The notes: generated from the letters alone by a model not told the origin. A stretch of 64,000 bases of DNA from Octopus sinensis (GCF_006345805.1 NC_043011.1:65856464-65920463), one strand, 5' to 3'; shown: positions 1 to 64,000, numbered from the stretch's first letter. Program-made: numbers and translations.

Positions 1-2965
1 AAAGATCCCATATATAGAGAGTTAGCTTGCCGAAACGGCACGTTGCTTCCCTTTCTTTATCCTTACCGAGCCTCACCTGAACAACACCCATATGGACGCC
101 GAAATGAAAATTAAATATTTCATCATTGTTCGTGCGGATCGCACAGACCGAAATATGGGAGGCCCAGCCATCTTTATCCTTGACACCTTCTCACTTGATG
201 CCAAGGACATATTTTCCAATAGCTATTGTGAATCTGTATCACTATTCAGCAAGGCCAAGAACATTATCATTGTTGGTCTTTACAGGCCTCCTCAAGCACC
301 TCTAAAGTGCTTTGAAGAGTGCCTTAGTAAGGTTAAGTCCTTCCTTCGGAAGTACAACTCCGGAAACATACTAGTGATGGGTGATTTTAACCTACCTCAT
401 GTGAACTGTCCCACAAATACTCTGAAGTTAGGCAAATGCTCTACATCAGATAGAGCAGCAGCAGAACTGCTCTTTAATCTAATGGATGAATACCTCCTGA
501 CTCAGCTAGTGCTCGAACCAACGAGACAGAATAAAACGATCTTGGATCTGGTATTGACCAATTACTCTAGCTTCGTTCACAGTATTTCAGTTGAAAAAAC
601 TCTCCTCTCAGACCACGACATGATACTCTACAATTTCAATTCCCGACATATAAAAACCAAACCATCCAATCCCAATCCATGGCACTCATTTGACAACATA
701 AACTTCCACAAAACGGACTGGGGAGCAATCAGAAAGGATCTGTCTTGCATCAACTGGTCTTTTACTCTCAATTCCACCCATATTGATACCGCATGGCAGC
801 ACTTTGAAAACATTGTCACCTATACATGCTCTTAATACGCTCGCACGAAATCTACTAACACAAACAAAAACCGGCTCCCTAAAAAGAAAAAAAACATTCA
901 TCAGGCGAATCAAATGACTCAACAAAAAAAATCAACCAATTAAAATATTCCCACATACAACATCCAAATTCAACAACAATGAAAACGCTAGAGCTGGAAA
1001 AACTTCACTACGGAACGACATGAAAACCTCCATTGAAAATCAAAGAGCTGTGGAGGAACAGTAGGTAATCAAAAATATCAAACAGAACCCAAAAGTGTTC
1101 TATCCCTATGCAAATAAGCATAGAACCACTGTCTCACCAATTGGGCCATTGATTGTTGATAACGATGATAAAGAAATCGCAGAAATACTGCAGAAACAAT
1201 ACTGCTCTGACTTTAGTGTTCCCACTGATATTGACGCAGACGTAAGAGAAGGGAACGAAGTTAATTCTCAACATAAAATCTCAGACATAACCTTCACTGC
1301 CACTGTCATCGTAGCAGCAATAAATGAGGACAAATACTACTCTTCTGTAGGCCCTGATAGATTCCCCGCTAGTCTCCTGAAGGAATGTCGACACAAACTT
1401 GCATTCCCTCTGACCAACCTCTGGAAAATTTCGTTAGACGCAGGTTATATACCGAAAGAGTTTCTATCCCAGTCAAGTCATCCCGGTTTTCAAACAGGGA
1501 ACCAGATCCCTCGCACTAAACTATCGCCCAATCTCACTCACCTCCCACATCATTAAAGTGTTTGAAAGAGTGTTAAGATCAATGATAGCTGACTTCCTGG
1601 AGACCCAGAAAATCCTAAATGCAAATCAGCATGGCTTTCGCTGTGGCAGGGACTGTCTAACACAGCTCTTACACCACATTGAAGATGTACTCAAAACCTT
1701 GGGAACACGTTCGAACTCTCCTTGTCTTCAGTAAAGCGTTCGACAGGGTAGACCATAAAATCCTACTCTCAAAATTGGCAAATGTTGGAATCCGTGGAAA
1801 AGTTCTACACTGGATCAAGTATTTCTTGGCGAATAGAACACAACATGTTGTAGTTGATGGAGTCCACTCAAGTCCAGCAAAAGTCACCAGCGGTGTTCCC
1901 CAGGGGGCTGTCTTGGGTCCGCTACTCTTCTTAAATTAAATAAACGACCTTTCCAGTGTCGTACATTACTGAAAAGTGAAAGTATTTGCTGATGACACTC
2001 AGCTCCAGCAAATCGTCAATGAAGAAGCAGACCGAACTCAACTCCAGTCTGATTTATATGCTGTGAGATCATGGGAAGACGGAAACAAAATGCAACTGAA
2101 CGAGGGAAAATATGAGCTGATGCATTTTGGAAGAAAGTCCTCACAAAACAGCCATACATTCTTCCTTCAGGGGAACCGCTCACAACCTCTAACAACATCA
2201 GAGACTTAGGTGTAATTGTTGATGACGATCTCAGTTGGAGTGAAGAAAATCAACAAGAAGGTCGATATAATTCGTAAGTTGAGTTCCTGAATCTTAACAA
2301 CTTTCCGGTCCAGAGAACAATGTGTCATCATACCACTTTTCTCCTCCTTTGTACGGCCACACCTCGAATACTGCTAACCACTGTGGTCTCCCCATACAAG
2401 ACAAAACATCTCGAAGATTTAATCACCCCAGAGAGCACTCACTAAACAAATTGAAGGCATGGCTGCTCTCGGTTATTGGGATCGCCTTAAAGCCTTGAAA
2501 CTCTACTCTCTCCAGCGCCGCCGTGAGCAGTACATCATTTGTACGATGTGAAGAATATACCGCCAACGTTGCCCAAACGACCTGAACATTAGCTTCAAGG
2601 TTCATCCAAGACTGGCACCACGGGCCATACGTCCCCTGCCCAATTCAAGATCACAGCATACATGTACAGTACAACATAATTTCTTTTCCTCAACAGGCCC
2701 TGCCCTATTTAACATTGTCCAGAAAGAGATCAAAGAAAAACAGGATCCCATCAACTTTAAACGGAGTCTGCATAGTTTCCTTCAAGGATAACCAGATAAG
2801 CCACACATAATTGGATACAACTCACCCAACAAAAACTCAATACTTTAATGGACCATAAACAAAACTTGATTTAAACAGGATTCAAATAATCCTATCAGGT
2901 GGTGCTATTAAGTTAGACATGGCCTGGACCAATCTTTGGTCGAAACATATCTAAGTTTATCTAAC
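1..2965 (+). mobile_element. Decayed APE-RT LINE (CR1/L2 group), ORF2 and 3' end; lies in the intron upstream of G1 exon 3
   Basis: Endonuclease motifs (VMGDFNLP, TILDLVLTN, LSDHDMI), RT motifs (FSKAFDRVDH, GVPQGAVLGPLLF, KVFADD) and C-terminal LYSLQRRRE; several stops and frameshifts; 3' tail ATCTAAG then (TA)n. Confidence 0.93.
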
Positions 2966-3036
2966 ATTATATATATATATAAATAATGTATGTACCTATA
3001 TATGAATAAATAGATACGTGATTCATAGATAGATAC

Positions 3037-3197
3037 GTAGGTAGGTACGTAGGTATGTATGTAGGTAGGTAGGTAGGTAGGTAGGTAGGTAGGTAGGTAG
3101 GTATGTAGGTATGTAGGTAGGCAGGTAGGTAGGTAGTCAGGCGTGTAGGTACGTAGGTAGGTAGGTAGGTAAGCAGGTGGGTAGGTACGTAGGTAGA
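3037..3197 (+). repeat. (TAGG)n tetranucleotide microsatellite
   Basis: Direct reading. Confidence 0.95.
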
Positions 3198-3252
3198 ATT
3201 TTTAACTTTCGTTTTGCGAATTGTAATTGTATTTCAAACTTTTTTTTTCTAG

Positions 3253-4965
3253 GGGATACTATATCTTCATTATATGCTTTAGTCCTAAAGTTAACCATGA
3301 GTGTTATGATGCCTTAGATAAAAGTCACTATTGCTCGGTAAGTTATTTCGTATTACTGCTATATATTGTAAATAATAATCTTTAATTTCTTTCTGATACT
3401 TTGCTCTGGCTTAAAGGTGAATTTTCTCAATAATGAACGCTTTTCTCAATTCATGACAATACAGTTCTTTGTAATTTTTTGACCCTACACATAATCTTAT
3501 AGTGATTCTAGAGTTGAATTAATATCCAGGCAATTGTTTGGGCAACAGGGTGCTGTTTGACTCTGTTTAAAAGCTAAATTTAATGCACGAATTTATTTGA
3601 AGCCACAGATGTGTTTCTGAATTCAAATTCATTAAGAAATATTTTACTGTTGATAAAGTCTTCATAGATTATCAATAATAGAGGCATGGATGTTCACATT
3701 TTTCATAGACATGCCATGGTATCACTCGTAAAGTGACTTCACATGGCAAAATTATTTGACTGTTACATCGGAGATTTGGGAACGATTATAATGCTGCACA
3801 TCCGGCAACATAATAATTACCATTATATTTCTTATAGAAAACAGCAAATTTGTAAAAAAAAAGCTTTTTCATATCATCAGATTTAATCCACCAAAACACG
3901 AAAAACATGTGAAGAGTAATTGTTTATTCCTTATAATCATTAATCACACAGAGTGCATTAACGACATTCTGTATAACAATGTTACATTGATAGAATTCAT
4001 ATCTACTTCTATGAAATGTAGTTGTAAAAATACGTTGAATGACTTTGTGCGGTTCTTTTCAATTTCATGATTCTTGTCTTTTCTTTTCAGCCTCGAAATA
4101 AGCAAAATATGTTACGTACTACCAAAGTTCCTACTCCTTCGGTAATTCCTGCTTTACCCACGATACGTTTTCCTTTTATCCTCAGTATTTGTTTATTCAA
4201 TAATTCCCGGTAACAAAATTATAACTTTTAGAATAAACACTTATTGTTATGCAGATTCATTATATATTTTGCAATAACTGATTTGCGGTAAGATAACATT
4301 GAAAATATGTAGATCATTTGATTATTATAAATATTATATATCCTTTACAAATCTTTGATTTGTAGTGATGATACTGAATCGCCATCGGAAATGTGATATA
4401 ACTGCGATAATAATACTTTAGTATTGCGAATATACTTATGAATATATCAGCGTCCTTAAATATTAATGAGAAATCACTTTATCTGCAGCTACCTGCTCTG
4501 CTTTATAGGGTTAGTAGAAACTCAATCTGTCTAACTCAATTTATCACAATATTTGGTAAATGTGTTTCTCTTTATAACCAGTAAGATTCGACAGGGCGTG
4601 AGAAAATGACTGAAATTATATCCCGCTACAGAAGGATTCCATCTCTAGTCTCATATCAATCCTACCAACCAAGGTCCGCTCTGAAGTGTCACCGCTGTCC
4701 CACTGTTAACCTTTGAAACCGTTGTTTAGATTCTGTCCCTGGCTCCCCTATATGCTGTAATAATTTTCCTGCGTAATCACAATAGAAATGCTGAAAAGAA
4801 ATGATATATATACAAGGGAAATCATTCCATTTTTAACCTCATTATTAGTTGCAATATTGATGTTTGATAGTATTGTTTTGCCTATTCTCTTCACAGTCGT
4901 CTTTCCAACCGTCTGCAGCTATTACTACAATGGCGTCTACATTATTATTGCACGACTACATTTAG
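3253..4965 (+). CDS. G1: 3' exons of a small 6-Cys secreted/GPI-like protein (5' exons lie upstream of the window)
   Basis: Exon 3253-3337 (85 nt, ttttctag|...|gtaagt, phase 2 to 0) = GYYIFIICFSPKVNHECYDALDKSHYCS, homologous to G3 exon 3. Candidate stalk exons 4091-4141 (PRNKQNMLRTTKVPTPS) and 4489-4509 (LPALLYR). Last exon 4897-4965 SSFQPSAAITTMASTLLLHDYI*, homologous to the G3 last exon. Stalk exons are less certain. Confidence 0.8.
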
Positions 4966-5424
4966 AAAATGTTGGAATCTACCTGCATCATGTTGGCAAT
5001 TGTCTTGATAATTTAGTCTAATATGTCTGAAATATGTTAATAAACTTGAGAAGACTATACCCAATGATTATACGTTTACATTTCTTTTAATTTTTTTAAA
5101 CCTCGATAATCCTAGATTTACAGTTGGAATATTTGAAAATACTGCTTTTGATACCAATTTGTATGTTTATCATGCATTGTTAGTGGTAGTCATTTGTAAT
5201 ATATGCAAAAGGATTGAAATTATGGGCAAAGAAGTTAGTCGATTGATGAAAGTATTCTTATTTTATAGAACTGGAGTGATGAAACACAAAATTAACCGAT
5301 GTGGGGAGTGAAATCGATATGCAAACACGTACGACATATCGCTAACATGTTGTCCGGCTTCATAGGTTTTCCTGCATCTCACCACCTTGATATATATTGA
5401 TGTCGCAAATTATTATTATAGCTT

Positions 5425-5454
5425 AGATAGACAGACAGACAGGGAAACATACAT

Positions 5455-5546
<92 letters not shown>

Positions 5547-5565
5547 GTAGAGAGATAGATAGATA
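5425..5565 (+). repeat. (GATA)n microsatellite
   Basis: Direct reading. Confidence 0.95.
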
Positions 5566-6439
5566 AATAAGTTCAGCAACAATTTAGATTCAAATGAATA
5601 TGGTACTTAATTTAGATGCACCAACATTTTATATGGTGTCATCCATAAAACTTTGCAATGTGATTATAATAAAAAATAAGCAACAAGAATGACTCCGGTA
5701 ATTTGGTACAATTGTTTCGGACTACAACATTATATTAAAAGTTGTAATTATACAGCAGAGTTAAAATTTTGAGTGCTCTCATATAGGTTTTCCAATAATA
5801 CAAAAGCTTTTAAATCAAGTCGTAACATTTTAGGGAAGGTAGATATACAGATAAAGATGTAGGATTAAATTTTAAGAACATTAGGTTGTGAAGTCCAGTC
5901 CCTAACTGACCAAACTATGCTTGTGTTTAACAAGGAGTGAGAGTAAGGGGGGCGTCAGAATACCATAAAAGGAACTCAAGTTGCCACTAACAAAATGCCA
6001 ATTACTGCTATATGGTGAGAAGAAACTAGGTCAGTGTCAAAAGGTCATTTATCTCATTTACAAACAGTAGGGGAAGAAAAAACTATCAATCATTATTATG
6101 AGAAGACATTGAATTTTATAATTGGGGGATAGCTTTATTAATTTTGAAATTAGATTAGATTTAGAAAAAATTCAATTTCAAGTTTGCAGTGAAGTTTTTT
6201 AGTCCTCTATGAAAGTTAAGTTGAAGGCTACTATAGTATTTTTCTTATAGTATTTTTCTAATATTAAAATATAGGAATACTCATATTTTTTATTTAAAGT
6301 ATTTAAACTTTCTAGTTGGGGAATGTATGCAACATTATCCAAACTCCAGACGATTATTCAAAAGACTTATATTACACTGATGTTTTAAAATTTCATAGGT
6401 TTCCATAGAACAAAGTTGGCAACCTTCTCTACTATTTCG

Positions 6440-7805
6440 CCCTTCTAACTATATCCCCGCTGAGATGACCCGTTCTTCTTCCTTCTTTTTTATCTTGGGA
6501 GAGTGGATCTCTTCCGCTTTGTCCGAAGGCTCTCCCCCGCCTCCCGAAGACTTAGGTTCCCTCGGCGAGCAACTATTGTTGCCCGCCTTTTTCCTTTTTA
6601 ATCCTTTTTGAATTGAGGAGGCTGAAGTCTCCTCGACCACATCCACCTCTCCCTTTGACCAGGTAGGGGATGTGGCATCTAGTGACTGTTCCAGGGCCTT
6701 ACCATTGTCCTGGGGGCAGTTCCTTTTAATATTGCCTTGCTGCAGGCACGAGAGGCAATTGGGGAGACGTCCCTCAAGTTTCACCGGATACATGCAGCCA
6801 GCCATTTTCAAGAAATATGGAATAACAAGACCTGATGCGGCTGATGGGGTCCACAGGGTCAAAATCGCTTTTGACCCTTCCCAATCGACCGCCGGCAATA
6901 CCCTTACATTTAAGAGCCTGGGTCCGCCATCCTCCACTCCCCGTCGGATGGTATCTTCAATCTAATCCGCTTCGGTACCTGAGGGTAACCTACATACCCA
7001 GGCTCGTATTAATTTTCTTCCACAACATAACGGAAGGAACAGAATGTCCTTGCCTTCTAAAGGCTGACTCGCAAACTGGCGTGCCTTTTCTCGTTGTCAA
7101 ACGGCAACCATAAGGTTGCATGTTTGACACAACGGGATATATATTTTAAAGAGGACAAATATTCTTTAAGTTCATTTTTTGTGACATGTTTTGGGAAGAC
7201 GGTGATGGAATTAAGAACTTTAGAATAAGTTCTAAGTAACATCGTCTTCTCCTCCATATCTTTTAACCACTGCTTACGCAGTTTAATTTCCCACTCGAAG
7301 ACAGAGTTTTTCTTTTCAAGTTCCTTCTCTGCCATGTCAAAAAATAGTTCAAAAGTAGTTGAAAAGACAGTCTTCCAAAAAATTAAACCGTATAAAAATA
7401 AAACAAAATAAAAGAGATGGGGAGGAAACTAAAATTAAAGTAATGAAAAGAATGAACCAAAATTTAGAAAGAAAGAAAAAATAGAAGGGAAAAGTAAAAG
7501 AAAAACCTCACAAAGAGCACAGACAGGGAATCCTTTGTATAATACTCAAAAAAGGTAATCCAAATAAGTAATCCAAATTGCTTATTCTTATTTTCCTGGC
7601 GAGATACGCCCACTAGAAAGTATTTTCAAGCAAAAATTCTCAATTCAACGTTACGGTGATGAGAACCCAGTATTTTGCTCGCTATAGCGAGCCATAATTG
7701 ACAAATTTTCCTTTTGTTCTTTTTTTTCTATTCACGGAGCCGAAACTCACATCTTCTCACTGTAATAGTCCACACCAACTAGTGTTGCATTCTGGTTAAC
7801 CGGAA
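6440..7805 (-). mobile_element. L1/Tx1 element copy 3: 5'UTR and ORF1 only, 3' part lost
   Basis: ORF1 pieces 7057-7335 and 6449-6937 are homologous to ORF1 at 23342 and 27059 (EWEI..KxWLKD.E..T..LRTYSK, GSKAILTLW, degenerate CxxCxxxGHxxxxC knuckle); the 5' end abuts the SINE target site. Confidence 0.88.
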
Positions 7806-7838
7806 GTAAGCAAGCTACTTACCACGCAGCTACGCCTG
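7806..7838 (-). mobile_element. 5' head (A box) of a tRNA-derived SINE, cut at the Tx1 target site
   Basis: Minus strand CAGGCGTAGCTGCGTGGTAAGTAGCTTGCTTAC, matching the SINE head at 22598-22636. Confidence 0.8.
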
Positions 7839-7949
7839 TGACTATTATTCATGTTTGTCTGTTGCATGGAATTAAAACTGACTTTTGACGAAAGGATAAG
7901 AAGGATAAGAAGCATTTTTGCGTCCATTCTGAAGGTCTTTTTAAATATT

Positions 7950-8720
7950 TTCGGAAAGAGCCCAGTTCCAGTGATCAACGAATCGATCAAAATCTTGGCT
8001 AAGTTAACTGAATGAAGGATTAGACATACATTTAAGATAATATTTTTCAAGCTGTGGTATACATCCGCTTCAATTACACAAATCCAGTGCTATTAGCGTA
8101 TACAAATTGCCTTTTGAGTTTCAGGTACTTGGAAAGAACGATATTTCCTTGGACTTTTAAAATCAATAATGTAAATCCTATTTTGCTACATGTAAGAAAG
8201 AGGTGAGATTTCGTTAAAATCTCTAGAACATCTCATAATCACTTGTTACATTTGTCGGAATTTCTTGTGGTACTAGATTGAGAAACCAAGAAAATATGGA
8301 AACTAATTACTTCCAGCATTAAAATCATAAATTAACGATGTTGAAACAACTGCAACTTACAACAACGTCGTCATTAGGAGAGAGAAGAAACCCCAATGAG
8401 AATAGGTACAACTTACCGAGCATTATTCAACTGTATTCATTGTAGAAATGAAACAACTTCCCATAGCATTAGCAGCTAAACATTGCAGATATCGGAAAAG
8501 AAGTAGAGATTGATTAAAAACAGAGATTTTATTGCCAAATAGATAGCCGCCAGAATCAGCAGACAATATTTCGAGGCAAGACTTTCTGGTGTCTATAGCG
8601 AAAGAAGCTGTGTGGAAGAGAAGCAGTATTACTCTGAAGAGAGACTGTTTTATCTCTGCCAAAACCTCAATCGAATCGTTTGAGAATTGCATTTCACAAG
8701 AAAAATGTTAAAAATTTATG
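7950..8720 (+). mobile_element. Old L1/Tx1 ORF2 3' remnant
   Basis: Degenerate SLEHLIITC (zf-RVT region) and DFLVSIAKEAVWKR, similar to CVVAILKETVWKTR of Tx1 copy 1. Confidence 0.55.
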
Positions 8721-9139
8721 ATTTCAGGCTAGTAAATCTTCTACAGTTGAATGAATGTGGCGTGAATGGTCTTAGTGATTGCTTCTTATCTAAACTGGTA
8801 CCTGTATTTTGAGGAGTACAAAGCAAAAATCCAAACTTAGTGCGCCATGATATGATTTGGGTGGCTGGTCGTTGTTAGTTGCTCAGGATTGCGTCTCCCA
8901 ACTATTTGCAAATTTTCTTATTTAGTTTTATGGGTTAATATTGATGCAGTTCATGTAGGTATGCAATGCTTACCGTACTTTCGTTGTCCAAAGATCAATT
9001 TTGACAACAGTGGCCTATAACGAAATTATTGTTATGAGCAAATTCCAATTGCTCATACCAACTTTATTGAATGACTAATACTCTCATTAACATTTCCCTC
9101 CACATCGCATTAATATGTTCTTTTCATGGGTGTCACCAG

Positions 9140-9248
9140 GATATTACTTTTCACTAATGTTTTCGTGTTTTGTTCAGGAATAATCGTATTATTTATTACA
9201 CTATTAAATATTTCAGTATCGGAAACTGAAATTGTATATAATTTTTTG
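9140..9248 (+). other. Orphan exon-like hydrophobic segment
   Basis: caccag|...|gtatgt; ILLFTNVFVFCSGIIVLFITLL; no partner exon identified. Confidence 0.25.
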
Positions 9249-9636
9249 GTATGTCAGAAGAGTAATGTAAAATGCCAAGTGATAATAGGAAACAAATATA
9301 ATGCGTAAATAGTATTATTCTATCCAGAGCAAGATTTCTACTATAACTGATTATCTAGGACAACACTTTGAAGGAGATGTGACCTGTATCGGATCTCGAA
9401 TAACAGAGGCAAACAAATGAGTAAACATTCCCTATTTATTTTAATTCTTATATTTGGTAATTCTATTAATTACTGTCCTGGATATTTACATCTGAATTTT
9501 ACGATATAATTCTTGTTTTAATTCGTATATTTTTATCCAAACATATTATATTAGTGTTTTGTTTTCCCCACAAATATGTATAATGCTATGAATATAACAA
9601 ATCCTAAACTTATACTTTTGTCAATCTCGCGTAATT

Positions 9637-9677
<41 letters not shown>

Positions 9678-9841
9678 TATATTTACAAACAAACACAAAC
9701 ATATATATATATAGATAGATAGATAGATATTGATATATGTGTGCATGTATTGTATGTATGTACGAATATATATATATAACTATATATATATATATATATA
9801 TATGTATATTTACATATATGTATATACACATATATACATGC

Positions 9842-9888
<47 letters not shown>

Positions 9889-9934
9889 CACACACACATA
9901 TATATATTATATATATATATATGTATAATAAAGA

Positions 9935-11169
9935 AAATCTCACTCACCTCCCACATCATTAAAGTGTTTGAAAGAGTGTTAAGATCAAGGATAGCTGACT
10001 TCCTGAAGATTCACAAACTCCTAAATGCATATCAGCATGAGTTTCGCTGTGGCAGGGATTGTCTAACACAGCTCTTACACCACATTGAAGTCATCAGCGG
10101 TGTCCCTCAGGGGAGTCTCTTGGGCCCACTCTTCTTTATAATTTATATAAACGATCTTTCCTTTGTCGTACATTACTGCAAAATGAAAATATTTGCTGAT
10201 GACACTAAACTCCAGCAAATCTTCAATGAAGAAGCAGACCAAACTCAACTCCAGTCTGATCTATTTGCTGTGAGTCAATGGGCAGACAGAAACAAAATGC
10301 AACTGAACGAGGGAAAATTCAGCTGATGCATTTTGGAAGAAATTCCACGCTAAAACAGCCATATTCTCTTCCTTCAGGGGAACCGCTCACAACCTCTAAC
10401 AATATCAGAGACCTGGGTGTGATTGTTGATGATGATCTCAGTTGGAGTGCACTCATCAACAAGAAGGTCGATATAGCTCGTAGGATGAGTTCCTGGATCT
10501 TAAGAGCTTTCCGGTCAAGAGAACAAGATATCATCTCCTTCGTTTCTCCTTTGTACGGCCACACATCGTATACTGCTGCCCACTGTGGTCTCCCCATACA
10601 AGACAAAACATATCAAGGACTGAATAACCCCAGAGGGCACTCACTAAAAGAATTGAAGTCATGGCTACTCTCGATTATTGGAACCACCTTGAAGTCTTGA
10701 AACTCTACTCTCTCCAGCGCCGCCGTGAGCGGTACATGGTTTGCACGATGTGGAGAATATACCGCCAACTTTACCCAAACGACCTCAATATTAGCTTCAA
10801 GGTTCACACTAGACTGGGACCACGGGTCCTACGTCCCCTGCCCAATTCAGGATCACTGCATATATGTACACTGCAACATAATTTCTTTTCCTCAACAGGC
10901 CCTGCCCTATTTAACATTGTCCCGAAAGAGATCAAAGAGGAAAATGATCCCATCAACTTTAAATGGAGTCTGGATAGATTCCTTACAGGAATACCAGATA
11001 AGTCACCCATAATTGGATACAACTCACCCAACACAAACTCACTACTTGAATGGACCACTAAGAAAACTTGAACAAAACTTGACTTCACAGGATTTAGATA
11101 ATCCTATCAGGTGGTGATATTAAGTTAGACATAGCCTGGACCAATCTTTGGTGGAAACATATCTAAGTT

Positions 11170-11170
<1 letters not shown>
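9935..11170 (+). mobile_element. 5'-truncated LINE of the same family as 1-2965, with an internal deletion of about 200 nt at 10090
   Basis: Colinear with 1535-2960; junction CACATTGAAG|TCATCAGCGG falls at an AAG microhomology; same 3' tail. Confidence 0.92.
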
Positions 11171-11267
<97 letters not shown>

Positions 11268-11544
11268 TGGTATGAACAATTGGAATTTGCTCATAACAAT
11301 AATTTCGTTATAGGCCACAGGTGTCAAAATTGATCTTTGGACAAAGAAAGTACGGTAAGCATTGCATACCTACATGAACTGCATGAATATTAACCCATAA
11401 AACTAAATAAGAAAATTTGAAAATAGTTGGGAGACGCAATCCTGAGCAACTAACAACGACCAGCCACCCAAATCATATCATAGCGCACTAAGTTTGGATT
11501 TTTGCTCTGTACTCCTCAAAATATATATACGTATATATATAGGT

Positions 11545-12445
11545 CAGAAAGTTGTGTGTGTGAAAGCACTTGGTTGGATATATAGAAAATAGAAAAGAGT
11601 GAAAAAACTACAGAAGGCTTGTTTTAAAAGGTTAAAGAATATATTTAAGTCGTTGTATATTTAAGTCGAAATTACCGGATTCGTGTTAACTTTTCGAATT
11701 TCTGAAATGTCTTTACCTACATCGTGTTCTGTCTTCGTTATGTAGTGCAAAGAAGTGTTCCAGGTAGGGGCAGGGAAATAAGCAATTTTTTTCCGGTATA
11801 AAGGAGATAATCGTTTTATATTTCTGTTCCCTTATTTAATGGGGTGAGTTTCTTTTTATAAGAATATTAGCATGGTTAAGTACAGGCTTATATCTTTCAA
11901 TGAAGAATGTTTCCTTGTTTAATCTAATTTGTGTTAGTGTCCCAATGGCACATTGATAGAATGGAAAGATAAAAAATTGTGGTGATAGTTACTTTGCGCA
12001 TTTCTCATTATGCTCACTAATGGGTATCATTCTGTATTCTGGGAATGCAATTTGTTGTCGATGCATTGTGCATCTACATCTGAGTGATAATCCCGTGGAC
12101 CCCACGTAGATTTAGTGGCAGCCCGAGCACCTTATGACATAAATTATGTTTTCAGAAGCAATAGAAACATTAGATCTGATCTTGAATTTTTGTCCCTCTT
12201 TGAAACGGAATTCTGATCCTTCTAGAAGGTTTGAGCACGTTGCGCAGTTTGGTGTACCATATTTTTTTACTTTTGCATCCGTAATTTCAGAAAACAATTT
12301 TGCCTTTGTGAGAATCTTTTTAAGTGATTTAGGTTGTTTGTAGCTTTTAATGATTTTATGAATGTTTAGAATTTCCTTTAATTTGGGGTCCTTATGAAGT
12401 ATTGGTAAATTCTGGGTGGTGATGGTGAAGGCTTCTTGGTTTCTG
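11545..12445 (-). mobile_element. Penelope-like element 3' fragment (GIY-YIG endonuclease)
   Basis: C..C then [23 protein letters not shown]...HRQQI on the minus strand. Confidence 0.82.
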
Positions 12446-12456
12446 GGGTTGTATGT

Positions 12457-12601
<145 letters not shown>

Positions 12602-13732
12602 ATATAATATATATATATATATATATATTTAATATAATATATATATATATATATATATATTTAATATAATATATATATATATATATATATTACTTCCGGT
12701 TTCCGTAGAGAAAAGACGCGTTTGCTTTTGCTCTGTGAAAAAAAAGATTTGCATATAAATCGACGAAATATTCTACTAAAGCTAACTAAACGTAGAACTT
12801 ATTAACGCATAAGGATCTACTAAAATACATTAATTAAAAATATATTAATTAAAAACGTAATATATTTCGCTTGAAGCCAAATATAATATATTAAAGTTAG
12901 ATACGATTTACCACGCCATCTTTGTTTACGTTCTGAGAATAACTTTCTTTCAATTTCTGTTTCGCTTTCAATTTATCTTTCATTTCATATCTATAAAACT
13001 AATATTTAAAAATTATTTTCATGTGTTTATTTCCTGTTAGTTACGACTGAGCTAGAAATATAAAAATCGTAATTTTATTGTGATCTATATTGCACTCTCA
13101 CTTGGTGATTATATTCTTGTGTTCGTGTGTCGACTGGATATTTTCCAAAACAATCTAGTGCAGTATTTGTTGATGAAAGCGAAGCGTCTGGGGAAAGGCT
13201 AACCGGAGCGATGTTCGCATCGCAGACATGGTCAGTGAGATGGAAATGGGTAAAGCGATACCACATTGAATTTTCCGGCAGGTGAAGTCTAGTACTGTTC
13301 GCTCTGTCCTTCTCGGCAGTAGTCCTTCTGGCCATGAGAGATTTTCCAAATACTTCTGTATGGCTTTAGCAGATAGTAATGCACCAAATATGTCCTTCTT
13401 ATTTCAGGAAGAGCTAAGCGATAGTGAAGGTAGAGGATGGGATTACATGACCCCAGCGTTCAAATCGTACTTAACTTATGGAATCTGAAATAATCCAAGG
13501 CAATGCATCCAGCAGTGGAATTTGAAATAAGATCGTAAAGAGCCGGAAGAAAAGCAAATAAAAAAAATCTTTTTCAGTTTCACAAAGATATAGGCAGCTG
13601 GCCGACTTGTCGAATTTTGTGATATCTTTCTTCACTGTCAGGTTATGACCTTATGTTGCTCTTCAAACCTTAGCACAAGGTAAATGGACTTCCGTATTGA
13701 TTTAATATCCATAGGATATTAGTAAATGCATG

Positions 13733-13900
13733 ACGGTGAGCGGACAAGATCGTTAGCACTCCTGGACGAATGCGTAGAGGACTTTCACCCGTCTTTAAGT
13801 TCTGACTTCGAATTCTGTTCAGACTTAAATTTCCAGTAATTTTCTTAGAGATCGATAAAACAGGTACCAGATCCACATTCGGATCGATGTAATCGGCGCA
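13733..13900 (+). mobile_element. Degenerate tRNA-derived SINE
   Basis: GATCGTTAGCACTCC...GATCGATAAA..GTACCAG...GTCGATGTAATCG pattern shared with 15205-15399. Confidence 0.65.
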
Positions 13901-14175
13901 TCCTTGCGCCAAATTTTAAGTTAACATAGTGAGCAACCTATTGGTAAGTATAAGGCACATTTAATAACATAATATCGTGTTTATCACTTAGTTTTTATCT
14001 CAAGTGTTGTTATAGAAGTATGAAAATAATGTTGCAGTTAATAACGGATATGTAACAGTCGTAATATTCATTTATTTATACAAATAGATCTTAAAGTAGT
14101 AATCTGTAAAAAAAAGGATATCTATGATACACTTTGTGTAAGGCAAAATAGCATCTTGTAATAACGGCTACACCA

Positions 14176-14235
<60 letters not shown>

Positions 14236-14243
<8 letters not shown>

Positions 14244-15094
14244 GTAAAAAATAAATACAGACATGGACAAGAACATGAAACACCAAAGAGACGACACAAG
14301 AACCACAGGACGGGACATTCGAAGCCCTCAGTCATCAGTCAAGAACCAGATCATCTTCGCAATTTCGGCTGATTAATCTTGAGATTGCTCCGATCTGGGC
14401 AGCCCGCCAAGGGAAATCTAAGCCAAGCGCATTAGATCCCCTGGAAGAAAGCTTCGAATGTATACAACACGAGGACGGAAAACGAACGAAGTACACGAAC
14501 AAAAATACAGAATACGTGACACCAATAAGAATACAAAAACGTAAAAACGATAACGGTAAAGATAAAAAACAAAACAAAACCAGGACGTAGGACAAGGGTC
14601 TTTCGACAGGACGAGTTGAGTTTGGGGCTGGCTTATGAAGTTGTGCCTAATGGCCGCAGGGAGACGAACAAATACGTGTTGCTTCGACGACTGCTGGAAC
14701 GAAAAGGGCGCTCAGCAGTGGCTAGCGGTCACGTGAGAACAAAAGACAGGAGAAAGGGGCAGATGAAAAGAGAGAGAAGGTGGACGAGGGAGGAGAAGAA
14801 AGAGCCAGATCGAGGGGACTGGAGGTGAGAGAGATAGAGAAACGTAGAAGGGGGTGGGACGGATGGAGAGGGAAAGAAAGGAAGGGGAATAAGGGAGGAG
14901 AGAGAGAGAGAGAAAGAGACAGATCAAGAGTCTTATCAATGCTAGAGAAAAAATATACTTATCGTATAAGGACAATTGTGGATACGTAGCCGCCGATTAT
15001 ATATGTAAACAGTAAAAAATAAATACAGACATGTACAAGAACATGAAACACCAAAGAGACGACACAAGAACCACAGGACGGGACATTCGAAGCC

Positions 15095-15098
<4 letters not shown>
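14236..15098. mobile_element. Non-coding retroelement bounded by direct repeats of about 95 bp (Penelope pLTR-like)
   Basis: 14236-14330 is repeated at 15005-15098; flanked by (TA)n; purine-rich interior. Confidence 0.55.
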
Positions 15099-15155
<57 letters not shown>

Positions 15156-15204
15156 GTTACTGTTACTGGAAATGAAATCTCATAAATTATTTTCTATTCT
15201 AGGA

Positions 15205-15399
15205 ACAAGGCCCGATATCTTTGAGGACGTGAAGAGTCGACTAGATCGACACCATTATGTAACTGGTGCCTGATTTATTGACCCCGAAATGATGAAACGC
15301 ACAATCGATCTCGGAAGTATTTGAGATCAGAACACATTGATAGACGAAATACCACTAAGCGTTTTGCTCGGAGTGCTAACGATTCTGCCAGCTCGCCTT
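15205..15399 (-). mobile_element. tRNA-derived SINE
   Basis: Minus strand GGCGAGCTGGCAGAATCGTTAGCACTCCG..., a typical octopod SINE head and body. Confidence 0.8.
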
Positions 15400-15424
15400 T
15401 GACATATTTTATATTGTAAGAAAA

Positions 15425-18400
15425 TTATATTGTTACTGGCGCGGTCACAAAGAAGTCATTGGTGTAGCTTACAATGCCAAGATTTGGCACAATTCCTTCC
15501 AGGGCCTTCCAGACATATATTACTGCATACCTCTCCCGTCTTCTCTCCAGGGAGTAGAGTCTTAGCTGTTTCAAACTTTCCCAGACGCTGAGCTGTTCCA
15601 AAGAGACGATCTTCTTTGTGAATCTTCTCTGGATTGCTTCAAGGTCCGCTGTTAATTTTACACTGGTGGGTGACCATAGCTGTGAGCAGTGCTCCAGGTG
15701 GCTTAAGACTAAAGTCCGCCAGATGACCATCATGGTTTGCTTATCTCTGGTTCTGAATGTTCTTAGGATCCAGCCAGTCAGTCGTCTGCACTTTGTCGCT
15801 ATCCTAGTAATGTACACTTGGAAAGAGGTATCATCACTCATGTCGATACCCAGGTCCCTCACAGACATAGGCTCTGGGATTTAAATTCCCTGTGGACCGG
15901 TGTATTCTGTAAGTTTAATATTCAGTTTTGGATGCTGGTAGCGCAGAGCCTGGAATTTTTCAGCATTAAACTACATATTATTATCGTCAGCCCACCTGTA
16001 GATTGAGTCCAACTCCTGCTGGCTATCCGGCCATTTGAGGGCATATCTGAGAGGGCCACTATAAAAAGCAGTGGTCCGAAGACAGTACACTGTGGAACAC
16101 CGCTCTGTATTTGTGTGTTCATAGAGGTGGATCCATTAACCACTACTGCCTGAAGTCATGTAACCACACTCCAAGTTTCCCAGCTATGCGGAGGTCACGC
16201 AGATTGACGCATATCATACCATGATCCACTTTGTGAAAACCTTTTGCAAAATCAAGGTAGATTACGTCCACATTTGATTTGTTGAGTAACTGCCTCAACA
16301 CCCAGTCATAATATTGTAAGAGCTGGGTCAGGCAGCTCCTACCTGGTCAAAAACCATACTGGGTATCACTCAGCAAGTTATTTTCCTCAAGGAATGCGAT
16401 TAGTTTTTTTCTGACTATCCGTTCCATTACTTTGCTGATGTGTAAAGTCAGAGAGATAGGCCTATAGTTTTTGCCATCTGCTCTAATTCCCCCTTTGTGT
16501 ATTGGGCATATTATTCCCTCCTTCAGCTTGCTTGGCAGTTTGCCATTCGCAAGAACGCTCTGGAAGAGAATCTTGAGGGGTTTTGTCAGGGCATGCTTAC
16601 TCGCTTTGAGGAGAATTGCTGAGAAACCATCTGGACCAGCAGTTGAGTTTGTGTCCACTTCATCTATGGCTAGTAGGACATCTTTTTCGCTAATGCAACA
16701 CATTCTATTGTAACAGCCTCGCTGTTTATAGATGAGGCGGCAAAGAAGTCCACTAGTTCGTTCACTTGTCTGTGTTTCAAAGGGGTGGTAAAGACACTTT
16801 TGAACTGGTCATTCAGCATCTCACTGATCTTAGTTGGACTGTCTGTGAGGGAGCCATCGTTTTGGGGGAGGGGTCCTATCTTGTAGTACACTGAGACTGT
16901 TTCTTTCGCGTGATGAAAGAAGGCCTTTGGGTTTGATTTAATGTTTTTTATACTTTGTCTGCTTTCTCCCTCACATAGGATTGTTGCAGCCTTTTTTCGA
17001 TCTCCATCAGTGTTGTTTTTAGGTGGGACGTTTCGCTAGTTTTGGGATGTTGGTTGAGACGATTTGCAACATTCGTCCGTCGTCTCATGAGTATCGTCCT
17101 GTCTCTTGGAATCTTGCTCTTATTTGTTTTGGCCTTGTGCTCTGAGACATTTTTTCTGGCATACGGCTTGCATAGAAGACATGAAACATTCTAGTTTCAT
17201 GTCAACGTCTGGTGTGGGGAGGCATTCTGTCCAGTCCTTTCTGAGGATCTCTTTTTGGATCGATTTCCAATCTGCTTTGTGGAAGTTCAGATTGGAGAGG
17301 CTTTGGGTGCTTCCTTTAGGCTGTATGTCTCTGGTTACTTTCGGCCCAAATATAGACAGCTCTATTATGTTGTGATCCGAAACTGATGTCGGTGTCACTT
17401 TCACATCATGAATGATGTCCATATTGTTCGTGAAGCAGAGATCCTGAATGCTATTCGCCCTAGTTGTTTAAAGTACAACTTGCTCCATGAATAAGGCATT
17501 GGTGAGGTTGAGCAGGGACTCCACCTGTACTTGCTTGCAATGATACATTCCTGAGAGTATGAGACCTTCAGGCCATTTGACATTGGGGAAGTTGAAATCA
17601 CCCATAAGAAATATGGTCACGTGGTGTTCCAGATTCATGAGGATTTCTTTAATTCTGTGAGGCAAACTTCAAACTTGCCTATATGATTTGGGGCATCCGG
17701 TGGGCAATATGTATTGCATATGACTATATTATGTTATCTTATGTATACAATTAGAGTGTCACATACCGAATTTGAGTGTGTAATTAAGACCTGGGGGGTG
17801 AGGTCATCTCGGATGTATACAGCAACTCCACCATGGCTCCTTTCCCTTCTGTCTGTTCGCAGTATGGCATAGTTTGGTATGTGTACTTCTGCGTCTTCTG
17901 TATCAGGGCTGATGTGAGTTTCCACGAGAGCTATGCATAGGGCTTGATTGCATGCAGTAAGAACTCTCAGGAAAGGAATTTTGTTTCTACTTTAATGCAA
18001 CAGACCCCCAAAATTTAGTAAAAGTATTGGGGTGACGGCTTTGCAGGCGTTAGGGGAGGCCATCCCGTGTCGTTTGACTGTGGTGGTCTTGCATAGTGGT
18101 GGGTAGGGTTCCTTCCCTGTGCTTGGTGTAGCAAGGTTAGCTGCCGGACAATTCTTTCCGCCATGCATAAAAAAGACTCTTGCTCAGCTGCTGCGTTGCG
18201 CAGAACATCTGAGGTGCGCACTTCTTTTTTGAAAGTTTGCCTGGGAGACGTTTCTTGCCTTCCCCCAGTAAAGCTGTTTTCTTTGAGACCCCTGAAGGCG
18301 GGATGTCGGGTGGGCGAACCGGAAGTTTTTGCCGTCCTCCCCATGCCAACAATTGCCCCGCAGGTAGAATTTACAGGTTCTTCAGTGCCTTCCAGATTTC

Positions 18401-19620
18401 TTCTTTCCTGATGTGTATACTGGGTGGCATTGGATCCTCCATGGGGTTCTCTGCTGTTTGTGTGGTGGGTTGGGGTTTCAGCTTTGGTTTTTTGCATTTT
18501 CTTCCCTTTCCCTCCCTATTTTTGCTTTCGGTCCTTCCTTTTTTCTTCTGTTTTTCTAATTTCTCATTTTTTGTAGGACCACTGGTATAGGGGGGCTTCC
18601 GCTGTCTCCTCCCTTGGCTCCCCTATTCTTCGCTACCTTGTCGTTCACCGAGGTAGGTGATCCATTTTCCTGAGGAACCCCTGGATCACAGAGATTTCCG
18701 GCTTCCTTTGCTTTTACGTCCTTTTCATCCTCATCAGCCTTGCCACAATAATTTTCAATTATGTTATCCAATGTTTTGATGCGTGGTCTTATAAGCATGT
18801 AAGACCGGATAAATTCACCTTTCTTTCGCTCTATTTGGTCAATGGTTCTAGGAAATCCATTGTTCTTTAGCGCGTCAGTGATGATGCTGTTCGGCGGATC
18901 GCCACTAGCAATTGTCCACGCTCTTAGCAGAAGATCTAACTCTTTCTTTTCCCACGTTGGTGCCATCTTCGTCTTGAAGTCCAGAGTGGGAGCAGAGGCT
19001 AGAGAGGCAATGAGGGATAGAGAGAGGTAGAGAGGGAGAAACACAGAGGGGGGAAATAGGGAAAGAGAGAGGGAGATAGGAAGGAAAGAGAGAGGTGCTA
19101 TACAAGAAATAGAGAGGATGATAGGAGAAATGCAAGGGGGTGTTGTGTGTTAAAGAGATAATGGAAGGTAGGGAAAAGGGAGAGAAGGGGAATAGAAGGA
19201 GAGAGAGAATGAAGGAGAAGATGGGAAGAGAAAGAGAATCAGAGTGAAGGAGAGGAGGGGAAAAGAAAGAGAAACAGAAGTGGGAGAGGATAGCAAGAGA
19301 AAAAGTGACAGAGTGAAGCAGAGACAGGATGAAGGATGTGAGAGAGAGGGAGAGACGAAGTGAGAAGAATGGGCGAATGAGAACTATATGAGAGAGAGTG
19401 TGAGGTGACGAGAGGAGAGGTAGATGTGAGATGGAAAAGAAAGAGAAATGAAAGAAGAGGAGGATATGAAAGTGGGGAGAGAGATGAGAAAAAGAGTAAG
19501 ATATGCAAGAGAGAGGGAAAAGGTAAGCGTAAAGAGAGATAAAGGAAGGGAGAAAGGAGCTGGAAGTGGGGGAGTATATGTAAGGGAGGAGAGAGGTGGT
19601 AGAAGAGGGTGGGGAAATGA
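15425..19620 (-). mobile_element. Near full-length decayed CR1/L2-group LINE: CT-rich 5'UTR, ORF1 (Myb/SANT-like plus CCCH-like), ORF2 (APE-RT)
   Basis: APE (METHISPD, MGDFNFP, SDHN), RT (GPDG, NYRPISLT, GVPQ), C-terminal LYSLERRRERY; ORF1 fragments 18556-19044 and 18015-18497. Confidence 0.92.
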
Positions 19621-20321
19621 ATGAATTATTTAATTCTAAACTAATTACGATTATATTTCTCAGTCGTTAGCTTAAATTACAGGAAAATAAACAAATGAAA
19701 AGGATTTTTAAATATTAGTTTTATAGAGATAGAAGGAATTTACGGTAAAATTATGATTATTATATTTCCAGCTCAGTCGTAGCTCACAGGAAAATAAACA
19801 TACGAAAAGAATTTCTAAATGTTAGTTTTATAGAGATGAAATGAAAGATAGATTGAAAGCGAAACAGAAATTGAGAGAAAGTTATTCTCAGAATGTAAAC
19901 AAAGATGGCGTCGTAAATCGTAACTGAGACGTTAGCTTACATTAAAGGACCATAAAAAATAATAAACAAAAATATGAAAACGATACTTATCGTAAAGGGT
20001 ACAGTCCAAACTCTCGTGCTTGTACGAAGAAGTTTTCTTTCAAAACAGAAAAGAGAACAATTCTTTTTCCTTCTTACATTTGGTTGGAGATAAATTAATG
20101 ACTTGCCACCACGTGCTTTTCGGCAAAGAATGTAGCTTGTGTAACTAAATTTAATGTCTTATATTTCGCTTCAAGCGAAATATATTACGTTCTTAATTAA
20201 TATATTTTTAATTAATGCATTTTAGTAGATCGTTATGAGTTAACATGTTCTAGGTTTTTTTAGATTTAGTAGATTATTTCGTCGATTTATGCAAATCTAT
20301 TTGTTTTTTCACAGAGCAAAA

Positions 20322-20354
20322 GCAAACGCGTCTTTCCTCTACGAAAACCGGAAG

Positions 20355-20428
<74 letters not shown>

Positions 20429-20435
20429 TTGTGTG

Positions 20436-20476
<41 letters not shown>

Positions 20477-20561
20477 CAAAAAACAACTTTTAGATTAAAT
20501 CACGATGTTGGGACTATAAACTTTAAGCAAACGCGTCTTTCCTCTACGAAAACCGGAAGTG

Positions 20562-20613
<52 letters not shown>

Positions 20614-20614
20614 A

Positions 20615-20661
<47 letters not shown>

Positions 20662-20777
20662 AATATATATCTATCTTTATATATATACATATCAAAAAAC
20701 AACTTTTAGATTAAATCACGATGTTGGGACTATAAACTTTAAGCAAACGCGTCTTTCCTCTACGAAAACCGGAAGTG

Positions 20778-20845
<68 letters not shown>

Positions 20846-20846
20846 A

Positions 20847-20892
<46 letters not shown>

Positions 20893-20970
20893 TATATCTG
20901 TCTTTATATATATACATATCAAAAAACAACTTTTAGATTAAATCACGATGTTGGGACTATAAACTTTAAG
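20322..20970 (+). repeat. Three tandem copies of a unit of about 205-227 bp (TIR end + compound microsatellite + unique flank)
   Basis: Units start at 20322, 20527 and 20743 and differ mainly in (TA)n/(TG)n length. Confidence 0.95.
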
Positions 20971-21270
20971 CTTTATTTACCACATTCATGCACAGAAAAA
21001 TACGTACATACGCACATACATACACTGAAAAATGAACTCTATATCATCCCCAAGGAATTTCTCCACTATATAGATGGAACGTGGCATGCATGTACATAAC
21101 AATGTGCTTGGATCTACATAAATATGTGTAAAGAGACACATAGAAATCTATACTTAATCACACAAATAGTTATTCTAAACACACATCGAGGGGTATATTT
21201 GTACAACATATGATAATACGCACACACATATATATAATCACACGCACAAACACAGACAAACATATATATA

Positions 21271-21363
<93 letters not shown>

Positions 21364-21989
21364 ATTATTAATTTTATGATATATTATATAATAATAATCT
21401 ATGTATATATAAACAAATAAATAATAAATAATGAATTAATACGGAAAAGTGGAATAAATTAAAAACAATGAAAATAATTATGCTAGAAAGGAAGATAGTG
21501 ATTAGATTAGAAATTTAAAAAATCAGTGCTATTTGAGAATGAGGGTTAAGAATTATACGACATTATGCTTCTGTGTTGTTACGTATGCAAATGGATAGAG
21601 GAAAAAATATGTCATACAATATGATTTAGACGTTGATAAACGAAGAAGATGAAACGATAAAAATTAGTTTTTGGGATGTGAATTATTAGTGGCATTTGTA
21701 ATATTTAAGAGTGTGAAAACGGGAGAAAACGACGACGTATTAAATTAAACAATAGTTAGGATAAAAATATATAATATGTTCATCGGCGATAATATATAGT
21801 TGTAAATTTTGCTCCAGTGCAAAAGAAAAAATAAAGGATTATATACGACGATCAACGTATTTATTTATATTAAAAATTGTGGACGATAGTTTACTACGAT
21901 GCATTAGAATTATGTAGTATGCGCACCGGTTTAAATATATATATACAGAAAAAATAAAACTGTTCGGAAGAATACACTGCTTAACTATA

Positions 21990-22060
21990 GCGATGAAACA
22001 TTGTAAAAGGATAGCGGATAATTGCAAAAGGATAGCGGATAATTGCAAAAGGATAGCTGG
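21990..22060 (+). repeat. 21-bp minisatellite ATTGCAAAAGGATAGCGGATA, about 2.7 copies
   Basis: Direct reading. Confidence 0.85.
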
Positions 22061-22597
22061 TAGTATTCTAGTTCAAGTTCTAATTAATATGTGGTATATA
22101 GATAGAATAACGATCTAAGTGAATTTAATGGTAGAAAATGAACAACAAAATGTGATATCAATAATACCCAAGTGTTTGGAAGAAGGAGAGAAACATAGCA
22201 ACGCTCTCGCTTAAATATTGTTTATAGTAAACAATATTTAAGCTTAAATATTTATTGTTTACTATAACACACATTAATAACTTGATAAGTGGAACACATA
22301 TGTATTATATATATTCAAAGTTAACCAAGATGAGAACGAAAAACAAAATGAAGAACGCGGTGATATAAATTCTATATTTCTAATTACATGTTATGGTAAT
22401 TCACTGAGCTTTAAATTCATTAGTACTGTTAAATAATAGCTTTCAAATATTGTCATCTTTTTGTAACATACAAATAGATTAACAGCATCCATCCATTCAC
22501 CATTTACTTTCTATTGTTTCCCCCACACACACATATATATATATATACATATATACACATATATACATACTACATGCATATATATATGAATATATAT

Positions 22598-22636
22598 AGG
22601 CGCAGGAGTGGCTAATTAGTAAGTAGCTTTGCTAAC
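22598..22636 (+). mobile_element. 5' head of a tRNA-derived SINE interrupted by Tx1 insertions
   Basis: AGGCGCAGGAGTGGCTAATTAGTAAGTAGCTTTGCTAAC with an A-box-like TGGC; remainder of the SINE at 28243-28361. Confidence 0.85.
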
Positions 22637-25600
22637 CGCACATGCGCAGTTAGTCGGTTGCTTCCTGTTGAGCTAGAGTGGACGTGAGTAACAAGCTCTG
22701 TCCAACTATAGAAAAAAGACCAAAAACGGAAAGTTGTCGAGGTAAGTGATTTTGTTTATTGTGAGTTGGGCATAATTTATTGCGTGCCAATTATTATTTC
22801 AGTAGGTTGTGTCCAACTCTGAGACAATTTCGCCTGCGCTAGGCGGCTGCCGTTTTTGTGTTCATTGAAAAAAAAAAAAAAAAAAAAAAAAAAGTGGAGG
22901 GGCGTATACTCAGAATTCAATACAGTTACTGTTAAAATTACCGTTGACGGTAGCCAGTGCTGCGTTTGAGTTTGCTGAATTTATTCCCTTGTCAGAGTAC
23001 TTCGCAAGAAAAATATAAAAATAAGCCACTATTGGATTACCTTCCGGACCCATTTTTGTGGAGGTTGTGTTGCAGTTGCGGCGTTCCAGGTTCAACCCAG
23101 GCCGGGAGTACCGCAAGGCCAGAATATTTTTGCTGTGTTTTTTCTGTTTACTAACTTTCTTTTGAACTTCATTTAACCCCCCCCCTTTTGTTTTTTCTTT
23201 ATTGCGACTTTCCGTTAATTTTTTCCCTTCTGTTGTGCTTTCTCCTTTTTGTTTTTTCAAAAATCTATCAAATTTATTTAGACTTTTGAACTTTTTTGTT
23301 ACTGCTTTTGAGTTTAATTTGAATATATTTAAAAAAAAAACATGGCAATGAAAAATAACAAAATTTTGGAGTGGGAAATCATACCACCCAAAAAGTGGTT
23401 GAAGGACCGTGAAGATAGGACGGTGGTGTTGAGAACCTACTCCAAGGCACTTGACACCATCGCCCTATTCGAAAAGACGGCAATTGAGGAGGAGTTGGAG
23501 GAGTATTTGCCAAGAATTAAATTCATTTCCAGGGGTATCAAATATGCAACGGTGTGGTTGCTGTTTGACACCCCTGAAGAGGCTTGCAAATTTGCTAGTG
23601 AACCCTTGGAGGGTAAGGAAATCTTATACCTGCCCACGTACAAAAAAAAGAAATTGATGAAAGCTTGGATCTGCGGACTGCCACCCGACATAAAACCCGA
23701 GTGGATAGAGGAGACTATCCGCCGGGGTCTGGGTGACAGCGAAACTAAGCTCCTCAATGTAAAAGATCTTCCTGCGGCTGCTTGGGTTGGGTCGAAAGCA
23801 ATTTTGACCCTGTGGACCCAATCAGCCAATCTCCTTTTTCCAGATTTTTTGAAAATGGCCGGGTGCAGGTATCCGGTGATTCTTGAGGGTCGCGCCCCTA
23901 AGTGTCATCGGTGAAACACAGCAGAATTGGGTCTCTTGTTGATGAAAACCGATGCACGGTCAAGAAGCGGGACGAGATGTGTGAAGCACTTCACAAGCAC
24001 TTCGCCGAGTTGTTCGGGACGTGCGGGACGCTGGATCATGATGAGGCCCTTAGGGACTTCCTGTCTGGTTGCCCGCGTCTGTCGACACGAGAGGCTGAGT
24101 GCTGTGAAGGGCCAATCACAGCCGAGGAAGTAATTGAGGTGTTGGGCAAGTGCCCCGGGAAGAAGTCACCGGGTCTCGATGGTCTGCCCTATGAATTTTA
24201 TAAAAGTATGCCAGACTTGTTCGGGCACCTGCTGGCTAGCGTCTACGCCTACTGGCAGGAGAATGGGAGAATTCCCTAATCTGCGAGCCGGGGGTTAGTG
24301 ACGTTGATCAGGAAAGACCCGACCAAGGGGAACTTCAGGCCAATAACTCTCTTGAACACAGAGTTAAAGATTCTGGCCGAGGTGCTAGCAAAAAGTTTGG
24401 CGCGGGTCGTGGACAAACTTGTCGGGGAAGCGCAAACGTGCGCTATCCTTTGCAGAACGATCCACGATAATCTCCACCTTATACGCTACTCCTTAGAGAG
24501 GGTGGGGAAGCTTTCCAGTGCAAGAGGAGCAATGGTACATTTAGACCAGTCCAAAGCATTTGATAGGGTCGACCATAGGTAATTGGAGGTGGTCCTCGGA
24601 GAGGCTGGCCTAGGCCTGACCTTTCGAGGTTGGATCGCTGCTTTGTATAGCGACATCGAGTCTGTAGTCAAGGTGAACGGTTTCTTTTCGAAGCCGTTCA
24701 GGATCGAGCGTTCAGTTCGTCAGGGGTGTCCCCTGTCTTCGCTCCTATACGTATTGGCTCTTGATCCTTTGCTGCGGAAGTTGGAGATACTAGGGGGCGC
24801 GCCGCATGATCCATGGTGTTGAAGAGGAGCTACGGCGTATGCGGATGACACCTCCATCATCGTGGCAGACGAAGGCCAGCTTCCAGTGGTGGAAAAGGCC
24901 ATCAAAAGCTACGAGGCGGTGGCAGGAGCAAAGGTTAACAAGGACAAGTTGGTCGGTTTGCAACTCGGCACCTGGAGGGGCAAGCCGATGCCGTCCAATA
25001 ACATCGTAGGGCGTTGGATGGAAGGTCCTGTTAAGCTGCTCGGAGTCTGGTTCGGGCCAGAATTCCAGATAGAGAAAAATTGGAGTGAGGTGGCCAACAA
25101 GGTGACCGCTCTAACCCAGACCTGATCTGGGCGGGCGTTATCTCTGCTAGGGAAGGCGGAGGTGGTGCAGATGTTTATAGGATCAGTAATCACCTACCGT
25201 CTGACCGTGGTGCCTTGCCCCGATTTGTGATGAACAAGATGGAGAGAATCCTTTTTCGCTTTTCGTGGAAAGAGGAAAGCCACTTGTAAAGCGCTCTGTC
25301 TGCTGCCAGAAACCGCTAAAGGGTGGGCTAGGGATGCCTTGGCTGAGGATGCGAAAACTCGCGTTAAGGTTGAGGCACCTCTTGCTTTACCTGGATGGAG
25401 AGCAGGTGTGGTCACCGCACGTCCAGTTCTACCTTCCCCAGTTAACTTCCCTAACGGACATCGGTGCATGGATCAAGCGGAGACCTAAACTGTGTGAATG
25501 TCATTTGGAGTGCCGTCAGGCGCTCCAGCTAAACTCTCGGGCGGGCAACGCCGTCAACAGGAGTTCCACCACGGATTTCTATAGCGGGTTAGTGGAGGTT

Positions 25601-26424
25601 AAGTCCGAAGACGCCTTGGGGGAGACCCTGGGCTACGATGAAAATCAGTTGGTCAACCTGTTCATGAGGACGTTCGGGCCAGGGTATCTGGATAATTACC
25701 AGAAATCCCTGGCCTGGCAGTGTTTCCGTGTGGCTTTACCTGTTCGCGACAAGCTGTCAAGGCACGGAAGTGCCGTCTCGCCGACATGCCCGCGATGTGA
25801 GCAGGATAGGGAAACCGTCTTGCACGCATTCGTGGAGTGTTCGGAGTTACCGGACTGATAGCTTTTGCCGAACAACTGTTGTCAGTGATGGGAAGAGTAC
25901 AGCTATCAGCTGAATCTATCATCGAGATTGTGCCGCCTCCTTTCCTTAACAGAGAAAGAAAGGCTTGTTTTTTCTGTGTAGTAGCCATACTGAAGGAAAC
26001 AGTATGGAAGACGCGTACGAAAGGTATAGTGACAGGCACCTTTGTCTCCGGCCAGGGGTTGATTAACTTTTTTAGCTACCACCTCAGTAGCAAACTCTGG
26101 CTGGAGAAGAGGTGTCTGACACGAGATATGTTTGTGAAAAGATGGAAGCCTGTGACATGCAAGCTGGGTATGTTTGGCACCAGGTTAGTGTGACCGGATC
26201 AAAAAGAAAGTAAAGGTTCTACCCGGATGGCTGGGTGTCCGTCCATCGACATGATCATTAAGTAATATTTTTAAACATTGTCTTCGTAAAATTCATTGGT
26301 TATAATCTTATCAGTAATTTCATTCGAAAATTTTAACTGTGTTAAGCTACTTCGCCCTTTATATTTGTCTGTCCTTGTTTGTCCCCTCTTTGTAAATGAC
26401 TAAATGGCAAATTATATGAAATAA
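22637..26424 (+). mobile_element. L1/Tx1 element copy 1: 5'UTR, ORF1, internal deletion at about 23912 removing the ORF1 C-terminus and endonuclease, then RT, zf-RVT and 3'UTR
   Basis: ORF1 23342-23914; RT motifs KSPGLDGLPYEFY, NFRPITLLN, LDQSKAFDRVDH, SVRQGCPLS, AYADD; CPRCEQDRETVLHAFVEC; ends in AATAAA followed by the target duplication. Confidence 0.95.
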
Positions 26425-26438
26425 AGTAGCTTGCTTAT
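26425..26438 (+). other. Target-site duplication between tandem Tx1 copies (AGTAGCTTGCTTAT)
   Basis: Matches the target AGTAGCTTGCTTAC at 7806-7819 (minus strand) and the sequence at 22622-22636. Confidence 0.85.
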
Positions 26439-28242
26439 AGGTTGCTTCTGCGCATGTGCGAGTCAGTGTTGTGTTTGGCACTGATGCGGTGAAGACGTGC
26501 TTTCGAAGCCTCCTTGAATTGAAATATTTTGAAGCCCATTGTAAGGTAAGATTCTGTTTTCTGGATCCAGTTGAAATTTTTGTTGAACATTGTTTTTTAC
26601 AGGCAGGAAGTCCTACTGGATCCAGAATTCTGATTCTGCCGATATGGGACAAATATATTTTTCTCGCTGATTTGTGAGAATTTTTTGGGGGCGTATTCGT
26701 CTTCGATAATTGAGTGAATACTTTTCTCACCTAATTATAAGAACATGTATTGTGCTGTGAAAATCTTTAAGAATTGTGAGAACTGCTATATAGGGGAGTG
26801 TTTTGCCTCCGAAGTTTGAACAATTTTTACCAATATTTGTGGAAGTTGTGTTCCAGTTGCGGCATTTCGGGTTCAATTTAGGCCGGGAGTACCGAATGGC
26901 CAGAAGATTTTTTGCTGTGTTATTGACTTTCTTTTGAACTTTATTTGATTTTCTTTTGACTTTTAACCTTTGAACTTTATGTGACTTTCTTTTGATTTCT
27001 TTTTCTTCTCGCTTTTTAACTCTTATTTTAAATATATTTTTAAAAAAAGCAATAAAACATGGCAACGAAATATGACAAAATTTTGGAATGGGAGATTATA
27101 CCGCCTAAAAAGTGGTTAAAAGACCGTGAAGATAGGACGGTGGTGTTGAGAACCTCCTCCAAGGCACTCGACACCATCACCCTGTTCGAAAAGACGTCAA
27201 TTGAAAAGGAGTTGGCAGAGTATTTGCCAACAATTAAATTCATTTCCAGGGGTGTCAGATATGCAACGGTGTGGTTGCTATTTGACACCCCTGAAGAGGC
27301 TTGCAAATTTGCTAGTAAACCCCTGGAGAGTAAGGACATTTTATTTCTGCCCACGCATCATGGAAAGAGATTGATGAAAGCTTGGATCTGCGGGCTGCCA
27401 CCCGGGATAAAACCCGAGTGGATAGAGGAGACTATTCGCCGGGGTCTGGGTGGCAGCGGAACTAAGCTTCATAATGTGAAAATTCTTCCTGCGGCTGTTT
27501 GGGTTGGATCAAAAGCAATTTTGACCCTTTGGATCCAATCAGCCAATGTGGTTCTTCCAGATTTTTTTGAAAATGGCCGGGTGCAGGCACCCGGTGATAC
27601 TTGAGGGTCGCCCCCTAGGTGTCATCGGTGGTTGGAGTCCGGCCATATAAAGAAAAACTGTTCCCGGGAACAAAATAGGAGCCCGGAGCAGTTAAGTGAG
27701 ACCCCTGTAGAAGAGGGAATGAAGACGGCCGAGGAAGCGAAGGACTCTTCAAACAGGGGCCGAAAGAAGAAGATGGTGAGCAACAATGGTTGCTCACAAG
27801 GATACTAGAGATGAGGATGGAAAGGCGAATCTTCCGGCCACGGATAAGACGCACCCTCCCTTAGTTGAAAAGAGAAAAAAAGAGAAAGACGAAGAGAAAC
27901 GGGACATTACCGGCAGTCGGTGACATAGTACCGGAATGTCCCGGAACTACGTCGGTTGGGGTTGTGCCACCGACAGGAGAAGAAACACCGTTGGCGGGAG
28001 TTGTGCCGCAAATGAAAGAATTGAATATCCCGCCCCCGAGGAAAGACGATGTATTGATCTTCTTCCATAGAGGCGAAGCTGTTGAAAAGCTGATGGAAAA
28101 GCACCATAATGGAGCACCTTTAGCCTTCACACAGGACCCCGAATGGCCTCCACATGTAGCTGTGGAGGCCGTGGGGTCCGACGTGACGCTTGGGCTGAAG
28201 GAACCCAATGAGGATTATAGCTTGTTCCCGGGCGACGCTAAA
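26439..28242 (+). mobile_element. L1/Tx1 element copy 2: 5'UTR and ORF1 (frameshifted CCHC knuckle), ORF2 and 3' end deleted
   Basis: ORF1 27059-27604 is closely similar to the copy 1 ORF1 and continues past the copy 1 deletion point. Confidence 0.92.
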
Positions 28243-28361
28243 ACGGTTCCGGTTTCAGTCCCACTGCGTGGTACCTTCGGCAAGTTTCTTCTACCATTGC
28301 CTCTGGCTGACCAAAGCCTTGTGAGTGGAGTTGTTAGATGGAAACTGAAAGAAGCTCGTCG
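28243..28361 (+). mobile_element. 3' remainder (B box and body) of the SINE split by Tx1 copies 1 and 2
   Basis: CGGTTCCGGTTTCAGTCCCACTGCGTGG...GACCAAAGCCTTGTGAGTGG...GAAACTGAAAGAAGCTCGTCG followed by a (TA)n tail. Confidence 0.85.
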
Positions 28362-28375
28362 TATATATGTTAATA

Positions 28376-28525
<150 letters not shown>

Positions 28526-28527
28526 GT

Positions 28528-28862
28528 GAAGGCGCATGGCTCAGTGGTTAGAGCGTCGAGCTTACGATCGTGAGGTTGTGAGCTCGAATCTCGGATCGGG
28601 CTGCGTGTTGTGTTCTTGAGCAAGGCACTTTATATCACGTTGATCCATTTCATTCAGCTGTAGAAATGAGTTGCGACGTCACTGGTTCCAAGCTGTATCG
28701 ACCTTTGTCTTTCCCTTGGATAACACTGGTGGCGTGGAGAGGGGAGGCAGGTATGCATGGGCGACTGCTGGTCTTCCATAAACAACCTTGCCCGAACTTG
28801 TGTCTAGGAAGGTAACTTTCTAGGTGTAATCCCATGGTTATTCATGAGCGAAGGGGGTCTTT

Positions 28863-28863
<1 letters not shown>
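28528..28863 (+). mobile_element. Full-length tRNA-derived SINE
   Basis: A box TGGCTCAGTGG, B box GCTCGAATC, central TTGAGCAAGGCACTT domain; 3' part also present at 46330-46526. Confidence 0.9.
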
Positions 28864-28906
<43 letters not shown>

Positions 28907-28907
28907 C

Positions 28908-28969
<62 letters not shown>

Positions 28970-29024
28970 ATATATGAGTGTGTGTGTGTGTATATATATA
29001 TATGTGTGTGTTTGCATGTCTGTG

Positions 29025-29222
29025 TTTGTCCCCCCATCATCCCTTGACAACCAATGCTGGTCAGTATACGTCACCGTTACTTAGCGGTTCGGCAAAAGCG
29101 ACCGATAGAATAAATACTAGGCTTACAAAGAATAAGTCCTGGGGTCGATTTGCTCGACTAAAAGGCGGTGCTCAAGCATGACGGCAGTCAAATGACTGAA
29201 ACAAGTAAAAGATTAAAAGCGA
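29025..29222 (+). mobile_element. Common octopod interspersed repeat 3' end (SINE/LINE tail)
   Basis: ...GGCGGTGCTCAAGCATGACGGCAGTCAAATGACTGAAACAAGTAAAAGA; recognised from recall, not a database search. Confidence 0.6.
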
Positions 29223-29231
29223 GTAAAGAGT

Positions 29232-29400
29232 AAATATATATACATATATATACAAAATATATATGCATATATATACAAAATATATATGCATATATATACA
29301 AAATATATATACATATATATACAAAATATATATACATATATATACAAAATATATATGCATATATATATACATATATATACATACATATATATACGCATAC
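29232..29400 (+). repeat. 23-bp AT-rich minisatellite GCATATATATACAAAATATATAT
   Basis: About 5-6 tandem units. Confidence 0.85.
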
Positions 29401-29919
29401 ATACATATATATATATATATAAATGCATGTATTGAATATTAGATATTAGAGCTCCTGTTAATGAAATAATATATTACTCACGGCTAATGAGAAGTGCAAT
29501 AGAAATGAGTCTCCTCATCATGGCGTTCCCAATAAAATGGTAGCTCTGAATGTGTATGTTTCACTTCCTTTTCAGTTTCTGCTTCCTCGCTTTACTTCCT
29601 CCTTACTTTATCGCAAACCATTCAATATATGGCAACAGGTGGTTCAGTCAGCAAGTAATTTCTTATATTTTTTCTCCGTATGTATTGTCCAATAGTTGAC
29701 ACTTTTATAGTATGTCTGAGAATTTAGAACAATTGTCCATTATCTTTAAGCTAATTATAATGGGGCTCTGCTAGTATGGGCTCAAATATATATTTGTTCA
29801 ATTCCTATTGAACAGAATATTGCAGAGTTTCACTGTTTAAAGCTGCATATTTGCAGAAATTACATTTAATTATATTATTTACATTTGATGGATATTTGTC
29901 CTCATCTTGTTTGTTATTA

Positions 29920-29964
29920 GCACAACGTTTCGGCTGATATACCTTCGAACCTTCATCAGGTGTC
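29920..29964 (-). ncRNA. Minimal type I hammerhead motif in a Penelope-type pLTR fragment
   Basis: CAC-CTGATGA-aGGTT...AGCC-GAAA-CG-TT-GTG, with palindromic stem III AACGTT. Confidence 0.6.
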
Positions 29965-30084
29965 TTGGGGAAATTTAGAATACCATATTCTCGCGGGCAT
30001 AAGGCGGAGTGTTTAAGAGCGTGGGCCCCAAGATTCTTAATTCGATTCCAGAAAGTTTCCTGAATAATAATAATAATAATAATA

Positions 30085-30116
<32 letters not shown>

Positions 30117-30124
30117 AATTATAA

Positions 30125-31380
30125 TGAGCAGGAACAAACCTATAAATACCTAGGAATGAATGAAGGCTCTGGTATCCAGCATGCAATCATGAAAGAGAAG
30201 GTTAGGAAAGATTGTTATAGAAGATTTCGAGCAGTCCTGAAGTCTGAGCTGAATGCATATAATAAGGTGTTAGCCATAAATTCCTTAGCAGTACCAATTG
30301 TTTTATATAGCTTCAATGTGCTTAACTGGATTACCAGTGATATAATGAAAATTGACAAGAACATCCGCAAGCTACTGGCTTGTAATAAGATGCACCATCG
30401 AAAGGCAGACATGGATCGCCTTTACCTTCCCTGAGCTCAGGGAGGTCGAGGTTTGATCCAGCTTGAGCTTATATACAAAACCACCACAATATGACTGGTT
30501 AAATACCTGGAAGCAACCAACGATTGGACGCTAAAACATGTTGAAAAACATGAAAGACCTAAAGAACTTCCCTCTATTCTCAAAGAGAGCAAAAAATTCG
30601 CTGCTGATCTCTTAGATACCCACCAGATTGATCAGGCTGAAGGAAATACGCCAATTGCAGCTGCAAAGGAAATAAAATTAATTGCAAAGACATGAAACTT
30701 TAGCTAGCAGATGGGAACAGAAACCTCTCCATGGCAAGTATGTGGCCCGTAGCAAACAAGCTGATGTCGACCAGAAACACATGCACCAATGGTTACGAAG
30801 CGCAGGGCTAAAAACAGAGAGTGAATGTTTCATATTAGCTGCACAAGACCAAAGCTTATTTACCCTGAACTACGAAGCCAATGTGATGAAAAATAGAGCT
30901 GACCTAAAATGCCGATTCTCTAACGATGAGATTGAAACAATAGACCACATAATCTTAGGGTGTAGAGTCTTAGCACCTGCAGAATATAAAGCAAGACATG
31001 ACAGAGTCGGCCAGTATTTACACTGGACAATATGTCGGCATTATAAAATCAAAACCGCTGACAAATGGTATAAACATCATCCTGAAGCTGTGACTGAGGG
31101 AGAAAATGTGTCGGTTCTATGGGACTTCCCTGTACATACCGACAGGACTATAAAAGCTAATAGACCGGATATTATTATAAAAGATCAGACAAAAAGGATT
31201 TGTTTATTAATTGACATGAGTATTCCCTGTGATCACAATATAGCGGCGAAAGAATTTGACAAGATTAGTAAATATAAAGACCTGCTAATAGAAATTGAAA
31301 AAATGTGGCATCTCAAGGCGACTACAGTACCAGTGATAGTAGGATCTCTAGGAATGATAAAAAAAGGTACTAAAACCTAT
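30125..31380 (+). mobile_element. 5'-truncated R4/Dong-clade non-LTR element (RT end, CCHC, restriction-like endonuclease) next to (TAA)n
   Basis: RLYLP..GGRGL, HII.GC..LA..EYKARHD, LWDF..HTDRTI.ANRPDIII.D, LLIDMSIP, K.SKY.DL, PVIVGSLG. Confidence 0.9.
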
Positions 31381-31617
31381 GTACAAAGTAACTACGAAGA
31401 AATTAAATACCACCGATATTATTCAACCCAAGAATAACAATCGGGAGGTACGTACTTTAAACTTACAACACAAAATGTACGAAAATCTACTCACTCACAT
31501 ATAAAGACATGCAATTGTTTATAATTATACCGTATGTTACATATACATACATAAATACATATTTATTTAAAATTTAAAATTTTAGTAGCCAGTTCTCTAA
31601 ATTTTGTATATTTTTAC

Positions 31618-31660
<43 letters not shown>

Positions 31661-31944
31661 AGTGTGATTGGTTAAAATGTAGGACATCTCAGTAGCTTCT
31701 GTGTAATGACGAATGAAATTACGAAATCAGGTGTTTGTTGTCACAGGTTTTTTCTATATATATGCAGAATTTTCATTCGCAGAGAAAACTTCTGACGTCT
31801 AAATGACAATGTGACGACCCAGCGTGGATCAAAATGTTTGTAAGATATATTTCATGTGAATAGACAAGTGGTAGACGATGTATGACAAGATAGCAGAATA
31901 CCATTGTCCAATTCATCAACAAACGACGTCGACTTTTCATAGGA

Positions 31945-33666
31945 ATGAGAAAGATGAAATGTTTAATATTTGTTCTTCTACTTAATATTGGTAAGTAGTT
32001 ATGTAATAATTACTACTTCGTTCTCCTCACTGTTCCGATATAAGATGCTGATTACCTTTTAGCACGACTTCTAATATACCATCTGTCGTTTTACTTACAT
32101 AATAACTGTAACATTATATGAGAATTTACAAACTTAATTATATTCTATGTATGTAATGTGTCTATATTTTTTAATATGTTGAAATATCCCCAATTATCGT
32201 ACTATCATTATATATGTTTAAATATATATGTACATACACATTTGTGCATGCATACATACACGGACACACGTACATAAGCTCAAACACACACACACACACA
32301 TGGACACATACGCATACACACATACGTATGCATAAGCGTTTGAATATGCATCCATATACATTTAAAGTATTTGCATATACAGTAATATATACGTACATAC
32401 TTACATGAAATACGCATGTGTCATTAAAAATATGCGTTTCAGAGGAAGTGTGTGTGATATTTTATTTTTCATGGAGGAAAAATGCAGTGCGTTTACGCCA
32501 ATCCCCACATGTTTTTTCTTTGAAAACCTTTATGAAAAGATTATGCACGTTTGTTTTCATATAAGTACTTCCAAAAACATGTATTTTTTTCTGGTATTGT
32601 AGTTTAGATATTACTGATTGCTAAGTGCACAGAAATCACCATTATTGAAAAAGTTATGGGTACCGAGTACAATTTAGCTGGTTGCGGAATGAGACAGTAG
32701 ACATATGAAATTAATTTAGTAATAACAATATTAGCAACAGTCAGCCTTTACTCCTGAGTAATCATATATTATATAAATGCATTATACAATGAATAAAACT
32801 CTTTTAACAAACCTTTCGAAAGCAGGACTGAATTTACCCATATTGTATATAGTTACGTAACACTCAGTATCGAACATTCTATCAGACAGGGTCATATGTC
32901 ACGCGTTGATTACTAACATGAAATTAAATAACAATGCCTCCCACTGAATTTAACACCTCTTCATAAATATAATTACTGAAAAAGTTTATTGCAAATCACT
33001 TGAAAGGTAGTGGTTACCAAAGAATGATTCCATATAACAATTTCCTGATTACATAATAAAGCACTAAAACATTCGTTTGTTTCTTCTTCATATTGCAGAC
33101 ATATTGGTGCTATGAAATTAATTTAACTGTTATTTCCTATCAGGTGCTGCGGTATCAATGAGCCATTGTAATTTGATGGCTATTCAACGTTGTCCTGCAT
33201 CTTATTATGGATATAACAATAACGATGCATTTTGCAGGTTTGTATTTTATCATACTCGTATCGTTACTATAAATGATATGAATAGAGATATGACCACATA
33301 TGTTGAAGATGCGTACTACTGCCCAACGGTTCGGAAGTACTATTTACAATTTTTAGTGTCTGTGCTCGACTCTATTACAAAGCACTATCCACAAATGAAA
33401 TTATCTATGCTCTCCATTCATCACATCTCTTTGGGAAATGGAAGCTGTGTGAATTTATACAATAAATGAAGTGGTTCAGTCTGACCGAGCAATCTACCTC
33501 CCTAAAATGCCTTCTGAATTAAAGTACTGAGGCACGTCTTTCAACTGCTTGAATGCATTTAAGTTAATCTCCTATCATTTCAGTGGATGGAACAATCCCT
33601 CATCGCCTTCGTATGGCAGAGATCCACTACACGTCCATGAATATTTTTCCTGTTTACATATAAAAA

Positions 33667-33741
<75 letters not shown>

Positions 33742-34543
33742 TTAGAGACAAAACCACTATTTTGCAAAACAAACAAGGAAAGACTTAATCAATACATAAA
33801 ATTTTAATAAAAAGTAAAAAATAAAAAGTAAAAAAAGTAAAAAAAAAAAATAAATATATATATACAGGCATACATACAGACATACATACATACATATAGG
33901 TGAGAGAGTAGGTATGTGAAAGCACGTAGTTGGATGTATAAAAGACAAAATAGAGTGAAAAAATCTACCATGTTATATTAAAATGGTATTCTTTGAGCTG
34001 ATTTTCCTGTTAGGGACGAGATGAATGTCCGCAGATGCTAGATCTAGTGAAAACAATGGTTGTAGAAACGATACCATGTGGTTTTTAGCTGGAAACTCAG
34101 GAGGTACAAGTGCTGAGTTACAGTGTGCATTGCTCAGTTAGAAATCCATTCTTCCTGCTCCACAAATCCGGTCGCTTTTGTCGAATTTCATTCCTCAAAC
34201 GGTTCCACATTTTGGAGTAGAACTCTCGATTGACGGTCTCTTCCCGGAGGAAGAATTTTCGATGTCCAGTACCACGGATAACGAACAAAGACCACAAGCA
34301 TGCTTACGTTGGAACTGCGACTCCGTATGTATGTGTGGATATGTATGTATGTAGTTGAAATTAACAGAAAAACAAAAGACGAATACAGGTGTATATACAA
34401 CAAACAGGTGCATTAGGTAATGTGAGAAAGTATCTTACGTTTGGAGCCAACGCCCTTCAACAGAAAGAAAGACAAGTAAATGAACAGACAGAGAATAAAA
34501 AAGCTTTTGTAGCTAGCGGTCTAAACACGTATGTGTGTGTGTA

Positions 34544-34591
<48 letters not shown>

Positions 34592-34602
34592 TGTGTTGTG
34601 TG

Positions 34603-34634
<32 letters not shown>

Positions 34635-36994
34635 CGTGTGTGTCTCAGTGGTTGTATGTGTTATTGACGCACTATCAAATACAATTCATGAACACGTGGT
34701 TACAGAAGAAATGTTATTTTCCAGTTTTGGCTTTTTTGTATCAGCGAATTCAGTCTATTATTGTTCGTTGGGTGCATTTCTAACTGCAACACCATGCAGG
34801 TCATTTTGTAAATTGCACTAAAATCTGAAGATCGAAGTCGAAATATCGACACAGTGGTTCATAGTGATTGGATATAAAAATAAAAACAAAATGTCTCGTT
34901 TTTCTTTCTGAAATAAACAAAATAATATTTATTCTTGTCTTACAGGTATTTTAAATAACCTAACTCCTGTTATCGTTTAATTAGTGAGAAATGTACATTA
35001 TACTTCAAAACAATAAAAGAAAAAATGTGCTCGGTGAGATATTTATACTACCCCCTTTTCTGATCCCACAGGGTCTGGGAAGTTAAACTTTGTATTATGA
35101 GGGAGTTATTATCGCCAACATATATTTCTTTAGATACTTACGAAAAAATGCTCATGATACATTTCCGTACTATTTACCTTCCGGTACACTGGTTTCAGAT
35201 TCCAACGATTCCAACTTCGAAATTAATCCGTTTGATTTTGAGGAAATAGAATGTACAATAGGAGGTGTGATTGCAATTTTATCATCTAAACATTTCTCAA
35301 ATTTCCAGTCACTTCACCGCAATCAGAAACTATTATTTCATTTCTGGAGCGGCAATCCGACAGTCTCTAGAGTGCCACCATTTGGTACGTGACTTCAAAT
35401 TTCTATTTACTTGAACTCTCAAAATTTGAATCATGTGTGTTCAAATATCACTGAGATGATCTTAAACAATGATGTCCTTTTTCATATATTAGTAACGAAA
35501 CTGTAGCCCAGCACTCCACCGATTTGTTGGCTTGAGCGTAAAATTATTCGTCTAACGTTCCATAAGAATCCTGTCTACCTAAATAGTGCAATAGTGTTTA
35601 TGAACATGGTTGGCGATTTGCAAAATTTCAAGCTTGATTATGACACTGGAATACGAAAAAGGAAAAGAGATGCTGTTAGTATTATGGTCTCATCCTCATT
35701 TACTTACATATGACCGCTCACTCATAAACACGGGTATACAGAGTATTGATTGGTTACACTTATAACGAGGTAGATGTGACAGGATTGACATTTAACACGT
35801 TTTCATACATGTGTTGTGCATCTATCGATAAATATTCCAAATATTCCACAAATGGTTTTTTTTTGTGTCTGGGGGAGAGATTCTGTTTTAATGCCTTATT
35901 AATTAACACACTCAGTGGCTTGATTTTCATTCATTTAAATATTCATTTTCCTAACATTTTCCTTGCTTCTTGCAACCAGTTCAACAGTTATTGACTCTGT
36001 CCGTTATCAAGAATTGCGTTGATGGAAAAAAAAAACGCAGCTTCGATAACGGACAGAATGAATGACTATTGAAGAGGTTGCAAGAAGCGCCGAACGTTTT
36101 AGAAAAAAATAAATGAGTTTAAATCGAACAGAAGAGAGTGATATTTAATAAGACATTAAATCAGAATGACTCTCCCCAGGCACAATAAAATATACTTCAA
36201 CACACGAATTCACATGCAGAATCTTCCAAACCAATTGCAAAACCTATATTCCGGACGTTTTGTTTTCTAACTAATACGTTTATATCATTTCAAAATATTT
36301 TCCAGGGAGGTAAATCAAGTTTCGTCTCTAGTGGCATTAATCTCGTATTACCAACATTACAAGTGATATCAACATTGTATTACTCTGTTCCAAGTCTACG
36401 TTTGGAGGCCTATACAGTGACGTACAATTGATTAATGAGCGCCAACAAATCATTATTGAATACTACGTAAGTTATACATAGGTAATTTACACAATAATAC
36501 TCATTTCAAGCAATGATAGATGTCAGAAAGAGGATAACGAAACTCTCTTCACTTCCAGAATGATGTTATTTTAAGCCAGCGGCCCATATTGCGTTGTCAA
36601 TCTGCATTAAGGAGTACATTTCCCACATCGCGGTACTCAACACTCGTAAAAGAAAGCGCTACCGGCAGATCTTTTCTTCTGACCCATCCTTCTCACCTAT
36701 CGTCAAAATATTCGTGTGATGTATCTTCCTTTCTTTAGAAGATATACATTTCACACAATCCGGTAGGTACTGAATTAATAAATACAACTTCAGTTTCATG
36801 TTTAGCTGTGGGCCTAATTAAAATACATTTTGATGAACGCATCGAAATCATATTCTTAATTCTTGAATATTCATGATTTTATAAACAGTCTTCTAATCGT
36901 TTTTTGTTTACTTTACAGGTTGTTTCAAATAATATTTGTGGCTGTAGTTGTATTCATAATGTTAGTTCGTAAATTCAATAAATATGGATGCTAG
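31945..36994 (+). pseudogene. G2: 6-Cys secreted protein paralogue, probably disabled
   Basis: Exons 31945-31990 (MRKMKCLIFVLLLNI, gtaagt), 33144-33237 (94 nt; GAAVSMSHCNLMAIQRCPASYYGYNNNDAFCR), 34946-35033 (RYFK*PNSCYRLISEKCTLYFKTIKEKMCS, in-frame TAA at 34956), candidate stalk exons 36395-36466 and 36739-36762, last exon from 36919 with its hydrophobic frame out of phase. Confidence 0.75.
35100..35700 (-). mobile_element. Ty3/Gypsy integrase remnant
   Basis: Degenerate IIVSDCG and PQNQTD..RSWNR.LK..YRK resembling the integrase core. Confidence 0.45.
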
Positions 36995-37559
36995 TAAGAC
37001 GGTATATCCACATTTTGTTGTGTTTTTATTTAATAGACAGATGGTGTATGAAAGCAACGTCCTAATTGTGTAATCTCTACAACTGCCATAACATATATAG
37101 GCTTTAATGGAGTCGGTTACGAAAAGTAGAGACGAAAATACACCCACTGATGCACGCACGTAAAGACAAACTTATATACGTACAAGAACTTGAATGAGTC
37201 ACCTACATTTATTTGCTTTTCTAATAAATAATTCAACATTTGAAGTTTAGTAAGTCTCCTGTCAACTTCCTTGGACTCGTCCAGTTGCACTTCCATCAAC
37301 CCAAAAGAAGAACAAACGGAGGGAAATATATCGCGCGAATTCCAGAAAACATAGAAGCTTTGAAGGATTTAGTGTCCCGACGGATACTGACGCTGGTAGT
37401 TTATTCTATGATTTATCACTTCTAAGCTTGAAATGTTGTTTCCTAAAGTCATGGGTGCTGTGTTGTATTTGAATTTGTTATCATATCTGCAAGGGACATA
37501 TGGGAATCAAAAATTTTCGCAATATTGTTGTTGGATACACTTGTGAGTATCGGCCAATT

Positions 37560-37990
37560 CACTTGCCAAACGTCGTTACTTTAACGTAAGAAAGCCCAGT
37601 AATTAAGAAGCGTAGAATGTGGTAGATGCACAAGGGTGAGTAGTCGCTTGATTTCACACTTCAGGGTTCCAGATTGGTGTCAGAAACCATTTACACCTTA
37701 AAATAGATAGCTGGAGAGCGGCTAAAAAGATCTTACTGAGAGATGCCAAGAAACCTTCAGCCTTCTTTATCGTCTTAGAGATGTGGCGTATCCTTTCAAA
37801 TGACGTCTCATACAGTGAAGAATAATGTACTCCAAACATGAATTATTTTGACCGAGAATAATGGAATTCAGCCAATCATAGAGATCATCTTTCACACCCA
37901 TTGTAGAAAGTTTTGCCATGAGTTGCTTGTGTGCCACAGAATTGAAGGTTGTATCAAAGTCAAGTTCCACAACAGTAACTCATGAGCCGC
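37560..37990 (-). mobile_element. Old LINE RT remnant
   Basis: LDFDTTFNSVAHKQLMAKL..MG..DDLYDWL. Confidence 0.6.
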
Positions 37991-38165
37991 CATCATGAAT
38001 TCGAGTGATGTCCATAATAATTCCCAGAATCCCAAAAGTTACATTAGGAGTCGACAGCAGTTAGACTTGCCAGGAAAGGTCGATGTACTATCAACAGTAA
38101 TATATATATATATATATATGTATATGTATATGTATGTATATGTATGTATGCATATGTGTATGTAT

Positions 38166-38197
<32 letters not shown>

Positions 38198-38782
38198 GTA
38201 TATGAATGTATGTATATATATATACAAAAATATATCGAGAGAGATAGATACTTATAGTTACAGTCGTACACACACACACACACACACACATGTATATATA
38301 TATATATATAGACTTATACACACATGCCTGCACACACATATACATACATGCGAGTGTGTGTGTGTTTAGATAACAACGTTCTTTTTGATATTTGCTTGGC
38401 CGTCTTTATTGCTGGACTTGGTGCAATGTCGGAGTTTGTCAACGTATCCTTGGGAAGTATTACTCTCCAACGTTCTCCGTTGTTTTCAAAAGCCTGTAAA
38501 TATTTACTAACATACATCGACCCATTCCCTACTCGGACCACGTCGAGGACAAAAGACAGCCAAGCAAATAAACACTCTGATCGAAGCAGAAAACCATGTC
38601 ATCACGAAACATATAACGAATCAAAAGCCAACAAATTAAACCAATCCAAATTTCAACACCACCAACATCAGCAAAGAGCTAACACTAAATACTGCGAAAG
38701 CTAAGCATTAATACCTTGAGAAATCACAAGCATCTCAAAATAATTAACAGAAAATATGATGTCATTATTGAAGAGAAACTAT

Positions 38783-39025
38783 GGAGTCGATTGCCATAGT
38801 GGTTAGCGTGTTGGACTTATGATCACATGATTGTGGTTTCCCTTCCTGGACCGGGTGACCCGTTGTTTTTATGAGCAAAGCACATTATTTCACATCGCTC
38901 TATTCCATCCAGCTGGCAAAAATGACTAAATCTGTTACGGATCTACCTCTCTTTCAGTTGGAAAATATATACGACAAAGAAACCGGGATATCGGCCCGTT
39001 GAGTCCACAACACACGGGAAGGAAC
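38783..39025 (+). mobile_element. Degenerate tRNA-derived SINE
   Basis: TTGCCATAGTGGTTAGCG head and TGAGCAAAGCAC domain as in 28528-28863. Confidence 0.65.
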
Positions 39026-39712
39026 TCAATGGGAGAAACAACCGATCACATGTAAACTTGAAACAGAGTCTCCGGTTTTTAGATCTCAAAATTTCAAAGT
39101 GACGAAATATTTGAGATTTATAGAGTTAGACATGAGCATGTATAAAACATCGGTGAAGAATATCCCCCATCACATCACAGTGATTCAATAGACTCTCTTA
39201 GAGCTTCCAAGATGTAACTCAGATTCCCATGGCTGAATCTACTGGTCTTCGTGAGATTCAAATTTGTAGGTATTTTGTTTTCTCTTCTCACCTTTGGTTT
39301 TAGCATACTTGGCAGCTATAAGAATTTATTATCATCTTGACTAATACACCGGGTAACACCTATGTCCATGTTGTCTCGATATGTTCTTTTAAAGGGCACC
39401 GCAACAGAAGTTTTCTTCTTTATGAATGTTAGCCGCATATTTTTTTATTGTGTTTTGTTGTAGAATAAGTGAATTATTCATTACACAAACAATAGTCTCA
39501 ACAAACGAAAAAACTATTCCATTAAATATTTTATTTATGTCACATATGCAATTTAAAATGTCAACTGGTAGAGTTTACTACTGAAAAACAAATATACTGA
39601 ATCAATTGTATTATTTTACGTAGGACATGTGTTACTATATAATTAGTTATTTATGATAAAATTGTGAAGGTGACCTGTCTAGTATCAGTGTTAGATTGAC
39701 AGAGGCAACAGT

Positions 39713-50472
<10,760 letters not shown>

Positions 50473-50779
50473 GTATTGAAAAAGCTGCAATGAGGAAGTA
50501 TTTATGTTATTCCTTTAATTGTTTCGATACTAAAGAATTTTATGTCCGAAATGTGCCAATAAACATCGTAAGAGTTTAATAAACGTAGATTATTCGTTTA
50601 TTATTGTTTTATAGTTTCTTAAACTTGGAAACCTCCTCAAAACTTACACACGAGGCATTTGATAACACTGCCTTTTGGACATCAAAGTATTTGTTACATT
50701 TTATTAGTGATGATTCCTTTTTACTGCAGACACAAGGTATGAAATTATGTTTAAAGCACCGAACCAAGTACATTACATC

Positions 50780-51100
50780 GAAGCAAGTACTTAAATTGTA
50801 CTTATTTTATTGAACCCAGAAAGATGAAGAGTAAAATTGTCTCGAACCGTAAAAAAGTTTCTCACCTTCCCGAGCGTCAAACTAATATCATTGTCGTTGA
50901 TACAGCTATTTTGGGTTTTTTTTCTATAAATGTCAACCATATATGGCGCAGAGGCAACCATGAGCACGTCATCATCTACATATGTTGGATCTATTGCAAC
51001 CCAGTAAACCATAGGCATTCTTTGAGGAGCTTCCCACCAAATGAGAAACGAGATGACACATTACTATCCAAATATATATGGCAATTATAAAATAAATCTC
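50780..51100 (+). mobile_element. Penelope GIY-YIG remnant
   Basis: TYVGS and KRDDTLLSKYIWQL, similar to KKTSLAKYVWEL of the 47-50 kb element. Confidence 0.55.
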
Positions 51101-51369
51101 AATTTAGCATGACTTAAAACATATTCTCACACACAAAATAACATCAAGATAATATCGGAAACTGAAATGTTACCATATTACCATAGTCATGGCGCAAATT
51201 TTAAACTAAAACTCTGAATTAGTTTATTCATGCATGAAAAACACTTACACAACAGTAAAAGTTTTCAAAACATTAATACAAATAAAATACAAATAATAAA
51301 ATTACTTTGACATCATTACACTAGTTACGTGCTCTAGGAATTATCAAAAAGTTTCCTAACCAAACCTCA

Positions 51370-53080
51370 ACCTTGCATATATACAGAGGTATAAAATAAC
51401 ATTACGGAATACCCATGTTTGAAAGAGAAAATAATATTTATACAGGATTAACAAACACATTCTAAGTCTATAAAACAAAAAGCGTTCAAATGTTGTATAT
51501 ACTACTCAATTTGCTTATAGAACACTAAATAGCTAAAGAGAAAGGACAGACCAACTACCTTTGAAGCAGCCCAAAAGCATGACATTCCTGACTAGTAACC
51601 TAAATTTCTAATTAGAAACAAAATGCACTAAATGACAACCAATAAAATGTGCCGCAAAACATGACGTCAGTTTATATCCTTTTGTGAACCTCAAGACAAT
51701 TCCAAAACAGAAAAAGGGAAACTAACGTTTTTAATGCCATTTTCAAAACAAACTATTTCTGTACAAAATATGTGTGAAAGAATGCCTTCAACTTCCTGTC
51801 TGTTTCTGAATGTCTCATAATTGTTGTGATGACAGAGCCATTTATCATCACCTGCAACACGGCCGCAGATATGACCGGTTGTATTGCTGGTTAGAAGACT
51901 ACAGGAGATGGTGGAATATTGTGTTTGGTTGTAAAGCTTAAGCACAGGTGACACCCTAATTTCCTCTTTGAATGTTTTCTTAATTTAGCTTGGGATATTC
52001 GTGGATAGTTGAACATGAAACATTAACTTTTGCGCCACATCCCGGTTGCTTTGACGTGGATCCGATGCAATAGTCTAGTGCAAAAGGTCTTCATTCAGAA
52101 TATGTCGTCTGCAAGGACGTGGGGTGTCGGACATGTCACAATCACCATATTTAGAACTTTTAAACCACAGCTGATATATACGAGATTTCACTGCATCCAA
52201 ATACACTTCACAAATGTTTTCCATTTATTCTATAGCAGTGATTTTCTTTCGAAAATCATACAGAAAGCAATGGAGATTATTTTGCTTCATAACGTTTATC
52301 CACCATGGGATTAATTACGCAATTAACTATGAATACACGCTGACGGGATAGAAGAGATTAAATATTATTTCTAGACTGTTCCCACCCATTTTATCTTGAA
52401 TTTAACGGGATTGTCTTATTCGTCTATCATCGTGATGAAAATTCGCATTACATTCCCAACACTCTATTTATATAAATGCTATCGGCTTCTGTCATTTTCC
52501 GTTTACCAAGTCTTTCACATGGCTTCAGTCAGCTCGCGGATATAGTACAAGTCACCTGCTCAATTTTTTACGCTTGTTGTACGTATGGGTGTTAATTTGT
52601 TACGTGGATAGCGAATTTCTTGGTAGGGTTAGTCATTTTTTTAGCTTTATTGGATTTAATCCTTTGTTTTGAAAATATAATGTGAAAGGTACAAAGTTCA
52701 GGATGTAGGATATTACTAACAGGTTTGACACATTTTTTTCTGTTTTGGAATTGTCTTGAGGTTCACAAAAGGATATAAACTGACGTCATGTTTTGCGGCA
52801 CATTTTATTAGTTGTCATTTGGTGCGTTTTTTTTCTAATTAGAAATTTAGGTTACTAGTCAGGAATGTCATGCTTTTGGGCTGCTTCAAAGGTAGTTGGT
52901 CTGTGCTTTCTCTTTAGCTATTTAGTGTTCTATAAGCAAATTGAGTAGTATATACAACATTTGAACGCTTTTTGTTTTATAGACTTAGAAGGTGTCTGTT
53001 AAACCTGTATAAATATTATTTTCTCTTTCAAACATGGGTATTCTGTAATGTTATTTTAAACCTCTGTATATATGCAAGGT
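51370..53080. repeat. Inverted duplication of about 345 bp (51370-51715 / 52735-53080) with a spacer of about 1 kb
   Basis: Arms are near-identical reverse complements. Confidence 0.92.
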
Positions 53081-53109
53081 GGTGATAATGGTTATAAGGT
53101 TATGAGAGG

Positions 53110-53500
53110 CTGCTGCCAACACTAAAACCAGAAATACATCCACAAATATCCTTGCTCTGTGTTTGGTGGATCATAAAATGTATCGTCCATTTCAAGATGA
53201 AGGAACGTCAATGAATATTGCTAAGAAATGAAAACTACGTCAAAAGTGGCCATCTTTGATAAACAGAAAGGGTTATACACCAACATGACAATGCACGGCC
53301 ACACCCTTCAATACAAATCAAAGAAAAATTAAGATTACTAGGACTGGAACTTTTTCGACATCCTCGCTACCTGACATAGCAATTACGGATTTCCGTGTGT
53401 TCCGATCAACAGAGCATTTTATGTGTACGTTGGAACAGTCATTCAGTTATTTTCTTGAGGGGAATAAATAAGCTTCTTTGTAAGAGACATAAAAATGTTA
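53110..53500 (+). mobile_element. Mariner transposase remnant
   Basis: KPEIHP..LLCVWW, HQHDNARPH, ELFRHP...PDIA.TDF.VFRS. Confidence 0.75.
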
Positions 53501-53989
53501 CTTTCCCGTTGAGCTGCACTCATTGGAAGCGATTGTGATCACTTTCGTGATTAAAAGTATGCGAAATAAAGCCTTGTTTGCCTTCCTTTGTATATCCTTT
53601 CTCGTAAAACACAATTACTTTACGAACACATTAATTTATATCTCTTGACTAATAGAATGTGTAGTATTATCGTTTATGTCGACTTAGTAAGTTTTTAATA
53701 GTCATTGACAAGAGATTTCTCTTCTTTTATATCAGTGACACGTTTTTCATTGTTTTTTACTGGTACAATTCAATTAGCTCTTACATTAATAAGCATCTCA
53801 GCATGGCGAAAATCTCTATATAACTACTTGGTGGTATATACAATGGGAAACGTCAAGTGATATTAAATATTGATAAGAAACGGATTATAATGAATGAGAG
53901 AATACAATCCCAGAGTCAGAGTTGGTGCGTAACCAGGGGTTAAAAAAGAGCGATGAAGCAACATTCTCTGTGCATATTACCTAGTTGAC

Positions 53990-54625
53990 AACACCGAGTG
54001 GCTGGATGGATTCTGAGGACATTTAAAACCAGAAAAGGGGGAAACCCTGCCACTTCTCTGAAGTACTTTCGTTCTCAGCCTCCTGGATTACAGCTCCCAA
54101 ATATGGTTCCAGCGACTGTGAAACAAACCCTGGAAGTCGAAGCAATGAAGCCCCAATACACAAAGAATATTATCTCTATGCAAAAGATGGGCTGGTGGGA
54201 GAGGCTAAAGGAGCCGAGTCGCTTTCCCTTGCAGGGGAACGGATAAAGATATGCGGTGATATATGTTTGGGGGATCTTAGAGGATCTAGCTCACAATTTC
54301 GGAATTGACATCTATAGCATCGTGCCACACATCTCGTCTTTCCCATCCAAAATATGGATACTACTGCAATTGCCTGTATTTCAAGGGCCCGCAAATGTTC
54401 AACATCCTGACAGGCAACCTTAGAGATATGCATGGCGTTCATGTGGATGTCATCAACGAATGTCTGAACGGGTCTCTATCTGAGATACCAGATGAACCCA
54501 CATCGCGGTAGGAGAAGCAAAGAAGAGTAGCTACGTCCACCTATCTACTTCTTCAAAAACAATACCAGAAATAACGCCAAGTGATAACAGGTTCTGCACC
54601 AGCATGACCCCAGCCTTCCACTGAA
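53990..54625 (+). mobile_element. Decayed CR1/L2-group LINE 3' end
   Basis: GWILRTFKTR, WERLK, KGPQMFNIL; homologous to 15425-15868. Confidence 0.75.
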
Positions 54626-54756
54626 ACCAGTGCAGGATAAGACATAAAGATAAACTAGTATAATTATAAGCAAAACATGTGTTACATTATAATTAACTAT
54701 TTACAATGCAGTTCTGTGAGTTACCTGCCAAGCATAAGACTTCGAATTACTGTGAC

Positions 54757-54894
54757 ATGGGCATGAGGAAATTTGCTGCAATTATTTTCGTTCTAGTGTT
54801 AGGTAAGTAGATCTAATAATTATTGTCATCGATATTTATCTCTCAATTTTAAATTCATGCCTCTCTCATTATCCTGCCATCCATGTTTATGTAC

Positions 54895-54940
<46 letters not shown>

Positions 54941-54983
54941 CATATAAATATATATGTGTGTATACATACGTGTGCATATATAC

Positions 54984-55024
<41 letters not shown>

Positions 55025-55040
55025 TATACATATATATATA

Positions 55041-55083
<43 letters not shown>

Positions 55084-55094
55084 GTATATATATT

Positions 55095-55148
<54 letters not shown>

Positions 55149-55167
55149 TAGATATATATATATATAT

Positions 55168-55199
<32 letters not shown>

Positions 55200-55200
55200 T

Positions 55201-55248
<48 letters not shown>

Positions 55249-56527
55249 AAGAGTTTGCATGCATTCATTTATCTACGAAGGAATTTATTGATGTCTGTAA
55301 ATGTCTATATACATGTGTCTATAAGAATGTGAGTATACATCTTCACAGATATAAATTCTTCAATTCTTCTACTACTCACCACTAAGCTGTTCGTTGAAGT
55401 AACTTAATGTAGATTCCCCATTACCTAATTCAGCTCAATTTTACTCCCCTTACCTTCTTTCTATATTTCATTTGTTTATTGTCTCTCTCCCTTTCTTTTC
55501 TCTCATCCTCTTTTCGGTTTGACCTCACAAACATTCCCAATGTTTAAGTCACTTACAAAAAAAAAACCCTCGATCGAATAACACCGTTTACAAAACGCCA
55601 TGCTTGGAATGCCCAATTATAAACACCTTTGGAACTGACACACAAGGTGCAAGAAACTAATACATACACCATTCTGCTTAAAAAAGGAAACTGCAGATAC
55701 ATTATCCTAACATATCTCACGTTTGTTTTCATTCTTCCACTTCACTCTGTATTTCATATCTTCTCTAAAATAATTATTAATTAAACATTTTCTCGCACCG
55801 TCTCTGATGAAGGGATATATATATAATATCCCATATACAGCTGTAAAATTTCTTTATAAATGTTTTGTAAACTATTTACAGCCTTGGATTTTTTATCTCA
55901 TTCTGTTAACTTTTATAGATAGACATGCTAATACACGGCCTACGTTGGACACGCAATCCGTATCATTATGGACCCAGGAGCTTAATTATAGTTTGTCCAT
56001 AACACTTGCTCATCAGTACCTGACACCTTTGGGTCTTCTTGACACCAATACCTCTGATACTCTTGGTAGAGAGATAGCAAGATAGATTGATAAATAAATC
56101 GATCGAAAGATACATAGGTATAATATATTTTCAGGGGGAAACAAACGTGATTGGAGATATAAAGAAGTATATTAGAGTCATAATTATAAAAAATATACAA
56201 ATTTGCAGGAAATAAGATTTCATATCCTTCTCATGTCCATTAAAAACAACTGTTATGTCATAAATATAGTTTTCCATATATATAAAGCGAAATATTTCTC
56301 TTTCACTCAAATAGGAAGTTACGATAATTAGACGGTTCATATGATTTAGTAATCGATAAAATTTCAGATATAATTTCTATATTATGACATGTATAAAATA
56401 TAAAGTGATTGTTGTTTCAATTCATAGATGTAACCAAAACGTACGTTGGAAAGGTTTGCATCGACATGGCAAAACGAACTTGTCCTGAATCGTATGAGCT
56501 ATTTACAAACGCGTCTGCACGCTGCAA
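54757..56527 (+). CDS. G4: exons 1-2 of a 6-Cys secreted protein paralogue (remaining exons probably beyond the window)
   Basis: 54757-54802 [15 protein letters not shown]|gtaagt; 56428-56527 [34 protein letters not shown]|gtaagt; phases 1 and 2 as in G2 and G3. Confidence 0.82.
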
Positions 56528-57059
56528 GTAAGTATTTTACAACTACTACAATTAATGTTAAACATAGATGTCAGGAACACATCATTGCATTCACGAAACC
56601 TGGCATGTGTCTCAAATTATGCTGATTCACGCATACACATACTTGCTAGCATATTTGCTTATATGAAGAAACATATTCAAGACATGTTAAAAGTTATACT
56701 TTATATTTTATCATTGACCAGTTTCAGTTTTTAAAATGCTGCCATGCAGAAGCAACACTGGAAGAGGTTTAGTCGAACAACACGAGCCCTGTAATGCTTG
56801 TTATTTTTTAATATTGTTGTACATAATCTGAGGCTGAGATAAAAAGTTCCTATGGTGACTATGAAGGACTGATTCTAGTGCTGTGAAATTTTGCATTCAT
56901 TAATTGCGTTACATCTTACTAATAACTACTTTGTTTCATTCCATGTAAAGTGACATCGGGCTGTTCGAATATTTCAAATATATCTATTAGTAATTAGTTT
57001 TGATAATTGAAAATTGGCATCGTGGCCTAAAATGGATTGGCCCCTAGGGATATTCATGC

Positions 57060-57620
57060 GAACAATGTTGCTACATTCACGGATGGTGCTTCAGCTTTAA
57101 CAACAGTTTTGAAAAGTGGTGGGAAAAGGCAGCGTTGTCTTGAGTGCGACCCAATCCTTTGACATTCTACAACTGACACCACCAAGAGAAAACTTTGATT
57201 GTCTTCACCATAAGGTCATGGATGTCAGGCAAAAGAAGAGTATAAATACAATAGGCAATGCTATTTGAATATCCCAGGAGATGTTTGAAAATATTGTGCT
57301 AAACAAATTAGACGTGACTAATGTTTCTGCTGAGTTGGGACAGCGTCCTCTAACATGTAATCAAAATCGCACCAGGCTTATAACATCACCGCAAAATCTG
57401 ACGTTGTTTGAGCCACATGCAGCTACTCTGCTTCAGAGTTTCCTAAGGAAGATAAAATGTTCGGTTTATTACTTTGATTCAGAGAAACTTTCCTCTGCAC
57501 CTGATCCTAAGATGGGCAATGTCCTTCCATCTGGCCTGAATCTAATGTTGTTTCAATAGCCTCAGTGTTTTGGGCTGCAAAAAGCAACTAATGGTCCGTA
57601 ATATGTGATTTGCTGAGACA
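57060..57620 (+). mobile_element. Possible hAT/Charlie transposase remnant
   Basis: TFTDGASAL resembles the Charlie catalytic TDGA motif; otherwise heavily decayed. Confidence 0.35.
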
Positions 57621-57649
57621 TTAAATGAACGCGTTCAAAACCAAACACA

Positions 57650-60320
57650 CTTAGTTAGTTAATTTGGCTCAAAAGCAAATAGCAAGGCCATGTAGGGGTA
57701 CATGGAGTTAAGTACAGGATGGTGTTCATGTAAAGAGTTCAGGCAACTTGAGGTCCAGGGAGGCTTTGAACAAAGCGGTCGTCGGCATCTTCACCATCTC
57801 GTCTGGCAGCTTGTTCCACGGATCCGCATCCCGGACGGAGAAATCTCCTCTCCTTCAATTGAGATGAAATCGTCGCAGGTAGAGCTTTTAGGAATAACCC
57901 CGCAGCCGACGCTCTGGAGCAGGAGTGAAGAACCGCTTTTTCGAGAGGTTACACTTTCCGCTTATAATGTTGTGGGCGAGAATGAGATCACCACGGCGGC
58001 GGCGTTTATCAAGAGAATAAAGGTCGAGCGTCCTCAGCCTTTCTTCGTAGGACAAATATTTGAGACCATGAACCAAGCGGGTAGCCAGCCTCTGGACTCT
58101 TTCGAGATGCTGTATGTCTTTGAGGAGATAAGGAGAAGAGGCTTGAATCCCATACTCCAATATGGGTCTCACCAGCATGACATAGAGTGGTAGGAATATG
58201 GCTGCTGTGAGCATTCCGAATGACCGTCGAATCAAGAACAGACTTCCGCGTGCATTGTTGGCAGCATGGACGCACTGGGCCGAAGGCGAAAAGGAGGAAT
58301 CCACCAAGATACCCAGGTCCTTTACCTAATCGGTCCTCTCCAGCAGCAGACGACCCGGCTCGAAATCAAGTTGAGTTGGAGGAGTAGAGACGACAGGCAG
58401 ATGACAGCACTTTGACAGGTTCAGACACAGGTCCCAATCGTTAGACCACTTCCAAATTTGGTGGAGGCATCGACGAAGATCCTCTATATTGCCGCGAGGA
58501 GCGACCAGTTTGATATCGTCGGCAAATAGTGTGTTGCGTGAGGTCGTCGGGCAAATCATTTATGAAGACTAAGAACAACAAGGGCCCAAGCACTGAACCT
58601 TGAGGCACGCCACTGCTCGCACTGGAGACGTCGGACCGCGAACCATTAACTTGGACTTGGAAGGAGCGATCTGAGAGGAAGGCACCAACCCACCGTATAA
58701 TATCCGGATGGAAACTATATGCTTGAAGCTTGACAAGTAATAGGCGGTGGTATACCGAGTCAAAAGCTTTGGCAAAGTCCAATAAAACGATGTCAGCAGC
58801 ATCACTATCACCGAGGATGCGCGTCTACAATTCTTCCATTACTAGTAAGTTGGTCAAGCATGATCTCTTCGGCACGAAGCCGTGTTGGGAATCAGAGATA
58901 GAGGCTGTGTTTAGGAGGTGGAGCATCATACTTTTCTTAAGGATGGTTTCGAACATCTTGCTGATTATTGATGTAAGGGAAACCGGTCGGTAGTTAAGCG
59001 GGTCTTCGCGGCTCCCTTTCTTGAAAATTGGGCAGATTATCGCTGTTCTCCAGTCTGCAGGTATAACACCCGTCGCCAATGACATATTGAATAGTCGTGT
59101 TAAGGGCTCGCAGATGACCGTAGCCAACGCTTTGATAACCCGTGGGTGTATGCCGTCAGGGCCGTGACCCTTGTTGACATCGAGGCCTTGAATAACACGT
59201 TTGACTTCGTCCCGTGTGATGACCAATCGAAGCATTGGAGGTACCGATCTATCAAATGGAGGGGGTTCACAACCATCATCTTGTTTGAAAATCGTTGAAA
59301 AAGCCTCGGCAAATAATTGACTCTGTTGATAAGGGTCCTCAATCGATACGCCTGTTGAGTCTACCAACGTTGCAATCTGGTTGTTCAAGCGGGAATTCCG
59401 CTGAACATGAGCAATGAAGGTTTTGGGATTGCTACTGGCATTTGCCGCGATTTTGTATTCATAACTGAAGCGTTCTTTCTTTTCAATTTTCACGGATCGA
59501 TCTCGTTGAGTTTTGTACACCTCAAAAGCTGCAGTCGAATCCAGATTTTTGAATTCAGCCCAAGCAATATCTCTGAGTCGACGTTCTCGTTTAAACTTCT
59601 ACGTCACCCAGGGCTTGTGTTTTTTCTTCTTGGGAAGCCCAACGGGAACTGCCTGGTCAGTCAAACAGATTACATATGCTTTGAGGGATGACCATAGTTC
59701 GTCAACAGAGGATAACGTCATCAGGGATCGCCAGTCCAGAAGCGCGGAAGCCTCGGTTAGAATTTCAAGATTAATTGCAGAAAAGACTCTACGTGGCAGC
59801 GAAGTAGTCGTGGGCGTAGAAAAAGTTGTGTGCATGACGAACTTCAGGACCGCATGATCACTCTTGGCAAGAGGGGCGCACACAGATACGTCTGACACTG
59901 ATCTTGGATAGCGGGAGAATACCAGATCTAGCAGAGATGGCTGCTGCCCAGACCGATGCCTTGTCGGATATTCAACATGTTGCGATAGAAAACAATCTTC
60001 AGCCACGTCAAGAAGGGCCTGGTCGAAACGGGAAGATGTTGTACAAATTGATGCGGGCCAATCGATCGTGGGAGCGTTAAATTCTCCTAGTACCAAACAG
60101 TCATGCGAAGCTGAAACGAATCTTATCGCTTCGAGTAAATGAGTATCGTCCTGGGAGTCAGCAAGAGGCGGCCTGTAGACAGCCAACACGGGCAGGCAAA
60201 ACTCAGATAGGCTCAGCTTGCAATAGACGGCATCGAATTTTGTTGTAGGTTGAGCATTAGTGGGTAGAATATCGCTGGACGGTTTGTGCTCAGACTTAAC
60301 ATACACAGCAACACTTGATA
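57650..60320 (-). mobile_element. 5'-truncated CR1-clade LINE (APE-RT) with few lesions and an (AACT)n-like tail
   Basis: VYRPP, VLGEFNAP, KSDHAVL, GPDGIHP, NYRPVSLT, DFAKAFDSV, GVPQGSVLGPLLF, LFADD, RRRGDLI. Confidence 0.93.
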
Positions 60321-60949
60321 ACTAAGTTGTGCTGATTTACTGGGAGAATGCTTCAGCACAAAAACCCTTGTCGCCTATGCTTATTATACGTAACTGTTTT
60401 TGGAATACTTGATCACCCTCCCTATTTTCCAGTTTCGGACCCATCTGCCTACTATATGTTCTATTACATGAAGAATCATTTGACTGGAATCAGTATATGA
60501 CAGTCATGATAACATCATATCTGATTTCGATGATTGTGTTGGACCTACATAATCAAAGAATCTCCACCATTGTCATCCAAGCAGCGCAACACAAATGGAA
60601 GAAGTGTAAGGGCATAAAAGTGTCATATGTGGAAAATCAAACCACATTTTGACAAATTCTATGTGAATATCTTGGTCAGAGATGGACACTTTAGACGACC
60701 AGTGTCTGTTGGTCATTATTAAAGAACCGCAATATTACGCGGTTTAAAAAAAATAAAAGACTTCGGTTGACGAGGGGGATTGGGGAAAACACAAACAAAT
60801 GAAGACACGCATACATATTTTGGAATGCACGCATTCACACAGGAACTTGTACAAGTATGCGCGCATGCGTACGTGAGTATGTGTCACTACTGATACTTTC
60901 TGTCATTTTCCGTGTATTTCCTAGAATATTGTCTTCTATAATGCAGGAT

Positions 60950-61250
60950 TCATAAACAGTTAATGACCAACATTCCGAATCAATCTTACATGGCAATCAA
61001 GAAATACTTTCCCAAGTCTTGTAGATACCGTAGAATATTGAATACGCAAAATGACCGACTCACTTTTTCCACTAACCGTAAAGTAGCGTGGCTAACAGCA
61101 ACACGCATCGTGTCAAGAATATCTCAACAGCGAAAGACGAGTGGAAATATTAGACTAGATAAGAAAAATAAGCAAATCAACGGAAAAATTGAATATACAA
61201 AACAAGATGACAGGGAAGGAGTAGGTAATAACATAAGGGACTTGAATATA
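60950..61250 (+). mobile_element. Penelope RT C-terminal remnant
   Basis: KKYFPKSCRYRRILN, resembling KHFKQGHKFYRIFN of the 47-50 kb element. Confidence 0.5.
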
Positions 61251-61257
61251 TATATAA

Positions 61258-61340
<83 letters not shown>

Positions 61341-61386
61341 TATTTGTTCCACGTCCTCATGTTGTGTTTTCATGTTTGGATTAACC

Positions 61387-61760
<374 letters not shown>

Positions 61761-61821
61761 CATACATATTTATATAAACACACCTATACATATATGAGTG
61801 TGTGTATATACATACATATAT

Positions 61822-64000
61822 ATGCATTTTACTGTCTTACCTAGAAGATATGAAGGCCGACCGAAGCCAGGAGATCCAACGAGCAAACATAACTTAGAAC
61901 ATTGCAAACATCAAACATCCCTTACCTCGACATTCCTGTTAAATGTACGTGGCATTAACCCATCAATTTTTGCACAAAAATGGAAGATCCCATATATAGA
62001 GAGTTAGCTTGCCGAAACGGCTCGTTGCTTCCCTTTCTTTATCCTTACCGAGACTCACCTGAACAACACCCATTTGGACGCTGAAATGAAAATAAAATAT
62101 TTCATCATTGTTCGTGCGGATCACACAGACCGAAATAAGGGAGGCCCAGCCATCTTTATCCTTGACACCTTCTCACTTGATGCCAAGGACATATTTTCCA
62201 ATAGCTATTGTGAATCTGTATCACTATTCAGCAAGGCCAAGGACATAATCATTGTTGGTCTTTACAGGCCTCCTCAAGCACCACTAAAGTGCTTTGAAGA
62301 GTGCCTTAGTAAGGTCAAGTCCTTCCTTCGGAAGTACAACTCCGGAAACTTACTAGTGATGGGTGATTTTAACCTACCTCATGTGAACTGTCCCACAAAT
62401 ACTCTGAAGTTAGGCAAATGCTCTACATCAGATAGAGCAGCAGCAGAACTGCTCTTTAATCTAATGGATGAATACCTCCTGACTCAGCTAGTGCTCGAAC
62501 CAACGAGACAGAATAAAACGATCTTGGATCTGGTATTGACCAATTACTCTAGCTTCGTTCACAGTATTTCAGTTGAAAAAACTCTCCTCTCAGACCACGA
62601 CATGATACTCTGCAATTTCAATTCCCGACATATAAAAACCAAACCAGCCAATCCCAATCCATGGCACTCATTTGACAACATACACTTCCACAAAGCGGAC
62701 TGGGGAGCAATCAGAAAGGATCTGTCTTGCATCAACAGGTCTTTTACTCTCAATTCCACCCATATTGAGACCGCATGGCAGCACTTTGAAAACATTGTCA
62801 CCTATACATGCTCTAAACACGTTCCCACGAAATCTACTAACACAAACAAAAACCGGCCCTCTAAAAAGAAAAAAAACACTCATCAGGCGCATCAAAAAAC
62901 TCAACAAAAAAATCAACCAATTAATATATTCCCACACACAACATCCACATTCAACAACAAGGAAAAGGCTAGAGCTGGAAAAACCTCATCTGCAGACCGA
63001 CATGAAAACCTCAATTGAAAATCAAAGAGCTGTGGAGGAACAGTAGGTAATCAAAAATATCAAACAGAACGCAAAAGTGTTCTATCCCTATGCAAATAAA
63101 CATAGAACCACTGTCTCACCAATTGGGCCATTGATTGTTGATAACGATGATAAAGAAATCGCAGAAATACTGCAGAAACAATACTGCTCTGTCTTTAGTG
63201 TTCCCACTGATATTGACGCAGACGTAAGAGAAGAGAACGAAGTTGATTCTCAACATAAAATCTCAGACATAACCTTCACTGCCACTGACATCGTAGCAGC
63301 AATAAATGAGGACAAATACTACTCTGCTGTAGGCCCTGATAGATTCCCCACTAGTCTCCTGAAGGAATGTAGACACAAACTTGCAGTCCCTCTGACCAAC
63401 CTCTGGAGAAATTCGTTAGACGCAGGTTATATACCGAAAGAGTTTCTATCCCAGTCAAGTCATCCCGGTTTTCAAACAGGGAAACAGATCCCTCGCACTC
63501 AAATATCGCCCAATCTCACTCACCTCACACATCATTAAAGTGTTTGAAAGAGTGTTAAGATCAAGGATAGCTGACTTCCTGGAGACCCAGAAAATCCTAA
63601 ATGCAAATCAGCATGGCTTTCGCTATGGCAGGGACTGTCTAACACAGCTCTTACACCACATTGAAGATGTACTCAAAGCCTTGGGAACACGTTCGAACTC
63701 TGCTTGACTTCAGTAAAGCGTTCGACAGGGTAGACCATAAAATCCTACTCTCAAACTTGGCAAATGTTGGAATCCGTGGAAAAGTTCTATGCTGGATCAA
63801 GTATTTCTTAGCGAATAGAACACAACATGTTGTAGTTGATGGAGTCCACTCAAGTCCAGCAAAAGTCACCAGCGGTGTTCCCCAGGGGACTGTCTAGGGT
63901 CCGCTACTCTTCATAATTTATATAAACGACCTTTCCAGTGTCGTACATTACTGAAACGTGAACGTATTTGCTGATGACACTCAGCTCCAGCAAATCGTCA
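61822..64000 (+). mobile_element. Decayed CR1/L2-group LINE, duplicate of 1-2965; lies downstream of G4 exon 2
   Basis: Colinear at an offset of 61,982 bp, roughly 95% identical by eye, with shared stops and frameshifts. Confidence 0.93.

What the first reader, a model, noticed from the sequence alone, without database searches (positions are those of the whole stretch)
22598..28361. Sequence-specific Tx1 retrotransposons targeting a tRNA-derived SINE, inserted in tandem
Seen: one SINE is split into its A-box head (22598-22636) and its B-box/body (28243-28361) by two head-to-tail L1/Tx1 elements. Between copy 1's AATAAA end and copy 2's 5' end lies a re-created target, AGTAGCTTGCTTAT. A third copy with a different 5'UTR (7805 downward) starts at the same base of another SINE head. 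Known: Tx1-clade APE elements include target-specific lineages (U2 snRNA, tRNA arrays, microsatellites) and can stack at a regenerated site. Inference: this family uses an abundant SINE as a renewable landing pad, cutting in the anticodon-loop region of a tRNA-Gly-like head, and may have shifted from a true tRNA target. I know of no description of this pairing but cannot search for one.
Basis: partly seen in the sequence, partly recalled or inferred. Interest (0 to 1): 0.9.

Follow-up and report, generated by a model that had tools for sequence, protein, structure and literature searches.

The report
SINE-targeting Tx1-like LINE in octopus
In an octopus-type genome, dead copies of one family of jumping gene (an L1/Tx1-like LINE) sit at the same nucleotide of the same short repeat (a SINE) every time. 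This suggests a site-specific retrotransposon of a well-known kind with a target type I found no report of, but it rests on only four copies.

Summary
A SINE head (22599-22636) and its body (28243-28361) are separated by two head-to-tail L1/Tx1-like LINE copies. GTAGCTTGCTTAT (26426-26438) lies between copy 1's ...GAAATAAA end and copy 2. A third copy (7805 down to about 6450, minus strand) starts right after another SINE head ending GCTTAC. I found a fourth case in Octopus sinensis (L001): the same head, cut at the same place, then the 5'UTR and ORF1.

The four elements are divergent (ORF1 65-89% nucleotide identity, 5'UTRs 44-57%). The heads stay 81-91% like the SINE, so they are target DNA, not element DNA.

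The 13 bases are most simply a target-site duplication: bottom-strand nick GGTAA^GTAGC, top-strand nick GCTTAC^C. An Argonauta relative has an exact 17-bp duplication.

Not confirmed:
- tRNA-Gly identity: ARAGORN and Rfam see no tRNA.
- SINE abundance.
- A shift from a true tRNA target.
- Tx1-clade placement: only L1-group affinity is shown.

All four copies are dead and all are broken in the 3' half of ORF1, which I cannot explain. No further copies could be retrieved.

Tx1 elements that target other transposons and stack around a duplication are already described (Kojima 2015). This is a new member of a known kind, of moderate interest.

The parts
22599..22636 (+). SINE head (consensus positions 1-37) with an A-box-like TGGCT..GT. 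Its last 14 bases, 22623-22636 (GTAGCTTTGCTAAC), are the left copy of the target-site duplication, carrying a 1-base insertion and one substitution.
   Evidence: It is 81% identical to the recalled SINE consensus. It is the same head as at 7806-7838 and at L001 9453-9487.
22637..26425 (+). LINE copy 1. The 5'UTR is 22637-23341 and starts CGCACATGCGCAG. ORF1 is 23342-23914. An internal deletion junction at 23914|23915 removes the ORF1 tail, the endonuclease and the linker. The RT and zf-RVT region is 23926-26195, with several stops and frameshifts. The 3'UTR is 26196-26425 and ends GAAATAAA with no poly(A).
   Evidence: (RVT_1 6e-17, zf-RVT 1e-8). In one search the alignment starts at residue 148 of P0002 and residue 382 of P0006.
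26426..26438 (+). GTAGCTTGCTTAT, which equals SINE positions 25-37. I read it as the right copy of copy 1's target-site duplication, and at the same time as the left flank of copy 2.
26439..28242 (+). LINE copy 2. It has 9 extra bases AGGTTGCTT (26439-26447), then a 5'UTR from CTGCGCATGTGCG (26448-27058). ORF1 starts at 27059 and is disrupted near 27604. A CCHC knuckle and a K/E-rich region follow, then the C-terminal part of ORF1 at 27865-28242. The copy ends there and has no ORF2.
   Evidence: Comparison with the full-length Argonauta relative.
28243..28376 (+). SINE body (consensus positions about 45-163) with a B-box-like GGTTTCAGTCCC, a core, and a tail running into (TA)n. About 8 SINE bases and the third copy of the duplication are missing at the junction with copy 2.
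   Evidence: (90% to the recalled consensus). The same body is present in Argonauta.
7806..7842 (-). A second SINE head, ending ...GGTAAGTAGCTTGCTTAC and abutting the 5' end of copy 3.
   Evidence: (91% over consensus positions 5-37).
6449..7805 (-). LINE copy 3, from a divergent subfamily. The 5'UTR is 7805-7336. ORF1 runs from 7335 and has a frameshift near 7090. A CCHC-like knuckle follows. Homology to the other copies ends near 6450. There is no ORF2 and no SINE body downstream.

Best explanation
These are dead copies of an L1-group, Tx1-like, two-ORF non-LTR retrotransposon lineage that integrates sequence-specifically into the head of one octopod SINE.

Proposed mechanism. Only the DNA products are shown; the nick positions and the order of events are inferred.
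1. The element's apurinic-type endonuclease nicks the bottom strand at GGTAA^GTAGC. The A-rich 3' end of the RNA (...GAAAUAAA) is reverse-transcribed from that nick.
2. The top strand is cut 13 bases downstream, at GCTTAC^C.
3. Each insertion is therefore flanked by GTAGCTTGCTTAC, and the SINE's A-box half is separated from its B-box half.
4. Each insertion leaves two copies of the 13-mer, each still joined to one original flank. A second element can use one of them, which gives the head-to-tail pair at 22637-28242.
5. Later deletions removed the endonuclease region of copy 1. They also removed everything 3' of ORF1 in copy 2, together with the third 13-mer and about 8 bases of SINE.

The specificity is old. 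It is shared by subfamilies with 54-77% ORF1 protein identity and by at least two genomes, the window's and Octopus sinensis.
For: - Four 5' junctions lie at SINE position 37, within 2 bases: 22636|22637, 26438|26439, 7806|7805 and L001 9487|9488.
- The only preserved 3' end (26425) is followed by SINE positions 25-37.
- The rest of the SINE follows the pair at 28243, in the same orientation and the same (TA)n context. Its sequence is complementary to the head in an acceptor-like way.
- The elements are divergent: ORF1 is 65-89% identical in nucleotides and the 5'UTRs 44-57%. The adjacent heads are 81-91% identical to the SINE. The heads therefore did not co-evolve with the elements.
- A full-length Argonauta relative (L002) has an exact 17-bp duplication, so long duplications occur in a relative of this lineage.
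- RT and zf-RVT domains are present. Relatives at about 40% identity carry an Exo_endo_phos endonuclease and resemble human L1 ORF2p best (1e-72, against 1e-29 for R2).
- There is precedent. Tx1-clade families target piggyBac, Mariner, Harbinger and LTR elements, snRNA genes, 5S genes and microsatellites. Tandem insertions sandwiching a duplication are also described (PMC4494074).
Against: - There are only four copies and one 3' junction. L001 was found through the element itself, which is an ascertainment bias.
- No intact SINE with this head was seen in about 85 kb. The continuity of head and body across consensus positions 38-46 therefore rests on my memory of the consensus, not on a tool result.
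- Copy 3 and L001 have no SINE body downstream.
- Copy 2's end needs an extra deletion that stops within about 10 bases of the insertion site.
- No copy retains an endonuclease, so nothing links an enzyme to the site.
- Clade placement was not done.
Confidence: 0.75

Rival explanations
1. The SINE head is not a target. It is a 5' extension carried by, or repeatedly added to, the element. At the end of reverse transcription the enzyme would switch template to a SINE RNA or a 5' fragment of one, or a master copy would carry the head by 5' transduction. The elements would then insert anywhere.
For: - Kojima (2015) documents repeated 5' addition of small-RNA-derived sequence to Tx1-mobilised elements by template switching, and Tx1 families that share such heads.
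- Copy 3 and L001 show a head but no SINE body.
- Every head seen in about 85 kb of octopus DNA is attached to this LINE, and no intact SINE was seen.
- Copy 2's 13 bases could be a 5'-truncated head.
Against: - This does not explain why copy 1's 3' end abuts those 13 bases to the nucleotide.
- It does not explain why a headless SINE body starting at about position 45 follows copy 2.
- The junction position is constant to within 2 bases in four divergent subfamilies. Kojima's extensions vary by up to 22 bases and affect a minority of copies.
- If the heads were inherited they should have diverged like the 5'UTRs (44-57% identity), but they are 81-91% like the SINE.
- All three heads are preceded by ...ATA, which matches the TA-rich context 3' of the SINE body. 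That fits normal SINE insertions.
Confidence: 0.13
2. There was one ancestral insertion, or very few, into a SINE. It was then spread at the DNA level. Ectopic repair or gene conversion between dispersed SINE copies would copy the SINE head plus a variable length of the LINE's 5' part. That would produce 3'-truncated copies next to SINE heads without any repeated site-specific retrotransposition.
For: - Three of the four copies keep only the 5'UTR and ORF1, and they end at different points within about 330 bases. This is the opposite of the usual 5' truncation of LINEs.
- The L001 copy ends against a locally repeated segment of a tandem zinc-finger gene cluster.
Against: - The copies belong to clearly different subfamilies with different 5'UTRs. 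At least three or four founding insertions at the same SINE nucleotide are still needed.
- The tandem pair with the 13-mer between the copies is a retrotransposition signature.
Confidence: 0.07
3. Coincidence or assembly artefact: ordinary nested insertions of a non-specific LINE into a common repeat, or mis-joined repeats.
For: The window is very rich in repeats. The loci have since been reshaped by deletions.
Against: - The same nucleotide is hit four times, in two assemblies.
- The 15-mer occurs twice against 0.14 expected, both times at element ends.
- Mis-assembly would not produce the same junction in O. sinensis chromosome CM016886.1.
Confidence: 0.03

Closest known systems
Tx1L in Tx1D (Xenopus laevis), the founding Tx1 element. 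It inserts at one site of a non-autonomous piggyBac transposon (cited in PMC4494074).
   Same: It is an APE-type, two-ORF LINE of the L1 group whose target is a specific sequence inside another interspersed repeat, so the element lives inside a multicopy 'safe' site.
   Different: Here the target is a retroposon (a SINE), not a DNA transposon. Clade membership of the octopus element was not tested. No intact endonuclease is available in the sequences studied.
Tx1-Mar families and SINEU-3 in Mariner-N4_AMi (crocodilians; Kojima 2015, PMC4494074).
   Same: They insert at a fixed position of a transposon with a long fixed duplication of 16 bases. Tandem insertions 'sandwiching a TSD' are common. 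This is the same architecture as 22599-28376.
   Different: The host phylum and the target differ. In crocodilians the partner SINE shares the LINE's target, whereas here the SINE is the target. Its tail (..GAAAGAAGCCCGTCG(TA)n) does not resemble the LINE's tail, so the SINE is probably mobilised by another LINE.
Dewa, Keno, Mutsu, Kibi and Koshi. These are Tx1-clade families specific for small RNA genes or microsatellites. Keno (U2 snRNA genes) and Kibi/Koshi ((TC)n and (TTC)n) are cited in PMC4494074.
   Same: They show sequence-specific integration into multicopy sequences. The octopod relatives L004 and L002 abut (ATT)n and AT-rich sequence, in the manner of Kibi and Koshi.
   Different: The target here is not a functional RNA gene. 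ARAGORN and Rfam do not recognise it as a tRNA.
R1 and R2 in rDNA. My statement that they form tandem copies is from my own knowledge. R2's 28S rRNA gene specificity and its co-transcription with the target are cited in PMC4494074.
   Same: They use the 'safe harbour in a repeated unit' strategy.
   Different: They belong to different clades (R1 has an APE endonuclease, R2 a restriction-like one). They depend on co-transcription with the target. Here each copy brings its own 5'UTR with promoter-like motifs.

Membership tests
Tx1 clade of non-LTR retrotransposons (L1 group) | The RT domain falls in the Tx1 clade in a phylogeny with labelled references (RTclass1 or Repbase). | not testable with these tools
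   No labelled Tx1 or L1 reference sequences were available. The nearest database proteins carry no clade names. The only related fact is that a 2026 O. vulgaris repeat annotation lists 13 recently active 'L1-Tx1' families (PMC13282606).
Tx1 clade of non-LTR retrotransposons (L1 group) | L1-group ORF2 architecture: an N-terminal apurinic-type endonuclease, RT, and a C-terminal Cys-rich domain. | tested here: inconclusive
   RVT_1 and zf-RVT are present in copy 1. The endonuclease region is deleted in all four copies. Relatives at about 40% identity (P0006, L002) have Exo_endo_phos, RVT_1 and zf-RVT, and they match human L1 ORF2p best.
Tx1 clade of non-LTR retrotransposons (L1 group) | A separate ORF1 with a nucleic-acid-binding module and a CCHC knuckle. 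| tested here: inconclusive
   ORF1 is present in all copies and has no Pfam hit above the cut-off. zf-CCHC scores below threshold in P0001 (E 0.058) and in the Argonauta ORF1 (E 0.0037). There is no match to a solved structure.
Target-specific non-LTR retrotransposon (Kojima's working criterion: the same sequence in more than 20% of flanks) | The same repeat, at the same position, flanks independent copies. | tested here: met
   4 of 4 5' junctions lie at SINE position 37, within 2 bases. The 1 of 1 preserved 3' junction lies at SINE position 25. The sample is tiny and partly ascertained through the element.
Target-specific non-LTR retrotransposon (Kojima's working criterion: the same sequence in more than 20% of flanks) | A target-site duplication of constant sequence and length. 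| tested here: inconclusive
   There is one pair: 22623-22636 and 26426-26438, 13 bases plus a 1-base indel and 1 substitution. The other copies lack 3' ends.
Target-specific non-LTR retrotransposon (Kojima's working criterion: the same sequence in more than 20% of flanks) | The encoded endonuclease cleaves the target sequence. | not testable with these tools
   No copy with an endonuclease was recovered, and this needs a biochemical assay.
tRNA-derived SINE (the target) | The head is recognisable as a tRNA (cloverleaf, assignable anticodon). | tested here: not met
   ARAGORN finds nothing in the window, in the joined empty site or in the recalled consensus. Rfam finds no tRNA at gathering threshold over the whole window, and none at E up to 10 in 28200-28720, which covers the body and the neighbouring SINE. 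'tRNA-Gly-like' is unconfirmed.
tRNA-derived SINE (the target) | Split internal Pol III promoter (A and B boxes) and acceptor-like pairing of the two ends. | tested here: inconclusive
   By eye, TGGCTGTGTGG in the head of L001 resembles an A box (the window's copy-1 head reads TGGCTAATTAG), and GGTTTCAGTCCC in the body resembles a B box. GCGCAG and CTGCGT pair in the fold of the joined flanks.
tRNA-derived SINE (the target) | A short, dispersed, multicopy element with a conserved body. | tested here: met
   There are three heads and two body fragments in octopus DNA (the second at 52484-52563). The same body, with a different head, occurs four times in 34 kb of Argonauta DNA.

The most novel reading that the evidence does not exclude
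An old octopod LINE lineage has specialised on one SINE head module as its only landing site. It has kept that specificity through several subfamily turnovers and across species.
- Every hit separates the SINE's A-box half from its B-box half. The LINE would therefore also act as a sequence-specific killer of potential SINE source copies, which would be a LINE-versus-SINE antagonism.
- The 13-mer regenerated at each insertion lets elements stack.
- The recurrent loss of everything 3' of ORF1 might reflect a real process, such as ORF1-only derivatives or repair-mediated copying between SINE copies, rather than random decay.
Probability: 0.3. Interest if true: 0.55.

Novelty: new member of a known kind. 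Interest (0 to 1): 0.38.

Why it matters
If a census confirms it, this would add a SINE to the list of Tx1-type targets. That list so far holds DNA transposons, LTR elements, small RNA genes, satellites and microsatellites.

It would also give cephalopod genomes, which are very repeat-rich, a clear case of one retroelement using another as a safe harbour. A target with very many copies would be an interesting contrast to low-copy targets such as U2 genes, where keeping the specificity is puzzling.

An intact endonuclease from this lineage, with a defined site of about 13-20 bases, would also be a convenient system for studying how APE-type endonucleases acquire sequence specificity.

It does not change any concept. 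The mechanism, the stacking around a duplication and the 'TE inside TE' niche are all described already.

Tried and rejected
Searches for more copies of the family:
- An ORF1 protein search gave one hit only, O. sinensis P0001.
- An RT search gave nothing closer than 54-59% identity. Those hits were other cephalopod families with other flanks: (ATT)n, AT-rich sequence, or unrelated sequence.
- A SINE-peptide search gave one Argonauta hit, with a different head.

DNA pattern scans:
- The 3'-junction 18-mer against JGI metagenomes gave 25 hits. All had unrelated flanks, as chance matches would.
- The head 18-mer against bacterial and archaeal genomes gave 3 hits, all in bacterial contigs, which I took as chance matches without reading their flanks.
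- Two scans of viral contigs gave two hits to the head 17-mer, which I did not inspect, and none to the body 21-mer.
- These collections gave no octopod sequence for the patterns used, so they tell us nothing about the family.

Other attempts:
- An exact look-up of a window-encoded ORF, meant to identify the assembly and fetch more of the genome, found it is not on record.
- A literature search for the SINE sequence strings gave 0 papers.
- tRNA detection in the SINE was negative.
- Cluster names for clade assignment: none were informative.

Ideas rejected:
- Tandem duplication of one insertion. The distal 5'UTRs are unrelated.
- The 13-mer as part of the element's own 3' terminus. Related 3' ends finish ...AATAAAGAAAT(C) and lack it. 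The 13-mer is also contiguous with A-box sequence in three heads.
- The SINE as this LINE's own non-autonomous partner. The tails are unrelated.
- HAL1-like 'half elements' with a defined 3' end. The three truncation points differ.


Full report
**What is there**

The window is AT-rich, repeat-dense animal DNA. Its ORF1 sequences have a single database relative, an uncharacterised Octopus sinensis protein (P0001, 72% identity). The source is therefore an octopod genome.

Anatomy between 22599 and 28376:
- A 38-base SINE head lies at 22599-22636.
- LINE copy 1 lies at 22637-26425.
  - Its 5'UTR is about 700 bases and ORF1 is at 23342-23914.
  - A deletion junction at 23914|23915 joins the start of the ORF1 zinc knuckle directly to the RT region.
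  - The RT region aligns from residue 148 of P0002 and residue 382 of P0006, so the ORF1 tail, the endonuclease and the linker are gone.
  - The RT and zf-RVT region (23926-26195) has several stops and frameshifts.
  - The 3'UTR ends GAAATAAA at 26425, with no poly(A).
- The 13 bases GTAGCTTGCTTAT lie at 26426-26438.
- LINE copy 2 lies at 26439-28242. It has a 5'UTR, a disrupted ORF1 from 27059 and the C-terminal part of ORF1. It then stops, with no ORF2.
- The SINE body lies at 28243-28361 and runs into a (TA)n tract.

On the minus strand a second SINE head (7838-7806) ends GCTTAC. It directly abuts the 5' end of a third copy, which runs from 7805 to about 6450 and also lacks everything after ORF1.

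**Is the flanking sequence really a SINE, and one SINE?**

I used a consensus recalled from memory only as a search probe.
- Its positions 47-163 matched 28245-28361 at 90%.
- Positions 1-47 matched 22599-22644 at 81%.
- Positions 5-37 matched 7838-7806 at 91%.
- Positions 1-35 matched the O. sinensis locus at 89%.

The same body, with a different head, occurs four times in 34 kb of Argonauta hians DNA. The body is therefore an old octopod SINE module.

Several observations indicate that the head and body in the window are halves of one copy:
- They are non-overlapping and in the same orientation.
- They lie in the same (TA)n context.
- The head's GCGCAG pairs with the body's CTGCGT when the two flanks are joined.

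Two caveats apply.
- I never saw an intact copy with this head in about 85 kb of octopus sequence. The 9 bridging bases (consensus positions 38-46) therefore rest on memory alone.
- ARAGORN and Rfam do not recognise any tRNA here. 'tRNA-Gly-like' is unconfirmed. What can be said is that the cut site lies in a GGTAAG-N7-CTTACC hairpin between A-box-like and B-box-like motifs.

**Independent copies hit the same nucleotide**

Fetching the O. sinensis gene gave a fourth case. It has a complete SINE head (L001 9453-9487), then a 5'UTR homologous to those of copies 1 and 2, ORF1 (10001-10846), and a truncation near 10975.

The junction table places the element's first base after SINE position 37, within 2 bases, in all four copies. 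Three of the 5'UTRs begin with the same motif, CYGYRCATGYG. Copy 2 has 9 extra bases before it.

The elements are not recent copies of one another:
- ORF1 nucleotide identity is 89% for copies 1 and 2, and 65-77% for all other pairs.
- The 5'UTRs are 44-57% identical.
- The heads are 81-91% identical to the SINE. They behave as samples of the SINE family, not as part of the diverging elements.

**The 13 bases**

GTAGCTTGCTTAT equals SINE positions 25-37. It repeats the last 13-14 bases of the head at 22623-22636. The simplest reading is a target-site duplication, with the bottom-strand nick at GGTAA^GTAGC and the top-strand nick at GCTTAC^C.

A second insertion into either copy of the duplication gives exactly the observed order: head, copy 1, 13-mer, copy 2. 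Kojima (2015, PMC4494074) describes this for Tx1-mobilised elements in crocodilians, with a fixed 16-base duplication and tandem insertions 'sandwiching a TSD'.

A full-length Argonauta relative (L002, with ORF1, endonuclease, RT and zf-RVT) is flanked by an exact 17-base duplication. Long duplications therefore occur in a relative of this lineage.

Related 3' ends finish ...AATAAAGAAAT(C) and do not contain the 13-mer.

**What kind of element**

- RVT_1 and zf-RVT are present.
- Relatives at about 40% identity carry an Exo_endo_phos endonuclease. They match human L1 ORF2p far better than R2: 1e-72 against 1e-29.
- ORF1 has a sub-threshold CCHC knuckle and no other recognisable domain.

This places the family in the L1 group. 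'Tx1 clade' is plausible, because L1-Tx1 families are annotated in O. vulgaris (PMC13282606). I could not test it, because no labelled references were available.

**Rivals**

The serious rival has precedent in the same literature: 5' addition of small-RNA-derived sequence by template switching, or heads carried by the LINE itself.
- It would explain why copy 3 and L001 have a head but no body, and why every head I saw is attached to this LINE.
- It does not explain the nucleotide-exact abutment of copy 1's 3' end to SINE positions 25-37.
- It does not explain the headless SINE body after copy 2.
- It does not explain the constancy of the junction across divergent subfamilies.
- I give it 0.13.

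DNA-level spread of a few founding insertions by repair between SINE copies could explain the odd truncations. It would still need several site-specific founders. I give it 0.07. Chance or mis-assembly gets 0.03.

**Unexplained**

All four copies are broken within the 3' half of ORF1:
- Copy 1 has an internal deletion that starts there.
- Copies 2, 3 and L001 end there, at three different points within about 330 bases.

This is the opposite of the usual 5' truncation of LINEs. In L001 the break abuts a locally repeated segment of a tandem zinc-finger gene cluster, which suggests rearrangement after insertion. Four copies are too few to decide.

**Limits**

No further copies could be obtained. 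The protein databases hold almost no octopod TE ORFs. The DNA collections that can be scanned returned only unrelated or uninspected non-octopod matches to the patterns used. The window's own ORFs are not indexed. The genome-wide flank census that would settle the matter could not be run.

**Verdict**

The site-specific reading is the best explanation, at 0.75. The tRNA-specific parts of the interpretation are not supported.

I found no report of a Tx1-type element targeting a SINE. However, Tx1 families that target other transposons, with fixed duplications and tandem stacking, are established knowledge. This is a new member of a known kind, of moderate interest.

Noticed in passing
window 22637-22649, 26448-26460; L001 9488-9499; window 7807-7800 (minus): The extreme 5' ends of copies 1 and 2 and of the O. 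sinensis copy share CYGYRCATGYG. This looks like a decayed TGCGCATGCGCA palindrome of the NRF1-site type. Copy 3 instead begins with an ETS-like ACTTCCGG that spans the junction. These promoter-like motifs suggest the elements carry their own Pol II promoter rather than relying on the SINE.
   Followed up: no
window 22742-22802 and 26546-26602: Both 5'UTRs contain a short segment bounded by GTAAG...(Y)nCAG. This looks like a retained intron in the LINE's 5'UTR. L001 has a similar GTAGG... segment near 9586.
   Followed up: no
window 22868-22893: A 26-base poly(A) run lies inside copy 1's 5'UTR and is absent from the other copies. It could be the tail of a small secondary retro-insertion.
   Followed up: no
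window 23914|23915, 28242, about 6450; L001 about 10975: All four copies of the family are broken within the 3' half of ORF1. One has an internal deletion and three are 3'-truncated at different points. No copy keeps the endonuclease.
   Followed up: partly
window 28530-28700: A second, different SINE with tRNA-like boxes (GGCTCAGTGGTTAGAGCG ... GAGCTCGAATCTCGGA) lies just beyond the (TA)n tract. Rfam does not call it a tRNA even at E up to 10.
   Followed up: partly
window 92-1556 and 62074-63538: Two nearly identical copies of another endonuclease/RT LINE sit at the two ends of the window, in the same orientation. They could be a young family or a segmental duplication.
   Followed up: no
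window 48260-50290 (minus): Two long intact ORFs (232 and 427 aa) whose C-terminus looks like a GIY-YIG domain, as in Penelope-like elements. The 427-aa ORF is not on record in the protein index.
   Followed up: partly
L002 2869-8667 (Argonauta hians): A full-length relative (ORF1 of about 476 aa, then ORF2 with endonuclease, RT and zf-RVT) is flanked by an exact 17-bp duplication, TATTTTTAAAATTTGTA, in AT-rich DNA. A second partial 3'UTR copy (about 8420-8650) lies inside the duplication.
   Followed up: partly
L004 1990-2105; L001 1-640: Other cephalopod relatives end ...AATAAA(A)GAAAT(C). One is followed directly by (ATT)n in a JGI metagenome contig, which may be a microsatellite-specific sister family. 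Another, in O. sinensis, is followed by unrelated sequence.
   Followed up: no
L005 10040-10157; L002 2-86, 860-938, 2334-2443: The SINE body (core plus tail) is shared between Octopus and Argonauta, but it is joined to a different head in Argonauta (a long GCATCGGATTTGAAAC...GTTTCAAATCCGATGC hairpin). SINE modules have been reshuffled in octopods.
   Followed up: partly
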